From a virus, in IMG/VR virus record IMGVR_UViG_3300032236_001180, positions 32,001-96,000 of that record: DNA of 64,000 nucleotides. The stretch is one strand, 5' to 3'. The notes under the pieces were generated by a model that was not told the origin of the DNA, searched no databases, and saw only the letters and a program-made list of their open reading frames with translations. Below are positions 1 to 64,000 of the stretch, one piece after another (the stretch's first letter is position 1; the number at the start of each line of letters is the position of its first letter). A program made the translations under genes and the position numbers.

Positions 1-1
1 A

Positions 2-361
2 TTTCAGCACGAATTGGTTGAGTTCTATTTGAAAGATGATAGTAAGAATGACCCACTTCTTACACCAGATCGTATGAATATGATGGGTTATGATAATGTA
101 CTATTTCACGGCAGAGCATTTCAAATCAATACGGTATTGAAAGAAGTATTCAATAGTATCGATATTGAATTAGTTGATTTTAAGTTGGAGTTTGGTTTGC
201 ATAATCGCAGTATCATACTTGCAGACGAAATCAGTCCTGATGGATGTAGACTTTGGAAGAAAGGAAGTATGGAAAGTATGGATAAGGATTTGTATCGTAA
301 GAATACTGGAAATATCCTAGAAGCATATCAAGAGATACTTACAAAACTCAAAGCACTATGA
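2..361 (+). CDS. purC: SAICAR synthase, 5'-truncated by window edge
   Basis: Motifs EFYLKDD..NDP, LVDFKLEFG, ILADEISPDGCRLW and DKDLYR are typical of the PurC C-terminal half; frame is open from position 2. Confidence 0.93.
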   Translation, partial: FQHELVEFYLKDDSKNDPLLTPDRMNMMGYDNVLFHGRAFQINTVLKEVFNSIDIELVDFKLEFGLHNRSIILADEISPDGCRLWKKGSMESMDKDLYRKNTGNILEAYQEILTKLKAL

Positions 362-489
362 TTTCGTCAGAGACTCCATACAAACTCGCAGAAATTATCC
401 GAGATACGTGGTATAATCTTTATACACCAACCAAGTACAATCAAATTCATAAAAAACTTAAATTGAAAGAGAAACCAAAAAATGAATGA
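358..489 (+). CDS. small hypothetical protein (43 aa, MISSETPYKLAEIIRDTW...)
   Basis: Hand-translated; ATG overlaps the purC stop (ATGA) and fills the gap to the next gene. Confidence 0.55.
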   Translation: MISSETPYKLAEIIRDTWYNLYTPTKYNQIHKKLKLKEKPKNE

Positions 490-754
490 ATATTGGTCCG
501 TAATTGAAAGTAAAACAGGAAGAGTAATCTGCCACTGTTCGGATATTAATGATGCTTTTATGATGGTTGAGTTTTCTCCACAAACTAGAACTTACAGTAG
601 AAATAGATTTATTATGGATCAGGTGATTGATGTGACTTCTACGACTGACAAACAACTTCCAGGTCAAATTGGATTACCTGCTGTGAAAGTGAATGTGTTA
701 GAGAATCATAAGATTCGTCTTCCAGAAGGTCAACAAAAACCTTTTAAACCTTAA
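482..754 (+). CDS. hypothetical phage protein
   Basis: 90-aa ORF in tightly packed + strand run. Confidence 0.65.
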   Translation: MNEYWSVIESKTGRVICHCSDINDAFMMVEFSPQTRTYSRNRFIMDQVIDVTSTTDKQLPGQIGLPAVKVNVLENHKIRLPEGQQKPFKP

Positions 755-780
755 ATAGATAAGGAGTAAAGAAAATCAAA

Positions 781-1485
781 ATGACTTACGACACAGTATT
801 CATTTCCGATGTTCATTTGGGCACCGATAGATGTAATACGCAGAAGTTTCTAAAATTTCTAAAAGAACTTAATACCAAAAAACTTGTAATGGTTGGTGAT
901 ATTCTAGACATTCATTGTATGGAAAAGTATCATACAAGATGGAAGAAAGAACATACAGAATGTATTCACGCAATTTTGAACTTGTGCAAAAAAGGCACAG
1001 AAGTAATTTATATTCTTGGTAATCACGAAGGAATGTTGAGAAGATATTGTAATTTTGAGCACAAGAATCTTCTGATTTGTGATGAATATATTCATAAAGA
1101 TTCTAAGGGAAATGAGTTTTTATGTGTTCACGGAGATAAGTATTCTGAATATTCTTCTGGTTCTTGGAAACAACTTATCTTCAATTGGGGATATGAGTTT
1201 GTCACACCTTTGAGTATTTGGTTAAATAGATTTTTTAGATTTTCTTTGGTTCATTACTTAAAAAATACTGTAAGAGGTAAAGAATATCTAAATCGTTATG
1301 AAACTGATATTACGGTTTTCTGTGCCCAAAGAAGTGAAAACTATGCTGGAATTATTTGTGGACATATTCATCACGCAAATATTCGTCAGTTTGGTAAAAT
1401 AACTTATATGTGCTGTGGAGACTGGTGTGATTCCTGTTCTGCGATTGTGGAGAAGAATGGAGTTTATTGTTTAGAAAAATATTGA
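781..1485 (+). CDS. calcineurin-like metallophosphoesterase, LpxH/YbbF/PlcP-like
   Basis: Motifs FISDVHLG, VGDILD, GNHE, HGD, CGHIH, GDW; preceded by TAAATA and AAGGAG. Confidence 0.88.
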   Translation: MTYDTVFISDVHLGTDRCNTQKFLKFLKELNTKKLVMVGDILDIHCMEKYHTRWKKEHTECIHAILNLCKKGTEVIYILGNHEGMLRRYCNFEHKNLLICDEYIHKDSKGNEFLCVHGDKYSEYSSGSWKQLIFNWGYEFVTPLSIWLNRFFRFSLVHYLKNTVRGKEYLNRYETDITVFCAQRSENYAGIICGHIHHANIRQFGKITYMCCGDWCDSCSAIVEKNGVYCLEKY

Positions 1486-1486
1486 G

Positions 1487-1726
1487 ATGGATTTCATTAA
1501 TTATCTTCATTGTGTTTCTAATTGTAAATTTAAAACACTTAGAGCAGGTCAGCAATTTGTAATGGAGTTATTTCCAATCAGACCTGACCTTTATTATAAA
1601 GTCACTGGAAGTTCCTTGGATCCATTTTATGATGATAATAGACTGGCAGAATGTTTGATATTTCTAATGGATAATTGGGAACCAATTGATTATAGTTATT
1701 TCAATCAAACACCAACGACTTATTAG
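1487..1726 (+). CDS. hypothetical protein
   Basis: 79-aa ORF starting 1 nt after the previous stop. Confidence 0.6.
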   Translation: MDFINYLHCVSNCKFKTLRAGQQFVMELFPIRPDLYYKVTGSSLDPFYDDNRLAECLIFLMDNWEPIDYSYFNQTPTTY

Positions 1727-1732
1727 AGGAAA

Positions 1733-1906
1733 ATGTATACACCTGAGGGTTACTTATCAGATCCCCCAGATGCAAGATGTCCATATTGCGGGGAATCTCA
1801 AAAAATTTGTTCTTATATAGATAGTCTCAATAGATCCTGGGGAAGAGATGCCTGCAAAAAGAAACATCATAGAAAACATTACACACTTTATGAAACGAGA
1901 TTCTGA
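1733..1906 (+). CDS. small hypothetical protein with CPYC motif (57 aa)
   Basis: Hand-translated MYTPEGYLSDPPDARCPYCGESQKICSY...; GAGGA upstream. Confidence 0.55.
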   Translation: MYTPEGYLSDPPDARCPYCGESQKICSYIDSLNRSWGRDACKKKHHRKHYTLYETRF

Positions 1907-2000
1907 CATCACTTATAAGGATGAGTTTCATTACATATACATAACATTAAAAGAAACAGTTAAAATAGTAGCACAAAGATATGGCAGTTCATTACAATAA
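1890..2000 (+). CDS. possible 36-aa hypothetical protein
   Basis: Hand-translated MKRDSDITYKDEFHYIYITLKETVK...; fills the gap and overlaps both neighbours. Confidence 0.3.
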   Translation: MKRDSDITYKDEFHYIYITLKETVKIVAQRYGSSLQ

Positions 2001-2661
2001 TAGAATAGTCACAGATGGATTGGTATTAGCACTAGATGCTGGAAATACCAAGAGTTATCCTGGAAGTGGATCTACTTGGACTGATTTGAGTGGTAATAGT
2101 AATAATTTAACTTTAACTAATTCTCCAACTTGGAATAGTTCCGGATATTTTTCTACTGGGGCAACTGGATATTTTACTGGTTCTGGAAGTGCATCAATAC
2201 CCACGGGAAATTCTACTTATACTATGATTTGTTGGGCAAGAGTGACTGGATCTTGGGCAATTGGTAGAGGTATTATGTCAATTGGTGGATATGGAACAAA
2301 TAATCAATCAAATGCACTAAGAACGGGAGATACTGGTTCAGTTGGAAATTTTAAAAATTATTGGTGGAATAATGATTTAGATTCTACCAATAATAATGCA
2401 GGATTATCAGTAGGAACTTGGTTTATGGTAACGGCACAATTTGATGGGACAACTAGAAGATTATGGGCAAATACTACTAATGTTGCCAGTGATACTCCAA
2501 CTTCACATAATGTTCTTACAACTACCGTTCAAGTTGGAATGACATATTCAGGAGAATATTTTCAAGGAGATATTTCTAATGCTTCAATATACAATAGAGC
2601 ACTCTCCGCAACAGAAATCTCACAAAACTTTAATGCCCTTCGTGGTCGTTATGGAATATAA
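1981..2661 (+). CDS. LamG/concanavalin A-like domain protein (paralogue 1)
   Basis: DGLVLALDAGNTKSYPGSG N-terminus; W-M-T-FDG; FQGDI..IYNRALSATEISQNFNA C-terminus. Confidence 0.85.
   Translation: MAVHYNNRIVTDGLVLALDAGNTKSYPGSGSTWTDLSGNSNNLTLTNSPTWNSSGYFSTGATGYFTGSGSASIPTGNSTYTMICWARVTGSWAIGRGIMSIGGYGTNNQSNALRTGDTGSVGNFKNYWWNNDLDSTNNNAGLSVGTWFMVTAQFDGTTRRLWANTTNVASDTPTSHNVLTTTVQVGMTYSGEYFQGDISNASIYNRALSATEISQNFNALRGRYGI
2033..2097 (+). repeat. 65-bp direct repeat, copy 1 (identical to 2728-2792)
   Basis: TAGATGCTGGAAATACCAAGAGTTATCCTGGAAGTGGATCTACTTGGACTGATTTGAGTGGTAAT read in both places. Confidence 0.9.
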
Positions 2662-2664
2662 ATA
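2657..2664 (+). promoter_or_regulatory. T4-type late promoter TATAAATA
   Basis: Exact gp55 consensus 14 nt before the next ATG. Confidence 0.65.
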
Positions 2665-2678
2665 TCTAAAAAACAATA

Positions 2679-3395
2679 ATGTTAGCACATAGTCCGTCCA
2701 TAGTCACACAAAATTTAATTTTTTGTGTAGATGCTGGAAATACCAAGAGTTATCCTGGAAGTGGATCTACTTGGACTGATTTGAGTGGTAATGGTAATAC
2801 GGGAACACTCACAAATGGACCTACTTATAGTAGTGCAAATGGTGGGTCTTTTGTTTTTAATGGAAGTACTCAATATTCATCTTCCAGTGCTTTATCTGGA
2901 TCATTTGCTTTATTTACAGTTATTATTTGGTTTTATCCAACATCAATTGCCAATTACCAAAATCCTATTGATTGTAATTATGGTGCTTATTCATCAGGAA
3001 ATATTGGTCCAAGATTAGAAATCAATAGTTCTGGGAATTTGGCATGGAATTATTCTAATGATACAGCAGTTAATGGTAATTTTTATTCCCACAATGTTGT
3101 ATCCAGTGGATTGTCTGCAAATACTTGGTATTGTGCTGGTATAACTTATGATGGATCTACATCTACAACATATTTGAATGGCAGTTCTACTGGATTGAGT
3201 AGAACTGCTTATGGAACTCCTACTGGATTTGTTGGTGTTATGAATAATGTTACAATTGGAAAAGGTTTTAGTTTAGGTGGAGCAGAAAAAATTTTTGCAG
3301 GAAGAGTTGCAAATGTTCAAATATACAACAGAGCACTCACAGCAGCAGAAGTCGCACAAAACTTTAATGCACTCAGGGGGAGGTACGGAATCTAA
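2679..3395 (+). CDS. LamG/concanavalin A-like domain protein (paralogue 2)
   Basis: Same conserved N- and C-terminal motifs as paralogue 1. Confidence 0.85.
   Translation: MLAHSPSIVTQNLIFCVDAGNTKSYPGSGSTWTDLSGNGNTGTLTNGPTYSSANGGSFVFNGSTQYSSSSALSGSFALFTVIIWFYPTSIANYQNPIDCNYGAYSSGNIGPRLEINSSGNLAWNYSNDTAVNGNFYSHNVVSSGLSANTWYCAGITYDGSTSTTYLNGSSTGLSRTAYGTPTGFVGVMNNVTIGKGFSLGGAEKIFAGRVANVQIYNRALTAAEVAQNFNALRGRYGI
2728..2792 (+). repeat. 65-bp direct repeat, copy 2
   Basis: Identical to 2033-2097. Confidence 0.9.
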
Positions 3396-4606
3396 TGGGA
3401 GTCTTTGCAGGTCCAGAAGTACCAGAAAGTGGATTAGTTCTAGCAATTGATGCTGGAAATACTAAGAGTTATGATAAGTATGAAAATTTATATACTTCTA
3501 GTGAAGTTTTTAGTGGATATTGGAGTACTGATGGAGTTACCGCATTAACTACAAATCAAGGAACATCTCCTAATAATGATAATACTGCCAATAAGATGGT
3601 GGGACCATACATTTATCGTTATTTTACATCTAGTGGAAGTCCTGTTGCAAGTGGAACTACTGTAACTGCATCTGTTTTTGTTAAAAATAATGGTGCTAAT
3701 ACATTTAATTTTGTTATCTATTGTTTATCTGCTAGTGCTTTTTCTTCTTCGGTCAATTTAACAACGGGAACAATATCTGGTACTGGAGCAAGTATTCAAG
3801 CATATCCAAATGGATGGTATAGAGTAAGTTTAACTTCTACTATTAATTCTGCAAGTTGTTATCTTGCAATAGAAGGATTGGGTGGAAGTGGATCATCACA
3901 ATCACTTTATATTTGGGGTGCTCAAGTAGAAAGATCGAGTACAGTTAGTGATTATTATTCAACAACAGCAAGTACAAAAACTAGAGGAACCACTTGTACT
4001 GATTTAAGTGGATATGTAAATACCGGAACATTTACAAATACTCCTACTTATGATAGTGGAAATGGAAGTTCTTTTGTTTTTAACGGAACAAGTAGTTATA
4101 TTTCAGTATCAAACTCAACATCAGTAAATCCTGGAACTGGTTCATTCAGTATTGTTGCCTGGGTAAATTCAGATCCAAGTAATGGTGGTGATGGTTGGGA
4201 TTTATGGGTTGCAAAACGTGCTCCTGCTAATGGATCTAATGGATATTATCTGGGAGTTAATAATCCTGCTGGTGCTAAATTTATGTTAGGTAATGATGCC
4301 AATGCCAGAACAGATACTGGATATTTGACTTATACTTATAATACTTGGGCAATGTTCACTGCAATTTTAGATAGAACTGCAAATACTCAAACCATCATTA
4401 AAAATAATAATACAGAATCTTCTTCGGTAACTCCTAGTGGTGGCAATTATTCAAATACAGGAGCACTAAGTATTGGTGGAGATATTGGAATCGGTGCCTA
4501 TTATGTAAATGGCAAAATTGCAAATGTTCAGATGTATAACCGAGCACTTTCAACATCAGAAGTTTCTCAAATATTTAATGCATCCAGAGGAAGATTTGGA
4601 ATCTAA
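3395..4606 (+). CDS. LamG-like domain protein (paralogue 3) with an inserted beta-sandwich domain
   Basis: DAGNTKSY, then an insert of about 170 aa containing YPNGWYRVS and IWGAQVE, then GTTCTDLSG; C-terminal YNRALSTSEVSQIFNA. Confidence 0.82.
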   Translation: MGVFAGPEVPESGLVLAIDAGNTKSYDKYENLYTSSEVFSGYWSTDGVTALTTNQGTSPNNDNTANKMVGPYIYRYFTSSGSPVASGTTVTASVFVKNNGANTFNFVIYCLSASAFSSSVNLTTGTISGTGASIQAYPNGWYRVSLTSTINSASCYLAIEGLGGSGSSQSLYIWGAQVERSSTVSDYYSTTASTKTRGTTCTDLSGYVNTGTFTNTPTYDSGNGSSFVFNGTSSYISVSNSTSVNPGTGSFSIVAWVNSDPSNGGDGWDLWVAKRAPANGSNGYYLGVNNPAGAKFMLGNDANARTDTGYLTYTYNTWAMFTAILDRTANTQTIIKNNNTESSSVTPSGGNYSNTGALSIGGDIGIGAYYVNGKIANVQMYNRALSTSEVSQIFNASRGRFGI

Positions 4607-4629
4607 ATACTCATAAGTCGCAAGCACTT

Positions 4630-5001
4630 ATGGTTCCCTTACATTCGCCTAAGGACTATTTGTTTAATCTTCATACATCATCTAAAAGTGAAGCAAAACG
4701 ATTATGGAGACAGAATATAAAAGATGCCTGGAATCACAAATGTGCTTATTGCGAATCCGAAGAAAACATCACACTAGATCACGTTATACCTCAATGTAAG
4801 GGTGGTCTAGATATCAAAACAAATGTAGTTGCCTGTTGTCATTCTTGTAATCAATCCAAAGGTCATATTCCTTGGGAAGAATGGTATTATAATCAGTGCT
4901 TTTTTTCTATTGAGAATTATGAAAAGATTGAAGAATGGATGAAACCAGAAGCACCTATTAATATTTTTGCTTATAAACCAAGAAAAAATATCAACTACTA
5001 A
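4630..5001 (+). CDS. HNH endonuclease
   Basis: CAYC...TLDHVIPQCKGG...NVVACCHSCNQSKG; CTAAATA at 4603-4609. Confidence 0.9.
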   Translation: MVPLHSPKDYLFNLHTSSKSEAKRLWRQNIKDAWNHKCAYCESEENITLDHVIPQCKGGLDIKTNVVACCHSCNQSKGHIPWEEWYYNQCFFSIENYEKIEEWMKPEAPINIFAYKPRKNINY

Positions 5002-5024
5002 ATAACAAGTATGAAAAACACGAA

Positions 5025-5375
5025 ATGCAAATAGAAACATTGGGAGTGCATTATATTTTGGATTTATGTTCTTGTAATGTAACTCTATTGAATGATACTA
5101 CTCACATTATGAGTTCGCTAAAAGAAGCGATATCAAAATCAAATGCTACATTACTTGAAGAACTTAAATACGAATTTACTCCCCAAGGAGTAACAGCAAT
5201 TTGTTTATTGTCAGAAAGTCATATCTCGATTCATACTTGGCCAGAAAAACAATATGCGGCAGTAGATATTTTCACTTGTGGCGATCATACGCAACCAGCA
5301 AAAGCTTGCGAATATATGATAGATGCGCTACAATCTAAGAAGCCAAATATGACTATTGTAAGTAGAGGCATATGA
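5025..5375 (+). CDS. speD: S-adenosylmethionine decarboxylase proenzyme (class 1b)
   Basis: G.HYILDL, FTPQGVT, LLSESHISIHTWPE (autocleavage ES), AAVDIFTCG. Confidence 0.92.
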   Translation: MQIETLGVHYILDLCSCNVTLLNDTTHIMSSLKEAISKSNATLLEELKYEFTPQGVTAICLLSESHISIHTWPEKQYAAVDIFTCGDHTQPAKACEYMIDALQSKKPNMTIVSRGI

Positions 5376-5391
5376 TTTCTGGCAGTATTAG

Positions 5392-5412
5392 CCCCCTAGA
5401 ATTTCTAGGGGG
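5392..5412. other. GC-rich near-perfect palindrome/stem-loop CCCCCTAGA-ATT-TCTAGGGGG
   Basis: Intergenic inverted repeat after speD; the T-tract is displaced about 8 nt, so a terminator role is uncertain. Confidence 0.6.
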
Positions 5413-5463
5413 AACTATAATTTCTTTTTTAATTCTTTTTTTACCATTATTTTTAGTATTACT

Positions 5464-5712
5464 ATGAGTTTTACAGTTTATTCCAAGCACGGATGCCCAT
5501 ATTGCGATAAAGTTAAAACAGTTTTAAGTCACGTTTCTGCTACAAGAGGAATACCAGTTGTTTATTACGACTTGGGTACTAATTTTACCAGAGAAGAATT
5601 TTATGCTGAATTTGGAGAGGGATCTACTTTTCCCCAAGTCATTTATGAAAATGCTCACTTGGGTGGATGCTCCGATACAGTTAAATTCTTACAAGAACAA
5701 AATATGCTTTGA
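5464..5712 (+). CDS. nrdC: glutaredoxin (NrdC-like)
   Basis: VYSKHGCPYC, TFPQV, LGG. Confidence 0.88.
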   Translation: MSFTVYSKHGCPYCDKVKTVLSHVSATRGIPVVYYDLGTNFTREEFYAEFGEGSTFPQVIYENAHLGGCSDTVKFLQEQNML

Positions 5713-5897
5713 TGGATTCTATAAATAAGTTTGAAAGACACGGTATAAATCGTGGCGTTGAATTAATGCTTCGTCGGAGGGGAAAACGCATTCCAGAAGA
5801 ACTTAAAGAAAGAAAGTTTATTTTTGGTAGAGTTTTTTCCTTTCTGAAAAGGGAAATACGATTTAATTTTGAACTTTCTATAATTAAAAAAACGTAA
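5712..5897 (+). CDS. hypothetical basic protein
   Basis: ORF track; start uncertain because TATAAATA at 5720-5727 suggests a downstream start. Confidence 0.55.
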   Translation: MDSINKFERHGINRGVELMLRRRGKRIPEELKERKFIFGRVFSFLKREIRFNFELSIIKKT

Positions 5898-5914
5898 ATT
5901 TCCGGAGTAATAAA

Positions 5915-6187
5915 ATGACCGCACCAGAACTCACACTTTTTTGTTTAGTTAGTTTTTTATTTTTATGCGTCGGTGTAGTTGGTGGTTGGGGATTAAAGTC
6001 TTATCTAGATAATATGCTTCCTTCTAGAATGGGAGTTCTCCATCAAGAATTCTTTGATGAAAACGGTAATGTGATTGCCGATGAAGTAGTTTCTCTTCGC
6101 TTGGAATCTGGATTTATTGAAGATTTTCAAGAAGAATACGGAAGTCTTTTTGATGAAGAAGACGAAGACGACGATGATGAAGATTGA
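5915..6187 (+). CDS. hypothetical membrane protein with acidic tail
   Basis: N-terminal hydrophobic helix; EFFDENGNVI; D/E-rich C-terminus; GGAG RBS. Confidence 0.7.
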   Translation: MTAPELTLFCLVSFLFLCVGVVGGWGLKSYLDNMLPSRMGVLHQEFFDENGNVIADEVVSLRLESGFIEDFQEEYGSLFDEEDEDDDDED

Positions 6188-6231
6188 TAGATAGATAGTA
6201 TTATAAATTATTATTGATTTTTTAAACAAAT

Positions 6232-6813
6232 ATGACTGTAACATCTGCAACGAAAAAGGTAACAACTTCAAGAGTAAAAGAAGTGAGTTTGGATCTTCCT
6301 CCAAATCCACTTGTATTTGAAGTTTTGAATCTTGTATCTAAACAAAAGACAAATGCAAAGAAAGTAGAAGTTCTTAAAAAATATGAAGATCCTTCTTTGA
6401 AAGCAATTTTCATTTGGAACTTTGATGAAAGTATCATTTCACTTCTACCCGAAGGTGAAGTTCCTTTCTTTGGTGATAATGTATTAAAAACATCTACAAT
6501 TACCGAAAGAATTGGTGATGCTGTATCTACAATGAAAGGTGGAAGTTCAAATTCTCTTGGAACAATTGATGAAAAGCATTCTACGATTCGTAGAGAATAT
6601 AAGAAATTTTATAATTTCATTAAGGGCGGAAATGATAGTTTGAATAGTATTCGTAGAGAAACTATTTTCATTAATCTTCTTGAAGGTGTTCATCCATTAG
6701 AAGCAGAAATTCTTTGCTTATGTAAGGACAAAAAACTTCAAACAAAATATAAAATCACAAAAGAAATTGTATCTGAGGCATATCCAGATATTCAATGGGG
6801 CGGAAGATCCTAA
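6232..6813 (+). CDS. conserved T4-like cyanophage hypothetical protein
   Basis: WNFDESIISLLPEGEVP...FYNFIKGGN...RRETIFINLLEGVHPLEAE, recognised family pattern. Confidence 0.75.
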   Translation: MTVTSATKKVTTSRVKEVSLDLPPNPLVFEVLNLVSKQKTNAKKVEVLKKYEDPSLKAIFIWNFDESIISLLPEGEVPFFGDNVLKTSTITERIGDAVSTMKGGSSNSLGTIDEKHSTIRREYKKFYNFIKGGNDSLNSIRRETIFINLLEGVHPLEAEILCLCKDKKLQTKYKITKEIVSEAYPDIQWGGRS

Positions 6814-6830
6814 TTATAACTAAAAATATT

Positions 6831-7082
6831 ATGAAAATCATTCATCAAAAATGTGAAAAATCTTTATCCAACAATAAAAGTCTTCCAATTAATTCTTACT
6901 TAGTGGGATACATTCTTGAAGATGTTAAATCCTATGATATTGTCCAAGCTTCTTCTCAAATAGAAGTATTTGATTATTATCACGATTTATCTAAAAATGT
7001 AATTTCAATTGAATGGACAAGTGGCAAAGTAAATCCAAAACTTTATGGATATACAAAACCAGAGGGAAAAAAGAAAAGATAA
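6831..7082 (+). CDS. hypothetical protein
   Basis: ORF track; ATG at 6831 preferred. Confidence 0.65.
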   Translation: MKIIHQKCEKSLSNNKSLPINSYLVGYILEDVKSYDIVQASSQIEVFDYYHDLSKNVISIEWTSGKVNPKLYGYTKPEGKKKR

Positions 7083-7085
7083 GTT

Positions 7086-7114
7086 AAGGGGGAATTGACG
7101 GTTCCTCCTTTTTT
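7086..7114 (+). terminator. rho-independent terminator
   Basis: AAGGGGGAA-loop-TTCCTCCTT followed by a T run just after a stop codon. Confidence 0.7.
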
Positions 7115-7123
7115 GTGTATAAT
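7095..7123 (+). promoter_or_regulatory. sigma70-type early promoter
   Basis: TTGACG-17 bp-TATAAT with TG upstream of the -10. Confidence 0.8.
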
Positions 7124-7145
7124 GGTAAATGTTAAATTCTAAAAT

Positions 7146-7292
7146 ATGAATAAAGAAAAAGTAAAACTTATTATTCGGAATATGGAATTACTTGTCGAAT
7201 CATTAAAAAATGAAATTTTAGATAAAGGGGAACCACAAAAATGTTCCCCAGACACAGATGATTACGATGAAGTTTTTGAGGATTTTGATTAA
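7146..7292 (+). CDS. small hypothetical protein (48 aa)
   Basis: Hand-translated MNKEKVKLIIRNMELLVESLK...DDYDEVFEDFD; directly after the promoter. Confidence 0.65.
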   Translation: MNKEKVKLIIRNMELLVESLKNEILDKGEPQKCSPDTDDYDEVFEDFD

Positions 7293-7453
7293 TGAGAGCA
7301 AAAGAATTAGTTAAGTTGATGGATAGATTAATTAAACAGGATCATTTGTATTCTCCTGAAAAATTAAAAGAAATGAAATCACAAGTTAGAATATTAAAAG
7401 AAGAAATTGCAAGAATAGAAGCACAAACATCAAAAGGATTTGGAAAGAAATGA
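7292..7453 (+). CDS. small hypothetical coiled-coil protein (53 aa)
   Basis: Hand-translated MRAKELVKLMDRLIKQDHLYS...SKGFGKK; TAATG and ATGA coupling on both sides. Confidence 0.65.
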   Translation: MRAKELVKLMDRLIKQDHLYSPEKLKEMKSQVRILKEEIARIEAQTSKGFGKK

Positions 7454-8139
7454 AACCAACTGTTAAACTTGTCTCAGCAACGCCAGATGCAGAAAAGCAC
7501 ATTGCTTATTGTGCTCGTGTATCAAATCCAAAAAATCAAGAGAATTCTAATTTTGAAGGACTTCTTAAATACTGCATTAAGAATCAACATTGGAGCATCT
7601 TTGAGCACGCATTTTTGACTGTTGAGATTAATACATCACTTGCAATTGCTACACAAATTCTTCGTCATAGAAGTTTTACTTTTCAGCAATTTAGTCAAAG
7701 ATATGCAGATAGCACAGAACTTCAACTAGAACTTCCAGTTCCTGATCTCAGAAGACAAGACACAAAGAATAGGCAGAACTCCACAGACGATCTTGGGGAT
7801 TATGTAAAACTTGGTCTTCAAGAAGAAATTCGTAAGCATTTTGATTATTCTTTGAAACTTTATAATAAGATGCTTGAAAAAGGTGTTGCGAAAGAATGTG
7901 CCCGTTTCGTGCTTCCACAGGCGACACAGACCCGTCTCTATATGTCCGGCAGTCTTCGTAGTTGGATGCACTACATCGACCTTAGAAGTGCTCACGGGAC
8001 CCAGAAAGAGCATATGGAGGTTGCCGAAGCAATCAGGTGCATCTTTACTTGCCAGTTCCCTACCATCTCTTCTGCTCTTGGATGGACCAGAGAAAACTGC
8101 CCAGAATGTGAAGATGCTCCCTCTATTACAATAGAATAA
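7450..8139 (+). CDS. thyX: FAD-dependent thymidylate synthase
   Basis: HWSIFEH, QILRHRSFTFQQFSQRY, KECARFVLP, GSLRSWMHYIDLR...TQKEH. Confidence 0.96.
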   Translation: MKPTVKLVSATPDAEKHIAYCARVSNPKNQENSNFEGLLKYCIKNQHWSIFEHAFLTVEINTSLAIATQILRHRSFTFQQFSQRYADSTELQLELPVPDLRRQDTKNRQNSTDDLGDYVKLGLQEEIRKHFDYSLKLYNKMLEKGVAKECARFVLPQATQTRLYMSGSLRSWMHYIDLRSAHGTQKEHMEVAEAIRCIFTCQFPTISSALGWTRENCPECEDAPSITIE

Positions 8140-8164
8140 ATATTTTTGTAAATAATTATAAATT

Positions 8165-8404
8165 ATGCCAACTTATTATAAAATTCATAAAGAAACAAAA
8201 GAGACTCAAAATTTCTTTATGTCAATTAGCGAGCACGATGAATGGACAAAAAATAATCCAGACTGGGAAACCGATTGGTCCAAAGGATGTCCTTCTACTG
8301 TAAGTCAAGTTGGAGATTTCCAGATGAAGACTGATGGTGGTTGGAATGAAGTTTTACATAAAGTAAGTAAAGTTCCCGGCAGCAATGTTCGTCCTCATAA
8401 GTAA
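8165..8404 (+). CDS. conserved hypothetical protein between thyX and phoH
   Basis: MPTY...GWNEVLHKVSKVPGSNV; ATAAATA at 8136-8142. Confidence 0.7.
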   Translation: MPTYYKIHKETKETQNFFMSISEHDEWTKNNPDWETDWSKGCPSTVSQVGDFQMKTDGGWNEVLHKVSKVPGSNVRPHK

Positions 8405-8423
8405 ATCTTAAACTAAAAATACA

Positions 8424-9191
8424 ATGGCACGTAGAAGAAGAAGTTCCCAAGAGAATCAAAATCTTGGTGTTGGTAGCAGTATGACTTCTAGGCAAATGAA
8501 AAGAAAGAAGCCAATTAATCTAGCTTCTCTAATTGACATTGAACCACTTACTGAAAATCAAAAGAAATTATTTGAACATTACAGTGAAGGTAAAAATATC
8601 TTTGCACACGGAGTTCCTGGATCGGGGAAAACATTTTCGCTTTTGTATAAAGCACTTCAAGATGTATTGGATGAAACTTCGCCATATGAAAAGATCTATA
8701 TTGTTCGTTCATTAGTTCAAACAAGAGAGATTGGTTTTATGCCTGGTGGTGAAGATGATAAAAAATCATTATTTGAAATTCCATATAAAAATATGGTAAA
8801 ATATATGTTTCAAATGCCATCCGATGCTGACTTTGAAATGCTTTATGGTAATCTAAAAGCACAAAATACTATTTCATTTTGGTGTACTTCTTTTATTCGT
8901 GGAATAACACTTGATAATTGTATAATTATTGTAGATGAAGCACAAAACTGTAATGCTCACGAATGTTTTTCTGTAATCTCAAGAGTCGGTGAGAATACAA
9001 AAATTATGTTCGCTGGTGATGTAGAACAAAGTGATTTGATTAAAACTTCGGAAAGAAATGGAATCATAGATTTCATTAAAATTATTGATATTATGCCCTC
9101 ATTCGAAAGAATTGAATTTGATGTTGATGATATTGTAAGATCATCATTAGTTAAAGAATTTGTAGTTGCTAAAAAATCTTTGGGAATGTAA
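8424..9191 (+). CDS. phoH: PhoH-family ATPase
   Basis: PLTENQ, Walker A GVPGSGKT, IGFMPG, FIRGITLDN, IIVDEAQN, GDVEQSDL, DIVRS. Confidence 0.95.
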   Translation: MARRRRSSQENQNLGVGSSMTSRQMKRKKPINLASLIDIEPLTENQKKLFEHYSEGKNIFAHGVPGSGKTFSLLYKALQDVLDETSPYEKIYIVRSLVQTREIGFMPGGEDDKKSLFEIPYKNMVKYMFQMPSDADFEMLYGNLKAQNTISFWCTSFIRGITLDNCIIIVDEAQNCNAHECFSVISRVGENTKIMFAGDVEQSDLIKTSERNGIIDFIKIIDIMPSFERIEFDVDDIVRSSLVKEFVVAKKSLGM

Positions 9192-9937
9192 TGACTAATC
9201 CTTGTATTGAAAAATATTTTGAACTCTATCCAGAAAAAAAAGTAGAGAAACCAACTGCCCGCTTTGAGCACGTTGAACTCAATTTATCTCCTTTGGATAG
9301 AGAAACCATTGATGGAGTACGATATTATTCTATTCCAAATGGAAATGGGAAACCAACAAAAATGGTTTCCATTACTTCTGTAACTAGTCACTTCAATCGT
9401 CAAATCTTTATTGATTGGAGAAGAAAAGTAGGTGATGTAAAAGCAGATGCAGTTACAAAAGCAGCAACTACAAGAGGAACAAACTTACATAGTTTAGTTG
9501 AGAATTATATTACCAATCAAGAACTTCCTGAAGTTCCAGAACCTGCTCCTACATTATTTAAAACAATTGAACCAGCACTTCAAAGAATGAATAAAATATA
9601 CGGAGTAGAAACTGCTCTGTATAGCACTGTATTGGGTGTTGCTGGTACTTGCGATACTATCGCAGAGTTTGATGAAGAACTTGCAATTATTGACTATAAG
9701 ACTTCTGCTAAACCAAAGCCTCGGGAATGGATTGAGAATTATTTTGTTCAGGCAATGTTTTATGGTATGGCTCTTTTTGAAAGAACTGGACTTCAAGTAA
9801 AGAAACTTGTTATTATTATGGCTTGTGAAAATGGAGAACTTGTTGTTTATGAAGAAAGAGATTTAGCGAAATATATGAAATTAGTTATTAAGTATATCAA
9901 AAAATTCACTAATGATAAGCTGCAAGAATACGCTTGA
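9191..9937 (+). CDS. PD-(D/E)XK exonuclease
   Basis: SITSV, RGTNLH, AGTCD, IIDYKTS, YFVQ...Y; standard position after phoH. Confidence 0.88.
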   Translation: MTNPCIEKYFELYPEKKVEKPTARFEHVELNLSPLDRETIDGVRYYSIPNGNGKPTKMVSITSVTSHFNRQIFIDWRRKVGDVKADAVTKAATTRGTNLHSLVENYITNQELPEVPEPAPTLFKTIEPALQRMNKIYGVETALYSTVLGVAGTCDTIAEFDEELAIIDYKTSAKPKPREWIENYFVQAMFYGMALFERTGLQVKKLVIIMACENGELVVYEERDLAKYMKLVIKYIKKFTNDKLQEYA

Positions 9938-9962
9938 CAGATTGATTAATTTATCTTATAAT
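9934..9962 (+). promoter_or_regulatory. sigma70-type promoter
   Basis: TTGACA-17 bp-TATAAT, perfect consensus. Confidence 0.85.
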
Positions 9963-9969
9963 AAATATT

Positions 9970-10284
9970 ATGTTATGGTGTCCTATGCCTAATCCATTAG
10001 AAAGTTTTTTAAATCTAAATCTACCCAGTATGAATGACGAAATAAAAGAAGAGTTAAGCAATAAGTTCTTATGTCCTCAAAAATTTGCTCAAGATATTGA
10101 GCAAATTGTAAAAATCTCAAAAGTCAATTATATTGATGCGATTGTAACTTATTGCGAACAGAATAATATTGAAATTGAGACAGTTTCAAAATTAGTTTCA
10201 AAACCACTTAAAGAAAAATTAAAATGTGATGCTATTCATTTGAATTTTCTCAAAAAGACCACCAAGGCACGTTTGCCTATATGA
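9970..10284 (+). CDS. g33: late-transcription coactivator gp33 (start may be at 9985 or 10030)
   Basis: FAQDIE...NYIDAIVTYCEQNNIEIE..SKLVSKPLKEKL..A..LNFLKK; synteny with g59 and g32. Confidence 0.88.
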   Translation: MLWCPMPNPLESFLNLNLPSMNDEIKEELSNKFLCPQKFAQDIEQIVKISKVNYIDAIVTYCEQNNIEIETVSKLVSKPLKEKLKCDAIHLNFLKKTTKARLPI

Positions 10285-10874
10285 GTCCATTTGAAGTTTA
10301 TTCAAATTTTTTAGCATTCAAAAATCACTTCACTAAGAAAAATTACGATTACTTTAAATATTGTGGAAAGACTAGAGCATCTCTAGATAGTTTTCATAAA
10401 AGAAAGGATCGTTATTTTTTTGAAAAAATGTCACGTCAAAAAAATGATGAGCAAATAAAATCTTTTTTTGTTGCTAATTTTGCCGAATGTAATGATCCAG
10501 AAAGACTATGGATCGGTGATATTATTCGCAATGGTGAAGATACATACTCAAATTGGTTAAAAAAATCTCAAAGTTTAACTTATTTGTTTAAAACTGAATG
10601 TGAAGTTTTTATATCAAAAGAAAATTTTGAAAACTTATTTGATTGTAAAAATGGCAATCATCCTGAACTACTTAAAAAGTATCTACAAAAAGCACTTACA
10701 TTAGAAACCTTAGTTATTTTGAATATGATTTTAGATTATGCAAAAGATTTTGATAAAAAAATGAATGATCCTGTGTGGGAAATGATGAGTTTAAAAATTC
10801 AGAAGTACCAATGTTTCATAAATATTGATGTAGCAGGATATAAGAAAATCCTCAAGGAGATTGTTTATGAGTAA
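10281..10874 (+). CDS. g59: helicase loader gp59
   Basis: FKNHFTKKNYDYFKY.GK, SFHKRKDRYFFEK; synteny. Confidence 0.9.
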   Translation: MSPFEVYSNFLAFKNHFTKKNYDYFKYCGKTRASLDSFHKRKDRYFFEKMSRQKNDEQIKSFFVANFAECNDPERLWIGDIIRNGEDTYSNWLKKSQSLTYLFKTECEVFISKENFENLFDCKNGNHPELLKKYLQKALTLETLVILNMILDYAKDFDKKMNDPVWEMMSLKIQKYQCFINIDVAGYKKILKEIVYE

Positions 10875-11199
10875 TTTTTTTGACTCCGAATTAGTCAGAG
10901 AATCTTTGATAGAACTAGACCAATTGCAAGAAAAACTTTTCAATCAATTGTTTGAACTTCCTTATTCCACAAAAGAAAAAAAGAAGGAACATTTGAATAC
11001 AATGAGAGAATTTTTAGAAAAACAAAAATTGTTTATTTTTAGAATGTCTCTTTCTGATGATCCAGAAGCAATGCAATTAAAAGAAAAAATCACACAATCC
11101 GCTCAACTTTTTGGATTTAATCCAGAAAAAGGATTAAGTGTTTTCTTTGGGCAATTAGAAAATACTATCAATAAACTCGAAGAATCACTTGACGACTGA
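10867..11199 (+). CDS. conserved cyanophage hypothetical protein
   Basis: FFDSELVR...LEKQK...RMSLSDDPEA; usual position between g59 and g32. Confidence 0.75.
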   Translation: MSNFFDSELVRESLIELDQLQEKLFNQLFELPYSTKEKKKEHLNTMREFLEKQKLFIFRMSLSDDPEAMQLKEKITQSAQLFGFNPEKGLSVFFGQLENTINKLEESLDD

Positions 11200-11217
11200 C
11201 TTTATATCTGCTACACT
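11189..11217 (+). promoter_or_regulatory. sigma70-type promoter for g32
   Basis: TTGACG-17 bp-TACACT with extended -10 TG. Confidence 0.65.
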
Positions 11218-11259
11218 TAAAAAGTACAATCCAAAACATCCAATTTATCCAAAAATCCT

Positions 11260-12165
11260 ATGTCATTCGCTAATCTTAAAAAACAATCCAAACTTGGTTC
11301 TTTAACCGAAAAACTAGTCAAAGAAGTTGAAAAACTGAATAGTGCTGGTTCTTCTGAAGATGATCGTTATTGGAAATTGACCACAGATAAGAGCCAAAAT
11401 GGTTATGCGGTTATTCGCTTTCTCCCTGCTCCCGATGGAGAAGATATTCCATTTGTGAAAATTTATTCCCACGCATTCCAAGGTTCTGGTGGATGGTTGA
11501 TTGATAATTGTGTTACTACACTTGGTCAACAATGTCCTATCTGCGAGCACAACTCTGGTCTCTGGAATTCAGGAATTGACGCAAACAAAGAAATTGCTCG
11601 TAAGCAGAAAAGAAAACTGACTTACATCAGCAATATCTATGTCGTAAAAGATCCTTCTAATCCCGAAAATGAAGGTAAAGTTTTCCTTTATAAGTATGGT
11701 AAAAAAATCTTTGATAAGATTTCTGCTGCTATGAAACCAGAGTTTGAAGATGAAACTCCAATTGATCCATTTGATTTCTGGCAAGGTGCTAACTTCAAAT
11801 TGAAGGCAAAGAACGTTGCTGGTTATCGTAATTATGATTCTAGTGAGTTTGCTGCTCCTGGTGCTCTTCTAGATAATGATGATGAACTAGAAGCAATCTG
11901 GAAGCAAGAGTTTTCTCTCGCTGAACTTGTTGCTAACGATCAGTTCAAGTCTTATGACGATTTGAAGAAGCGTCTTTCTTCTGTTCTTGGGACTAAAGGT
12001 GCTCGCACCCAAGATCCAGAAACAGTATCTGAGGAAGATGAGTATGAGGTAGAGCGTTCAACGAAGAGTACTTCTTCTTTTAGTTCTTCGTCTAGTTCTA
12101 GTTCTGATGATGATGAAGACGAGGATGAAGCATTGTCATACTTCTCTAAGCTCGCTAACTCCTGA
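11260..12165 (+). CDS. g32: single-stranded DNA-binding protein gp32
   Basis: NGYAVIRFLPAP, HAFQG, C..T.G..CP.CE, KYGKKIFDKI, PFDFWQGANFKLK, NYDSSEF, acidic tail. Confidence 0.97.
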   Translation: MSFANLKKQSKLGSLTEKLVKEVEKLNSAGSSEDDRYWKLTTDKSQNGYAVIRFLPAPDGEDIPFVKIYSHAFQGSGGWLIDNCVTTLGQQCPICEHNSGLWNSGIDANKEIARKQKRKLTYISNIYVVKDPSNPENEGKVFLYKYGKKIFDKISAAMKPEFEDETPIDPFDFWQGANFKLKAKNVAGYRNYDSSEFAAPGALLDNDDELEAIWKQEFSLAELVANDQFKSYDDLKKRLSSVLGTKGARTQDPETVSEEDEYEVERSTKSTSSFSSSSSSSSDDDEDEDEALSYFSKLANS

Positions 12166-12192
12166 TTTCAAAATCAACTTTTAATTACCTTT

Positions 12193-12223
12193 ATCCCCGG
12201 AAAAAATTTCCGGGGATTTTTTT
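12193..12223 (+). terminator. rho-independent terminator between convergent g32 and g53
   Basis: ATCCCCGGAAA-AAA-TTTCCGGGGAT followed by a T run. Confidence 0.85.
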
Positions 12224-12236
12224 GTCCGTAGGGTTT

Positions 12237-12896
12237 TTATACGCCAGTTAGATTTGGATTATAAGATTGCTTAGTAGTTTGATTGACATATTGTGAAGAT
12301 TGATCATATTTCATTATATTTCTCATATCTGTAATAACTACTGATAGATATGCTGGTTTTAATACTCTTATCTTTCTTTTTTCTTCATTGATGTTAGTTT
12401 CATACTCATAATTTGTTACTTGTTTCACGGGTGAAATTGTGAATACTGTATTGTCAAATTTAGTATAAGTAACTGTAAAATCAGAATCTACTTGAAGTCC
12501 AGATGGAACTACAAGGCGATCATATTCATCTTTTACTTCGGTAGTCTCATAATGATGAATATCCGATAGTGCTTCTTCTGATCCATACTTATCTAACATA
12601 TAATTGTATAGATCATTATTACTCAAAGGCCACTGTTCTCTTACATTTGTGATATTATTAGTAATTAAAATAACCCAATCAAGTTCTGGATCATTATAAA
12701 GTTTAGAAGCAACTACTTCCGGTCTTTGGTTGTCTTCTATTTGATAATAATTAAAAGCAGTAATAATATTAATTATATCTGTCCTTAACTTTGCTCTTTT
12801 GAAAAGATTTTTGACAGTAATATATTCTTCGTTTGAGCTTACATCAGGCAAACGAGAAATATATGATATATTTGGAAGTTCCTTGAAGTATGCCAT
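12237..12896 (-). CDS. g53: baseplate wedge protein gp53
   Basis: YFKELPNI.Y, KNLFKR, RPEVVA.KLY...LDWVILITNNI, WPL, IHHYET, NEEKRKI. Confidence 0.9.
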   Translation of the reverse strand: MAYFKELPNISYISRLPDVSSNEEYITVKNLFKRAKLRTDIINIITAFNYYQIEDNQRPEVVASKLYNDPELDWVILITNNITNVREQWPLSNNDLYNYMLDKYGSEEALSDIHHYETTEVKDEYDRLVVPSGLQVDSDFTVTYTKFDNTVFTISPVKQVTNYEYETNINEEKRKIRVLKPAYLSVVITDMRNIMKYDQSSQYVNQTTKQSYNPNLTGV

Positions 12897-12897
12897 T

Positions 12898-14400
12898 TTA
12901 GTATCCTACCTCATCATCTGAAATTGGGTAAAGATCGCCAAGAGGGTTTTTATTTGCATTTCTTCCGTCTTCAATATTACTTTGATAATCAGTATCATAA
13001 ATTGGCTCAAGTTCTTTGAATGACATATTCATAATCACAGATACTGGTTGTCCTTCATCATATGCCGCCCAATTTCCATCGGCAGCATAATTCATAGCAA
13101 ATCCAGTTAAAGCACAAGTTTTAATACGATTTACACCTTTGATTGGGTTTCCTCCGGAAGTCTTATACTGTAACTGAAAAACATTTGGTGTTCCTAAAAA
13201 ATATGATGCTGCTCCTGCCAATCCATATGTAGCGTTTCCTGATGTACTATTTTGTTTTTTTGCTGCCATTCCTTGCTTGAAGAATCTTATAATTTTATTG
13301 ACCTCATTTGCTTCTTCTTTACTTCTTGGGCTCAATCTATATTGAAATGTAAATTCTCTCAATGTGGGAGAATTAAATAAAAGTTCAAGATTACTATTTG
13401 GAACAACTCCAAATCCTCTTGCTAAAATACTTTCTGGTGATACTGAAAATCCAGCCGTTGATAAAATTTTAGATGCTCCGGCAGTTTTTAATAGTGCCTG
13501 TGCCCCTTGCGAATTTGAAGCTGCGCTCAATAATTTAGATAACATTGCTCCTTGAACGCCTAGTGATGCTCCTTGATTTGCTCCTGTTCCAACTAACGCC
13601 GATATAAGAGCTGCTGTTCCACCAGCAGCTGCATAACTTCCAAGATTGCCTAATATTTCGGCAGTAGCAGCAGCAGAAAGATTGTTCATATTATCATCAC
13701 CCCAAGAAACATTGTTAGAATCAGTCACATTATTTGGCATAGGTAATTTAACAATTCCTAAAAAATCTGCTAATGCAGAAGTTTTTTGTAATCCAGATGT
13801 TATTATTTCTTTTGCTCCCGCAGTTCCGCCAAATAATTGGTCAGATTTTGGTGGTTTGTAATGATATTGTCCTATCTGCAAGTAATCTTGTGTGTTGTTA
13901 TATAAAGCATCTTTTGGATATTGTAAGTTTATTTTTTTTAAATTGGTATCTACATATCCAAAATTTAAATTCTTTTTCAAATCATCTATATTAAAATCAA
14001 ATAAACCACCACCTCCTCCTGATGGTGCAGCCGGAGGTCCTCCCGCAGGTCCTTGTGCTCCTATTTCAACTGCAAGATTTTTTTGCATTGCATATTGAAT
14101 ATTTTGTGTAGTAAATGCATCATATCCAGAAAACATTACTGCCGAAAGACTTTTCGCATAATCATTTAAACTATTAGCTGTTATTCCTTTTTCAGTATCA
14201 ACATATTTTACTTGACCAGTATTAACATCAATTGTATATTTTAATCTTTTTATGATAGGGTCTTTACTATTTGCATCTACTGGTTTTCCGGCACTATATG
14301 TTAAAGGATCGCCAATAAGTTTACTAACATTTATAATTGTTCCTTTAACATTAATTGTACTATTTCCTGATGTGAAATTTATATTAGGATTTTGAGCCAT
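12898..14400 (-). CDS. g48: baseplate tail-tube cap gp48
   Basis: LPMPNNV.D.N.VSW, NLELLFNSPTLREFTFQY.LSPRS..EA, IKTCALT, ELEPIY. Confidence 0.88.
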   Translation of the reverse strand: MAQNPNINFTSGNSTINVKGTIINVSKLIGDPLTYSAGKPVDANSKDPIIKRLKYTIDVNTGQVKYVDTEKGITANSLNDYAKSLSAVMFSGYDAFTTQNIQYAMQKNLAVEIGAQGPAGGPPAAPSGGGGGLFDFNIDDLKKNLNFGYVDTNLKKINLQYPKDALYNNTQDYLQIGQYHYKPPKSDQLFGGTAGAKEIITSGLQKTSALADFLGIVKLPMPNNVTDSNNVSWGDDNMNNLSAAATAEILGNLGSYAAAGGTAALISALVGTGANQGASLGVQGAMLSKLLSAASNSQGAQALLKTAGASKILSTAGFSVSPESILARGFGVVPNSNLELLFNSPTLREFTFQYRLSPRSKEEANEVNKIIRFFKQGMAAKKQNSTSGNATYGLAGAASYFLGTPNVFQLQYKTSGGNPIKGVNRIKTCALTGFAMNYAADGNWAAYDEGQPVSVIMNMSFKELEPIYDTDYQSNIEDGRNANKNPLGDLYPISDDEVGY

Positions 14401-14916
14401 TTACGGTGCCGATAAGTTATCTGGATAATCCCAAACTTTGGATTTGAATACTGGTTGTCCTCTTCTATCTACAAATCTTTCGGTGGGAAGCAAAGAAACT
14501 TCTCTCCATTCACTTTCAGGTACTTTGAAAAAATGACTAGATACGCCAGAAAAAAGGTAATTATGTAAAGTTTTTCTTGGTGCATTCACGTTTCCTGATT
14601 TATTTATGTAAGAAGCCGCAACTCCTCCACGATATTGTGGATTCAAATAATGTAAATTGGAACCAAAGAATATTCCAGAATTCATATCAATATCTATAAT
14701 ATAAGTAAGTGGTTGCATATCCCAGAATTTATATTTTTGTGGATACTTTGCCGAATACATAAAAAATACTAAATCTCCTGGCGAAATAAAATTGGTATCA
14801 ATCTCACTAGAATCCTTATCTTGATACTTTGCTAGCTCATCCATCAATCTATTCGTATACCAGATGGTGGACCAGCGTTTAGTTCCCGCCTCTTTAAGTA
14901 TTTTTTCTGCGATCAT
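14401..14916 (-). CDS. g2: DNA end-protector protein gp2
   Basis: PGDLVFFMYSAK....WDMQPL, G.NLHYL, LPTERF. Confidence 0.82.
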   Translation of the reverse strand: MIAEKILKEAGTKRWSTIWYTNRLMDELAKYQDKDSSEIDTNFISPGDLVFFMYSAKYPQKYKFWDMQPLTYIIDIDMNSGIFFGSNLHYLNPQYRGGVAASYINKSGNVNAPRKTLHNYLFSGVSSHFFKVPESEWREVSLLPTERFVDRRGQPVFKSKVWDYPDNLSAP

Positions 14917-15686
14917 ATCTTTACTCTATTTTTAATATCTATCCCTCTTTTTCTTTGGTATACTGTTAATGGTCCAGGGGTAGTTATATGACCTGTTATG
15001 GTACATTTCCATTTTTGGGAATTTGTAGTTACTTTTGGGTTATTTTTATTATTGCTATCTATTAATCCTAAATTTTTTAGAATAAAATATCTACTAGTAT
15101 TATTTTTTTGTGCTGCTTCTTCTATTGATCTATATTCAATTCCCAGATAAGTAATTTTGTTACCTTTAAAAATTTTTCCTTTCATAAATTCACTATGCTT
15201 TTTGTGTTTTTCTTTATCGGTTCTATTTCTTTCCGCCATTTTCTTTAAATTTTCGGCATAGTAAGACATTGGTCTTGGATTATTTTTTAATTTTTCTTTC
15301 CAAGTATTTGATTGTTTTTGTTTTACTTCTTCTGGAAGTTTTTTTCCTTTTAAACTTATTTTATTTGCTGCACCTATTTTTGCTCTAACTTCTGGTCTTT
15401 TTGTTGGACTATCATTGCCACACATTTTAGGGGGACTATCACCCCCATTAGTTCTATTAAGAAGAATACCAGTTCCTAAATCCTTTCTACCGAACACAGC
15501 AATCATATAGACCTCGTGTCTAAATGCTTCTTCTTCGGTTAAGTTATTTTTAAGTATTAGTATTCTTGATTTATCTTTTGGTGGTTTAATATCTGTCTTA
15601 CGTCTTCTATATGCCCTATTACCTTTACCTTTTCCTATGTAATAGGGTGTTTTATCTTCTCTTAAATACGCATAAGTATAAAACAT
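14913..15686 (-). mobile_element. free-standing GIY-YIG-like homing endonuclease
   Basis: MFYTYAYLREDKTPYYIGKGKGNRAY...E...N.TNGG catalytic module plus basic NUMOD3-like repeats; inserted between g4 and g2; ATG at 15686 preferred. Confidence 0.85.
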
Positions 15687-15708
15687 ATCTTTTCTTGCCG
15701 AACTAATA

Positions 15709-16173
15709 TTATTTATGCCCGAATAATTCTTTTTCTGTAAGTATCTTAAATTCATATTTTCTATCAGCACACCATTCTTTTGCTGCTGTCCATTTTGCTT
15801 GATTGATTGCCCACATTTTGACCGAATATGCCCAAGATTTTGTTCTTCTAGCTGGATTTGTTTGTGGTTCCTTTAAGTCCTTTGCTGGTTTAATTTCTAC
15901 GACCATATTTCTTGTTTTTCCATCTTTATCTTTATATTTAATAAAAAAGTCTGGAAAGTATCTATGTGTTTTTCCGTCCAAAGGAGAACGATATGGAATC
16001 CAAAATTCTTCACTTTTCCAACTATTCACACTTTCAGTTAAATCACAATATTGCATAAACTTTAACTCATAAGAAGAACGATATACAATATTAGATACAT
16101 CTCCACCATACTTTTGTGGATTATGTGGGCGATATTTTCCTTGATTGTATTTACTATCTTCGTTACGTGACAT
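15709..16173 (-). CDS. g4: head completion nuclease gp4 (TnsA-like fold)
   Basis: GKYRP.NPQKY.GD..NIVYRSSYE..FM..CD, WKSEE..IPY.SP, YFPDF, VEIKP, NQAKW.AA. Confidence 0.93.
   Translation of the reverse strand: MSRNEDSKYNQGKYRPHNPQKYGGDVSNIVYRSSYELKFMQYCDLTESVNSWKSEEFWIPYRSPLDGKTHRYFPDFFIKYKDKDGKTRNMVVEIKPAKDLKEPQTNPARRTKSWAYSVKMWAINQAKWTAAKEWCADRKYEFKILTEKELFGHK
15710..15716 (-). promoter_or_regulatory. late-promoter-like ATAAATA upstream of the homing endonuclease
   Basis: Overlaps the g4 stop, about 24 nt before the ATG at 15686. Confidence 0.5.
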
Positions 16174-16197
16174 ACATAGTATAGAATCGTATACGCT

Positions 16198-16204
16198 TAT
16201 TTAG
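16198..16204 (-). promoter_or_regulatory. late-promoter-like CTAAATA for the g4-g53 block
   Basis: Reverse complement of TATTTAG, 25 nt upstream of the g4 ATG. Confidence 0.5.
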
Positions 16205-16984
16205 ATGGCTAGAGCAAATACATATAGAGTAGATCCTCTTTATGTAAAGATGACTACCCCGAGAGATATGGGGGGATCTTCTTTGCCTTCAGTTCAAGAG
16301 ATGTTTGGTAATGTATCTCTTACAAGTCAATTTAAAGTTAATATGTTTTTGGGTGGATCAAATGGGGCACAGGATGGAAATTTATTAGAATATTTAAACA
16401 AATGCGGAATAACGAATAATACATCAAAAACATTTACTTATGATTTTATGTGTGCGGAAGCAGTTCTTCCCGGAGCAACTTTTGATATGGGAGAAGAATA
16501 TGGAAGTCGTCAGGGCATAATTGAAAGATTTCCAAATCGTAGAATATTTTCAGATTTCAATTTAACTTTTTATGTTGATAGTGAATATAATATTATTCGT
16601 TTATTTGAAGAATGGATGAATTTTATAAATCCAATTTACACGAAGGATGGAGAACAAGCACCAAATCCTCGTGGTCAAGTTGGGTATGAACAAAGTGAAA
16701 ATTATTATAGATTTAAATACCCTGACCAATACAAAAGAATAATTTCAATTACTAAATTTGAAAGAGACTTTTTAGTAAATCCAAATAATCCAAAGAGTCC
16801 AACTGAAACACAAAATCTTTTAACATATCAATTTATTGATGCCTTTCCAACTAATATTACTGCACTTCCTTTATCCTACGAAGGAAGCACAATAACTAAA
16901 ACTACGATTAATTTTAGTTACACTAGATATACTACAATAAAACATAAAGGAACACAGATAAATCCATACTCAACTACTGCCTAA
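16205..16984 (+). CDS. g54: baseplate tail-tube initiator gp54-like
   Basis: CAEAVLPG, R.F.D.NLTFYVD, FEEWMNFI, YPDQYK, AFP..I...LSY; divergent from g4. Confidence 0.78.
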   Translation: MARANTYRVDPLYVKMTTPRDMGGSSLPSVQEMFGNVSLTSQFKVNMFLGGSNGAQDGNLLEYLNKCGITNNTSKTFTYDFMCAEAVLPGATFDMGEEYGSRQGIIERFPNRRIFSDFNLTFYVDSEYNIIRLFEEWMNFINPIYTKDGEQAPNPRGQVGYEQSENYYRFKYPDQYKRIISITKFERDFLVNPNNPKSPTETQNLLTYQFIDAFPTNITALPLSYEGSTITKTTINFSYTRYTTIKHKGTQINPYSTTA

Positions 16985-17015
16985 TAAATAATTAGAACTG
17001 AACTTAATCATTCAA

Positions 17016-17741
17016 ATGCCTTTACCAAAAATTGCTACACCACAATATTCTCTTGATTTGCCATCATCGGGAAAAACTATCAAATATCGTCCATTTTTAG
17101 TCAAAGAAGAAAAGATACTTATTCTTGCTCTTGAAAGCGAAGACGTAAAACAAATCACATCGGCAATCAAACAAGTTTTAAAAGATTGTATTTTAACAAA
17201 AGGAATTAAGGTAGAAGAACTTCCAACTTTTGATATTGAGTATATTTTTCTAAACGTTCGTGGAAAATCAGTTGGTGAAGCAATTGAACTGATTGTAACT
17301 TGCAGTGATGATGGAACTACCGAAGTTCCAGTTAAGATTTATATTGATGAAATTGAGGTTCAAAAAGATCCAGAGCACTCCACTGATATCAATTTGGGTG
17401 ATGGATTGGTATTGAGAATGAAGTATCCATCTTTGAATGAATTTATCAAAAACAACTTTGATTTTAGTTCAAATGACGTTTCTTCTATTGAAAAATCATT
17501 TGATATTGTTTCTTCTTGTATTGATATGGTCTTTAATGCCGACGAATCTTGGGCGGCAGCAGATTGTACTAAAAAGGAACTGAATGATTGGATTGAAACT
17601 TTGACTTCGCAGCAGTTCCAAGAAGTAGAAAAGTTCTTTAATACGATGCCCAAACTCGCACACACTTTTAAAGTGACTAATCCAAATACAAAAAAAGAAA
17701 ATGAAGTTACTTTGGAGGGACTGACAAGTTTTTTCGGTTGA
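17016..17741 (+). CDS. g26: baseplate hub subunit gp26
   Basis: MPLPKIATP.Y.L.LPSSGK.IKYRPFLVKEEKIL, FDIEYIFL..RGKSVGE, FFNTMPKL, LEGLTSFF; ATAAATA at 16984-16990. Confidence 0.92.
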   Translation: MPLPKIATPQYSLDLPSSGKTIKYRPFLVKEEKILILALESEDVKQITSAIKQVLKDCILTKGIKVEELPTFDIEYIFLNVRGKSVGEAIELIVTCSDDGTTEVPVKIYIDEIEVQKDPEHSTDINLGDGLVLRMKYPSLNEFIKNNFDFSSNDVSSIEKSFDIVSSCIDMVFNADESWAAADCTKKELNDWIETLTSQQFQEVEKFFNTMPKLAHTFKVTNPNTKKENEVTLEGLTSFFG

Positions 17742-17743
17742 TA

Positions 17744-17920
17744 ATGGCTCATATGGATCTTGAGTCATATTTTAAAATTAACTTCTCGTTGATGCAGCAT
17801 CATAAATATTCTTTGACTGAAATAGAAAATCTCATACCTTGGGAACGGGATATTTACCTAGCGTTATTAAATCAGTTTATAGAAGAAGAAAATTTAAAGG
17901 CACAACAAAGTAATGGTTAA
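17744..17920 (+). CDS. g51: baseplate hub assembly catalyst gp51
   Basis: YFKINFSLMQHHKYSLTEIENLIPWERDIY. Confidence 0.88.
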   Translation: MAHMDLESYFKINFSLMQHHKYSLTEIENLIPWERDIYLALLNQFIEEENLKAQQSNG

Positions 17921-19775
17921 ATCCCCACTTAGTCCAGAAAAAATCATAGGAAATAGCAATCCAAAATCTTCCTTTGGGTTACTTTCTGGTAAGAACTTTT
18001 TGGGGTCTTCGGTTATTTCCAAATCTTCAAATAAAATTGTAGGATTTAATAGGGCAAAGGTATCTGCGAATAAAGGAGAAGTACAAAAAATAGTAAGTAA
18101 TTTAACTACAAATAATATTACTAATAGTTATAGTAATATTATAAAAAATGTTTTTGGAACTTTGCAAGCAAAACAAAATAAAGAAGAAGAAAATAAAGAA
18201 AAAAGATTTGGAATATTTGGTTTTTTTGATAGCATTAAAGATGCTTTTAATTTAATTCGTTTTGTTGGTTCAAGAAAAAATTTAGATAAAATTAAAGATA
18301 GTTTAGAAAATTTAAAAATTACTTTTTCTGAAACATTTGATACAGCAAAAATTCTTCGCAAAATTATTAAAAAAATATTTGAACAACTTTCGGGTTTATC
18401 CGGTGATGGGGGTGGAGGAAAAGGATTGTGGGGATTAATTGCGGCTGCAATCGCAAGTATAATTCGTAAATTATTTCGTGGAGTAGTCAAAACATTTTCT
18501 GATATTTTTGAAAGAATATCAAAAAATGAAAATACTATGCGAAATATTATTGATAAAGTATCGCAACCACCAACTATAGAGACGCCAGCATCACCATCAA
18601 TAGGAACTGCTGTCACAACAGCGGGGGAAGTAGCAGCAGGAGCTGGGTTGGCGGCATTTCCGGCAGCAGTAGGAACTGAAATCAAAGCATTACCAGAAGC
18701 AACAAAAGCATTACCAGAAGCAACAAAAGCATTACCAGCCGCAAAGGGAATTGGTAATGCTTTTTCAAGAATGCCAAAAATGGGTAAATTTGGACTTATT
18801 ACTGCGGGGTTGAGTTTGGCAACTCTTGGTGGATCGGCAATGATGAATAAAAGCGGTCTTTCCCAACCTGGAGATAAAGACGTTCAACCCGGAGATACTG
18901 TACCGGAAGTTCCTGGAAATGTTTTGGATAGATTCAATTCTATTTTAGATAGATTTGATAAAATACTTGATGGATTAAAAGGTGGTGGAAAAAATCCCAC
19001 TTCTACATCAAAAGGTGGGGGAAGCACATCATCTGCTGCTGGTGGTGGTAGTCCTATTGGTAGTAATCCTAGTGGTGGTGTTCCTGATGGAAAATTATTA
19101 GATCAAGCTAGTTCTGCTGTTAAAGATCCAAATGTTAAAGCATTTTTAGATACGATTGCAAATGTAGAATCTGGTGGATCATATAATGTAATTGTAGGCG
19201 GCAAAAAGTTTTCAGATTTATCTAAACATCCGGAAAGTTTTAATGCATCTGCCGGATCTGATGCTGCTGGGAGATATCAATTTATAAGCACAACATATAA
19301 TAGTATTGCTAAAAAATTAGGATTGAAAGACTTTAGTAAAGAAAGTCAAGATCTTGCAGCAGTTGAAGATTTGAGACAAAAGGGTGTATTAGATATGATA
19401 AAAACTGGAAAACCAGATCAAATACAAAAAGCTATTGATATACTTAAAACAAATGAATGGACTGGTTTACAAAGTTATAGTGGAGATCAGGGAGTAAAAT
19501 ATTTTTTAAAGAGAAAGGGGGGTTTGGCATCAACAGCACCATCACAAGAACAATTAAGATTGCCACCAGGTCAACAATCACCACAAGGAAAATCTTCACT
19601 TGTAGTATTACCTGCGGCACAACAACAAGCAACACCATCTGGTGGTGGAGGTCAAATAACTGCGCCACCATCACCAAAACAAAATGGACCAACTGCTCCA
19701 TTTTATCCATCATCAAACTATGATAATTTCTTAACATTATATTCAAGAATGGTTTATAACATTGTAGACGGATAA
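17913..19775 (+). CDS. tape-measure/hub-like protein with lambda-R-type lysozyme domain
   Basis: Position after g26-g51; long low-complexity helical protein; AFLDTIANVESGGSYN...SDAAGRYQF...FS.ESQD.AA...EWTGL near 19120-19520. Confidence 0.72.
   Translation: MVKSPLSPEKIIGNSNPKSSFGLLSGKNFLGSSVISKSSNKIVGFNRAKVSANKGEVQKIVSNLTTNNITNSYSNIIKNVFGTLQAKQNKEEENKEKRFGIFGFFDSIKDAFNLIRFVGSRKNLDKIKDSLENLKITFSETFDTAKILRKIIKKIFEQLSGLSGDGGGGKGLWGLIAAAIASIIRKLFRGVVKTFSDIFERISKNENTMRNIIDKVSQPPTIETPASPSIGTAVTTAGEVAAGAGLAAFPAAVGTEIKALPEATKALPEATKALPAAKGIGNAFSRMPKMGKFGLITAGLSLATLGGSAMMNKSGLSQPGDKDVQPGDTVPEVPGNVLDRFNSILDRFDKILDGLKGGGKNPTSTSKGGGSTSSAAGGGSPIGSNPSGGVPDGKLLDQASSAVKDPNVKAFLDTIANVESGGSYNVIVGGKKFSDLSKHPESFNASAGSDAAGRYQFISTTYNSIAKKLGLKDFSKESQDLAAVEDLRQKGVLDMIKTGKPDQIQKAIDILKTNEWTGLQSYSGDQGVKYFLKRKGGLASTAPSQEQLRLPPGQQSPQGKSSLVVLPAAQQQATPSGGGGQITAPPSPKQNGPTAPFYPSSNYDNFLTLYSRMVYNIVDG
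18684..18738 (+). repeat. 21-bp tandem repeat, about 2.6 copies (KALPEAT)
   Basis: AAAGCATTACCAGAAGCAACA exact twice plus a partial third copy. Confidence 0.9.
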
Positions 19776-21952
19776 TGAAAAGTTTTTTGTCCTCTCCTAT
19801 TGCTACTTCCGTAAGCAATATTGCTTCTGTAAATATTCATAAGCATAGTAGTTTTAAGACCAAAAAGGATTATAGTGATTTTATTAGTTGGTTGGATACA
19901 AGCAATAACGATATCAAAAAAATAAAACTACCAAGTAAAAAGAAACTTAAAGATTTAGAAGATCTTGATTTTTCCTCTATGCTTGGTGGTGGAAATCCAC
20001 TTGCCGCATTATTGGGTGAAATTCTTGGTGGTTTAGCTGCTTCATTGGGCATTCCTTCCTTTAATGCTTTACCAACTTTTGGAAAAACAACAATAACTCC
20101 ATCAACAACTCCAAAAGCACCTGTAGAAATAGGCACAGGTGTTGGTGGAATTCCGCCAATATCAAAAGTCAATCCAAAGGATCTTACAATAAAAAAAGTA
20201 AATGTAAAAGTCGTAAATGGGACGAAACTTCTTCCACCAAAACCAAATCTTTTACCAGAATCAAAAATAAAAGGTTTATTACCTTCTAGTGAATCTAAAG
20301 CACAAATAAAACTTTTGCCAGAAAAACCAAAAATATCTCAACCAGGAAAAGGTGTTGGTTCTTCGCATCCTGATATTGCAGGTCAAGAAGATTTTGGAAA
20401 AAGAGCAGATAAAATATTAGAAGAAAGGAGAGCGGCAAGATCAGCAAAAGATGCCACAAAAGTAGCAACAAAAAATATTGGAAAAGAAGCAGAAAAAAAA
20501 GCTGCCAAATTTGCTGGAAAAAATGCTTTTGGTAGGTTTCTTAAAATAGCTGCGCCAGGAGCAGGATCTGTATTTGGTGCTATGGATGCAAAAGATAGGG
20601 CAGAAAAAGGAGATAAAATTGGTTCTTGGATTTCTGGTGCTTCTTCTGCTTTGAGTGGATTTGCTGCTGCGGCTCAAATACCTGCTGCCGCTGGACTTGC
20701 AATTCCTGGTCTTGGATGGGCAGAAACTGCCGCAACAGAACTTGTTGCTGGTAGTGCGGAAATATTATCACTTGGTTTGGATGCTGTGAATTTAGTGAGA
20801 GATCTTACTGGAAATAGTGATGTAAAGAAAAAAGAAGAAACTTCTAAAAATAAAATAGATATAAGACTAAAAGAACAAGAAAAGAAACAAAGAGAAGCAG
20901 CATCTACAAGTAAGGTAACTTTTGTGAGTATTACCGATAAATTTGATAAAGTTGTAAGTAAGTTTGGAAAAATTGCTGGTGGTATGGGATATGGCACCCG
21001 ATCTGGACAAGAAGATAAAATGACGCCAGAAGAAAAAGAAAAAGCAGCACACGAAGCACCAGAAGAAACTCCAACACCATCCACATCATTAAAGGGATCG
21101 CCAGGACACGAATTTGAACCCAAAATGAAACAATATATTACTGGTGATCCAAGTGATAGAGATTATATGGCCGATCACGGAACTGAAACTAACTATCACG
21201 ACCATCTTGCATTCAAAGATAGAGATACGGCAGTAAAAGCTTTTAATTTTTTCAAATCTAAAGGAATTAAAGTAACCGAATTTAAAGGATATACGCCAGT
21301 TGGGGACCACAAAGGGCCAGATCATTATTCTGGTTTAGCATTTGATATTCCTGGATATCAATGGGGAGGACACGGAAAAATTGGACCAACTGAATATCAA
21401 GGATCTGCAAAAGTTAGATCCGGATTGAATGAATTTTTTAATATTAAACCATCAGGAAAAAATGATGGTTCAATCGGAGATATGCCAAGTACAAATCAAC
21501 AATCAATTGAAGATTATGCGAAACAAACTATGGGAAAAGGTGCGGACAGAATACTAAAAGATCCTAAATTAAAAGCACAACTTTTGGGAGAAAAAAATCA
21601 GTTCAAAAATGCAATGGCAACAACACCAGTTACTGATCCAGAAGTCAAACAACTACAAAAAAATTATAATGTTTATGTTAAAGGTCTTAGGGAAAGAAGA
21701 CAATCCCAAATAGCACCAGGACAAACACCACAAGTTCCGGAAGCAATTGCAACTCCATTACAAGAGCAGACAGGCACAACAATGATTATACAACAACCAT
21801 CATCAGCACCAGCAGGACAATCATCTATGGTTCCAATTCCTATCCCAATGGGAGGTGATGGCGGTGGAGTTGCTGTGGCATCAATTCCGGAAGGACAGAT
21901 ATTAAATAGTCTATGGAAGACTATGCTTCTTACTAATCTCTCTTCAGCATAA
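19775..21952 (+). CDS. second tape-measure/hub-like protein with a His-rich peptidase-like domain
   Basis: Ala/Gly-rich helical region; YHDHLAF and DHKGPDHYSGLAFDIPG motifs; PIPIP tail. Confidence 0.62.
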   Translation: MKSFLSSPIATSVSNIASVNIHKHSSFKTKKDYSDFISWLDTSNNDIKKIKLPSKKKLKDLEDLDFSSMLGGGNPLAALLGEILGGLAASLGIPSFNALPTFGKTTITPSTTPKAPVEIGTGVGGIPPISKVNPKDLTIKKVNVKVVNGTKLLPPKPNLLPESKIKGLLPSSESKAQIKLLPEKPKISQPGKGVGSSHPDIAGQEDFGKRADKILEERRAARSAKDATKVATKNIGKEAEKKAAKFAGKNAFGRFLKIAAPGAGSVFGAMDAKDRAEKGDKIGSWISGASSALSGFAAAAQIPAAAGLAIPGLGWAETAATELVAGSAEILSLGLDAVNLVRDLTGNSDVKKKEETSKNKIDIRLKEQEKKQREAASTSKVTFVSITDKFDKVVSKFGKIAGGMGYGTRSGQEDKMTPEEKEKAAHEAPEETPTPSTSLKGSPGHEFEPKMKQYITGDPSDRDYMADHGTETNYHDHLAFKDRDTAVKAFNFFKSKGIKVTEFKGYTPVGDHKGPDHYSGLAFDIPGYQWGGHGKIGPTEYQGSAKVRSGLNEFFNIKPSGKNDGSIGDMPSTNQQSIEDYAKQTMGKGADRILKDPKLKAQLLGEKNQFKNAMATTPVTDPEVKQLQKNYNVYVKGLRERRQSQIAPGQTPQVPEAIATPLQEQTGTTMIIQQPSSAPAGQSSMVPIPIPMGGDGGGVAVASIPEGQILNSLWKTMLLTNLSSA

Positions 21953-23268
21953 TGACAAACGCAGTATCAGGTTTAAGATATCAATATGTAACGATTGCAT
22001 CATTAGATGGTTCTAAGAAAATTGACTTAACAAATTCAATTCTTGAAATGAATTATTATGAAGATATTTTATCACCTTGCATAACAATGACAATTGTTTT
22101 AGACAATGTTAATTCAATTTTCAATGGTCTTCCTATTCGTGGCGGCGAAAGTGTTGCTATGGAAATTGAAACTGCATCTAAAAATTTTAAGTTAGATGGA
22201 ACACGAGCAATGTTTGTATATAAAGTGAGCGGATTAAGTGCGGAGAAAAAAAGCGAAAGTTTTACTTTACATCTTGTTTCCAAAGAAGGACTACAAAATG
22301 AAGCAGTTAGATGTCAAAAAAAATATGAAAAATCAACAATAGATCATCACATAAAAGATATTTTAAAAAATACTTTACGGACAGATAAAATAGGAACAAT
22401 AGAACCTTCATCAAATTCATATACTTTTATTGGAAATAACAAAAAACCATTTCACATTTTGACTTGGTTGGGACCAAAAGCAGTTTCGCAAATTACAAAA
22501 GTATCTAATGTTTCTGGAAATGGACAGAGTGGACAAGCAAAAGGAACTTCTGGATTTTTATTTTATGAAAATTATGATGGATTTAATTTCCGTAGTATTG
22601 ATAGTTTGGTATCAAATACACAATTGGGAACTGGAAATAAAAAAGCAAAATATACCTATATTTGGCCTCAAGGTATAATTGAACACAATAATCCAAATAA
22701 TAACTTTAAGATGATAAATTATAATTATGAAAAAAATATTGATTTGATGAAGTCCCTGAGAGTTGGAATGTATGTAAATAAAACTTATTTTTATGACGTT
22801 TATAATCAGGAAGTTAATATTTACAAATATTCTTTGAAAAGTGAAATTAAAAATGCGACACAATTGGGTGGGGCCGAAAGTATTGCTGTTTCGGATCAAT
22901 TTGGTGATTCTATTTCTAGAATTTTAACAAGAACATCCGATCACGGATATTTGGATAAAAGTGGAAAGTTTGAAGAGTCAGGAAGAGATAGTGCAGATAT
23001 TGCTAAATCTTCATCAAGATATAATTTATTATTCACCCAAGCAGTGAACATAAATATACCTATGAATTTAAATCTTAAAGTTGGAGATATAATTGAAGCA
23101 ATCTTCCCAAGAATGGAAGCAGCAAATAGCGGAGAAGCAGATCCAGAACAAAGTGGAAATTATTTAATTAAAGAACTTTGTCATCACTTTGATCCTCGTG
23201 GTGGTCATATGCTTACGAGTGCAAAATTAATTCGTGATAGCTATGGTCTCTATGGTCCAAACCAATAA
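21952..23268 (+). CDS. baseplate hub/tail protein (gp27-like position)
   Basis: YYEDILSP, LPIRGGE, FIGNNKKPF, GFLFYENYDGFNFRSID, NLKVGDII, SGNYLIKELCHHF, LIRDS. Confidence 0.72.
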   Translation: MTNAVSGLRYQYVTIASLDGSKKIDLTNSILEMNYYEDILSPCITMTIVLDNVNSIFNGLPIRGGESVAMEIETASKNFKLDGTRAMFVYKVSGLSAEKKSESFTLHLVSKEGLQNEAVRCQKKYEKSTIDHHIKDILKNTLRTDKIGTIEPSSNSYTFIGNNKKPFHILTWLGPKAVSQITKVSNVSGNGQSGQAKGTSGFLFYENYDGFNFRSIDSLVSNTQLGTGNKKAKYTYIWPQGIIEHNNPNNNFKMINYNYEKNIDLMKSLRVGMYVNKTYFYDVYNQEVNIYKYSLKSEIKNATQLGGAESIAVSDQFGDSISRILTRTSDHGYLDKSGKFEESGRDSADIAKSSSRYNLLFTQAVNINIPMNLNLKVGDIIEAIFPRMEAANSGEADPEQSGNYLIKELCHHFDPRGGHMLTSAKLIRDSYGLYGPNQ

Positions 23269-23276
23269 ATACTAAA

Positions 23277-23486
23277 ATGGAACTACAAGAACTTATTATC
23301 AAAATATGTGAAGAATTGGAAACTTCCTCACTTAACGTACAAAGAAAAAGATATCTTCAAGGATACCTAGAAGAACTTTTTGCTTATAAAAGAAATCATC
23401 CAACAGAAATAGAAGTTCCAAATTCATTACAATTATTTTGTAATTTAAATCCAGAAGCACCTGAATGTAGAAAATACGAATTATGA
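23277..23486 (+). CDS. cp12: CP12-like Calvin-cycle regulatory protein
   Basis: C-terminal LQLFCNLNPEAPECRKYE matches the CP12 C..NP...EC..Y motif; 69 aa; located between the hub gene and g5. Confidence 0.75.
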   Translation: MELQELIIKICEELETSSLNVQRKRYLQGYLEELFAYKRNHPTEIEVPNSLQLFCNLNPEAPECRKYEL

Positions 23487-25699
23487 TTGAAGAAAGTTTA
23501 TTGAAATCCGGAATTCTTGGCAAGGATGGATTTGTTTGGTGGATTGGCAGAGTTGCTGATGCAAAAGTTTGGAAAGATGTAAATTTAGAAAATTCTTTTA
23601 ATGGAGATCCAGGATTTAGATGTAAAGTAAGAATTATTGGGTATCATCCATTTGACAATACCATTAAAGAAGAAGATTTGCCCTGGGCAGTTTGCTTGAT
23701 GGATGCAACTGGCGGAAATGGTATGAGTGGTCAAAGTAAGACCTTACAGCTAGAAGGTGGAGAAACTTGTGTTGGTTTCTTTATGGATGGTGAAGATGGT
23801 CAACAGCCAGTAATTATTGGATTGCTTCATCGTCACGCAAATGTAAAATCAAGTATAGATCAAAAAACAATTGATGCAGAGCAAAGTTCTCAATTTAAAA
23901 ATCCACCTCTTTATATTCATAATAATGCACCTGCGACAAATCTTTCAAAAGTAAATACTGATCCAATTTCGCCAGCAACAGCATCTACGGGAATTGGTGC
24001 AACAATAGACCAAAAGATTCCATCTGCTTATATTCCTGGTGCAGTATGTTTAGCACAATGGCAGGTAGAAAAAAAAGGGACAAACATTTCTAGAATACCA
24101 AGCAATTGTGGAAATGATTTAATTGGTAGAATTACGGGAATATTACAAGATTTTATTGCAGGAATTAGTATTTTAGAAAATTCTTTTAATCAATTTGTTG
24201 ATCCAGTTTTAAATAAAATTGTAGATGTAGCATCAAAAGTCAAAAATATTGCAAGTCAAATTGGTGGAATTGTAAAATTAATTATCAATAATATAAGAAG
24301 TGGAATATTTAAGTGTATTGCGAGTTTATTTAAGAAGTTCCTAGCACTTTTGCATAAAACAGATCCAACATCCCCAGTTACATCACAAGTTACGAAGAAA
24401 GCAACAAAAACAATTTTAGATAAATTGTTTTGTATTTTTGAAAATTTAATTGATGAGATTATTGATTTTATTGTAAAAATGCTTACAAATATGATTGGAA
24501 ATATTATCAATCCTAGTCTTTGTGCGGTAGAGCAATTTACTTCGGGCATTCTTGCTAAATTGATGAATATGATTGAACAAGCAATACAACCAATTTTATC
24601 TGGAATTAGTTGGCTAACTGGTGGGATTGGAAGTATTACTGGTATTTTGAGTCAAGCAAGTACAATTGCTACACAAATTTACAACTTTATTGGTGATTGT
24701 GGTGGATTAAAATGCACTCAACCAAGTGAATGGGTTTCTTCTATGGCGGTTGCACTACAAAAATCAAGTGATAATTGGGATAAACAACTTAAAAATATTG
24801 ATATTCTTGGTGGAATAAGTAAGGATTTAACAAAAATTTCCAACGCTATTGGTGGTGATACTAAAATAGGGGGTTCCGTAAATGGTTCGCAATTGACTGG
24901 AATATTACAAACTGCAAATGCTTTGGGTGGTGGTTTAAACTCAATTGAAGGCGCAATTGCTACTTTGGGTCTATTTGGTAATACGAATAATGCTTTTGGT
25001 CCTTGTGATCAATCTACTTTAAATCCACAAACGCAATATGATTTGGGTCCAGTGCCATTGGGATATAGATACGAATATTGCATTCCACCAATTGCAGAAG
25101 TATATGGAAGTGGCATTGGTGCAAATCTCGTTCCTATTGTTGTAAATGGTTCAATCTTCTCAATAGAAGTTATTAATGGTGGTACTGGTTACACATCTCC
25201 ACTTCCAATCGCAATTGTAGATAATACTGGATATGGATCTGGCGCACAAGCACAAGCAATTGTAGAAAATGGTGTGATTACAGGAGCAGTTGTAATTTAT
25301 AGTGGTTCTGGTTATTGTGGTGGAAATTATAATAATATTGGAATTGGAACAACTCAACAATCCACAATTGGGGTTTCAACTTCGTTGGTTGGTGTTGTGA
25401 CTTCAATTTATATTGCAAATCCTGGATTGGGTTATACGTCAGGTGATACTATTAGTATTGGAACTACATCAATCACACCATTAATAACGCCAAATGGTTC
25501 AATTATTCAAGTTAATGTTCCAACAAATTATAATCAAACATTTGGAAGCATTCCTACAATTACAATAAATACATCAACAGGTATTGGTGCAAAAGTCATT
25601 CCAGTAATGAAGTTTACGCCACAAGGAACAACTGTAAATGAAAATTTAAAGATAGATGCAAAACAAAGTCAAGTCATTAATGTGGTGGATTGTATATGA
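23483..25699 (+). CDS. g5: baseplate hub/spike gp5 (N-terminal OB fold, no lysozyme domain seen)
   Basis: GKDGFVWWIGRV, RCKVRIIGYH, DLPWA, GFFMDGEDGQQPVIIG. Confidence 0.85.
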   Translation: MIEESLLKSGILGKDGFVWWIGRVADAKVWKDVNLENSFNGDPGFRCKVRIIGYHPFDNTIKEEDLPWAVCLMDATGGNGMSGQSKTLQLEGGETCVGFFMDGEDGQQPVIIGLLHRHANVKSSIDQKTIDAEQSSQFKNPPLYIHNNAPATNLSKVNTDPISPATASTGIGATIDQKIPSAYIPGAVCLAQWQVEKKGTNISRIPSNCGNDLIGRITGILQDFIAGISILENSFNQFVDPVLNKIVDVASKVKNIASQIGGIVKLIINNIRSGIFKCIASLFKKFLALLHKTDPTSPVTSQVTKKATKTILDKLFCIFENLIDEIIDFIVKMLTNMIGNIINPSLCAVEQFTSGILAKLMNMIEQAIQPILSGISWLTGGIGSITGILSQASTIATQIYNFIGDCGGLKCTQPSEWVSSMAVALQKSSDNWDKQLKNIDILGGISKDLTKISNAIGGDTKIGGSVNGSQLTGILQTANALGGGLNSIEGAIATLGLFGNTNNAFGPCDQSTLNPQTQYDLGPVPLGYRYEYCIPPIAEVYGSGIGANLVPIVVNGSIFSIEVINGGTGYTSPLPIAIVDNTGYGSGAQAQAIVENGVITGAVVIYSGSGYCGGNYNNIGIGTTQQSTIGVSTSLVGVVTSIYIANPGLGYTSGDTISIGTTSITPLITPNGSIIQVNVPTNYNQTFGSIPTITINTSTGIGAKVIPVMKFTPQGTTVNENLKIDAKQSQVINVVDCI

Positions 25700-26286
25700 G
25701 TAATTTCACAAAAGAACAATTAGAAGAACTTAAAGATTATTTTCGTCAATATCTTGGCGGAGTAGAAATTACTGCAAACACAAAAAGTGTTGGTCACGAA
25801 AAACTTGAATATGGTATTCATACACCAACCGGGCAAGGTATTCAAATTTATGAAAAAGGACATATAAAATTAGTTGCTAACACCTCAATTGAGTTGACAT
25901 CTGCGGTTGATGCAGATGAAAAATCTGGACATTTTTATATTAAAAATTTAAATGGTACTATTCACATAGAAGCACCTAATGGTGATCTAGTTTTAGAAGG
26001 AAAAAACGTTCAAATTAATGCGACTGATGCAAAAGGTGCAGTAACAATTAAATCTCCACATATTATTGAAACCAATGCCCCGCAGAATACTGTTAAAGGT
26101 TCAAATGTAAATCTTACAGCAGATCAAAGTTTATATTGTTTGGCAAGTTATACAACAGTTCACGGTGAAAATAGTGCCGCAATAGTAGAAGGTCACGAAG
26201 CAATTTTAAATGGTAGTTTGATTTCAAGAATTATAAACGGCATTGAAGAAGTCAAAAAATTCTTCAAGTCTACTTGTGGAGGATAA
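25696..26286 (+). CDS. baseplate spike-associated protein (gp5 C-terminal beta-helix-like)
   Basis: Beta-strand repeats (GTIHIEAPNGDLVLEGKNVQINA); overlaps the g5 stop. Confidence 0.55.
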   Translation: MSNFTKEQLEELKDYFRQYLGGVEITANTKSVGHEKLEYGIHTPTGQGIQIYEKGHIKLVANTSIELTSAVDADEKSGHFYIKNLNGTIHIEAPNGDLVLEGKNVQINATDAKGAVTIKSPHIIETNAPQNTVKGSNVNLTADQSLYCLASYTTVHGENSAAIVEGHEAILNGSLISRIINGIEEVKKFFKSTCGG

Positions 26287-26288
26287 TA

Positions 26289-27104
26289 ATGGCTCAAATA
26301 CCTTTAATGCAAGCATCAAAAGTCGTAATTGGAGATTTTGATACTTCTGTATCATCTCTTGGTGAAATATTAGGTCTAAAATCTGGAACACTTGTAAATT
26401 GTGGTGTTTCATATTTTGGGGCATCATTTCCAACTGGAATTGATTTAGGAACAGTTACAATCGGACCTCCGGTTGCAATTCCTGGTGTTGGATCTATTCC
26501 AAATTCACTAAATGTTCTTGGAATTACCAATAATGTTGGAGAAACAAATCATATAGGAGATACAAATACTTTTGGTATCTCTAAAAAACTTGGACTTTCT
26601 TTAAAATTAGCATCAGATATATCTGCTGGTCTTAAAGTCAATGAAGGATTTCATATCACCACTGACAATAAAACCATTACTGGCAATTTGAATGTTACTG
26701 ACCTTATTTGGTGTGATTCCATTTATTCAAATTTTGGTAATTTTGCCAATGTTGCTGCACCATTTAAGCAATTCAATATTCCGCATCCAAATAAAAAAAA
26801 TTATAGATTAGTACACGCTTGTTTGGAAGGACCAGAAATTGGTGTATATTATCGCGGAAGACTCGAAAGGGAAAATACAATTAAACTTCCGGAATATTGG
26901 AATGGATTAGTTCATCCAGGAAGTATTACAGTTAATCTCACTCCACATAAAGTGTACCAAGAACTTTTTGTGAAAAGTATGGATATTTCTAAGATTATTG
27001 TTATGAATAATTCTGGTGGTCCAATTGATTGTAGTTATACTGTCTATGCAGAAAGACTTGATGTTGATAAATTAATTGTAGAACAGAAAGAGGTTGAGAA
27101 ATAA
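26289..27104 (+). CDS. structural protein with C-terminal chaperone-like domain
   Basis: KQFNIPHP.K...LVHACLEGPE.GVYYRG...LPEYW..LV...ITV.LTP...AER.D, a recurrent fibre-terminal domain. Confidence 0.65.
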   Translation: MAQIPLMQASKVVIGDFDTSVSSLGEILGLKSGTLVNCGVSYFGASFPTGIDLGTVTIGPPVAIPGVGSIPNSLNVLGITNNVGETNHIGDTNTFGISKKLGLSLKLASDISAGLKVNEGFHITTDNKTITGNLNVTDLIWCDSIYSNFGNFANVAAPFKQFNIPHPNKKNYRLVHACLEGPEIGVYYRGRLERENTIKLPEYWNGLVHPGSITVNLTPHKVYQELFVKSMDISKIIVMNNSGGPIDCSYTVYAERLDVDKLIVEQKEVEK

Positions 27105-28144
27105 TGTCCAAACAAAATATTATCAATGAATATAATTCAAAAATAGTATCATTAAATAAACAAATTGCTTCTATTGAAGAATTAAAACTTCCATTGCAAG
27201 CATCTATTGATGAACTCAAATCACCAACCGCACAAGTAGATGAGCAGATAGCACAATTAACTGTGGATTTGAATAATCAAATATATAATCTTTCTATTAT
27301 TTCAAATGCAGCATTTGCTTGTGGATGTGGAACAACAGCCGTAGTTATTGTTCCTGTTGCTCCTCCTGGAACTGGAACTACATCGGTAACTGTTGTTGCT
27401 GGTAATACTTATTATTATGAAAATGCAAAGGCACATCGCATTAATGCCGAAAATCTCAATTATTATGGAACAGCACCGAATAAGCCTTTAGAAGGAACCG
27501 ATGGTTCCACATCATTTAATAGTGGATACGCAAATAATACTGTGATTGTTGGATCATCTTCAAATTCTATTTTAGAATTAATTGTAAACAATCCAGGTTC
27601 TGGTTTCATTTCTTCTACTTATTATAGCCAACCATTAGTTGGTGGTACTGGAAATTCAGCAAAAGCAGATATTACTATTTCTCCTACTGGTAATGTAACA
27701 GATATAATTGTAAATAATGGTGGTACTGGATATTCTGTGAATGATGTTCTTACTGTTGCAGCATTTCCGGGTGCTTCATTTACAGTTACAGATATAGGAT
27801 CTCCAATTTTAGGAATTGGCATAGATACTTATATTGTAGCAAGTTCTGGAATTGGAAGTGTTTTTATACCAACTATACTTTCTTCTGGCATAAGTAGATG
27901 TACTACATCTTGTGTAGATTATAATTCTCAAGTGAATGTAGTTTTGTCTAATATTGCAGCAATAAGAACTTACAGGGACACTTTATTGTCTGGTGTAAAT
28001 TCAATGAAAGTTGAAATGACGAAGTTATATAAACAAAGATATGGATATATTTTTGGTGAAGGTACAATCAATGACAGAAAAACCCAGATTAATAATATCA
28101 TAAATGTTTTAAATAATTCAACATACAATCAATACTTCTCATGA
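27104..28144 (+). CDS. virion structural protein
   Basis: Coiled-coil ends with NPGSGF/NGGTGY Gly-Tyr motifs as in neighbouring baseplate proteins. Confidence 0.6.
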   Translation: MSKQNIINEYNSKIVSLNKQIASIEELKLPLQASIDELKSPTAQVDEQIAQLTVDLNNQIYNLSIISNAAFACGCGTTAVVIVPVAPPGTGTTSVTVVAGNTYYYENAKAHRINAENLNYYGTAPNKPLEGTDGSTSFNSGYANNTVIVGSSSNSILELIVNNPGSGFISSTYYSQPLVGGTGNSAKADITISPTGNVTDIIVNNGGTGYSVNDVLTVAAFPGASFTVTDIGSPILGIGIDTYIVASSGIGSVFIPTILSSGISRCTTSCVDYNSQVNVVLSNIAAIRTYRDTLLSGVNSMKVEMTKLYKQRYGYIFGEGTINDRKTQINNIINVLNNSTYNQYFS

Positions 28145-31100
28145 GTACTCTTCTTCTCAATAGTATAACTGGATTAACAACTAGTACTGAATTAACTGGC
28201 GTTAAACTAGATTTATATTTAAGAGAATATCCAAATTTAACTAAAGTTGGAATTGCAACAACTGCGACTTCCAATTATTTTGTGATGTTGAATGAGACTA
28301 ATATAGAATTAAGGCAGCCATATGTAAGTAATAATTTAGTTTTTAATCCATATTTGACAAGACTTGGAATAGGAACAAATGACCCCCAAGCTACTCTTGA
28401 TGTAAATGGAAGTATAAAGTATAGTGGTCCGTTCACAAATAGTGGAATTGCAACTTTTTCTGGACCAGTTTATTTTACAAGTGATGTGTCATTTGATCGT
28501 TTTGATGTAAATATTGCAACGGTACTTAAAAGATTTAATATTGGTGTTGGTGGAACAATTTTAATTGGAATTGCTTCAACTGATCCAAGTGTCGTTGGAA
28601 GTGCCTCTACTTATTATGGAAATGTTGGTATAGGATCCACAATTCCGCAGCAAAAATTAGATATTGGCGGAAGTTTAAAAATAAGTAAAGATATTTACGA
28701 TTCTTTAAATGCCCCAGGTTCTGTTGGATCATTTTTAACCAAAGATGCACAGGGAATTAAATGGACCCCAGTTCAGCCATCAATTACTCAAGGTATTTTT
28801 GTTTATAATGATGAAATATTAGTTGGGGTTCAATCATTTAGGGGTTTGAACTTCAAAACTGGTCGTAGTTCTGGAGTTGGAACAGATCCAATACAAGCAT
28901 ATGTGGGTGCAGCAAATACCACTATTGCTGATGTGTATGTTTCTAGTTATTGGGATTATACGAATGGGACAAATAGTATTTACAGAATGTCTAATGTTGG
29001 TATTAATATAAACAATCCAACAGTAGCATTGGATATAGATGGGAGTGCTTCTATTACTCAAACTATGAGTGCCGCTTATGGAGAAATATCACAAACTTTA
29101 AACGCTCACGGTGCAGTTACATTTTATTCTACATTAGACACAAAAGGAATTACGACACTTGAAGATAAATTAAATGTTACCGGAGATACTACATTATATT
29201 CAACACTTAAAGTTGGTGCTGGTGGGACAGTCATTACCACAACAGGTATTGGTTCTGTTGGTATTGGAACTATAAATCCATCAAGAGATATTGATTTAGC
29301 AAAAGATATTAGAATTCGTGAAGCAATATTTGATTCTAATAATAATGTTGGGTATGTTACAAACTTTTACCAAAATCCAAGAGCAGTATTGACTACTGTT
29401 GGTATTGGAAGTACCGGACAAATCATAGGGGGAAGATTCTTTGATGCTGCAAATATGATTCGTTTGAATCTTGATTTTATTGCAAATGAGGCAATCGGAT
29501 TTCTTACGAGTACAGATTATAAAAATCCAGCATTTGTTGTTCCTGGCGTTGGTGGAGTTTCAACTTGTAGAAATGATATTAAGCAAATTTTAAAGGCAAT
29601 CACTCTTGATATTACTAAAGGTGGAAATTCACAGTCTGTAGGTGCTGGTTTATCGTATTATAATGGACCATCACTTATTCATATTGCTGGAAATGATATA
29701 AATGGTTATTCAATTAAAGATGCTACGATTGTCGCAATTACAACGGCAGCTCAACTTTCCAAGTATATTATCAACAATGCTTTATTGCCAAACTCATATC
29801 AAAGTGGCATAAGCAGTATTCGTCAAATTCGTGATTTGACTTTACAGGAAGATAATGGAAGTAATGTTAGTCCAACGGGATGTTCTAATGTAGTTTCGGC
29901 AATTTATACTTGTGCCGGAATTGTAACTACAATTATTGGTGGAGGTCCAACATCTGCGCCAAATATTACTTATCCTGACGGCAAAGTAATTTGGGCACCA
30001 GCAGGAGCAGATTCTAGAAACTCAATTTGGGTTACGAAATATGGAAATGATGATAATACTGGAAAAACTGAAGGTGATGCAAAACTAACAATTGCTGCCG
30101 CAGCAGCAATTGCAAAATCTGGCGATACTGTTGTTGTTCGTCCTGGTGTTTATTATGAAAATAATCCAATTGGTTTAAGAACTGATGTTGCGATTAGCGG
30201 TCAAGATTTAAGACTTGTTACTGTGGTTCCTCAAAATTTAGGAAAAGATGTCTTTCACGTAAGAAGAGGATGTTTGATTGAAAACTTAAATTTTTCTTGT
30301 GATACTGGACAATCTAATTTAGGCGGTGGAGCTGTTGCATTTCCACCAACTGATGTATCTAAAATAGCAGTATCTGGTTATATTGCCCCCGGACCAGCAA
30401 CCGAAGGACCATCAGGAAGATGGAGATCTCCGTATATAAGAAATTGCACCAATTTTATGCCAAAAAGTATTGGCATGAGAATTGATGGAAAGGATGCAAC
30501 TGCTTCTACGATTGGAGCAGATCTTAAGTGTATGGTTTGTGATTCATTTACACAATATAATGAAGCGGGTATTGGGGTTTCTGTTACGAATAATGGATAT
30601 GCCCAATTGGTTTCTATTTTTACAATCAACTGTGATATTGCAATTTATGCAACAAGTGGTGGACAGTGCGATTTAACTAACTCAAACTCTTCGTTTGGAA
30701 ACTATGGATTAGTTGCTGATGGTCTTGGTGCTTTAGAATTTACAGCAAATGTTGGTGTGGAATTCACTGGTGGTGGGGATACCATTGTCCTTAATAATGT
30801 GCAGGACACTTCTTTAAATTATCGTATTCCATATGATGGCCAAGCACTTTGGTTCCAAATTCCAGTAAATGGAACTTATATTACAAGTCCTATGCAACAA
30901 TTAGGTAGTGTAACTGTACTTAATGGTGGTAGTGGTTATAGTGCAGCATCTCCACCAAGCATAACTCTTGTTGATATTGGAAATAGCAATAGCCTATTGC
31001 CATTAGGACCAGAAGGAATTATTGCAGAAGTATCCCCAACTATAAATGATTCTGGTGCAATCACAGCAATTGATGTGGTTAATAGTGGAAGAAATTATCT

Positions 31101-31569
31101 TCCCACTCAAACGATGAGAATTGCGATTAATGGAGTGGTTCAAAGTACAAGCAATTATGTTGCAAATATGTCTCCAATATATTACACAGTAAATTCTGCA
31201 ACAGCAACTAATACTGGAATTTCAACAGTAGTATTCAATGAATTCGTTCCATTTAATATTGGAATTGGAACAACAGTTAGAATGTATAGAATTAGTCGTA
31301 TTCTTACTAGTGGTCATTCATTTGAATATATTGGTACTGGAACAGATATAAATACAGCAACACCCCAAAAGGGTGGTGTTCCAATTACAGAAAATGAAGT
31401 TGTTGCTCGTAATGGTGCCCAAATACCATATACAAGCACCAATCAAAAAGGAAATTTTGAAATTGGAAAGGGGATCATTATAGATCAAACTACCAATACA
31501 ATTCGTGGTAGAGATTTTAGTAGAGCGATACAAGCAGAAGTTACACCTTTAATTCTTGCATTGAGATAA
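28141..31569 (+). CDS. tail-fibre/baseplate protein with right-handed beta-helix-like C-terminal domain
   Basis: GIGT..P...LDV.G fibre repeats; WVTK.GND.N.G, PG.Y.ENNPI, SPYIRNCTNF, DSFTQYN, GHSFEYIG. Confidence 0.75.
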   Translation: MSTLLLNSITGLTTSTELTGVKLDLYLREYPNLTKVGIATTATSNYFVMLNETNIELRQPYVSNNLVFNPYLTRLGIGTNDPQATLDVNGSIKYSGPFTNSGIATFSGPVYFTSDVSFDRFDVNIATVLKRFNIGVGGTILIGIASTDPSVVGSASTYYGNVGIGSTIPQQKLDIGGSLKISKDIYDSLNAPGSVGSFLTKDAQGIKWTPVQPSITQGIFVYNDEILVGVQSFRGLNFKTGRSSGVGTDPIQAYVGAANTTIADVYVSSYWDYTNGTNSIYRMSNVGININNPTVALDIDGSASITQTMSAAYGEISQTLNAHGAVTFYSTLDTKGITTLEDKLNVTGDTTLYSTLKVGAGGTVITTTGIGSVGIGTINPSRDIDLAKDIRIREAIFDSNNNVGYVTNFYQNPRAVLTTVGIGSTGQIIGGRFFDAANMIRLNLDFIANEAIGFLTSTDYKNPAFVVPGVGGVSTCRNDIKQILKAITLDITKGGNSQSVGAGLSYYNGPSLIHIAGNDINGYSIKDATIVAITTAAQLSKYIINNALLPNSYQSGISSIRQIRDLTLQEDNGSNVSPTGCSNVVSAIYTCAGIVTTIIGGGPTSAPNITYPDGKVIWAPAGADSRNSIWVTKYGNDDNTGKTEGDAKLTIAAAAAIAKSGDTVVVRPGVYYENNPIGLRTDVAISGQDLRLVTVVPQNLGKDVFHVRRGCLIENLNFSCDTGQSNLGGGAVAFPPTDVSKIAVSGYIAPGPATEGPSGRWRSPYIRNCTNFMPKSIGMRIDGKDATASTIGADLKCMVCDSFTQYNEAGIGVSVTNNGYAQLVSIFTINCDIAIYATSGGQCDLTNSNSSFGNYGLVADGLGALEFTANVGVEFTGGGDTIVLNNVQDTSLNYRIPYDGQALWFQIPVNGTYITSPMQQLGSVTVLNGGSGYSAASPPSITLVDIGNSNSLLPLGPEGIIAEVSPTINDSGAITAIDVVNSGRNYLPTQTMRIAINGVVQSTSNYVANMSPIYYTVNSATATNTGISTVVFNEFVPFNIGIGTTVRMYRISRILTSGHSFEYIGTGTDINTATPQKGGVPITENEVVARNGAQIPYTSTNQKGNFEIGKGIIIDQTTNTIRGRDFSRAIQAEVTPLILALR

Positions 31570-31572
31570 GAA

Positions 31573-32235
31573 ATGGCAGTTGCACCACTTAATAAGTTCC
31601 TCACATTTGCAGTTCCAGTTGCGCCAGGAGAACAAGTAGTATATACAACTCCTGTGGGAGTATCGGCAATTTTACTTTATGCTCAGGCATCAAATGTTGC
31701 TGGAATTACAACTTATCCATCATTGACATTTACACATCGCAGAACAACAATTAAAACTGGAAATGTAAGAAACAATAGAGTCATTAAAGGTGGAAAAATA
31801 TTTCCAAATGATAGTTTAATTATTATTGATGGTAGATTGGTATTAGAAAGAACGGCTTTAATTTCAGATTCAATTGTAATTTCTGGAACTCAATCTGGTA
31901 TTGTTTCAGTTACTGGTTGTAAGTATGATAACACAACAGGCATAACAACAGTTACTACAATTAGTCCCCATAACTTTTCTGTTGGGGACGAAATTACAAT
32001 GAGTGGTCTTGGATTTACTTGTAGTGGAAGCAGTGGAATTACTACTACCATATTTCCATCACCGCAAGCATCTTTTGTTGTAAGTGGAATCACTGGAAGC
32101 GTTGGAACTTCTCTTACCTTTACTACAACTAGTGGAGTAATTGCTGGAATAGCGCACACTTATGTGAGTGGAGGAAAAGTAGCTCCACTTCAAATGGAAT
32201 TTATTTGTAGTATTTTGGAAAATAGTACAGTATAA
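31573..32235 (+). CDS. small structural protein (paralogue of 51101-51442 with an extra domain)
   Basis: LNKF.T...YT.PVG...LLAQA.N...SILE. Confidence 0.65.
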   Translation: MAVAPLNKFLTFAVPVAPGEQVVYTTPVGVSAILLYAQASNVAGITTYPSLTFTHRRTTIKTGNVRNNRVIKGGKIFPNDSLIIIDGRLVLERTALISDSIVISGTQSGIVSVTGCKYDNTTGITTVTTISPHNFSVGDEITMSGLGFTCSGSSGITTTIFPSPQASFVVSGITGSVGTSLTFTTTSGVIAGIAHTYVSGGKVAPLQMEFICSILENSTV

Positions 32236-35200
32236 TGGCGAAGTATTTAAGTGGAAGAGTTCAAAGAACCCCACAATCTGGATTAACTTCTGACAGATAT
32301 AGCTATTTGTCTTTGGATCAAGCAGAGCCAAATCTTGGCGATCCTGCGGTTCCTGGAGTAATACTACCTTCTGGAGTTCAATATCAACTAATATCAGTAC
32401 TCAATCATCCAGGAGAAAGATATTGGATTCCTGTTGGTGGTGGTTTGATTCCAGGTTCTATTAGTGTTTATGATGAAGGATTGCTAGTTCCACCTGGAGG
32501 TGTAAGTAGCATTACTCAACTTAATTTTGTTGGTGCTGCTATTAGTGCTTCTGGGTATTTGGATTCTTATGGAAATCCAGGCACAATTTCAACGATTACA
32601 GTTTTTGCTCCGGGAAATAATAAAGAATTAATTTTTAATAGTAATAATGAGTTTTCATCCTCTGTTGATTTAACTTATGATACTAACACTGGTATCTTAA
32701 CTGCAGCAAGAATATTAAATGTTGGTACTGGTGGTACAGTTTTTTCAACAACAGGCATTGGTTCTGTTGGTATTGGAACTACAAATCCAACCACAAAACT
32801 TCATATTGTTGGAGATTTGAGACTAACTGGAACCATTTACGATTATGCAAATAATCCCGGAATAAGTCAACAAATATTAGTTAAAAACAATCTTGGTTCA
32901 TTGGTATGGACTAGTCAAGGTTCAATTAAAGCAGGAGCAGGTGGAACTTTTAATCAAGTACAATATCATAATTCTGCTGGATTGGTAGATGGTGCTGCAA
33001 ATTTTGTATATGATCCAATTACTGGTAATGTTGGTATTGGAAGTACTTTGCCAACTTATCTTTTAGATGTTGCCGGAAATACTAGAATTACTGGAATTAC
33101 TACATTAAATAAACTTTATGTAACTGGAATTTCCACTTTTAGTTCTTCTGCGGATTCTACAAATACAACATCTGGAGCATTAATTATATCCGGTGGTGTT
33201 GGAATTGCCAAAAACTTAAATGTGGGGGCAGTAATATCCACACAAAGTTTAAATGTAACCGGCCAGACAACAACTCAAAATTTAAATGTTGTTGGTGTCT
33301 CTACTTTATTTGATATTACCGGAACAAGTGCCAATTTTACTGGTATTGTCACAGCATCTACATTTAAAGGACAAATCAGTTCTGGTGTTGGAACAATTAC
33401 CACATTTAATTCCACAACTGGAATAATAACCGCTTTAACTGGCACAGCAGTTACTTATACGACTGGAAATATTACTACTTTAAATGGTTCTAATCTTTAT
33501 TATAATACCGGCATTATAACATCATTAACAAGTACGAATTCATCTCTTGCTAATATTATTTCATCTGGAATTAGTACTCTTGGAATTACAACAACAACTC
33601 AATTAACTGCTAGAAATTTAAATGTTTCCGGAATTACGACAACTCAAACTTTAAATGTTTCTGGCACTTCTACCTTTGGCGGTAGCATTATACCATCAGC
33701 AACTACAACTTATAATATTGGAAATATCAATTATAAGTGGAATAGTCTTTATGTTAGTACTATTGTTGCAGATCAAATTACAGGTAATACAACTACTGCA
33801 ACAAGTGTGATAGGTGGTTATGCTGATATAACATCCTCAAATGTTTCTGGAATTTCCACTACTCAATATTTGGTAGTTTTAGGTAATAGTTCTTTAGGTA
33901 TTGCTACTGCTACTAGTGTTACCGCAAATACATTTACTGGTTCTTTGAATGGTAATGCCAATACTGCTACAAAATTAGCGACTGGTAGAACTATTGCTAT
34001 TACTGGTGATTTGGCTTATACGAGTCCATCATTTGATGGTACTGTGAATGTGACTGGTATTGGCACTTTATCTAATACTGGCGTTACTAGTGCAACATAT
34101 GGTTCTTCAACGACAGTTCCACAGATTGCGATTGATGCTAAAGGTAGAATTACTTCGGCATCTAATGTTGGTGTTAATTTTAGTGCTGCCACAGTAGCAT
34201 CCGCAGATAAATTAACTACAGCAAGAACGATTGCTATTACTGGTGATTTGGCTTATACGAGTCCGCCATTTGATGGTACTGCAAATGTGACTGGCATTAG
34301 TACTTTAGCGAATACTGGCGTTGTTGCAGCGACTTATGGGTCTTCTACAACAGTTCCGCAGATTGCGATTGATGCTAAAGGTAGAATTACTTCAGCATCC
34401 AATGTTGGTGTTAATTTTAGTGCTGCCACAGTGGCATCCGCAGATAAATTAACCACAGGAAGAACAATTTCTATTACTGGGGACTTAGCTTATACAAGTC
34501 CATCATTTGATGGTACTGTAAATGTAACTGCAACTGGTACTTTAGCGAATACTGGTGTTGTTGCAGCCACTTATGGATCTTCAACAACAGTTCCACAAAT
34601 TATAGTTGATTCTAAAGGCAGAATTACTTCGGCATCTAATGTTGGTGTTAATTTTAGTGCTGCCACAGTAGCATCAGCAGATAAATTGACTAATGGTAGA
34701 ACAATTTCTATTACAGGAGATTTAACTTATACTAGTCCATCATTTGATGGTACTGTAAATGTAACTGCAACTGGTACTTTAGCATCTACTGGTGTTGTTG
34801 CAAATACTTATGGATCTGGTTCTCAAGTTCCTGTATTTACAGTAGATTCTAAAGGTAGAATTACTTCTGTTACAAATACAAGTATTACAGGAATCAATGC
34901 TTCTTCTGTTGCTGCTGCCGGTTCCAATACCCAAATACAGTTCAATGATAATAGCGTTTTTGCTGGAAATGCAAATCTTACTTTTAATAAATCTACAAAT
35001 ACATTTGCAACTTCAATAATATCTGCTAGTAACTCAATTACTGCTGGAACAAATACTAGATATCAAATTGGAAATGCTTATCTATCTTCCGGTGGAGATT
35101 ATGCACATTTAGCAACACACGAATGGTATAATGGTTCATCCTGGCAAACAGATTCAACTCCTGGTGGATTATTCCAAATTACAGGGCAATCTTTTAATTG

Positions 35201-36968
35201 GTATAAACATAACGGTACAGCAACTCATACATTATCACTCAATCTAGATTCTTCTGGAAATTTAGCTGCAACAGGTACAATCACAGGAACCCAATTAATC
35301 TCCACAGTTGCCTCCCCAACCGCACCACTATCAGTAACTTCAACCACTCAAGTTACTAACTTAAATTCAAATTACCTGAATGGTCTTACTGCGACCCAGT
35401 TCTTCAATAATATGGGGAACAATCACGGCACCAGAACAGATTTTAATTCAATTACTAATTTTGGATTTAATTATGTTCAAGGTTCTACAAATAGTCCTGG
35501 GATTCCTAGTGCTACTCAGTATTATAATGTTTCATTAGGTCTTGGCAATGATTATGCATATTCACAATATGCAATGGAGTTTGCAATACCAAGAGCATCC
35601 ATAGGCGGAAATCCATACCCTTCAGTAAGATTTAGAGAAGGTGGCACTTGGGGTTCTTGGAGTAAAATATATGCGGGTTATGCAGATAGTGCAGGATCTT
35701 CAACCAATTCAACCAATGCAATTACTGCAACCAACTTATCCGGGGGATCAGTCGCTGCAACTACTGGAACTTTCAGCAACTACTTAAGAACCCTAGGGCA
35801 AGTTCGTGCAACTGGTTGGTATGGAACTCCTACTGGAAGTTCTTATACTGGTCTTGCAGTTGAAATGGGAGTAAGTGGTGGTACTGGATATACTCTTTGT
35901 TATAACCGAGACACTAGTACTTATGGTAATTTTAATCTTGCTGGTGCGTCTACAAATATTCTATTGCCATCCTCCGGTACTACTATTACTGTTACTGGTT
36001 CAATTAGTGCATCGGGTTCAGTTGCAGGAACCAACATAACATCAGGAGGAAATGTTACTGGTTCTTCTGTTTCTTGTTCTGGAAACGCAGCCACTGCAAC
36101 CAACTTAAGCACAATAAGAACTAATTGGTATACAAATGGAACTATTTCTGCTGTTGTTGGGCAACTTTCCTGGAAATACTACCAAGACAACCACACAATC
36201 TTTGATGCTTCTGCTAGTACTTCTCCTGATGGTGGAGCAGTAAATAATACCAATTCTCAAGTTGCTTGGACTTCAACATATCCAACGTTAATGGGATGGA
36301 ATGGCACAAATACTTTTGGTGTTCGTGTTGATTCTGCAAGAATTGCAGATACTACAACTAGTCTTGCAAGTTTAACTGTAAATCAAACATCATATAGTTG
36401 CACAAATCCGATTACAACAGCAACTGGTAATACTATTAATATTGCATCTTCAAGTAATGCTTATGGAAGAAAATTTGTTCAATCTACAGCACCTACAAGT
36501 CCTTGCGATGGTGATGTTTGGTATGATACTAGCGGAGCTACTGCAACCGGATCAATAGATGCTATAGGATTAGCAAATCAAGTTTTATATAAAAATGCAT
36601 CCAATCTTACAACTGGTTCTAATAATTTGGTATTTGATGGAACAAATCTTTTTGTGGCAGGAGATATTACTGCATATTATACTTCAGATCAAAGATTAAA
36701 AAATAATATCACACCAATTTCAAATTCATTAGATAAAGTACTTTCAATTAGTGGAAATATATTTGATTGGGATAAAAAATCTGGCAAAACAGGAAGTGAA
36801 GCCGGAGTAATTGCACAAGAAATACAAAAAGTTCTTCCCCAAGCGGTCGTCACAAGAGATAATGGTTACCTTGCAGTAAAATATGACCAGATAATTCCTC
36901 TTTTGATTGAGGCAATTAAAGACCTCAAAGAAGAAATAAATGAACTAAAAAAAGAAAAAGACAATTAA
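32235..36968 (+). CDS. long tail fibre with C-terminal intramolecular chaperone (peptidase S74)
   Basis: Thr/Gly-rich repeats; GDITAYYTSDQRLKNNI...GVIAQEIQKVLP..V...YLAVKYDQIIPLLIEAIKDL. Confidence 0.88.
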   Translation: MAKYLSGRVQRTPQSGLTSDRYSYLSLDQAEPNLGDPAVPGVILPSGVQYQLISVLNHPGERYWIPVGGGLIPGSISVYDEGLLVPPGGVSSITQLNFVGAAISASGYLDSYGNPGTISTITVFAPGNNKELIFNSNNEFSSSVDLTYDTNTGILTAARILNVGTGGTVFSTTGIGSVGIGTTNPTTKLHIVGDLRLTGTIYDYANNPGISQQILVKNNLGSLVWTSQGSIKAGAGGTFNQVQYHNSAGLVDGAANFVYDPITGNVGIGSTLPTYLLDVAGNTRITGITTLNKLYVTGISTFSSSADSTNTTSGALIISGGVGIAKNLNVGAVISTQSLNVTGQTTTQNLNVVGVSTLFDITGTSANFTGIVTASTFKGQISSGVGTITTFNSTTGIITALTGTAVTYTTGNITTLNGSNLYYNTGIITSLTSTNSSLANIISSGISTLGITTTTQLTARNLNVSGITTTQTLNVSGTSTFGGSIIPSATTTYNIGNINYKWNSLYVSTIVADQITGNTTTATSVIGGYADITSSNVSGISTTQYLVVLGNSSLGIATATSVTANTFTGSLNGNANTATKLATGRTIAITGDLAYTSPSFDGTVNVTGIGTLSNTGVTSATYGSSTTVPQIAIDAKGRITSASNVGVNFSAATVASADKLTTARTIAITGDLAYTSPPFDGTANVTGISTLANTGVVAATYGSSTTVPQIAIDAKGRITSASNVGVNFSAATVASADKLTTGRTISITGDLAYTSPSFDGTVNVTATGTLANTGVVAATYGSSTTVPQIIVDSKGRITSASNVGVNFSAATVASADKLTNGRTISITGDLTYTSPSFDGTVNVTATGTLASTGVVANTYGSGSQVPVFTVDSKGRITSVTNTSITGINASSVAAAGSNTQIQFNDNSVFAGNANLTFNKSTNTFATSIISASNSITAGTNTRYQIGNAYLSSGGDYAHLATHEWYNGSSWQTDSTPGGLFQITGQSFNWYKHNGTATHTLSLNLDSSGNLAATGTITGTQLISTVASPTAPLSVTSTTQVTNLNSNYLNGLTATQFFNNMGNNHGTRTDFNSITNFGFNYVQGSTNSPGIPSATQYYNVSLGLGNDYAYSQYAMEFAIPRASIGGNPYPSVRFREGGTWGSWSKIYAGYADSAGSSTNSTNAITATNLSGGSVAATTGTFSNYLRTLGQVRATGWYGTPTGSSYTGLAVEMGVSGGTGYTLCYNRDTSTYGNFNLAGASTNILLPSSGTTITVTGSISASGSVAGTNITSGGNVTGSSVSCSGNAATATNLSTIRTNWYTNGTISAVVGQLSWKYYQDNHTIFDASASTSPDGGAVNNTNSQVAWTSTYPTLMGWNGTNTFGVRVDSARIADTTTSLASLTVNQTSYSCTNPITTATGNTINIASSSNAYGRKFVQSTAPTSPCDGDVWYDTSGATATGSIDAIGLANQVLYKNASNLTTGSNNLVFDGTNLFVAGDITAYYTSDQRLKNNITPISNSLDKVLSISGNIFDWDKKSGKTGSEAGVIAQEIQKVLPQAVVTRDNGYLAVKYDQIIPLLIEAIKDLKEEINELKKEKDN
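33964..34875 (+). repeat. 237-bp (79-aa) tandem repeat, about 3.8 copies
   Basis: ADKLTT.RTI.ITGDLAYTSP.FDGT.NVT...YGSSTTVPQI..D.KGRITSASNVGVNFSAATV units starting near 33964, 34201, 34438 and 34675. Confidence 0.9.
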
Positions 36969-36980
36969 TTGAATAACAAT

Positions 36981-36987
36981 CTAAATA
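36981..36987 (+). promoter_or_regulatory. late-promoter-like CTAAATA upstream of the fibre/peptide/rSAM cassette
   Basis: Same TAAATA core seen before many late genes in this window; 26 nt before ATG 37014. Confidence 0.5.
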
Positions 36988-37013
36988 TTTAAAAAATTAA
37001 AATTAAAATTAAT

Positions 37014-37721
37014 ATGCCAACTTATGTTAGAAGTTCTGGGCAGTGGTTGCCTGTATCTGGTTCTGTTCCAGCAGACATTAATACTATAGCATCAGCAAAT
37101 CAAGTTATATATAAAAATTCATCAAATATACCAACTGGTTCCGCTAATTTGACTTTTAGTGGTTCTAATTTGTCTTGTGGTGGTAATATATCTGCTACTG
37201 GAAATGTATCTGCTACTGGAAATGTATCTGCTAGTGGAAATGTGATTGCTTCTGGATATGGATTTTTTACAACTCCAAACTTAGGAACAACCGGTGGTGT
37301 AAGAGTGGTTGCAAACGCAACCACTGGAAATGGATATTTGCAATTTACAAATAACGCTCAGAATGCAGAATATTTTAATATTTTAGCAACTTCTGGTAGC
37401 GCAGTTTTTAGTGGTACAGTTGCAGCAAACTCCGATGTTAAGTTGAAAACTAATATTAAAACAATTTCTAATGCTTTAGATAAAGTAACTAGACTTAGGG
37501 GGGTAGAGTATGATAGAATAGATTATAATAACCATGAAATTGGCGTCATTGCTCAGGAGGTTGAAAAAGTTGTTCCAGAAGTTATTAAAGAAAATAATGA
37601 TATTAAATCAGTTGCTTATGGAAATCTAGTTGGATTGTTAATTGAAGCAATCAAGGAACAAAATCAAAAAATAGATAATCTCACAGAAGAAATAAATACT
37701 TTGAAAAATGGAGGTAAATAA
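37014..37721 (+). CDS. short tail-fibre protein with S74 chaperone domain
   Basis: GNVSAT 18-bp repeats at about 37182-37253; NSDVKLKTNIKTI.NAL.KV..LRGV, IGVIAQEVE, VAYGNLVGLLIEAIKE. Confidence 0.85.
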   Translation: MPTYVRSSGQWLPVSGSVPADINTIASANQVIYKNSSNIPTGSANLTFSGSNLSCGGNISATGNVSATGNVSASGNVIASGYGFFTTPNLGTTGGVRVVANATTGNGYLQFTNNAQNAEYFNILATSGSAVFSGTVAANSDVKLKTNIKTISNALDKVTRLRGVEYDRIDYNNHEIGVIAQEVEKVVPEVIKENNDIKSVAYGNLVGLLIEAIKEQNQKIDNLTEEINTLKNGGK

Positions 37722-37928
37722 GTGGCTGCTGTATTATATGGAACTTATATGATGGATAATGGAAATAGGGTATTGAGTTCAGTCGGAAATTGTAATTGTG
37801 CTATAGCAGATTGTGGTGATTTTCAGTGTTCTGCCTCAAATTGTTCTGGTTTAGGACAATCCAATAATCAAGTATATATAGGAGGAACTGGATTTACCAG
37901 ATACAATTGCAATTGTCAATGTGCATAA
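37722..37928 (+). CDS. Cys-rich 68-aa peptide, candidate radical-SAM substrate
   Basis: GGAGGT RBS before GTG; Cys-free N-terminal 23 aa, then 8 Cys (NCNC...DC...QC...NC...NCNCQCA). Confidence 0.72.
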   Translation: MAAVLYGTYMMDNGNRVLSSVGNCNCAIADCGDFQCSASNCSGLGQSNNQVYIGGTGFTRYNCNCQCA

Positions 37929-37930
37929 TT

Positions 37931-38698
37931 ATGTTAATTAAATCATCAACTAATAGAAAATGTGGTCCAACTCAATTTTTAGATACTATTAATATATCTA
38001 AAAATAATGAAGATTTTTTAATTGATTTTAATTTGAAAAAAAATGTAGTTTCTATTGGTTCAACTTTTGAGAATACATCAATTTTAGAACAACATAATAT
38101 ATTAAAACAAATTGAAATTAAATATAGTGATATTCAAAATCTTTCTACAGATTATGGAATTATATCTTTTTCATTAGATTATCAATATGAAAATTATATA
38201 TTAGCATCAATTACACCAAAAACTTTAAACGAAAGGAAACATTTTGCAGATTATCACAATGAAAAGAAAATTATACCCATAATTACATATTTTACTCCAT
38301 ATAAAGGATGTTCTTTTGATGAATGCAATATAGTAATAGAATGTTTAAATGAGGTAAAAACTGAAACTGATATTGTGTTTGATAGTAATATTCCATCTAT
38401 CAGAAATTTTATTGATAATGAAAATTGCTGGGGCAATTTAACTAATTACCCATCAATTATTTCCACAAATACTATAGATATTGGAAAAATATCTATATTT
38501 GAAGTAATTGTTCCGCCAAATACAACACTTTATTTGGAATCAAATATTGGAATTTTAAATAAAAGTAAAATCACACAAACTACTAATATTGAATTGGATT
38601 TAACATCTATAAAAGAAGTAACAGAAGATGTTGTTATAAAAATAAGTTCCAAATATTGGTCTGGAATTGTTAAAAAAATAATCAAAATATCTAACTAA
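37931..38698 (+). CDS. hypothetical protein (255 aa) in the rSAM cassette
   Basis: ATG 2 nt after the peptide stop; very AT-rich; beta-rich C-terminus. Confidence 0.72.
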   Translation: MLIKSSTNRKCGPTQFLDTINISKNNEDFLIDFNLKKNVVSIGSTFENTSILEQHNILKQIEIKYSDIQNLSTDYGIISFSLDYQYENYILASITPKTLNERKHFADYHNEKKIIPIITYFTPYKGCSFDECNIVIECLNEVKTETDIVFDSNIPSIRNFIDNENCWGNLTNYPSIISTNTIDIGKISIFEVIVPPNTTLYLESNIGILNKSKITQTTNIELDLTSIKEVTEDVVIKISSKYWSGIVKKIIKISN

Positions 38699-38720
38699 TT
38701 ACTTATTAATTATTCAAATT

Positions 38721-40118
38721 ATGGCAAAATTTAATGTATATGCAGTGAATTCTGAAACAGAAGAAATTCACGAATTTCTTTACGATAATGATAAATCTTA
38801 TTTATTTGACACTACAAAGGGAATTCAATATCCAAAAGAAAAACTAGAAAAAAATGAAAATAATTATAATAATATTGCATTTCCATTAACAAAAGACAAT
38901 CCAGTAAATAAAATTAGAGATTTCAGAAAGCTCAAAATTTCATTTGGATTAAAATGTAATTATTCTTGCGAATATTGCTCTCAAAAATTTGTTCCTGGCG
39001 CAGAAGTAGATAATAAAACTTTTGATTTAGATGTATATCTGAAAAAACTTTATTCAACTTTCAATTTTGGTGAAGATGGTTTAGGAAAAACAATAGAATT
39101 TTGGGGAGGGGAACCACTTTTATATTGGAATAAAATTGTTCCTATTGCAGAAAGTATTAAATTAAAATATCCAAAAATATCTTTTTCAATTATTACCAAT
39201 GGCAGTTTAATCACAAAAGAAAAAGCAGATTGGTTATATGATATGGGATTTTATGTCGGAATTAGTCACGATGGGCCGGGGCAAAAAGTAAGAGGACCAA
39301 ATCCATTTGATGTTCCCAAAATCAAAGAATCAATTTTATATCTTCATCGTAAATTTGCAGCAGAAGATAGAACCACATTCAATTCAATGCTGAATAAAGA
39401 CAATACATCAAGAAAAGCGATTGCGGATTATTTCATTGAACTTACTGGAAATAAAGATGTGAAAATTGGAGAAGGTGGTTTTGTGGATGCTTATGATGAA
39501 GGTGGATTGGAAATGAGTTTAGGAAAAGAATATTTCAAAAAATATTCTAAAAATTCATTTAAACAAATTCGTCAACATCTTTGCACTAATTTTTCTTTGG
39601 TAAAAGTTAAAATCACAAATTTCTTTCAGACATTTCATTTTGGAACTTCATCAAAAGTTATTTCGCAAAAATGTGGAATGGATAAAGAATATAATATTGC
39701 TGTTGATTTAAGCGGAAATGTGATAACTTGCCAAAATGTTTCTGCTAACGCAATTGCCCCCAATGGCAATTCGCATAAAATAGGTCATATTGATGATTTT
39801 GATAGTATTAAATTAACTACTGCAACCCATTGGAGTCATAGAAAGGATTGTTCTACTTGTCCTGTATTGCAACTTTGTCAAGGTTCTTGTATGTTTTTAG
39901 AAAGAGAATTGTGGGATGCCAGCTGTAATAATGCTTATTATGATAATATTCCTTATTTTTGTTCAGTAATTGAGCATATGACTGGATGTATTCCTATTTA
40001 CATTGATGGTGATTTGCCAGAAGAAAGAAAAGATATTTTTGGATTATTTGAAAATGGGAGGTTTTCAGAAGAAAATTTTGATTCTAAAAAGTTTTATGAA
40101 TTTTTGGAGACCCCTTGA
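38721..40118 (+). CDS. radical SAM enzyme with C-terminal SPASM domain
   Basis: CNYSCEYC (CxxxCxxC), FWGGEPLL, IITNGSL, ISHDG; SPASM-like KCG...VDLSGNVITCQ...CSTCPVLQLCQGSC...C. Confidence 0.93.
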   Translation: MAKFNVYAVNSETEEIHEFLYDNDKSYLFDTTKGIQYPKEKLEKNENNYNNIAFPLTKDNPVNKIRDFRKLKISFGLKCNYSCEYCSQKFVPGAEVDNKTFDLDVYLKKLYSTFNFGEDGLGKTIEFWGGEPLLYWNKIVPIAESIKLKYPKISFSIITNGSLITKEKADWLYDMGFYVGISHDGPGQKVRGPNPFDVPKIKESILYLHRKFAAEDRTTFNSMLNKDNTSRKAIADYFIELTGNKDVKIGEGGFVDAYDEGGLEMSLGKEYFKKYSKNSFKQIRQHLCTNFSLVKVKITNFFQTFHFGTSSKVISQKCGMDKEYNIAVDLSGNVITCQNVSANAIAPNGNSHKIGHIDDFDSIKLTTATHWSHRKDCSTCPVLQLCQGSCMFLERELWDASCNNAYYDNIPYFCSVIEHMTGCIPIYIDGDLPEERKDIFGLFENGRFSEENFDSKKFYEFLETP

Positions 40119-40143
40119 CAGGATCCAAAATGTGTGCTAGAAT
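40115..40143 (+). promoter_or_regulatory. sigma70-type promoter
   Basis: TTGACA-17 bp-TAGAAT with extended -10 TG. Confidence 0.75.
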
Positions 40144-40167
40144 GAGGAGGACCACTGTGTGCCCATA

Positions 40168-40341
40168 ATGCAAATTGATCGTGAGACCCTTCAAGAACTT
40201 CGTGATTTACAAGAAGATATGTGTTGTCATTTTGTAGATGAAAATTTTCCAATTAGCGGAGAAACTTATTGGACCTGTGTAGAAGCATTTGCACAAGCAA
40301 AACTTGCTGAACTTCGCGGGGAATTAGTTTATGATAATTGA
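40168..40341 (+). CDS. small hypothetical protein
   Basis: MQIDRETLQELRDLQED...SGETYWTCVEAFAQAKLAELRGE; alternative GTG start at 40159. Confidence 0.65.
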   Translation: MQIDRETLQELRDLQEDMCCHFVDENFPISGETYWTCVEAFAQAKLAELRGELVYDN

Positions 40342-40360
40342 TTGATAATTTATTAAGTGT

Positions 40361-40367
40361 CTAAATA
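40361..40367 (+). promoter_or_regulatory. late-promoter-like CTAAATA
   Basis: 28 nt upstream of the 2245-aa structural gene. Confidence 0.5.
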
Positions 40368-40395
40368 AGACAGAAGAAATATCTGTGCTTATAAA

Positions 40396-43300
40396 ATGCC
40401 ATTATCAAGGTTAGAAAATTTCCTAAAGAATGCTGAAGGTAACATTCTTTACGTTAATCCATCAGATTTTGATGCGACTGATAGTTACGAAAACAAGGGT
40501 AATAGTTTAGCTCGTCCTTTTAAATCTATCCAAAGGGCATTAATAGAAGCAGCAAGATTTTCATATCAGACAGGAAGAAATAACGATAGAATTGATAGAA
40601 CGACTATACTTGTATATCCTGGAACTCATTATATTGATAATCGTCCAGGACTTGCAATTGATACCACTGGGACATTAAAACAGAGAACTGGTTCTGGCTC
40701 TGGTGTTTCTTGGGCAAGTGGTGTTTCAATTAATGAACTTGGAATAGCATTCAATACAGATATTTTTGACGCAAATAACGATTTATTTAAATTAAATTCG
40801 GTAGATGGTGGCGTAATCATTCCTCGTGGTGTTTCCATTATTGGTTATGATTTAAGAAAAACTAAAATTCGTCCATTATATGTTCCAGATCCATTAGATG
40901 ATTATATTGGTGCCTCTTCTATCTTTAATGTAACCGGTACTTGTTATTTTAGTATCTTTACGTTTTTGGATGCAGACACAACAAAATTTTCGTATAAAAA
41001 TTACAACAACACCACAAATTTTCCAAATTATTCTCACCACAAACTAACTGCATTTGCTTATGCAGATGGTGTGAATAATGTAAAAGTCAGCAATGTAGAT
41101 AGTGGATTGACTGATTTGCAGATGTATTATGATAAACTTACATTAGTTTATGGTAATAGTTCTGGAAGACCACTTATAGATTATCCAGTCGGTGTTGATT
41201 TTGAACCAAACGTAGATGAATATCGTATTGTTGGAAATCTAACCGCAAATAATCTTGGTATTACAAGTATTCGTTCTGGTGATGGCGTAATCCCATCTTC
41301 TTCTATTACTGTAACTACCAACAAAACTCACAATCTTTTTGTTGATACTCCAATCTTAATGAAAGGTGTTGGTATTGATACCAGCATTTATAATGGTTCA
41401 TTTGTCGTAAGTGGTATTGTAGGACTGACTACATTCACCTATACATCATTAGGATCTCCCACAAATCCACTTCCTGATGCCGTAACCTATCTCCAAGATG
41501 CTCAAGTTGTTGTAGAAGCAGATAGTGTTTCTTCTGCGTCTCCATACATCTTCAACTGCTCTTTAAGATCAGTTTATGGTATGTGTGGATTACACGCTGA
41601 TGGAAGCAAATCCACTGGTTTTAAATCAATGGTTGTGGCACAATTTACTGGTGTGTCACTACAGAAAGATGATAATGCTTTTATTGAATATGATTCAACC
41701 AGCAAATCATTTAAAGATAATACTCAATCATCAAATTCTCCACTTCATACATATTCCGGATCCATCTACAAACCAGTATATGAAAATTATCACGTAAAAG
41801 TATCAAATGGTGGATTTGTTCAGTGTGTATCTATTTTTGCGATTGGTTATGCTAGACAATTCTTGGCCGAAAGTGGTGGTGATATGTCTATCACTAACTC
41901 TAATAGTAATTTTGGTGCCGTAGCTCTTGAATCTATTGGTTTCAGAAAAGAAGCATTTGATCGTGATAATACTGGATATATTACTCACATCATTCCACCA
42001 AGGGAAGTTACTACAAATGAAAATGAAGTAACTTGGTTATCATTAGATATTGCAAAAACAATTTCAGCGGCAACAGTTTCAAATTTATATCTTTATGGAT
42101 ACAATAGTTTAGATATAGCCCCACCACATCAAGTTGATAGTTATCGTATTGGGGCGAAGCAAAACGAACTGTTAAATCTAACAGTAACTATTGGAACAGC
42201 ACAAACAACTTATACCGCACCAGTATTGATGCAGTCTCCTGGTGGTTCAATATATTCCGCAAAGAAAGTATCTACTATTGGAAGATCCGCAGGAATTAAT
42301 AGTATCAGCAATGATATCTTTACACTTACAGATGCCCACAACTTCTATAATGGAGAAAAAGTACGAGTATTCAGTGATACTGCCGAAGCACCAAATAATG
42401 TAGAATTGAATAAAGTTTATTATATTTCCACAACTGGGTCTTCAAATCAAGTTAAACTTTCTCCAACATATAGTGATGCAATTGCTGCAACTCCAAGAAC
42501 TATCACCGGAACGAATAATCTTGGTGGCATTCTTACTATTGTTAGTTCAGTAACTGATAAGCAACCAGGAGATCTTGGACATCCAATTCAATTTGATTCT
42601 ACGCAATCAAATTGGTACATCACTTGTTCCAATTCCAATCAAGATAATAATATCTACAATGCAATTGTAGGATTGGGAACAACCGGATTAGGTCTAGAAT
42701 CTGGTTCCACTTTCGTAAAAAGAAAATTAGATAATCGTTCATTGAATGAAAGAATTTATAAACTTCGTTATGTGATTCCAAAAGAAGCAACAAATGCACG
42801 ACCACCAATTGCTGGTTATACGCTCCAAGAAAGTAGCACAACAACAATTGATAGTCCTGGAGTTTTGTCCGGAGATCTTTCTAATTCTATACAACTCAAA
42901 AATCCAAAAATCATTACTGGGGCATCATATTCTTCAAATGTAATTACTATTACGACTGAACTTCCACATAATCTAAATTCTGGTGATGGAGTTAAAATTC
43001 AAAATGTACTAAGTTCAAATAATCCAACAGGTTCTGCATCTTCTGTATTCAATGGTTCTTTCACTATTGCATCAGTTCCAAGTAGTAAAACCTTTACTAT
43101 TTCTGGTATTGCCACTAATCCTGGATCTTTTGCAAATATCACAAATCAAAGAACTACATCACAACAAGTTGCAGCACTTCCAACTGTAACTAGGGAAAGA
43201 TATTATGATACTTATTTCATTTATAGAATTGATGAAATTAAGAAGTTCATTCCTGGTTCTTCAACCACAGGACAAGATGGTATCTATCATCTTACAGTAA

Positions 43301-46300
43301 TGTCTTCAAGTGAATCACCAACACTTAAAAATGTTGGGTATGGTATTAGTTATAAAAATTATAATCAAGATGTTCGTAATCTTTATCCACAATTAGATAG
43401 AGATAATTATAATTCAGATCCAAAAGCAACTACAACTTACGCAGATATTCAGCCACTTGGAAAAGTTACAACAGATGACAAGAGAAATTCAGTCACAAAA
43501 GAATCTTTGGATTCGTTTGTAAAAGAAAATACAATTGGTTTTGGTATTACTTATGCTGCTGTAACTGGAACTGCTGTTACTTTCTATACTGATAGAGAGC
43601 ATAATTTAAATGCAATTTCTGCACTTTCATTGACTGCTCCTGGTTCTGGTTATGGTTCAACGACTCTTTATTCTGCTGCTTTGGTGGGCGGAACTGGATC
43701 GGGAACTAATGCAACAGTTAAAGTTTCATTATCCGGTGGTGTTCCAACAGATGTAAGTATTGTAGATGGTGGTAGTGCTTATGGAGTAGGAAATACGATG
43801 AGCATTGCAGGTGGAGCAACACTTGCAACTGTACAAGTAACTTCTATTAATAATAATGTTGGAGATGCAATTCAAGTTGTTGGATTTGCAAGTGAAGGTT
43901 ATAATGGTCTATTTAAAATTACAGCAATTTCTGGACCAAAGCAATTTACAGTTTACAATCCAAATAATGTTGGTGTTTATACATCTAGAACTGATGGTAA
44001 GGTGCCTTATGCTTTTATTTCAGCAGAAGGATCTTCAATTTTATCTTTAAACTTTACAGATATTACAACTGGAATTGCAACAGTCACTACATCCACATCT
44101 CACGGATTGCTTGTTGGTAATAAGTTCACAATTTCTGGTACAGGACAGGCAATTTATGATAGTTCATTTACAGTTAAGAATGTAGTTGGTCTTACCACAT
44201 TTACTTTTAATGTTGGTGTTGTAACTACAACTCAACCTTATGTAAGTGGCGGTACAGTCTTAAAACAAGGCATTGGTGCAAATGCTCTTCCAATTGGAGA
44301 TGGAGAAAGCAATTTTGGTGGTCGTGCGTCTTACATTTATGGTGGAATTTCTGCAACACTTGGAAGTTCTTTATCTTCTTCTGCAACTACGATTAATCTT
44401 TCAAGTCCAAATGGATTCAAAAAAGGTGATTTCATTCAAATCAATTCAGAAGTTCTTCGTATCTTAAATGATGCCTGCACAAGTGTAATTCGCGGACAAT
44501 TTGGTACAATTTCAGCAGCAGCAGATAGTGGAACTCTTGTTAAGAAAATTCGTATTATTCCAATCCAATTCCATCGTCCATCATATCTTCGTGGTTCTGG
44601 TCATACTTTTGAATATGTTGGATATGGTCCTGGTAACTATTCAACTGGTCTTCCACAAAAACAAACTAAAATTTTATCTTCCGATGAAGTAATTGTTTCA
44701 CAAGCAAAAGAACAAGATGGAGGAACAATCGTTTATTCTGGTATGAACGATTTGGGTGAGTTTTATTCTGGTTCAAAGAAACTTACTTCTATTACCGGAG
44801 AAGAAGAACTCTTTGATGCTCCAATATTCACTTATACTGGCGATGATGCAAATACAGATTTAACTAAAAGATTAAGTGGATATTATGATGATATTGTAGT
44901 AAAAGAAAGAATTACAGTTGAAGGTGGTGAAAATAGCAATCAAACCTCACAATTCTATGGTCCTGTAAATTTCACACAGAAAATCACAAACACATCAGAT
45001 AATGGAATTGAAACTAAAAACTTATACATCAAAGGAACTGCTTCTCAGGCAAAATTAATTACAGTTGGAATTTCTACTCCAACTTCTGCAATAATTGCTG
45101 GTGCTCGTTCTGGTGATATTTCTGTAATTTCTAATCCAGTATCTGGTGGATATGTAGGTCACATTTATGCCGATAGTGATTGGAAGAGATTTGGAATGAT
45201 TAGTATGGAGAAGGACTTGGATGTTCTTCGTTTGGATAGACTTGGAATTGGCCAAACAAATACAACATTTCCATTCACAAATGAATTGGAAGTCAATGGA
45301 ACTGCAAAATTCAAAAATCTATTTGTAACTGAATCTGTTACATTTAATACTCCACAAACATTTAGTAGTGTTTCTTTTGATGGCATTACGATTTATAGTG
45401 GTGCAATTTTCCCAGGAACAAATTCAGTTGGAGCAATTACAACTGCATATACACAGAAACACACACAAGGCATTTCGCAACTTTATAATTTAGAAGTTAC
45501 TGGTACTGGTGTCACTTTCTCCAACACTGCAAATATTAATGTTGGTGGTCCTTTTAATTCAACATATGCTGGTGTTTCCACATTTGCCGGAAAACTAAAT
45601 GCTAGCTCTTCAAATATTAATGCATTAACTGGTACTGCTGTTACATATACTACTGGTAATATTACTACTTTAAGTGGAAGCAATGCTTATTATAATGCTG
45701 GTATTGTAACCACTATTTCTGGTTCTTCTGCAACATATGCCACTGGCAATATTACCACTTTAAGTGGAAGTAATGCTTATTATAATGCTGGTATTGTAAC
45801 CACTCTTTCTGGTTCTTCTGCAACATACACAAGTGCTACGATTACTAATTTAAACAATACTGGAATTAGCACAGTTAGTACTTCTGGAATTGATTTTAAA
45901 GGTTCTACTGGCTCCACCAAAGTGGTAGCAGCATCAACTGCAAGTGGAACTCTTACATTACCAGCAGCAACAGATACACTAGTTGGCAAAAATACAACTG
46001 ACACTTTAACTAATAAAACAATTGCCGCTGGTTCAAATACCATTACTGGATTGACAAATACCAATCTTTCTGGTTCTGCTGCAATTTCAAATGCAAATCT
46101 AGCAAATAGTACAATTTCTGGTGTTTCTCTTGGAAGCAATCTTGGGGACTTAACATTAGGTACTCATTTAAGTTATACAAGTGGAACCACATATAATGGA
46201 AGTGCTGCAAGGGCACTTAATGTTGATGCAAAATCAACTTGGACTCTTGGTGACAATAGCGCAAGTATTGTTTCTAGGGATGTAAATGGTGATTTTACTG

Positions 46301-47133
46301 CCCGTGATATTACAAGTAGAACCATTACTTCAAATATTACAACAGGAAATGCTCCATTTGTGGTATCTTCCACCACACAAGTTAGTAATTTAAATGTTTC
46401 TTATCTGCAAGGTTATCAAGCAGCAACTTCGGGAACAAGTAATATTGTTCTTCGTGATGGTTCTGGTAACTTTAGTGCTGGAACAATCAATGCTACTAAT
46501 TTAAATGGAATTCTTCAATATAGCATTTCTACTGGAACTCATTTATCTGGTTCCTTTAATAACTCGGCATCTGCATCCATTACAATAGATGCTACAGATG
46601 CAAATACTCCCAGTACAGTAGTTTCTCGTGATGGTTCTGGTAACTTTAGTGCTGGAACAATCACTGCAACTTTGAGTGGTACAGCAAGTGCTCTTGTAAC
46701 TGGAAATAACTATCAGGTCAATTCCTTTGGTGTTGGGACTGCTGCTTCAGGTACTGCTGGTGAAATTCGTGCCACAAATGACATTACAGCATTCTATTCT
46801 GATTTAAGATTGAAAGAAAACATCAATCCAATTGCGAATGCTCTTTCTAAAGTATGTTCTCTTCGTGGTGTTACTTATAATGCAAACGATGTTGCTGCAT
46901 CATTTGGTTATACAAAAGAAGAACAAGTTGGTGTTATTGCACAGGAAGTAGAAAAAATACTTCCACAAGTTGTGAAGGCAGCACCATTTGATATTGATGT
47001 GGACGATGATGGAAATGAATATTCCAGAAGTGGTGAAAACTATAAGACGGTTAAGTATGAAAAACTTGTTCCACTTCTAATTGAAGCAATTAAGGAATTG
47101 AAAGTTGAAATTGAAGAACTTAAGAAAAGATAA
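40396..47133 (+). CDS. very large tail-fibre/structural protein with C-terminal S74 chaperone
   Basis: MPLSRLENFLKN..G.ILYVNP.D.DATD N-terminus typical of cyanomyophage giant structural proteins; C-terminal FYSDLRLKENI...GVIAQEVEKILP...VKYEKLVPLLIEAIKEL. Confidence 0.88.
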   Translation: MPLSRLENFLKNAEGNILYVNPSDFDATDSYENKGNSLARPFKSIQRALIEAARFSYQTGRNNDRIDRTTILVYPGTHYIDNRPGLAIDTTGTLKQRTGSGSGVSWASGVSINELGIAFNTDIFDANNDLFKLNSVDGGVIIPRGVSIIGYDLRKTKIRPLYVPDPLDDYIGASSIFNVTGTCYFSIFTFLDADTTKFSYKNYNNTTNFPNYSHHKLTAFAYADGVNNVKVSNVDSGLTDLQMYYDKLTLVYGNSSGRPLIDYPVGVDFEPNVDEYRIVGNLTANNLGITSIRSGDGVIPSSSITVTTNKTHNLFVDTPILMKGVGIDTSIYNGSFVVSGIVGLTTFTYTSLGSPTNPLPDAVTYLQDAQVVVEADSVSSASPYIFNCSLRSVYGMCGLHADGSKSTGFKSMVVAQFTGVSLQKDDNAFIEYDSTSKSFKDNTQSSNSPLHTYSGSIYKPVYENYHVKVSNGGFVQCVSIFAIGYARQFLAESGGDMSITNSNSNFGAVALESIGFRKEAFDRDNTGYITHIIPPREVTTNENEVTWLSLDIAKTISAATVSNLYLYGYNSLDIAPPHQVDSYRIGAKQNELLNLTVTIGTAQTTYTAPVLMQSPGGSIYSAKKVSTIGRSAGINSISNDIFTLTDAHNFYNGEKVRVFSDTAEAPNNVELNKVYYISTTGSSNQVKLSPTYSDAIAATPRTITGTNNLGGILTIVSSVTDKQPGDLGHPIQFDSTQSNWYITCSNSNQDNNIYNAIVGLGTTGLGLESGSTFVKRKLDNRSLNERIYKLRYVIPKEATNARPPIAGYTLQESSTTTIDSPGVLSGDLSNSIQLKNPKIITGASYSSNVITITTELPHNLNSGDGVKIQNVLSSNNPTGSASSVFNGSFTIASVPSSKTFTISGIATNPGSFANITNQRTTSQQVAALPTVTRERYYDTYFIYRIDEIKKFIPGSSTTGQDGIYHLTVMSSSESPTLKNVGYGISYKNYNQDVRNLYPQLDRDNYNSDPKATTTYADIQPLGKVTTDDKRNSVTKESLDSFVKENTIGFGITYAAVTGTAVTFYTDREHNLNAISALSLTAPGSGYGSTTLYSAALVGGTGSGTNATVKVSLSGGVPTDVSIVDGGSAYGVGNTMSIAGGATLATVQVTSINNNVGDAIQVVGFASEGYNGLFKITAISGPKQFTVYNPNNVGVYTSRTDGKVPYAFISAEGSSILSLNFTDITTGIATVTTSTSHGLLVGNKFTISGTGQAIYDSSFTVKNVVGLTTFTFNVGVVTTTQPYVSGGTVLKQGIGANALPIGDGESNFGGRASYIYGGISATLGSSLSSSATTINLSSPNGFKKGDFIQINSEVLRILNDACTSVIRGQFGTISAAADSGTLVKKIRIIPIQFHRPSYLRGSGHTFEYVGYGPGNYSTGLPQKQTKILSSDEVIVSQAKEQDGGTIVYSGMNDLGEFYSGSKKLTSITGEEELFDAPIFTYTGDDANTDLTKRLSGYYDDIVVKERITVEGGENSNQTSQFYGPVNFTQKITNTSDNGIETKNLYIKGTASQAKLITVGISTPTSAIIAGARSGDISVISNPVSGGYVGHIYADSDWKRFGMISMEKDLDVLRLDRLGIGQTNTTFPFTNELEVNGTAKFKNLFVTESVTFNTPQTFSSVSFDGITIYSGAIFPGTNSVGAITTAYTQKHTQGISQLYNLEVTGTGVTFSNTANINVGGPFNSTYAGVSTFAGKLNASSSNINALTGTAVTYTTGNITTLSGSNAYYNAGIVTTISGSSATYATGNITTLSGSNAYYNAGIVTTLSGSSATYTSATITNLNNTGISTVSTSGIDFKGSTGSTKVVAASTASGTLTLPAATDTLVGKNTTDTLTNKTIAAGSNTITGLTNTNLSGSAAISNANLANSTISGVSLGSNLGDLTLGTHLSYTSGTTYNGSAARALNVDAKSTWTLGDNSASIVSRDVNGDFTARDITSRTITSNITTGNAPFVVSSTTQVSNLNVSYLQGYQAATSGTSNIVLRDGSGNFSAGTINATNLNGILQYSISTGTHLSGSFNNSASASITIDATDANTPSTVVSRDGSGNFSAGTITATLSGTASALVTGNNYQVNSFGVGTAASGTAGEIRATNDITAFYSDLRLKENINPIANALSKVCSLRGVTYNANDVAASFGYTKEEQVGVIAQEVEKILPQVVKAAPFDIDVDDDGNEYSRSGENYKTVKYEKLVPLLIEAIKELKVEIEELKKR

Positions 47134-47135
47134 AA

Positions 47136-48254
47136 TCAAACATAAGTAACTGAATTTGGAAATAATGACCCAGCACTTACAGTAACATTGACAGTAAGTG
47201 TTGGATCATTATTTGTTCTTACTCCATATATTCCAAGTCCATTTCCTCCTCCAGTTCCTCCGAGTGAATCTCCTCTAGCACCTTCACCACCACCATTAAT
47301 TGTTCCATTTGCTCCTATTCCCCAAGTACTTGTACCTCTGCAACCATTACTTGAACCTGCAGGGTTTCCGCCACCACCTCCACCACCTCCCCCAACATTG
47401 TTGGCTCCTTGGTTTGGACCACCATTGCATCCTGGTTGTCCTCCATTGCCTCCAGAAGTTTTAGAACCATCGGAACCCGCAGTCCCAAACTGAGGATAAT
47501 TAATTCCACCAACATATCCAGTCATTGTGTGTCCTCCTGTTCCTCCAGGATTTCCCTGTCCTCCCCCACCGCCGCCTCCCCCAGCAGTGGGGTCAAATGG
47601 TCCAGTATCGGGGTTGGAATAAGTATATCCACCTCCACCGCCACCACCAAATCCACAAAAAACACCACCAGATTTTATAGTTACATTTGCACTATAACTA
47701 AATCCAAAAGCATTTCCTCCATTTCCTCCATTTGTTCCAGACCAATTAAAAGGTCCAGAAGCATTCCCATATAATGCGCCATCACCTCCTGCCCCACCAA
47801 AACCTTGCACATAGGAATTATTGGTAATGAATACATTTAATGAAGAACCAGATGGCCAACTTCCCGATAATGCACTATTTCCTGTTTTTGATGAATCTCC
47901 GATAGATTTCCTTATGTAAAAATAATATTTCTTAGGTCCAATTTGAGATAAATTTAAATTAGATAAATTTTGATAACCAACAGAATACCAAGTATTTTTA
48001 GTCTTGTCGGTTAATATAAGTCCGTCACTAATATCAGCACCAGTTCCAGTATCTACAATTACATTTAAAGTCTTTCCCCTAAGTTGACCAAAACTAATAG
48101 CACTGGATGAACTAGAAGGAACGCCAGTATCAAGAGGATATACATCACCATCAATAGTTTGTGACGTTCTATATGCCCCTAAATTTTTTCCAGGAGGTGT
48201 GCCAAACTCCGCAGCAATATCTGAAAATTTTATTGCTCCTGTTGGTGTTGTCAT
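47136..48254 (-). CDS. glycine-rich putative receptor-binding adhesin (gp38-like architecture)
   Basis: Short N-terminal GAIKFSDIAAEFG...GVPSS...ISFGQLRGK, then multiple poly-Gly tracts separated by variable loops; ATAAATA (minus strand) at 48280-48286. Confidence 0.62.
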   Translation of the reverse strand: MTTPTGAIKFSDIAAEFGTPPGKNLGAYRTSQTIDGDVYPLDTGVPSSSSSAISFGQLRGKTLNVIVDTGTGADISDGLILTDKTKNTWYSVGYQNLSNLNLSQIGPKKYYFYIRKSIGDSSKTGNSALSGSWPSGSSLNVFITNNSYVQGFGGAGGDGALYGNASGPFNWSGTNGGNGGNAFGFSYSANVTIKSGGVFCGFGGGGGGGYTYSNPDTGPFDPTAGGGGGGGGQGNPGGTGGHTMTGYVGGINYPQFGTAGSDGSKTSGGNGGQPGCNGGPNQGANNVGGGGGGGGGNPAGSSNGCRGTSTWGIGANGTINGGGEGARGDSLGGTGGGNGLGIYGVRTNNDPTLTVNVTVSAGSLFPNSVTYV

Positions 48255-48282
48255 CTATATTATTTTATTATCTATTTTATAT

Positions 48283-49068
48283 TTATTTGAATAGTTTTCC
48301 AATGTAACGTCTAAATTCATTATATTTTGAATTTCCCAACCAATCATGACTAAAATATGATGTCTTTGGTTTTAAAAATCTATCCATTTGATTTTCAGAA
48401 ATATAATTTATTTTCATATCAAATTTTTTTCTAACAAAAGGAATAATCAATATCAAAGGTGTTTCTTTTTCTATTATTTGTTCTCTTTTTATATTATTAA
48501 GGGTCATATCATTATTGATAGTTGTATTCCATTCAAAGAACCATTTTAATGGCATAGGAACTTTATCCGTATGCATAACTCCACTTGCTGATGTAAATCT
48601 ATTTTCTCTGTGCCACATTGGATGAGTAATTAAGCAAGATACTCCTGGACTAGTTTTTATATACCAGGGAGTTGATATTTTATGAAATCCTTCATACATT
48701 GGTTCAGTTTCACCTAATAATCCTGATGCTTGATTTTCTGTTTTATGTAACATGTAATCTTCACACATTACATGTTCCCAATTAATATAAAGTTTTCCGT
48801 TGTCATTTCTAATTAAAAAATTATTCCAACTTGGAACAATATATCCAGTAGAAAAATAATCAATAAGACCTGGACACCCCTTAGCATTTGTTTTTTTTCC
48901 AATTTCTAATAAATTATTATTAGTAAATCCAAAAGGACATTTTGATTTTTTTGATAAAATAGGAGTATCGGCAAACCATTTTGGAATATTTTTATATGCT
49001 GGATATGGTGTTGAAATCATTCCTTCATAATTTTCATAAGTAAAAAATTCAATAAGATTGCTTTTCAT
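48283..49068 (-). CDS. conserved phage hypothetical protein (CPG..DY..GY.VP.W / TPW.I.T.PG.S.L..HP / TPL..IIPF family)
   Basis: ORF track; ATG 49068 preferred; motif pattern recurrent next to fibre/adhesin genes. Confidence 0.7.
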   Translation of the reverse strand: MKSNLIEFFTYENYEGMISTPYPAYKNIPKWFADTPILSKKSKCPFGFTNNNLLEIGKKTNAKGCPGLIDYFSTGYIVPSWNNFLIRNDNGKLYINWEHVMCEDYMLHKTENQASGLLGETEPMYEGFHKISTPWYIKTSPGVSCLITHPMWHRENRFTSASGVMHTDKVPMPLKWFFEWNTTINNDMTLNNIKREQIIEKETPLILIIPFVRKKFDMKINYISENQMDRFLKPKTSYFSHDWLGNSKYNEFRRYIGKLFK

Positions 49069-49185
49069 TTTAAATAAATCTAGTTTGTATATTGTAGCAT
49101 ATGTTTTGCATTTTAGCAATTTGTATATCTATGCCCCCAACATAAATTACAATAACATAACAAAAACCTACTTTAAAATATAATA

Positions 49186-49233
49186 CTAAATAAAAGAGGG
49201 GTATATATCCCTCTTTTTTGGTAAATACCGAAA
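49186..49233 (+). promoter_or_regulatory. late-promoter-like CTAAATA followed by two related hairpins
   Basis: AAAAGAGGGGT-ATAT-ATCCCTCTTTT and TTTTGGT-AAAT-ACCGAAA before ATG 49241. Confidence 0.5.
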
Positions 49234-49240
49234 TCTATAA

Positions 49241-51097
49241 ATGAGCACACCGATTAGGATAAAAAGATCTTCTGTGCCCGGAAAACCTCCGGGTCTTACG
49301 GATATACAACTAGGAGAATTAGGTCTTAATACATATGATGCTGAACTTTATACCAGACGAGAAAGAGCTGGTATAGGAACAGATATCGTAAGATTGGGTG
49401 CTGGGGCCACTGTTACTAATATTTTATATGTCACAAGAGACGGAAACGACGCAAACACAGGAAGAAAACTTGGAGATGCAAAAGCAACAATTGCAGGAGC
49501 AGTTGCAGTTGCAACAACAAGCACAATTATTAGGGTTGCTCCTGGATCTTATGTAGAAAATAATCCAATTATTTTACCAGATCAGGTAAGTATTGTAGGA
49601 GATAGTTTAAGAGAAGTCTCCATTACTCCACAAAATCAAGGGGACTTATTTTATGTTGGAAATGGAAATTATGTTTCCAATATGTCTTTCGTGGGTGCAG
49701 CAAATACTGGTGCTATTTTTTCTTTTAGTCCAACTGCGTCAAGATATATTAATCAATCTCCATATGTTCAGAACTGCACTAACTTCATTCCAAATAGTAT
49801 TGGTCTGAAAATTGACGGAAAAAATGCAATAGGACCATTAAAATCAATGGTCCTTGATAGTTACACTCAATACAATCAAGGAGGTATTGGTGTTTCAATT
49901 ACCAATGAAGGGTATGCACAGTTAGTATCACTTTTTACAATTTGTAATGATGTCGCTGTATATTGCGGAAGCGGTGGTGCTTGCGATTTAACAAACTCAA
50001 ACTCTTCATTTGGAAATTATGGATTAGTTGGTGATGGTGTGGGTCCCAAAAAATATACTGGTATCATAACTTCTTATGCAAGTGCGAATAGCGATACATT
50101 TGTATTAAATGTATCGACACCTACACTTAATGTATCAAATGCGGTTTATACGAATACAACTGGCGTAACAACAATTACAACATCATCTTCCCATAATTTG
50201 AATGTTGGAATGAGTGTTTTGGTTTCTGGACTTCAATTTACTTGCACTGGTCCTGGTGGATCTGCAACATATCCAAGTGGAAATAAGGGATACGTTTTTG
50301 AAGTTACTAGCACTCCAACTTCCAATTCTTTTTCAATTAATGTTGGAGTTTCTACTACACCAAATCAAGTTTATGTTTCGGGTGGAACAGTTACTAATAA
50401 TATAGTTCGTCCTTATGATGGGCAAGCCGTTTATTTGGATAGTCTTTATTATACCGTAAATAAGGTTATAGTTGGTTCTGGGGGAACTGGTTATACTTCA
50501 ACACCAACAGTGACTATTAGTCCTCCAAGTACATCCTGGGGTGTTCAGGCGCAGGCAGTTGCCGTAGTTTCCAATGGAAGTGTGACTGGGTTTGAAATTG
50601 TATCCAATGGTCGTGGTTATACTTCAACACCAACAGTTACAATTGGTTCTCCAAATAGTGGAATAAATACTGCTATAGCATCCATTCAATTATTACCGAC
50701 TTATTATACAATTAAGAATTCTACTCCGATTTCTTCTGGAATTTGTACAATTACCTTGAATGATAATGTTCCTTATGCGGTTGGTGTTGGAACAACAGTT
50801 CCATTTTTCAAACAAAGTAGAGTATTAGCATCTGGTCATTCTTTTGAATACATTGGTTCTGGGGTTACAATTTCATCTGCTCTTCCTTCTACTGGTGGTG
50901 TCCCAATACAAGACAATGAAACTGATGCCCGCAATGGCGGAATTGTAATTTATACCAGCACTGATCAATCTGGAAATTTTAGAATTGGCGATGGTGTTGC
51001 AATTAATCAAAATACTGGAACTATATCTGGTATTTTCTATTCCAAGAGTTTATTTTCAACAATGACACCATTTATTTTAGCACTCGGAGGACCATAA
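49241..51097 (+). CDS. tail-fibre/baseplate protein, paralogue of the C-terminal half of 28141-31569
   Basis: N-terminal IRIKRS.VPGK.P....GELGLNT.D anchor motif; YVTRDGND.N.G, SPYVQNCTNF, DSYTQYN, GHSFEYIG, TPFILAL. Confidence 0.78.
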   Translation: MSTPIRIKRSSVPGKPPGLTDIQLGELGLNTYDAELYTRRERAGIGTDIVRLGAGATVTNILYVTRDGNDANTGRKLGDAKATIAGAVAVATTSTIIRVAPGSYVENNPIILPDQVSIVGDSLREVSITPQNQGDLFYVGNGNYVSNMSFVGAANTGAIFSFSPTASRYINQSPYVQNCTNFIPNSIGLKIDGKNAIGPLKSMVLDSYTQYNQGGIGVSITNEGYAQLVSLFTICNDVAVYCGSGGACDLTNSNSSFGNYGLVGDGVGPKKYTGIITSYASANSDTFVLNVSTPTLNVSNAVYTNTTGVTTITTSSSHNLNVGMSVLVSGLQFTCTGPGGSATYPSGNKGYVFEVTSTPTSNSFSINVGVSTTPNQVYVSGGTVTNNIVRPYDGQAVYLDSLYYTVNKVIVGSGGTGYTSTPTVTISPPSTSWGVQAQAVAVVSNGSVTGFEIVSNGRGYTSTPTVTIGSPNSGINTAIASIQLLPTYYTIKNSTPISSGICTITLNDNVPYAVGVGTTVPFFKQSRVLASGHSFEYIGSGVTISSALPSTGGVPIQDNETDARNGGIVIYTSTDQSGNFRIGDGVAINQNTGTISGIFYSKSLFSTMTPFILALGGP

Positions 51098-51100
51098 AAA

Positions 51101-51442
51101 ATGTCATTAGCACTTAATGTATTTAAAACGGTAACGCAAATTGCACCAACAAGTCCAGTTGGAATTTACACTGCCCCTGTTGGTTATACTGGAGTTGTTT
51201 TATTAGCACAAGCGGCAAATATTAGTTCATCTACTTATACGATTAACTTTTATCACCAAAGAACGGTTAGTGGTATTGCGGTGACGACTGAAATTGTAAA
51301 AAGTTTTCCAATTTCTGGTAATGATACTACTTCACTTTTATCTGGTAAATTGATTTTACAATCTGGTGATTCTTTGATTTTATCGGCAAGTGATCCAAAT
51401 AATATTAAGTTTATTGGTAGCATTTTAGAAACACTTAACTAG
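51101..51442 (+). CDS. small structural protein, paralogue of 31573-32235
   Basis: LALNVFKT...IYTAPVGY.GVVLLAQAAN...GKL.LQSGD...SILETLN. Confidence 0.7.
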   Translation: MSLALNVFKTVTQIAPTSPVGIYTAPVGYTGVVLLAQAANISSSTYTINFYHQRTVSGIAVTTEIVKSFPISGNDTTSLLSGKLILQSGDSLILSASDPNNIKFIGSILETLN

Positions 51443-51451
51443 TAAGAGAAA

Positions 51452-54400
51452 ATGGCACAGTTCCTTAGCGGCAGACAAAGAAATCTTAAAGTTGGTATTT
51501 CTTCTTTCAGTGAGAATACGACTTCATTACAGGTAACTGGAAATGTCGGTATTGGAACAACATTTGCTGGGTCATCTTTATATGTAATTGGAGATGGTGG
51601 ATTTACTGGTGTTGTGACGGCGGTTACATTTAACGGACAGATTAATTCTGGCGTTGCAACAATTACTACAATTGCAGGTACAGCAGCGACTTATAGTATT
51701 GGAAATATCACCACACTTTCTGGTACTTATGAGTATTATAATGTAGGAGTTGTGACTGCACTTGCTGGTACAGCAATCACTTATACTACTGGTAACATTA
51801 CGACTTTAAGTGGAAGTAATGCTTATTATAATACGGGTATTGTAACAACTTTAAGTGGCACTTATGGTTATCATAATGTAGGTGTCGTAACTGCACTTGC
51901 TGGTACTGCTTTAACATATACTACTGGCAATATCACCACTTTAAGTGGTACTTATGGGTATCACAATGTAGGTATTATAACTGCACTTGCTGGTACTGCT
52001 TTAACATATACTACTGGTAACATTGCTACTTTAAGCGGAAGTAATGCTTATTATAATGCTGGTATTATTACGACTTTAAGTGGTACTAATTTAACTTATA
52101 CGAATGGAACCGTAACTGCATTAACTGGAACAGCAGCTACCATCACTACGGGTAATATTGCTACTTTAAGTGGTACTTATGGTTATCATAATGTAGGAAT
52201 TATAACTGCACTAGCAGGTACTGCTGTTACATATACTACTGGAAATATCACCACATTATCGGGAAGTAATGTTTATTATAATACTGGTATCGTAACAACT
52301 TTAAGTGGCACTTATGGTTATCAAAATGTAGGTATTATTACAGCACTAGCAGGTACTGCTTTAACATTCACTACCGGTAATATTACGACTTTAAGCGGAA
52401 GTAATGCTTATTATAATACGGGTATTGTTACAACTTTAAGTGGTACTAATCTAACTTATACCAACGGAACTATAAATGCCTTAACCGGAACAGCAGCAAC
52501 AATAACGACTGGTAACATTACGACTTTAAGTGGATCTAATGCTTACTATAATACTGGTATTGTTACCACACTTTCTGGTACAAATCTAACTTATACGAAT
52601 AGGACTATAAATGCCTTAACCGGAACAGCAGCCACAATCACCACAGGTAATATAACAACATTATCTGGTTCCAATGCTTATTACAATGTAGGAATTATAA
52701 CTGCCCTTACCGGTACTGCTGTCACATTTACTACTGGTAACATCACTACTTTAAGCGGAAGTAATGCTTATTATAATACTGGTATTGTTACCACACTTTC
52801 TGGTACAAACTTAACTTATACCAACGGCTCGTTAACTTCTCTTACCGGTACTGCTGCTACATTTACTACTGGTAATATCACTACTTTAAGTGGAAGCAAT
52901 GCTTATTATAATGTGGGCGTTTTAACTGCACTATCAGGAACAGCAGTTACTTATACTACCGGAAATATAACAACATTATCGGGTTCTAATGCTTATTATA
53001 ATACTGGTATTGTCACTACACTTTCTGGCACTAATCTAACTTATGTTAATGGTTCTCTAACTTCTCTTACTGGTACTGCTGCTACATTTACTACTGGTAA
53101 CATTACGACTTTAAGCGGAAGTAATGCTTATTATAATACAGGAATTATAACCACACTTTCTGGCACTTATGGTTACCATAATGTAGGTATTATTACAGCA
53201 CTTGCTGGTACTGCTTTAACATATACTACTGGAAATATTACTACGCTATCGGGATCTAATGCTTATTACAATACAGGAATTGTAACAACTTTAAGTGGTA
53301 CTAATCTAACTTATACCAATACGACATTAACTTCTCTTACCGGTACTGCTGCTACATTTACTACTGGTAATATTACGACTTTAAGTGGAAGTAATGCCTA
53401 CTATAATACCGGAATTGTCACTACACTTTCTGGTACTAACTTAACTTATACAAATGGTAACGTAAATTATTTTGTTGGTGCTGCTGCCACAATCACTACT
53501 GGAAATATTACTACATTATCAGGTTCTAATGCTTATTATAATACTGGAATTGTAACAACTTTAAGTGGTACTAATTTAACTTATTCTAATGGTTCTCTAA
53601 CCTCTCTTACTGGTACTGCTGCTACTATTACGTCTGCTAACATCAATACATTAAGTGGCACTTATGCTTATCAAAATGTAGGATTAATTACAGCACTAGC
53701 AGGTACAGCAGTTACTTATTCTAATGGTTCTCTAACCTCTCTTACTGGTACTGCCGCTACATTCACTGCCGGTAATATCAATACTTTAACTGGAACTTAT
53801 GCTTATCAAAATGTAGGTATTATTACAGCACTTGCTGGTACTGCTTTAACATATACTACTGGTAACATTGCCACTCTAAGTGGAAGTAATGCTTATTATA
53901 ATGTTGGTATTATAACCGATATCAAAGGAACTAATCTAAACTATACTGGTGTTGGTACAATCAATACCCTGAATAGTTTTACTGGAAACATCACAAACCT
54001 CAATACAAATGCAGGTATTGTAACTGATATTAAAGGAACTAATCTAAACTATACTGGTGTTGGTACAATTAATACATTTTATAGTAATAGTGGTATTATT
54101 ACAACTTTATCTGCTACTAATGCAACTATTGCAAATCTTAATATTACAAATAATATTAATACTTCCGGCGTAGTCACTGCTTATAGATTTGTTTCTACTG
54201 CTGGAATTGGAACAGCTCCAATTTCTGTTGCTTCTTCTACATTAGTTACAAATCTAAATGTTCAGTACTTGAATAGCCAGCCAGGTTCTTTCTATCAAAA
54301 TGCTGATAATTTAAATTCCGGTACTGTTGCTGCAAATAGACTAGCAACTTCAAATAGTTTTAGTATTTTTGGTGACTTATCTGTTACTGGAAATTTAAGT

Positions 54401-57400
54401 ATCGGTGGAACTAATGTTGTTATTAGTGCTAATACTTTATCAATTGGAGATAGAGATATTGTTGTTGGTATTGTAACTACTAATTACGGAGGACCTGCTG
54501 ACTTAGCAAATGACAATACCGCAAATCACGGTGGTATAGCAGTCGCAAGTACTGTTGGAAGTCCATTGATTTCTATGGCGGTTGTAGGAATTAACAGCCT
54601 TCCAGATACCTACAAGCAAATAATGTGGGTAAAATCTGGAACATTTAGTGGACTTAATACTGATGTCTTTATGTTTAATTATGGTGTAGGTATTGGTTCT
54701 ACACAAGTTCCTAATGGTGTTCGTTTGGCAGTTGGCGGGGTACAGATTACTGATAGCACGGTTAATTCTCTTATTGGTAATATCAATTACCTTAATGGCA
54801 CTACTGTAACTTATACTACTGGAAATATAAACACTTTAAGTGGCACTTATGGTTATCAAAATATAGGACTAATCACAGCACTTTCTGGTACTGGAATTAC
54901 ATATACAAATGGTAATATCAATACTTTAACTGGTACTTATGCTTATCAAAATGTAGGTATCATTACTGCTCTTGCCGGTACTGCTGTTACTTATGCCTTT
55001 GGAAATGTAGGCACACTTTCCGGTCAAAGTGCTTATTATAATACTGGAATTGTTACCACATTAACTGGTACTGCCGCTACATTCACTACCGGAAACATCA
55101 CTACTTTAAGTGGAAGTAATGCTTATTATAATACTGGTATTGTTACCACACTTTCTGGTACTAATTTAACTTATACTAACGGTTCTCTAACTTCTCTTAC
55201 TGGTACTGCCGCTACATTTACTACCGGTAACATCACTACTTTAAGCGGAAGTAATGCTTATTATAATACTGGTATTGTTACTGCACTTTCTGGTACAAAC
55301 CTAACTTATACTAACGGTTCTCTAACTTCTCTTACTGGTACTGCTGCCACAATCACTACTGCAAATATAACAACTCTTGCTGGTAGCAATGCTTATTATA
55401 ATACTGGTATCGTAACAACTTTAAGTGGTACAACAGTAACTTATAATACTGGTATCGTTACCACACTTTCTGCTACTTATGGTTACCAAAATATAGGTAT
55501 TGCAACGGCACTTGCTGGTACGGCACTTACTTACACTTCTGGTAATATTGCTACATTATCAGGTTCTAATGCTTACTATAATACTGGTATTGTCACTACA
55601 CTTTCTGGTACTAATTTAACTTATACTAACGGTTCTCTAACTTCTCTTACTGGAACAGCAGCAACAATCACCACAGGTAATATTACAACTTTAAGTGGTT
55701 CCAATGCTTATTATAATACTGGTATCGTAACAACTTTAAGTGGTACTAATCTAACTTATACAAATGGTAATGTAAATTATTTTGTTGGTGCTGCTGCTAC
55801 TATCACTACCGGTAACATTACGACTTTAAGTGGAAGCAATGCTTATTATAATACTGGTATTGTAACATCTTTAAGTGGTACTAATTTAACTTATACCAAC
55901 TCAACATTAACTTCTCTTACTGGTACTGCCGCTACTATTACATCTGCTAACATCACTACATTAAGTGGTACTTATGCTTATCAAAATGTAGGTATTATAA
56001 CTGCTCTTTCCGGTACTGCTGTTACATATACTACTGGAAATATCACTACTTTAAGTGGTAGTAATGTTTACTATAATACTGGTATTGTTACTACACTTTC
56101 TGGTACAAACCTAACTTATACTAACGGAACTATAAATGCCTTAACAGGAACAGCAGCCACAATAACAACTGGAAACATTACGACTTTAAATGGTTCCAAT
56201 GCTTATTACAATGTAGGAATTATAACTTCACTTACTTCTAATACTCTCAATATATTGGGTGTTTCTACACTTACTACTCTTTCTGTTGGTGGAACTACTG
56301 GAACTAGTGGTCAATATTTAAAATCAACTGGAACAGGACTTGTTTGGTCTAGTTTTACTTCATTAAGAAGTGTCTATAACTATACTGCGACAGAAGGTCA
56401 AAAACAATTTGTTGCTTCTGGAATTAATACTGGATATGTAGATGTATTCTTAAATGGAATTCGTTTAGACGATACAAATTATTCTATTATTGGAACCGGT
56501 GTTAGTTTAGGTGTTGGTGCTTTTGGTAATGATGAAATTACAATTGTTGGATTCAATACTGTAAATGCTGGAAGTGGTGGTAGTGGGTCAAGTTCTCAAA
56601 CATTAGATCAAACATTAGCATTTGGAAATTCTTCTAGTCTTGGAATGTCGGTTGGTGTAATAACCGCAACTAACTTCTTTGGAAATGGATCTGGTCTTAC
56701 TGGTATTATTGCGGCAGGAACTGGAATTGTCATCAAAGATGATGGCATTTTAGTTGGAACTGCATCTACCATAGATTTTGGTGCTAATCTATCAGTATCG
56801 CCAGTATCTGCTGGTGTTGTTACTATAACTGCATCTGGTGGCAATTCTGGTATTGCTACATATGCATCAATTGCTGGTATAGCAACTTATTCTACAACAG
56901 CAGGAATTGCTACTTACGCTACTTCTAGTGGTATAGCAACTTATGCTACTTCTAGTGGTATATCAACCTATGCTACAACCGCAGGAATTGCTACTTATTC
57001 TGGAACTTCTGGTATAGCAACTTATGCAGCATCGGCAGGAATTGCTACTTATTCTGGAACTTCTGGTATAGCAACAATTGCAGGGTATGCATCAACAGCA
57101 GGAATTTCAACAGTAGCACAAAATCTTACAGGTTCTCCAAATATTACAGTTTCTTCTGTAAATTCGTCTGGTGTTGTTACTGCAACATCATTCTCTGGTT
57201 CTAATACACTTAAATCCAGAACAACTGTAATTGGTGTTACTACATCTATTGTAAATAATGGAATTGGCAATACTGATATTACCGGATTCAAATCTTATGC
57301 TTTGATGAAGATTGGATTATCTACATCAGGTTGGTTAAGACTATATACTGATAGCACATCAAGAACAAATGATGTAAGTAGAAGTGTTGGAATTGACCCT

Positions 57401-57592
57401 ACACCTGGAAGTGGAGTGATTGCAGAAATTGTAACTACTGGTATTTCAACTACTCAAATTATTTCTCCTTTTGTAATGGGTGGAAACTTAAACAATCCTG
57501 CTGATACTACAATATATGCAGCAATCACAAATCTATCTGGTATTACAACCAGTATTTCAGCACAACTCACAATTCTTCAAATGGAGGTATAA
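51452..57592 (+). CDS. highly repetitive Thr-rich tail-fibre protein (2046 aa)
   Basis: MAQFLSGR N-terminus like 32235; two long arrays of 15-aa units and a GIATY array. Confidence 0.85.
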   Translation: MAQFLSGRQRNLKVGISSFSENTTSLQVTGNVGIGTTFAGSSLYVIGDGGFTGVVTAVTFNGQINSGVATITTIAGTAATYSIGNITTLSGTYEYYNVGVVTALAGTAITYTTGNITTLSGSNAYYNTGIVTTLSGTYGYHNVGVVTALAGTALTYTTGNITTLSGTYGYHNVGIITALAGTALTYTTGNIATLSGSNAYYNAGIITTLSGTNLTYTNGTVTALTGTAATITTGNIATLSGTYGYHNVGIITALAGTAVTYTTGNITTLSGSNVYYNTGIVTTLSGTYGYQNVGIITALAGTALTFTTGNITTLSGSNAYYNTGIVTTLSGTNLTYTNGTINALTGTAATITTGNITTLSGSNAYYNTGIVTTLSGTNLTYTNRTINALTGTAATITTGNITTLSGSNAYYNVGIITALTGTAVTFTTGNITTLSGSNAYYNTGIVTTLSGTNLTYTNGSLTSLTGTAATFTTGNITTLSGSNAYYNVGVLTALSGTAVTYTTGNITTLSGSNAYYNTGIVTTLSGTNLTYVNGSLTSLTGTAATFTTGNITTLSGSNAYYNTGIITTLSGTYGYHNVGIITALAGTALTYTTGNITTLSGSNAYYNTGIVTTLSGTNLTYTNTTLTSLTGTAATFTTGNITTLSGSNAYYNTGIVTTLSGTNLTYTNGNVNYFVGAAATITTGNITTLSGSNAYYNTGIVTTLSGTNLTYSNGSLTSLTGTAATITSANINTLSGTYAYQNVGLITALAGTAVTYSNGSLTSLTGTAATFTAGNINTLTGTYAYQNVGIITALAGTALTYTTGNIATLSGSNAYYNVGIITDIKGTNLNYTGVGTINTLNSFTGNITNLNTNAGIVTDIKGTNLNYTGVGTINTFYSNSGIITTLSATNATIANLNITNNINTSGVVTAYRFVSTAGIGTAPISVASSTLVTNLNVQYLNSQPGSFYQNADNLNSGTVAANRLATSNSFSIFGDLSVTGNLSIGGTNVVISANTLSIGDRDIVVGIVTTNYGGPADLANDNTANHGGIAVASTVGSPLISMAVVGINSLPDTYKQIMWVKSGTFSGLNTDVFMFNYGVGIGSTQVPNGVRLAVGGVQITDSTVNSLIGNINYLNGTTVTYTTGNINTLSGTYGYQNIGLITALSGTGITYTNGNINTLTGTYAYQNVGIITALAGTAVTYAFGNVGTLSGQSAYYNTGIVTTLTGTAATFTTGNITTLSGSNAYYNTGIVTTLSGTNLTYTNGSLTSLTGTAATFTTGNITTLSGSNAYYNTGIVTALSGTNLTYTNGSLTSLTGTAATITTANITTLAGSNAYYNTGIVTTLSGTTVTYNTGIVTTLSATYGYQNIGIATALAGTALTYTSGNIATLSGSNAYYNTGIVTTLSGTNLTYTNGSLTSLTGTAATITTGNITTLSGSNAYYNTGIVTTLSGTNLTYTNGNVNYFVGAAATITTGNITTLSGSNAYYNTGIVTSLSGTNLTYTNSTLTSLTGTAATITSANITTLSGTYAYQNVGIITALSGTAVTYTTGNITTLSGSNVYYNTGIVTTLSGTNLTYTNGTINALTGTAATITTGNITTLNGSNAYYNVGIITSLTSNTLNILGVSTLTTLSVGGTTGTSGQYLKSTGTGLVWSSFTSLRSVYNYTATEGQKQFVASGINTGYVDVFLNGIRLDDTNYSIIGTGVSLGVGAFGNDEITIVGFNTVNAGSGGSGSSSQTLDQTLAFGNSSSLGMSVGVITATNFFGNGSGLTGIIAAGTGIVIKDDGILVGTASTIDFGANLSVSPVSAGVVTITASGGNSGIATYASIAGIATYSTTAGIATYATSSGIATYATSSGISTYATTAGIATYSGTSGIATYAASAGIATYSGTSGIATIAGYASTAGISTVAQNLTGSPNITVSSVNSSGVVTATSFSGSNTLKSRTTVIGVTTSIVNNGIGNTDITGFKSYALMKIGLSTSGWLRLYTDSTSRTNDVSRSVGIDPTPGSGVIAEIVTTGISTTQIISPFVMGGNLNNPADTTIYAAITNLSGITTSISAQLTILQMEV
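51660..53960 (+). repeat. degenerate 45-bp (15-aa) tandem array 1, roughly 50 units
   Basis: Units such as GNITTLSGSNAYYNT, GIVTTLSGTNLTYTN and GSLTSLTGTAATFTT; boundaries approximate. Confidence 0.88.
54775..56230 (+). repeat. degenerate 45-bp (15-aa) tandem array 2, roughly 32 units
   Basis: Same unit types as array 1; boundaries approximate. Confidence 0.88.
56845..57115 (+). repeat. 27-bp (9-aa) GIATYxxxx tandem array, about 10 units
   Basis: SGIATYASI AGIATYSTT AGIATYATS SGIATYATS... Confidence 0.85.
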
Positions 57593-57598
57593 AGACTA

Positions 57599-59221
57599 AT
57601 GGCAATCACAACGACAACAATTCAGGTAGCAGCAGGAACAACTCAATGGTTGCCAAGTGATGTAATTGTGGGTATTGAAAGTGCCTTCACTTGGTTAGGA
57701 TGGCACAATGGAACTTCAATAACTGGTATTGTTACTGGTATTAGTGCTGTTTCTGGTGGGGGAACTATTACTGGAAGTAATTATATCTATGAAAATAACG
57801 GGCAGGGGTCAACTTTTTATTATAATGATATTCCACAATCTTCTACTTCTGGTATTGGAACTGGGGCAACTTTTGATATTCGTCGCGTTAATGGAATATT
57901 TTATGATATTCGTGTGAATCGTCCCGGTTATGGTTATACCACAGGGGAAGTAGTTCAAATTTCCTCAGAAACTATTGGAACCGCTGCAAAAGGCGCCGCA
58001 GGAATTGCAGTAACTGTTTATGCCTCTGCTGTTGGTTATGGAACTACAAATGCATTCTTCGCCAAAGATTTAGGTGGTGGGATAAATGGAACTCCTTGGG
58101 GTGTTTTAAAACTTCAACAGCAGGCAGGCAAGAAATATGGAAATACTTATTATGGATTTCAGGTAGTCAATTATAATAATAGTTATACCTCAAATGGACA
58201 ACCAACACCATTTGCATTAAAATTTGCTTCTGGTTCAGATTTTCATCCTTATTCAGTAACTAATACTCAAAATTTAGGAATTGGATATTCAAGTCGTTTT
58301 TGTGGAAGTGGATTAGATGATGGTGTAGGGGGAATAACTTCACCTTTATCATATACACAAAATGTTCAATTAAATTCAAATGATGGTGATTCTGCTAGTG
58401 GTAGGTCGTATAAATTCAAAAGCAAGTTTGCATCATCATTAAATTATCCATTAAATATTAATGTCTATCGTTCTGCAATTGATACGAACTTTGCAGTTAT
58501 TTCTTTTGCTCAACCAGGAATAACTGCCGCACAATTATCCAGTAATTCATTCTGCACATTCTTTATTCACAAATATTCATCCACACTTTGGGATTTGGAT
58601 AATGTATTTTTAGAAGGTATTACACAAATTGTAGGGGAAACTGGAAATTCATCTTATCCAGCAATTCGCTTTACTTCTTGGATTGGTGGTAATTCAACTT
58701 ATGGTGATTATAATGGCACCCAAAAAACTGCTTGGAGAGCAGCAGAAGCAGGATATATGATTCCAGGTTCATATTCTACAAAAGAATATCAATTAACTTC
58801 CAGATATGCTTCTGCAACTTATAATATGCCATATACCAATGTTATAGAATCTTTTAATAATGCAACATCTTCCAATATAAGAATCTATAATCGCAATAGT
58901 TCTGATATTAATCAAACTGTAAAATTAGGAACTGCAATTAATTATAGTAGCGATCAAGGATATAATCAAAGTGTAACTTCTAGTGCAAATTATAATGCAG
59001 TTATCAAAGGTATTCCACTTTCTACTGTAATGGTTCCTTGTCCTTATTATCTACCTGACGATTTTGTTTTAATTGATTTTGATTCCGGAACAGATCAACA
59101 AATCATTCAACAAGGTGATACTGTTACAATCAGTGGTGGTGAAGTTTATACTGTTATCACTGGTGCATATAATCAAACTGGAAGAACTCGTGGCATTCTA
59201 TTCTGTGCGAGGAAGGTTTGA
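57599..59221 (+). CDS. virion structural protein
   Basis: NRPGYGY motif; C-terminal PCPYYLPDDFVLIDF...GDTVTISGGEVYTVI; within the fibre cluster. Confidence 0.65.
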   Translation: MAITTTTIQVAAGTTQWLPSDVIVGIESAFTWLGWHNGTSITGIVTGISAVSGGGTITGSNYIYENNGQGSTFYYNDIPQSSTSGIGTGATFDIRRVNGIFYDIRVNRPGYGYTTGEVVQISSETIGTAAKGAAGIAVTVYASAVGYGTTNAFFAKDLGGGINGTPWGVLKLQQQAGKKYGNTYYGFQVVNYNNSYTSNGQPTPFALKFASGSDFHPYSVTNTQNLGIGYSSRFCGSGLDDGVGGITSPLSYTQNVQLNSNDGDSASGRSYKFKSKFASSLNYPLNINVYRSAIDTNFAVISFAQPGITAAQLSSNSFCTFFIHKYSSTLWDLDNVFLEGITQIVGETGNSSYPAIRFTSWIGGNSTYGDYNGTQKTAWRAAEAGYMIPGSYSTKEYQLTSRYASATYNMPYTNVIESFNNATSSNIRIYNRNSSDINQTVKLGTAINYSSDQGYNQSVTSSANYNAVIKGIPLSTVMVPCPYYLPDDFVLIDFDSGTDQQIIQQGDTVTISGGEVYTVITGAYNQTGRTRGILFCARKV

Positions 59222-59433
59222 TGGCAGACTTTAATTTCTCACTTAGCACGGCAGTTTCTGGTGTAACTACTTCTGTTGCTTATAAAGTCCAAGCAACAAA
59301 TTTTACAATTAATTTTATCCAAAATCAAAATAGAAATTGGAATTTTAATTTAGGTGCTGCATCTCCTGGATGGTTGACAGGTAGAAGACCCCAATTAGGA
59401 CAATTGTATCCTCGTGGTGTTTATAATAAATAA
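59221..59433 (+). CDS. small structural/hypothetical protein
   Basis: GWLTGRRPQ.GQLYPRG C-terminus; coupled to the upstream stop. Confidence 0.65.
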   Translation: MADFNFSLSTAVSGVTTSVAYKVQATNFTINFIQNQNRNWNFNLGAASPGWLTGRRPQLGQLYPRGVYNK

Positions 59434-59456
59434 TACTATAAGAAAAAAAGTAAGAA

Positions 59457-61823
59457 ATGTCTAATAGTAGGGAGATTTCGCAGTTAGCATCATTCATTAC
59501 AGTTGATGATGCCACAAAAAATATTGGAATAACTAGCGGAACTACTCCCTATGTTGGTGTTGGTTCTACATCACCTAAGGCAAAACTTGATGTTTTAGGT
59601 GATGTAAAAATTTCTGGTGTAGCAACTGCTACATCTTTTAATGGAAACATATATTCAAATATTGGTTCAGTTACTACTTTAAGTGGAAATAATGCTTATT
59701 ATAATTCTGGTATTGTTACTACACTTTCTGGAACAAATATTAATTATTCTGGTATTGCCACATTAGGAAGTGTTTTAATCAAATCTGGTATTATCAGTGC
59801 AACAAGTCCATCGGGTATTGTAACTTATTATGGAGATGGAAGAAACCTAACCGGAGTAAATGCTTTTAATGTTATTAATCAAACATTAAGTTCTTCGGCA
59901 GTATATCCAACGTTCGCAAATAGTGTTGGTGTAACTTCTATTGGTATTTCCACAACACAAGTTGTATTCATTCCAAGCACAGGAAATTTTGGAATTGGAA
60001 TTAACAATCCACAAACAAAATTAGAAATTAATGGGGTACTAGGATTTACTGGTGGAAATGTAAAAATTGGTAGTCAATACACTGGTTCTTCTATTACTTT
60101 TGGATTCAATAATAACTTTTTAGGTGATAGTGCTGGATTTTGCAACACTAGTGGATATGATAATAACTTCTTTGGTTATTCCGCAGGATACAATAATACT
60201 ACTGGAACTGATAATAACTTCTTTGGTTTTTCTGGTTATTCAAATACAACTGGAAGTCATAATAACTTCTTAGGATTTAATGCGGGAAGATATAATACCA
60301 CTGGAAATAATAATAACTTCTTTGGACAAAATTCAGGATACAGCAATACTACCGGAAGTGAAAATGTTTTTCTTGGAACTTCTTCTGGTAGTGGAATTCT
60401 TGATGGATCTTATAATATTTTTATCGGTTCTGGATCTGGTTCATATTCAAATTCTGATGGAAATGAAAATATCTATATTGGTCGTGATGTCCAAACAAGT
60501 GGAGGAGGGTCTCAAAATATTGTTATTGGACCAGGAAGATCACTTCCATCAGATGGAAATAATCAATTAGTCATTGGTGCAGGAAGTACAAATTGGATTT
60601 ATGGTAATAGTTCTTATAATATTGGCATTGGAACTACAAATCCCACATCAAAACTTTCTGTTTATGGTGATGGTTATTTCTTCAATGGAACTATCACAAA
60701 TTTCGATATTGGTGGATATTCATCTTTACAACCTAGTGCCAGTAGTATTGCTGTTTTAAATTTTAGGAGAACAAATGGAGGAAGTCCAGCACTCATAACA
60801 AGCACCAATCAATCATTAGTGATTTCTGGTAATGAGTCTGGAACTATAATTGATATTAACTCTTACATTATTGGAGCAGTTCGTCCAAATGATACTAGAT
60901 TTAGAATTGAAGGAACACAAGGAGATGTTCAAATTCTGAATACTACAAATACATCTTCTCCCACAACTGGAGCTTTACAAGTTAGTGGTGGTGTAGGTAT
61001 TGCAAGTGATTTGTATGTTGGTCAAAAAAGTTATTTAATTGGCAATGTTGGTATCGGAACCACAAATCCCACATCAAAACTTACTGTTTCTGGTGATGTG
61101 TCATTTTCTGGTGTTTCTACAATTAGTGGAATAAAAATTTCTGCTGGTATTATTACTGCTTCTGGTATTGGAACTGTTGTTTATTATGGTGATGGTTCTC
61201 ACTTGATTGGTGTAAATGCTTTTAATGTTATTCAACAAAACATTTCATCATCACCAGTATATCCAACTCTTGCTTCCAATACTGGTGTAAGTTCTGTTGG
61301 TATTTCTTCTACTGGTTTGATATTTATTCCGGTCTCTAATTCGCTTGGTATTGGAACCACAAATCCAAGTGCTAGTTTGCACGTTGTTGGAAATGCTCGT
61401 ATTACTGGTGGAATTTATGATAGCACAAATGCGATTGGAAATTCTGGTTATGTTTTAACTTCCAATGGTTCAAGTATTGTTTGGCAAAGTGCTGGTGGTG
61501 TTGGTATTGTTACTAGTGCTGGGGGTATTGATAAACAGTTACAATATAATAGATCCGGTATTTTCTCCGGAACAAATCAAGTTTATTATGATTATAATAC
61601 TGGTTATCTTGGAATTAGTACTTCCACTCCAAGATATAATTTAGAAGTTGTTGGTACTGTTGGTGTTACTTCCCTAACAGTTTCCGGCAATGCTGGTATT
61701 GGAACCACAAGTCCTTCTTATAAACTTGATGTCGTGGGAGATATAAATAGTTCCACAGCAATTAAAGTCAAAGGGGTAAATATACTTGATGAAGCACTCC
61801 GTCTTTCAATAGCATTTGGATGA
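59457..61823 (+). CDS. tail-fibre protein with YadA-head-like 14-aa repeats
   Basis: NNFFG.SAG.NNTTG repeats at about 60105-60470; GIGTTNP.SKL.V.G repeats; internal duplication YYGDG..L.GVNAFNVI. Confidence 0.8.
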   Translation: MSNSREISQLASFITVDDATKNIGITSGTTPYVGVGSTSPKAKLDVLGDVKISGVATATSFNGNIYSNIGSVTTLSGNNAYYNSGIVTTLSGTNINYSGIATLGSVLIKSGIISATSPSGIVTYYGDGRNLTGVNAFNVINQTLSSSAVYPTFANSVGVTSIGISTTQVVFIPSTGNFGIGINNPQTKLEINGVLGFTGGNVKIGSQYTGSSITFGFNNNFLGDSAGFCNTSGYDNNFFGYSAGYNNTTGTDNNFFGFSGYSNTTGSHNNFLGFNAGRYNTTGNNNNFFGQNSGYSNTTGSENVFLGTSSGSGILDGSYNIFIGSGSGSYSNSDGNENIYIGRDVQTSGGGSQNIVIGPGRSLPSDGNNQLVIGAGSTNWIYGNSSYNIGIGTTNPTSKLSVYGDGYFFNGTITNFDIGGYSSLQPSASSIAVLNFRRTNGGSPALITSTNQSLVISGNESGTIIDINSYIIGAVRPNDTRFRIEGTQGDVQILNTTNTSSPTTGALQVSGGVGIASDLYVGQKSYLIGNVGIGTTNPTSKLTVSGDVSFSGVSTISGIKISAGIITASGIGTVVYYGDGSHLIGVNAFNVIQQNISSSPVYPTLASNTGVSSVGISSTGLIFIPVSNSLGIGTTNPSASLHVVGNARITGGIYDSTNAIGNSGYVLTSNGSSIVWQSAGGVGIVTSAGGIDKQLQYNRSGIFSGTNQVYYDYNTGYLGISTSTPRYNLEVVGTVGVTSLTVSGNAGIGTTSPSYKLDVVGDINSSTAIKVKGVNILDEALRLSIAFG

Positions 61824-61828
61824 TATAA

Positions 61829-62155
61829 ATGGCAAATACATTCCGCTTAAAGACTAAAAATAATATTGGTGTTAGTACCGTAGGAATTTATACTGTTCCT
61901 TCATCCACTACAACTACAATCATTGGACTTACTCTTGCAAATACTTCTGGTGGTGGTATTAATGTAGGAGTGGGAATTACAAGAAGTGGTGCAGATAATG
62001 TAAGTATTATCAAAAATGTTCCAATTCCCCAAGGTTCTACATTGGAAGTAATGCAGGGAAATAAGATTATAATGGAAACAACTGATACTTTAACAATAGT
62101 TAGTGATACAAATAATAGTTTAGACGCATCAGCAAGTATTTTAGAGATGACCTGA
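61829..62155 (+). CDS. small structural protein
   Basis: MANTFRLKTK...IYTVPS.TTT.IIGL.LAN...K..PIP.GS.LE...GNKI..E..D...SILE; same family as 51101. Confidence 0.7.
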   Translation: MANTFRLKTKNNIGVSTVGIYTVPSSTTTTIIGLTLANTSGGGINVGVGITRSGADNVSIIKNVPIPQGSTLEVMQGNKIIMETTDTLTIVSDTNNSLDASASILEMT

Positions 62156-62156
62156 T

Positions 62157-64000
62157 ATGGCACTTACTAAGGTTACCGGTAATGAGATTGACAGTACAGC
62201 AGCAATTTCAGCACAATCTTTTATTGTATCTGGTGTAAGTACTGTTGGTTCTTTAAGTATTGGAAATACAAGTGTTATTAATAGTGCATTTCAGTTGCAG
62301 AACATTGCTTCATTAGATGCTACAACGACAGCAACTATTGAAAGTGCCATATCAAATGCACCGAATACTTTTAGTGATTTGAGTGTTTCTGGTATTACTA
62401 CATTAGGTGTTACAAGTGCTACCAACTTAACAATACAACAATTAAATGCTAGTGGTGTTGGAACTATTGTTACCGGCAACATAACAACTTTAAGTGGAAA
62501 TAACACTTATTATAATGTTGGTGTTATAACTTCTTTAACAGGAACCAATTTAAACTATTCTGGTGTTTCTACATTTACCAATGGTCCAGTATTGATTGGT
62601 GGTGGAACTTCTACTGGAACCGCATCACAACCACTACAAGTCACTGGTGGTGCTTATGTTTCTGGAAACCTTGGAGTTGGTATTACGAGTCCAACTCAAC
62701 AATTGCAAGTAGTTGGAAATGAAGTATTTCCTTCTAAGATTAATGCCGTTGGAACTGTGTATAAATCTGGTAGTTTTCTTAACGCTTTTACAACTGCTGG
62801 AAGTAATGATTTAGGGTTTTCTGGATTTATAGCATCACAATCACTACAAACAAATCGTCTTTATATGGGAGTACATTCTCCTAGCGGCGTCAATCAATCA
62901 TTTATCGGTACACCTGATAGTAATCCACTTACTTTTTGGACAGCAGCAACAGAAAGAGTAAGAATAGATAGTAGCGGAAATCTTGGAATTGGTATCGCCC
63001 CAAGTTATAAACTTCACGTATCTGGAAATGCATCTTTTAATGGTAGTCAATCTTCTCCTGCATACATCTATGCAAATGGTGGTGGAGATGATTCTTCATT
63101 ATTCATAAAAGGAGGTAGTACTGCTGGTGTATGGAGTCAAATTGAAGTTACTGGAAACTGGAATGGAAGTTCCCAAACTGGTGGTAAAGTAGCATTTTAT
63201 ACTGCCGGAACAGAAAGAGTAAGAATTGATAGTTCTGGACGTGTGGGTATAGGAACTATTGCCCCCAATCAATCCCTTGATGTTCGTGGAAATATTCAAG
63301 TTGGTCAAACCGGAGAAAACTTCTTAAATATTAGATCATCGCCTGGTAATGCTCAATATTTATTTTTGACGGAATCTGGTGTGGCAGACAGGTGGCTTAT
63401 TGGAAGTGCTGGCGGTAATGGTGATCTTGTTTTCCGTTCTGGTGCTTATAATTTTTCCACTGGAACTGAGAGAATGAGAATTGATAGTTCTGGAAATCTT
63501 GGAATTGGGGTGACGCCGAGTGCTTGGAAATCCGGTGCACGCGCAATTCAGTTTGGACCAGGGGCGGCAGATGGTGTATTGCAGGCTTGGGGTGGTGAAA
63601 CATATTTGGCAACAAATGCGTACTATGGTGCGTCTAATCAATGGATATATCAAACCAGTGGATCATCCGCTATTTCTTATCAGCAAACAGCAGGGGCGCA
63701 CCGTTGGTATATAGCCCCTTTCGGCACCGCAGGTGCTGCTGTAACTTTTACGCAGGCGATGACGTTGGATGCTAGTGGTTTTCTTGGACTTGGGATTACT
63801 CCTTCCGCACGAATGGACATAAAAATGTCTGGATCATCCAGAACCGATGGATTAATTATTCGTCGCAGTAGTGATAATAACCACCAACTGGGATTATGGA
63901 CAACCTCTGGTGAATTTTATTTTGATGCTGTTACTGGTAATCCCGTAGCTGCTGGTCAAATTGTATTCAGAAGATCTCTTGATTCTGGATCTTCTTTTAG
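62157..64000 (+). CDS. tail-fibre protein, 3'-truncated by window edge
   Basis: Hand-read from ATG 62157 (MALTKVTGNEID...); repeated T..TERVRIDSSGN.GIG units; no stop found in the stretches read, and absent from the ORF track as expected for an unterminated ORF. Confidence 0.8.
   Translation, partial: MALTKVTGNEIDSTAAISAQSFIVSGVSTVGSLSIGNTSVINSAFQLQNIASLDATTTATIESAISNAPNTFSDLSVSGITTLGVTSATNLTIQQLNASGVGTIVTGNITTLSGNNTYYNVGVITSLTGTNLNYSGVSTFTNGPVLIGGGTSTGTASQPLQVTGGAYVSGNLGVGITSPTQQLQVVGNEVFPSKINAVGTVYKSGSFLNAFTTAGSNDLGFSGFIASQSLQTNRLYMGVHSPSGVNQSFIGTPDSNPLTFWTAATERVRIDSSGNLGIGIAPSYKLHVSGNASFNGSQSSPAYIYANGGGDDSSLFIKGGSTAGVWSQIEVTGNWNGSSQTGGKVAFYTAGTERVRIDSSGRVGIGTIAPNQSLDVRGNIQVGQTGENFLNIRSSPGNAQYLFLTESGVADRWLIGSAGGNGDLVFRSGAYNFSTGTERMRIDSSGNLGIGVTPSAWKSGARAIQFGPGAADGVLQAWGGETYLATNAYYGASNQWIYQTSGSSAISYQQTAGAHRWYIAPFGTAGAAVTFTQAMTLDASGFLGLGITPSARMDIKMSGSSRTDGLIIRRSSDNNHQLGLWTTSGEFYFDAVTGNPVAAGQIVFRRSLDSGSSF

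Follow-up and report, generated by a model that had tools for sequence, protein, structure and literature searches.

A radical SAM/SPASM enzyme linked to cysteine-tailed proteins among the fibre genes of a cyanophage and of other phages

Introduction

Why should a phage keep a radical SAM (rSAM) enzyme among the genes for its tail fibres, within a few hundred codons of a short cysteine-rich open reading frame? The question is raised by a locus in a window of 64,000 nucleotides (positions 32,001 to 96,000 of IMG/VR record IMGVR_UViG_3300032236_001180), the whole stretch of viral DNA analysed here. The initial annotation, made from the letters alone, read the locus as a RiPP-like modification system embedded in the fibre genes, and suggested that its product may be a virion or fibre-tip component rather than a secreted antimicrobial. 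The viral record carries psbA and its host is a cyanobacterium that performs oxygenic photosynthesis, conditions in which an oxygen-labile enzyme seems out of place. In this analysis we establish the gene set, the class of the enzyme and its conserved association with Cys-rich tails, and weigh what the cassette may do.

Results

Organisation of the cassette

The four genes lie where they had been described, tightly coupled behind a CTAAATA motif, with gaps of 0, 2 and 22 nt in the order fibre, peptide, ORF3 and rSAM (Table 1). An alternative mechanical TTG start at 37907 would extend ORF3 to 263 aa. CTAAATA is rarer than expected in the 64-kb window (6 copies against 21.3 expected), and comparison of motif positions with ORF starts places five of the six copies 25–55 nt ahead of a start codon; the remaining copy overlaps the stop of the 4630–5001 ORF. 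The cassette sits between two of these motifs, the second of which marks the downstream limit of its transcription unit, amid S74 fibres and baseplate genes and flanked by two giant S74 fibres of 1577 and 2245 aa. The absence of a transporter, protease or immunity gene from the cassette was also confirmed, none being found between 36981 and 40367 in the ORF list, the Pfam matches or the inspected flanks. The 124.5-kb record, itself only 59% complete, yielded no 2OG-Fe(II) oxygenase gene. This cassette is the smallest version that we found, consisting of the enzyme, a single accessory protein and a presumed substrate of 68 aa, without any oxygenase.

Table 1. Cassette genes and bordering motifs, in window coordinates
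Feature	Coordinates	Strand	Remarks
CTAAATA late-promoter-like motif	36981..36987	+	33 nt 5′ of fibre start codon; promoter function inferred
Short S74 tail fibre, 235 aa	37014..37721	+	PF13884 match
Cys-tailed peptide, 68 aa, 8 Cys	37722..37928	+	presumed rSAM substrate; N-terminus and tail kept in relatives
ORF3 accessory protein, 255 aa from ATG	37931..38698	+	F4 family homology
Radical SAM/SPASM enzyme, 465 aa	38721..40118	+	PF04055 and TIGR04085 matches
Next CTAAATA motif	40361..40367	+	35 nt 5′ of 2245-aa S74 fibre gene

The short fibre and the Cys-tailed peptide

The short fibre matches PF13884 over residues 140–191 (57.5 bits, cut-off 22; 1.7e-15), and a C-terminal Peptidase_S74 domain is present in this protein and in both flanking giants. 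The peptide gene behind it starts with GTG, 7 nt after GGAGG, an arrangement kept in a related locus, L128, where the fibre-then-peptide junction ggaggtaaataaGTG is identical. The first ~17 residues of the peptide are conserved as MA(A/V)(V/T)LY..Y...NG(N/D)R, together with the Cys tail, in L128 and in two further loci, L127 and L004. Judged by this conservation, the ORF is a real gene, as had been supposed, and not a chance ORF.

The peptide ends in RYNCNCQCA and has an internal region of the form NCNC...DC...QC...NC. NCNC occurs at residues 23–26 and 62–65, so the N-x-x-C motif, a feature of the substrate NxxcA, is present. The peptide lacks the sulfatase motif C-x-(P/A)-x-R. No family match was obtained for the window peptide, a fibre-shaft region is also missing from it, and a word search of 5.8 billion proteins returned no relative besides itself.

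The radical SAM/SPASM enzyme

The 465-aa protein had been read as an rSAM enzyme with CxxxCxxC, GGEP and a SPASM-like Cys cluster. Profile searches bear this reading out, with matches above cut-off to PF04055 (45.8 bits against 29.5) and to TIGR04085 SPASM (32.1 bits against 27), although of the models proposed for checking it the Pfam SPASM family PF13186 gave no match at E ≤ 1. The motifs take the form CNYSCEYC (C79xxxC83xxC86) and WGGEP, the SPASM set is C318...C337...C377xxC380x5C386x3C390...C402, and none of the 3+7 cluster Cys varies among 24 homologues. These matches and residues identify the protein as a radical SAM enzyme whose SPASM Cys set is complete, cluster binding being predicted.

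Membership of the sactipeptide or ranthipeptide maturases, to which the locus had first been likened, could not be upheld. The best NCBIfam matches are indeed Cys-peptide maturases, CcpM (5.8e-18) and PapB (1e-16), yet every equivalog model falls far below its cut-off: 65 bits against 500 for CcpM (TIGR04068), 61.1 against 340 for PapB (NF047865) and 33.2 against 720 for RumMC (NF035951). The QhpD model TIGR03906 (8.4e-14) reaches 51 bits against 453, and membership of the CrpC family TIGR04463 was rejected at 28.7 bits against 525. No RRE/PqqD family appears among the Pfam or NCBIfam matches at E ≤ 1, a search that involved no dedicated RRE detector, and in the AF2 model residues 1–37 form a four-strand beta domain without helices before the core (pLDDT 82.3).

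The nearest structure to the AF2 model of the enzyme is that of the thioether synthase CteB (5wgg, E 6e-10), followed by TigE and anSME, and in profile comparison anSME (1e-10) and CteB (7.9e-11) are about equally close. Grouping with anaerobic sulfatase maturases had been named as an outcome that would refute a peptide maturase; the enzyme stands about as near to anSME as to CteB in both sequence and fold. Identity with anSME was itself rejected, since TIGR03942 scores 49.3 bits against 349.45 and there is neither a sulfatase gene nor a C-x-P/A-x-R motif; JWF gp30 was originally annotated as an anaerobic sulfatase-maturating enzyme. With the equivalogs below cut-off, no RRE and anSME as close as CteB, thioether chemistry remains an inference.

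X-Cys tails accompany the enzyme across loci

The rSAM family comprises 2917 homologues at E ≤ 1e-20, and 181 relatives occur in species-representative genomes. Loci were fetched by rSAM similarity alone, blind to the neighbouring genes, and scored as tailed when a + strand ORF ending no more than 6.5 kb upstream carried three or more X-C dipeptides in a row within its last 25 residues. Among viral and genome loci with at least 4.5 kb of upstream sequence, 77 of 86 were tailed, against a background of 1 in 2141 other ORFs. An independent metagenome set gave 19/19, 31/31 and 43/45 where at least 4.5, 3 and 2 kb, respectively, lay upstream (background 1/1079). When the loci with 4.5 kb or more of upstream sequence are pooled, the enzyme is preceded by an X-Cys-tailed protein on the same strand in 95 of 104, whereas only 2 of 3220 other ORFs have such a tail. 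Six of the nine loci that fail the criterion carry a variant ladder, and three (L005, L040 and L046) of the 104 have no ladder at all; the variant tail of RSP15 ends NCQCGN, and the JWF-type ladder directly precedes a Hint domain. The loci are not independent, many being near-identical and all coming from three collections ranked by similarity. The expectation that the rSAM is dedicated to a Cys-rich ORF is nevertheless met, homologous enzymes being almost always preceded by an X-Cys-tailed protein.

Position X in the tails is Asn in 64% of cases, Ala in 15% and Asp in 12% (N, A or D at 603 of 668 positions), and Cys is the one invariant feature. In 129 distinct tailed proteins the X-Cys run is exactly C-terminal in 68 and one residue short of the end in 32.

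The tailed carriers range from 56 to 616 aa. Seven of ten sampled match PHROG tail-fibre families, and in the isolated phages RSP15 and JWF annotated fibres end in the tail, namely ORF048 of RSP15, by annotation a side tail fibre, and gp28 of JWF, a gp36-like fibre. Such matches identify the long tailed carriers as tail fibres. In a jackhmmer run, iterative and on a small database, residues ~20–67 of the window peptide align with the last 45–55 residues of proteins of 200–616 aa. Of 37 short Cys-tailed proteins (<200 aa), 18 have an S74 fibre no more than 1.5 kb upstream, as against none of 68 long ones. By homology, the window peptide is a free-standing minimal form of the Cys-tail module behind an S74 fibre, and the 235-aa fibre is its probable docking partner. 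These data favour the earlier suggestion of a fibre-tip part. Placement of this peptide in the virion still rests on the homology of a short, compositionally biased module, as there is no shaft, no family match and no relative in the word search; we regard it as fairly probable, though inferred, that the modified product of this window sits in the virion.

A conserved accessory family and additional oxygenases

A gene resembling ORF3, F4 or F11 is present in 84 of the 104 loci and absent from 20, and in 111 of the 116 loci that have both, its start lies less than 150 nt beyond the last tailed gene. The ORF3 and F4 families are homologous (hhalign A2 versus A3, 98.4%, E 7.9e-15, 175 columns), and ORF3 may on this evidence be counted as a member of a conserved accessory family almost always directly 3′ of the Cys-tailed gene. 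The survey of gene order proposed at the outset is borne out in 81 of 104 loci, which have tail, rSAM and ORF3/F4-type gene together; the window has all three, in order. Residues 173–255 of ORF3 are predicted to form a C-terminal Ig-like sandwich (AF2 pLDDT 87.7, with fold searches), and fold searches gave no match for the N-terminal ~170 residues.

In L004, L127, L128 and many further loci, between one and five genes for 2OG-Fe(II) oxygenases (PF13759/PF13640) are also present. Since these genes accompany the cassette, the tail is presumably modified in more than one way in those phages.

Discussion

We consider it likely that the cassette is a late-expressed maturation system for virion fibre tips and not a source of a secreted RiPP. 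That the enzyme acts on the X-Cys tail is very probable, although here, as for every member of the family, no biochemical or proteomic data exist, and both reaction and substrate are inferred from gene linkage. In the scheme we propose, the module would consist of a short beta-hairpin region and an extreme C-terminal alternating X-Cys run, which elsewhere make up the last ~50 residues of the fibre. The rSAM/SPASM enzyme would bind the free C-terminal tail, cleave SAM reductively and take a hydrogen atom from a neighbouring residue, most likely from the beta-carbon of Asn, and that carbon would then be joined to a Cys sulfur sitting on an auxiliary Fe-S cluster. As the N-C-N-C repeats overlap N-x-x-C spacings, the proposed result is a compact ladder of redox-inert thioether rings. 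Whether the reaction is in fact thioether formation, with Cys–Asn crosslinks, is in our judgement evenly balanced. ORF3 may be a conserved partner of the tail, as chaperone, adaptor or tip component. The adjacent fibres cannot themselves bear a C-terminal tail because their S74 chaperone domain is cleaved off, and the module is separate here; the conserved N-terminus of the peptide might dock it onto the S74 fibre. The roles of ORF3 and of this N-terminus are likewise inferred.

Several other readings must be weighed against a fibre-tip maturation system. Were the 68-aa ORF the leader–core precursor of a classical secreted RiPP, with an antimicrobial or signalling core freed by lysis, then its position beside an rSAM/SPASM enzyme would be the textbook layout, the conserved N-terminus could act as leader, the RiPP maturases at the head of the NCBIfam matches would be expected, and lysis would make an exporter unnecessary. 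However, the same tail ends fibre proteins of 200–616 aa, annotated fibres of isolated phages included, the cassette is always found inside fibre modules, and the short forms follow S74 fibres in about half of cases, so that what would be the ‘core’ is a fibre end in relatives. With neither leader protease nor exporter found in the window, the cassette does not qualify as a classical RiPP system, and we think this origin very unlikely.

It is also unlikely, if slightly less so, that the Cys face simply chelates a metal or Fe-S cluster in an assembled, probably trimeric tip while the rSAM is otherwise occupied or modifies some of the Cys. The long-fibre needle of T4, with its His-x-His iron sites, offers an analogy; in an alternating X-C stretch the thiols all point to the same side of a beta-strand, the tail forms the very end of fibre proteins, and nothing that we computed fixes the chemistry. 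Simple metal binding, though, needs no dedicated SPASM enzyme and would not account for the tight linkage of tail to rSAM, free thiols on an extracellular particle would oxidise in oxic water, and the N/A/D spectrum of X fits known thioether acceptors rather than metal ligands. We give no more weight to another radical reaction on the tail, such as conversion of Cys to formylglycine, epimerisation or a C-C or C-O crosslink, with 2OG oxygenases hydroxylating Asn/Asp in relatives. The oxygenase genes would suit it, and anSME aligns over enzyme residues 78–407, nearly the whole protein, and ranks with CteB. The weak TIGR03942 score and the missing sulfatase motif speak against it, the invariance of Cys is what a thiol donor would predict, and the window cassette works without an oxygenase, as far as the incomplete record allows.

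Among known systems, anSME has the SPASM architecture in common and ranks 4th to 9th by fold, but makes formylglycine and not a thioether. QhpD, likewise of the rSAM/SPASM type, links Cys to carbons of Asp/Glu in a ~80-aa Cys-rich subunit that stays in its complex; the QhpD/QhpC product differs in being a subunit of a quinone-cofactor enzyme (quinohaemoprotein amine dehydrogenase) and has no alternating repeat. PapB (on PapA, giving freyrasin) and CteB (thermocellin/SCIFF) are SPASM enzymes that form multiple thioethers from Cys to side-chain carbons. CteB is the best structural neighbour of the phage enzyme, yet at 17% identity in the structural alignment, and the substrates of both differ in being leader–core peptides released as small molecules. 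In the NxxC subfamily of streptococcal RaS-RiPPs, the crosslink joins the N and the C of the motif. NxxcB links a Cys thiol to the Asn beta-carbon and tolerates Ala, Gln and Asp in place of Asn, with Cys strictly required (PMC9389541). This acceptor range matches the N/A/D spectrum of the phage X, and every N-C-N-C quartet in the phage tails contains the N-x-x-C spacing; NxxcA, however, is a small quorum-sensing-linked peptide and no virion protein, whereas in the phages the motif recurs with overlap at the very end of the protein. PapB can also act on the C-terminal residue of a peptide (PMC12373016), which resonates with the strictly C-terminal phage tails. CrpC of Methanococcus voltae, co-expressed with CrpA and a third gene, crpB, is a SPASM rSAM enzyme with three [4Fe-4S] clusters and a predicted RRE that forms ranthionine thioethers on the whole Cys-rich protein CrpA (PMC13692751). 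The phage enzyme differs in that no RRE was detected, and CrpA is an archaeal cellular protein, its function unknown, whose motifs are CAGM, CAVD and CPLV, without alternating X-C.

Taken furthest, the data might mean that many tailed phages, from marine cyanomyoviruses to siphoviruses and prophages of Burkholderiales, finish their receptor-binding fibres with an interlocked thioether ladder that staples three chains or carries metal. Such a ladder would be the work of a dedicated rSAM together with an accessory protein of its own and, in many cases, 2OG oxygenases. The system would function even in a host that evolves oxygen, would influence how the host is recognised or how stable the tip is, and would represent a new class of post-translational modification of virions, with RiPP chemistry applied to a structural protein. 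All these elements together we can offer only tentatively, and with rather more doubt than belief.

The literature that we searched contains no description of enzymatic covalent modification of phage receptor-binding tips. The window version suits reconstitution because it is the smallest, and, if real, the system would provide a compact engineering tool for C-terminal tagging and stapling that is by nature independent of a leader. If our reading is correct, the thioether chemistry of rSAM/SPASM enzymes would extend from small secreted RiPPs to structural proteins, for which CrpC is so far the one recent archaeal precedent. The cyanophage case would then ask how an oxygen-labile enzyme functions during infection of an oxygenic phototroph. 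As the pairing of rSAM and Cys tail sits at the fibre ends of many phages, these phages probably modify their host-binding fibre tips chemically; if so, hundreds of phages would have fibre tips whose chemistry the gene sequence does not reveal, with a bearing on host-range prediction, on fibre structures and on recombinant receptor-binding proteins, from which the modification would be missing.

Results

Cassette and genomic setting

The source record, a 124,555-base IMG/VR virus contig that is 59% complete, carries psbA, and T4-type baseplate, hub and fibre genes are present in the window; the source virus is therefore a T4-like cyanomyovirus. The initial annotation described four tightly coupled plus-strand genes following a CTAAATA motif, and these are indeed found at 37014-40118 in both the ORF listing and the raw sequence. 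In the latter, the fibre TAA directly abuts the GTG of the peptide gene, with GGAGG 7 nt 5′ of the GTG; the peptide TAA is separated by two bases from the ATG of ORF3, and 22 nt lie between ORF3 and the gene for the radical SAM (rSAM)/SPASM enzyme. CTAAATA is rare in the window (6 copies observed against 21.3 expected from shuffles). When positions are compared with ORF starts, five of the six copies fall 25–55 nt 5′ of a start codon and the remaining copy overlaps the stop codon of the ORF at 4630-5001; a role as promoter is plausible from this placement and unproven. The 235-aa protein and the two giant fibres that flank the cassette (1577 and 2245 aa) all have the S74 intramolecular-chaperone domain at the C-terminus. 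No record in the phage collection matched the cassette by megablast.

Features of the window
Feature	Position	Strand	Remarks	Source
S74 fibre, 235 aa	37014-37721	+		ORF listing
Cys-tailed peptide, 68 aa	37722-37928	+		ORF listing
ORF3	37931-38698 (255 aa, ATG) or 37907-38698 (263 aa, TTG)	+		ORF listing
rSAM enzyme, 465 aa	38721-40118	+		ORF listing
CTAAATA	36981		33 nt 5′ of fibre ATG	raw sequence
CTAAATA, second copy	40361		ahead of next fibre gene	raw sequence
Sigma-70-type promoter	within 40115-40341		near-consensus, TTGACA-17-TAGAAT with TG, 11/12	
60-aa ORF	40159-40341		function unknown	
Calcineurin-like phosphoesterase	781-1485		PF00149; 14 Cys, 5.8%	
ThyX thymidylate synthase	7450-8139		PF02511	
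620-aa ORF	17913-19775		tblastn matches lysozyme-domain only	

G+C is 0.267 over positions 38001-40000 (ORF3 and rSAM) and 0.33–0.35 in the flanking fibre genes, which may be a sign of horizontal acquisition of the cassette. The sigma-70-type promoter begins in the last rSAM codons and ends just 3′ of that gene; after it, ahead of the next late CTAAATA, comes the 60-aa ORF, which has a 63-aa relative (family F48) at the same place in L004, one of the loci fetched around rSAM relatives. The phosphoesterase and ThyX, both upstream of the cassette, are apparently unrelated to it. Just upstream of the window, the psbA match (PF00124) in the same record (G000:C1:29607-31372; L125/L126) falls into two segments separated by about 880 bases and covering model positions 1-174 and 172-254, which hints at an intron or an inserted element within this phage gene.

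The rSAM/SPASM enzyme

Two models support the reading of the enzyme as an rSAM/SPASM protein, PF04055 (45.8 bits against a cut-off of 29.5) and TIGR04085 (SPASM; 32.1 bits against 27), although PF13186, the Pfam SPASM model, gave no match. Across 24 aligned homologues, which are 45–89% identical to the window enzyme, C79, C83 and C86 are invariant, as are seven SPASM cysteines (C318, C337, C377, C380, C386, C390 and C402). The initial annotation likened the enzyme to sactipeptide/ranthipeptide maturases, and membership of those families is not supported: the best NCBIfam matches are Cys-peptide maturases (CcpM, 5.8e-18; PapB, 1e-16; geopeptide; HxsB), but all score 5- to 20-fold under the curated cut-offs, and anSME (3.6e-13) and QhpD (8.4e-14) lie in a similar range. 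A profile search of PDB sequences returned TigE (8vpo, 1.3e-17), CteB (5wgg, 7.9e-11) and anSME (1e-10), and the nearest folds to the AF2 model (pLDDT 82.3, pTM 0.84) in Foldseek are CteB, TigE, anSME, ChlB, SuiB and SkfB. As far as homology and a predicted structure can tell, this is a peptide- or protein-modifying SPASM enzyme in a family of its own; on present data its reaction could be thioether formation or another SPASM chemistry. Residues 1–37 are confidently modelled as a four-strand beta unit in which F4, Y21, N23 and S26 are invariant, and Pfam and NCBIfam searches detected no RRE family on the enzyme. Some loci contain two rSAM genes of the family, adjacent in L027:1672-4015 (340 and 446 aa) and a few kb apart in L040.

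Association of the rSAM gene with X-Cys tails

Enzymes of 45–49% identity are encoded, by tblastn against phage records, within the fibre modules of three phages: Ralstonia phage RSP15 and the Achromobacter phages JWF and 2-1. The RSP15 'side tail fibre' ORF048 ends in ...SMSNTNCQCGN and the window peptide in ...RYNCNCQCA, a C-terminal run of alternating X-Cys that we call a ladder. In JWF, the gp36-like fibre gp28 carries ...PRQNCNCDCNCNCS directly ahead of Cys-1 of a Hint domain (PF05203), which would self-cleave and so expose the ladder as a new C-terminus.

Further loci were chosen by rSAM similarity alone, ignoring neighbours: 41 from viral contigs, the best 80 of 181 relatives in species-representative genomes (for the most part assemblies of Limnohabitans, of other Burkholderiales and of alphaproteobacteria) and the best 80 of 487 in metagenomes. 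The species-representative genomes yielded zero relatives with a single rSAM sequence and the 181 with an rSAM alignment, A1, as query. A locus was counted under a fixed criterion, a plus-strand ORF of at least 50 aa that ends no more than 6.5 kb 5′ of the rSAM gene and has at least three consecutive X-Cys units in its last 25 residues.

Loci with an X-Cys-tailed ORF upstream of the rSAM gene
Locus set	Upstream DNA	Loci meeting criterion	Background
Viral and genome	at least 4.5 kb	77/86	1/2141 other ORFs, same loci
Viral and genome	shorter	15/38	pool as for the at least 4.5 kb set
Metagenome	at least 4.5 kb	19/19	1/1079 other ORFs, same loci
Metagenome	at least 3 kb	31/31	pool as for the at least 4.5 kb metagenome set
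Metagenome	at least 2 kb	43/45	pool as for the at least 4.5 kb metagenome set

With the rSAM gene placed by HMM, 95 of 104 pooled loci meet the criterion (background not computed), so that the predicted tie between rSAM homologues and Cys-rich ORFs holds in a neighbour-blind retrieval. Six of the nine misses have a variant ladder, namely a two-unit tail in RSP15 and, in JWF (with L007, its IMG/VR copy), 2-1, Burkholderia paludis MSh1 and L066, a ladder just ahead of the 'CFP...' of a Hint-type domain; L005, L040 and L046 (3/104 pooled loci) have no ladder of any kind. The loci are not independent and many are near-identical, though their rSAM identity to the window enzyme is about 35–70%. With 2917 rSAM homologues at E ≤ 1e-20, the cassette belongs, by sequence similarity, to a widespread system.

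The 129 distinct tailed proteins span 56–616 aa (median 258), with runs of 3–9 units that reach the exact C-terminus in 68 and stop one residue short in 32. Residue X is Asn at 425 of 668 positions, Ala at 97 and Asp at 81.

Several loci have features of their own. A 347-aa ORF in L046 (5735-6778) fits the tailed-fibre family to residue ~300 and continues into unrelated sequence without a Cys tail, probably through a frameshift or assembly error in the MAG contig. Three to four tandem Cys-tailed paralogues with differing bodies and conserved tails precede one rSAM gene in L024:133-1890 and L025/L043:2621-3982, an arrangement suggestive of fibre tips that can be swapped. In a large-myovirus group (L028-L038, L042, L044) a conserved 315-aa DctP/TRAP-type solute-binding protein (e.g. 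L029:7591-8538; PF03480, 1.2e-43), an odd gene for a phage fibre module, is encoded two genes 3′ of the rSAM.

The 68-aa peptide and the carriers of the tail

The only credible window gene with an X-Cys tail is that of the 68-aa peptide, and a word search for homologues returned the peptide alone. Its closest relatives lie in L128, L127 and L004, whose rSAMs are about 69% identical to the window enzyme. L128 has the same S74 fibre and the same ggaggtaaataaGTG junction followed by an 87-aa tailed protein; those of L127 and L004 are 68 and 74 aa. All four proteins begin with MA(A/V)(V/T)LY..Y...NG(N/D)R, have a stretch rich in Cys in their interior and carry a tail of the form Y-(N/D)-C-N-C-..., and on this comparison the 68-aa ORF is a real gene.

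Among ten sampled tailed proteins seven matched PHROG tail-fibre families, namely all seven of at least 320 aa, some of them collagen-like; those of 122, 176 and 290 aa matched no PHROG family annotated as tail fibre. Four jackhmmer rounds from the window peptide, against the 5361 ORFs of the fetched loci, aligned residues ~20–67 with the last 45–55 residues of 200–616-aa proteins; the search is iterative and the module compositionally biased, so this is supportive only. An S74-type fibre lies no more than 1.5 kb 5′ of short (<200 aa) tailed proteins in 18 of 37 loci, and of long ones in 0 of 68.

ORF3 and other accessory genes

ORF3 has no named family in Pfam, NCBIfam or PHROG, and phmmer against all 1.84 billion representatives gave only 17 relatives at E ≤ 1e-3. 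D74, G76, P123, C127, G207, K237 and W243 are invariant in its family alignment. Profile comparison links it (98.4% probability, E 7.9e-15, 175 columns) to F4, whose members come next after the tailed gene in most viral loci and, as ORF047, in RSP15. This kinship is clear only by profiles, BLASTP having given merely E 0.034 against ORF047. With JWF gp29 and RSP15 ORF046, BLASTP showed no similarity. The match to family F11 is weak and confined to a C-terminal piece of ~40 residues (probabilities 61% and 35%). Of 104 loci, 84 have an ORF3/F4/F11-like gene 5′ of the rSAM; among the 116 loci having both this and a tailed gene, 111 show it starting less than 150 nt past the last tailed one. The survey of neighbourhoods proposed by the initial annotation has thus found a conserved three-gene order of tailed protein, ORF3/F4-type protein and rSAM.

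The AF2 model of ORF3 (pLDDT 87.7) found nothing in the PDB at E ≤ 1e-3 with Foldseek, and no usable feature match in the ESM Atlas, with Ig-like rows at TM<0.5 only. VIA-align wide gave just a generic Ig-like match for residues 173–255 (Z ≤ 8.7), pilus chaperones being listed among many unrelated Ig domains. Complex prediction of ORF3 with the peptide, run without controls, scored 0.00 and speaks neither for nor against an interaction. ORF3 might act as chaperone, adaptor or tip component, and which one is open.

Most relatives, including L004, L127 and L128, have 1–5 2OG-Fe(II) oxygenase genes (PF13759/PF13640) between the F4-type gene and the rSAM. None is present in the window cassette, which is therefore the smallest version among the systems compared here, and a search of the entire, though incomplete, record likewise gave none. 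At the place of these oxygenases, F26 proteins of ~285 aa occur in L001:4988-5854 (RSP15 ORF046), L006:2785-3654 and L005:857-1705; an H-x-D...H pattern is visible by eye, with no Pfam match at E ≤ 0.1.

Discussion

The peptide might be imagined as a C-terminal extension of the S74 fibre, made by readthrough of the in-frame TAA. We reject this because a GGAGG precedes the GTG and L128 keeps the entire junction, because an S74 domain is as a rule removed by cleavage, and because fibre and tailed gene are in different frames in L029-type loci. For a separate small protein, the choice between secreted product and virion part leans to the latter, as the initial annotation preferred: in the long carriers the tails are C-termini of tail-fibre proteins, and the context is late and structural. 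A fibre with a cleaved C-terminal chaperone could not bear a C-terminal tail, hence perhaps the tail module as a separate small protein, and the self-removing Hint domain of the JWF type would solve the same problem. From both arrangements we infer that the ladder needs a free C-terminal position. A virion location of the 68-aa protein itself remains to be demonstrated.

The data show the class of the enzyme, the conserved gene order, that the long carriers are fibres, and a late, structural setting; the chemistry is proposed from established rSAM/SPASM biochemistry. A Cys thiol of the tail would be ligated to an auxiliary cluster, an acceptor carbon would lose an H atom to the 5′-dA radical, and a C–S bond would then form. 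The N/A/D set at the tail X matches acceptors that NxxcB uses or tolerates (PMC9389541). As N-x-x-C spacing is also present in every NCNC quartet of the tails, overlapping rings along the repeat are a reasonable prediction by analogy, with thioether chemistry itself inferred. Precedents exist in the protein-sized substrate of CrpC/CrpA (PMC13692751) and in PapB, which acts at a C-terminal residue (PMC12373016). Intrachain links, interchain links within a trimer and added metal are not distinguished by present data.

No description of rSAM modification of phage fibres was found in the literature, subscription journals being outside our coverage, and as far as that search reached the rSAM and X-Cys-tail system is unpublished. 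In the available part of one paper an rSAM 'maturase' of cyanophage S-SCSM2R appears solely under the label 'antibiotic synthesis genes', together with sugar-modifying genes, and Cys-tailed proteins are not mentioned (PMC12801897).

In conclusion, the cassette is confirmed and its reading as a RiPP-like fibre component supported, with the chemistry undemonstrated. RiPP-type radical chemistry applied to phage fibre tips is a supported interpretation that has still to be shown, and a redox-inert crosslink would fit a Cys-rich element that moves from the reducing cytoplasm to oxic water.

Follow-up and report, generated by a model that had tools for sequence, protein, structure and literature searches.

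What is a small protein rich in Asn-Cys pairs doing between a tail-fibre gene and a radical SAM (rSAM) gene of a marine phage? We addressed this question in a 64,000-nucleotide stretch of viral DNA (hereafter, the window), which is part of the 124.5-kb viral record of a marine T4-like myovirus. Among the T4-like genes of the record are those for a gp32-type SSB, a baseplate tube cap, a hub/lysozyme and many fibre proteins. Around the small ORF, the order of genes is a 1577-aa fibre, a 235-aa fibre, the 68-aa peptide, a 255-aa protein designated P, a 465-aa rSAM, a 60-aa ORF and a 2245-aa fibre (Table 1). We propose that the 68-aa product is a fibre-tip module matured by the rSAM and probably stapled by thioethers, and we hold this explanation, taken as a whole, to be the likely one with moderate confidence.

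Table 1. Features of the cassette, in positions of the window; A3 is an alignment of the 68-aa peptide with nine small homologues, and L005 is the closest related contig.
Feature	Positions	Strand	Remarks
235-aa short tail fibre with C-terminal Peptidase_S74 intramolecular chaperone	37014..37721	+	PF13884, E 1.7e-15, residues 140-191
Ribosome-binding site GGAGGT	37710..37715	+	6 nt 5' of the GTG; read from the sequence
68-aa Asn-Cys-rich protein	37722..37928	+	GTG start; one of the small, free-standing proteins of the (x-Cys)n fibre-tip family; probable rSAM substrate
N23-C24, first invariant Asn-Cys pair	37788..37793	+	unchanged in 10/10 sequences of A3
C-terminal NCNCQCA tail	37905..37925	+	N62, C63, N64, C65 and C67 invariant (A3)
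255-aa partner protein P	37931..38698	+	ATG at 37931; C-terminal Ig-like β-sandwich, no known family
465-aa radical SAM enzyme with full SPASM domain	38721..40118	+	PF04055; TIGR04085; phrog_1802
60-aa ORF after the rSAM, three Cys	40159..40341	+	conserved in L005

A small gene behind a tail fibre

The TAA of the 235-aa fibre gene (37719-37721) directly adjoins the GTG of the 68-aa ORF. The encoded peptide has eight cysteines, at positions 24, 26, 31, 36, 41, 63, 65 and 67; NCNC occupies residues 23-26, the C-terminus reads YNCNCQCA, and residues 1-22 are free of Cys. A preliminary description of the locus had given this layout, and its coordinates, the GGAGGT, the abutment on the fibre stop, the Cys-free N-terminus and the NCNC at both ends are all borne out. 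The residues that precede the eight cysteines are, in order, N, N, D, Q, N, N, N and Q. Asn, Asp and Gln together make up 23.5% of the peptide, the chance that all of its cysteines are preceded by one of these three is about 9e-6, and among 200,000 shuffles of the peptide none matched its pattern.

In L005, the contig most closely related to the window, the corresponding slot is filled by an ORF of 74 aa that begins with ATG, behind a GGAGAA. According to tblastn, the two products share 50% identity over 62 aa (E 5.8e-15), and in a global alignment the ATG of L005 aligns with the GTG of the window. In that alignment the same residue is found in 36 of 68 aligned codons, 14 of these 36 identical residues use a different codon, and the mismatches at codon positions 1, 2 and 3 number 22, 17 and 33, so that the third position diverges most. 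The synonymous changes together with the third-position excess indicate a translated gene under purifying selection, and on this comparison of sequences we take the 68-aa ORF as a real, translated gene. The alternative, that an untranslated frame happens to be open by chance in the space between fibre gene and P, is hardly credible in view of this in-frame conservation, the ribosome-binding site, the NC pairs that are invariant across 10 homologues and the outcome of the shuffles.

Database searches gave little beyond this relative. Megablast of positions 36900-40400 against phages returned no match, tblastn of the peptide against phages a chance match only (E 2), and a protein-similarity search, which covered near lengths, the peptide itself (P0001, three members on two contigs). 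Neither Pfam, NCBIfam and PHROGs nor the ESM Atlas offered a credible family or a usable match; StaE came up with 17.9 bits (cutoff 414), which we regard as chance. A promoter and terminator scan gave no excess over shuffles. Contigs of the runs X1 and X2 were compared with the window and offered no variation that a selection test could use. In X2, which is from seawater and from a different study, one 151-nt contig is identical to positions 37798-37948 of the window, and another matches 37533-37683 with one difference; these matches indicate that a near-identical phage is present in seawater.

The 235-aa fibre upstream, besides its S74 domain, matches many tail-fibre PHROGs. A small gene behind an S74 fibre stands in the slot of tip adhesins and assembly proteins, as in the T4 gp37/gp38-type arrangement, where a separately encoded tip or adhesin lies behind the fibre gene. 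The 60-aa ORF on the other side of the rSAM has 47% identity over 57 aa (E 1.5e-10) to positions 6091-6258 of L005 and no family match in Pfam, NCBIfam or PHROGs; it may be a further component of the cassette.

The (x-Cys)n family and its linkage to the radical SAM gene

We defined the family by an x-Cys run of at least three units, with x mostly N or A, that lies at or near the C-terminus of an ORF upstream of, and on the same strand as, an rSAM of the phrog_1802 type. The 68-aa peptide belongs to it, as its NCNCQC is followed by A and the stop and the rSAM of the window is of phrog_1802. In total, 104 motif ORFs were found in 97 loci. The run ends at most four residues from the C-terminus in 92 of the 104 and is exactly C-terminal in 58. 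Most motif ORFs (72/104) are longer than 150 aa and have fibre-type N-terminal parts, for example a JWF-like “IPSS..SDSL” start or a YLRGDG-W motif; the other 32 are small, at least five of them being cut by a locus end. An S74-type fibre directly precedes 13 of the 32 small motif ORFs and none of the 72 large ones.

How tight is the association with the enzyme? Loci were fetched by similarity to the rSAM, 41 of them viral and 80 from among 223 relatives in bacterial genomes (121 in total); most of the bacterial ones are tail modules of prophages from freshwater Burkholderiales. The scan covered all six frames and looked for runs in which three or more x-Cys units follow one another, with N, A, D or Q dominating at x. 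Of the 41 viral loci, 33 have a run of this kind upstream of the rSAM and on its strand, as do 62 of the 80 genomic ones; near-duplicates are common in these counts (31 distinct proteins among 40 for the viral set plus the window). The density is 18.1 runs per 100 kb upstream on the rSAM strand vs. 0.58 elsewhere, where 13 runs were found. Among loci with at least 3 kb of upstream sequence, the figures are 31/33 viral and 55/56 genomic; this same-strand upstream run in 86 of 89 rSAM loci, a linkage measured in one direction, from the rSAM to the motif, supports the earlier suggestion that the peptide is the target of the rSAM, which it very probably is. Two of the three exceptions, L006 and L041, have a run just outside the fetched stretch, while the third, L047, stays an exception; NC runs occur on other contigs of that MAG.

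The same pairing is seen in cultured phages. JWF, 2-1 and RSP15 encode rSAM homologues at 44-49% identity, with an Asn-Cys-bearing tail-fibre gene directly before the rSAM or two to three genes before it. The fibres of JWF and 2-1, both Achromobacter phages, have NCNCDCNC(NC)SC immediately ahead of a self-cleaving Hint domain, while the “side tail fiber” of Ralstonia phage RSP15 has NCQCGN as its C-terminus.

A Hint domain directly after the Asn-Cys run is found at L003 2712-4163 (JWF gp028), at L004 2685-4127 (phage 2-1), and in L069 and L067, which are Burkholderia-type prophages; in all four fibres the Hint domain begins with the last Cys of the run. If Hint cleaves itself off, the Asn-Cys run would become a new C-terminus. 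Elsewhere, three or four paralogous small fibre proteins, each with an x-Cys tail, stand in tandem (L025 133-1890; L026 and L044 2621-3982) and are followed by only one P gene and one rSAM; they look like a set of alternative tips, as expected of host-range modules. The alphaproteobacterial loci L109, L121 and L122 carry a (Y-C-S)n repeat of period 3 that runs into YCNCNCDC before the C-terminus. For five Cys proteins from bacterial loci, neither Pfam nor NCBIfam gave a credible family. Two loci depart from the usual order and position: at L099 3367-3440 and L103 3331-3400, NCNCAC/NCNCACNC runs are found downstream of the rSAM, with more than 100 residues still to follow before the protein ends.

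In alignment A3 (n = 10), N23, C24, N62, C63, N64, C65 and C67 are invariant, so the terminal NCNC-type motif is indeed a hallmark of the rSAM-linked peptides, as the preliminary description had anticipated, whereas C26 and C31 vary and are G and V in L005. In the window, Cys 26, 31, 36 and 41 follow one another every five residues; this Cx4C spacing, which had also been remarked on, is not conserved in L005 and is therefore not a family feature. The loop between the two Cys clusters had been put forward as a variable, receptor-contacting element, and its variability is only partly borne out. Its length does range from about 5 to 55 aa across subfamilies (A3), but a comparison of the window with L005 shows no more divergence in the loop than elsewhere in the peptide. 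Homology extends beyond the repeat, with [G/L][D/E]FQC and an N-terminal L-[Y/F]..Y..GNR common to the window, L005, L007 and L029-type proteins.

Could the 68-aa ORF instead encode a classical RiPP precursor? In that case, a leader of 22 residues would be cut off and lysis would free a small, diffusible cross-linked peptide, for example an antimicrobial or a signal. A product of this size, without Cys in its N-terminus and with a SPASM enzyme nearby, fits this pattern, and a leader/core architecture had been read into the peptide at the outset. The comparison with homologues does not support it. Residues 1-22 have an aligned counterpart in longer homologues of 122-138 aa (A3), and for this reason the reading of the N-terminus as a cleavable leader was rejected. 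Moreover, by manual count on the alignment, the N-terminus (10/22 residues identical to L005) is about as conserved as the remainder (26/46). The same motif occurs with the same enzyme on full tail fibres, in the cultured phages and in the 72 large family ORFs, where the part before the cysteines is more than 150 aa of fibre. Ranthipeptide and sactipeptide systems (PapB, CteB, CcpM, SkfB) differ in having a short precursor, a removable leader and a protease and/or exporter; in the cassette around the 68-aa ORF, no peptidase or transporter family was detected with Pfam, NCBIfam or PHROGs. Because the gene lies within the fibre/baseplate module of a T4-like phage and the cassette lacks a protease or exporter, we give a secreted RiPP very little credence.

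The residues that precede the cysteines have a bearing on what the tail might do. Among 383 Cys of 31 distinct family proteins, the preceding residue is Asn in 253 cases, Ala in 96, Gln in 14, Val in 7 and Asp in 5; Asn thus precedes 66% of Cys, compared to an overall Asn content of 13%. The x-Cys tail could serve the fibre as a binding site for metal or an iron-sulfur cluster, with the rSAM linked to it for another reason; metallothionein and the His-x-His iron sites of T4 fibres are analogues. With Cys at every second residue, a strand would present its thiols all on the same side; tails at prophage loci such as NCNCNCACDCCC or NCNCNCNCNCCGCC resemble thiolate-cluster ligands, and CrpA, a Cys-rich archaeal protein, is suspected of metal binding (PMC13692751). 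Metal binding leaves unexplained both the near-obligate linkage to one rSAM family and the strong preference for Asn before Cys, and as a substitute for modification by the rSAM we find it quite improbable. The two roles are compatible and do not exclude each other.

The enzyme, its partners and the candidate reaction

The product of the rSAM gene is a member of the radical SAM superfamily (PF04055, E 9.9e-12, 45.8 bits vs. a cutoff of 29.5) with a SPASM domain at residues 318-394 (TIGR04085, 32.1 bits vs. a cutoff of 27), and it matches phrog_1802 with an E of 9.4e-59. The cysteines of its CxxxCxxC motif (C79, C83 and C86) and those of its SPASM domain (C318, C337, C377, C380, C386, C390 and C402) are invariant among 15 sequences; in the SPASM subgroup, the seven cysteines of this C-terminal domain serve two auxiliary 4Fe-4S clusters. 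None of the characterised maturase families includes it: the scores are 65 bits vs. a cutoff of 500 for CcpM, 61.1 vs. 340 for PapB, 33.2 vs. 720 for RumMC, 51.1 vs. 453 for QhpD, 28.7 vs. 525 for TIGR04463 and 49.3 vs. 349.45 for anSME (TIGR03942). With scores so far under every cutoff, the chemistry of these families is not transferable by homology. As far as sequence comparison can tell, the system appears to work like RiPP-type protein cross-linking, yet it falls in none of the tested families.

The model of the rSAM (pLDDT 84.9) has anSME and CteB as its nearest solved folds, followed by ChlB, TigE, SkfB and SuiB. Superposition on anSME 4k39 gives E 2.2e-13, TM 0.52/0.65 and 20-22% identity, and CteB follows with E 1.8e-12; both of these enzymes act on Cys-containing peptides. 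Residues 1-60 are modelled as four short strands and one helix (pLDDT about 88), in which general inspection reveals no evident winged helix of the kind that forms the N-terminal RiPP recognition element (RRE) of ranthipeptide and sactipeptide maturases.

The rSAM might therefore act on the Asn-Cys module without cross-linking it, for example by converting Cys to formylglycine as anSME does, or by some other radical modification. anSME is not only the best structural match but also among the best PDB sequence matches (4k37, E 4.2e-5); its target is a Cys within a folded protein, and it lacks an RRE domain. The rSAM would likewise act on a protein, and an RRE is not evident in its modelled N-terminus. 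On the other hand, the enzyme falls short of the anSME family by some 300 bits, the thioether former CteB matches almost equally, and the product of anSME is formylglycine, not a cross-link. The sulfatase motif around the target Cys of anSME, C-x-P/A-x-R, is absent from the 68-aa peptide. We consider modification without cross-linking unlikely.

Thioether cross-linking of the Asn-Cys module is, by analogy, most probably the reaction. This reading draws on the linkage to the rSAM, on nearest folds that are directed at Cys and on precedents for thioethers in whole proteins. Two observations count against it: Ala, a poor side-chain acceptor, precedes 25% of the cysteines, and anSME, the closest structure, is an enzyme that oxidises Cys instead of cross-linking it.

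NxxcB of a streptococcal RaS-RiPP forms Cys-Asn β-thioethers and accepts Ala, Gln and Asp too (PMC9389541), and this set of acceptors equals that of the residues before Cys in the phage family; by this analogy, Asn, Asp and Gln beside Cys are plausible acceptors, as the preliminary description had supposed. NxxcB is likened here by its chemistry and not by homology score. Its substrate NxxcA is a short leader-core peptide with N-x-x-C spacing, whereas in the phage module Asn and Cys are adjacent, occur in up to nine repeats and form the C-terminal end of a fibre protein or module of the virion. A second precedent is CrpC of Methanococcus voltae, a SPASM rSAM that introduces ranthionine cross-links into the Cys-rich CrpA encoded next to it; as in the window, a SPASM enzyme is paired with a neighbour-encoded Cys-rich protein and with no small exported peptide (PMC13692751). 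The window rSAM is not a member of the CrpC family (TIGR04463), and CrpA is archaeal, of unknown function and characterised by the motifs ACAGM, CAVD and CPLVL; the word “phage” does not occur in that paper. The same source summarises QhpD, which makes several Cys-Asp/Glu thioethers in QhpC, the small structural (gamma) subunit of quinohemoprotein amine dehydrogenase, and which likewise is a SPASM rSAM with a whole protein as thioether substrate (PMC13692751). QhpC differs in being an enzyme subunit and not part of a virion, and in having no x-Cys repeat tail.

Further genes accompany the pair. An ORF of the P family directly follows the Cys gene in 87 of the 121 rSAM loci (alignment A1 of P comprises 17 sequences), and the members have a C-terminal Ig-like domain in common. 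In the model of P, residues 170-255 are well defined (pLDDT about 90) and the N-terminal half is poor. Its matches are Ig-like only (Big_1, invasin, SbsC); Foldseek gave generic Ig-like or β-sandwich chains (best E 4.7e-4), the ESM Atlas Ig-like rows with TM under 0.5, and Pfam, NCBIfam and PHROGs no credible family. P often accompanies the pair as a third member and might serve as a chaperone or as a partner of the tip.

Many related cassettes carry, between P and the rSAM, one to five paralogues of 2OG-Fe(II) oxygenases (PF13640, PF13759), which suggests further modification of the same tips, for example hydroxylation. Such regions are L018 3105-5842, L014 2512-5839, L017 1981-5842, and L005 3372-4016 and 5422-6018. 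Neither PF13759 nor PF13640 has a match in the 124.5-kb record, which is 59% complete, so the phage may still encode such enzymes. As the record holds no oxygenase, the cassette of the window, with peptide, P and rSAM, represents the minimal form.

Proposed maturation of the fibre tip and its meaning

We propose that this marine T4-like phage expresses the 68-aa ORF as one of its late genes and that the product is the smallest kind of fibre-tip module. In most relatives, the Asn-Cys/Ala-Cys module forms the C-terminal end of a full tail fibre. In the window, the preceding fibre is expected to shed its C-terminus by S74 self-cleavage, with the tip module encoded separately behind it; a fibre cleaved in this way cannot carry the tail itself, which would explain why the x-Cys module is a separate small protein. 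The rSAM/SPASM enzyme, two genes downstream, would modify the module in the reducing cytoplasm before lysis, joining Cys sulfur to a carbon of a neighbouring residue in ranthionine- or sactionine-type thioethers, with Asn, Ala, Gln and Asp as the likely acceptors. The product would be a covalently stapled, redox-independent tip on the virion. Since disulfides do not form in the reducing cytoplasm in which virions are assembled, a carbon-sulfur staple would serve to stabilise the exposed tip.

Could the staple also connect chains? Tentatively, and with considerable doubt, we suggest that the three chains of a fibre tip have their x-Cys tails zipped together by the rSAM, with thioethers as the rungs of an inter-chain ladder. 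Such a ladder would be a covalent lock made where disulfides cannot form.

Literature searches, supplements excluded, returned nothing on a phage fibre/rSAM system and no rSAM-made modification of a virion protein, and we know of no fibre tip or adhesin that is matured by a radical SAM enzyme. One paper lists a cyanophage “radical SAM maturase”, but only as an antibiotic-synthesis gene (PMC12801897).

The tips of tail fibres decide which bacteria a phage infects. The pairing of fibre and rSAM is widespread, with 223 relatives of the rSAM in the genome collection and 41 in the viral collection, and it ranges from freshwater Burkholderiales to marine T4-like phages. The cassette of the window, with its 68-aa substrate and no oxygenases, offers a minimal and easily tested version. 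If the tip is stapled as proposed, orphan “radical SAM” genes and the 2OG-oxygenase genes clustered with them in phage genomes would be explained, and RiPP-type chemistry would gain substrates on the scale of proteins. The engineering and expression of fibres would be affected as well, as a tip made without the enzyme may be inactive. If the inter-chain ladder were to exist, it would mark the first case of a virion structural protein that an enzyme cross-links through carbon-sulfur bonds, and the radical SAM and 2OG oxygenase genes of phages would be enzymes of fibre maturation, not metabolic or “antibiotic” genes.
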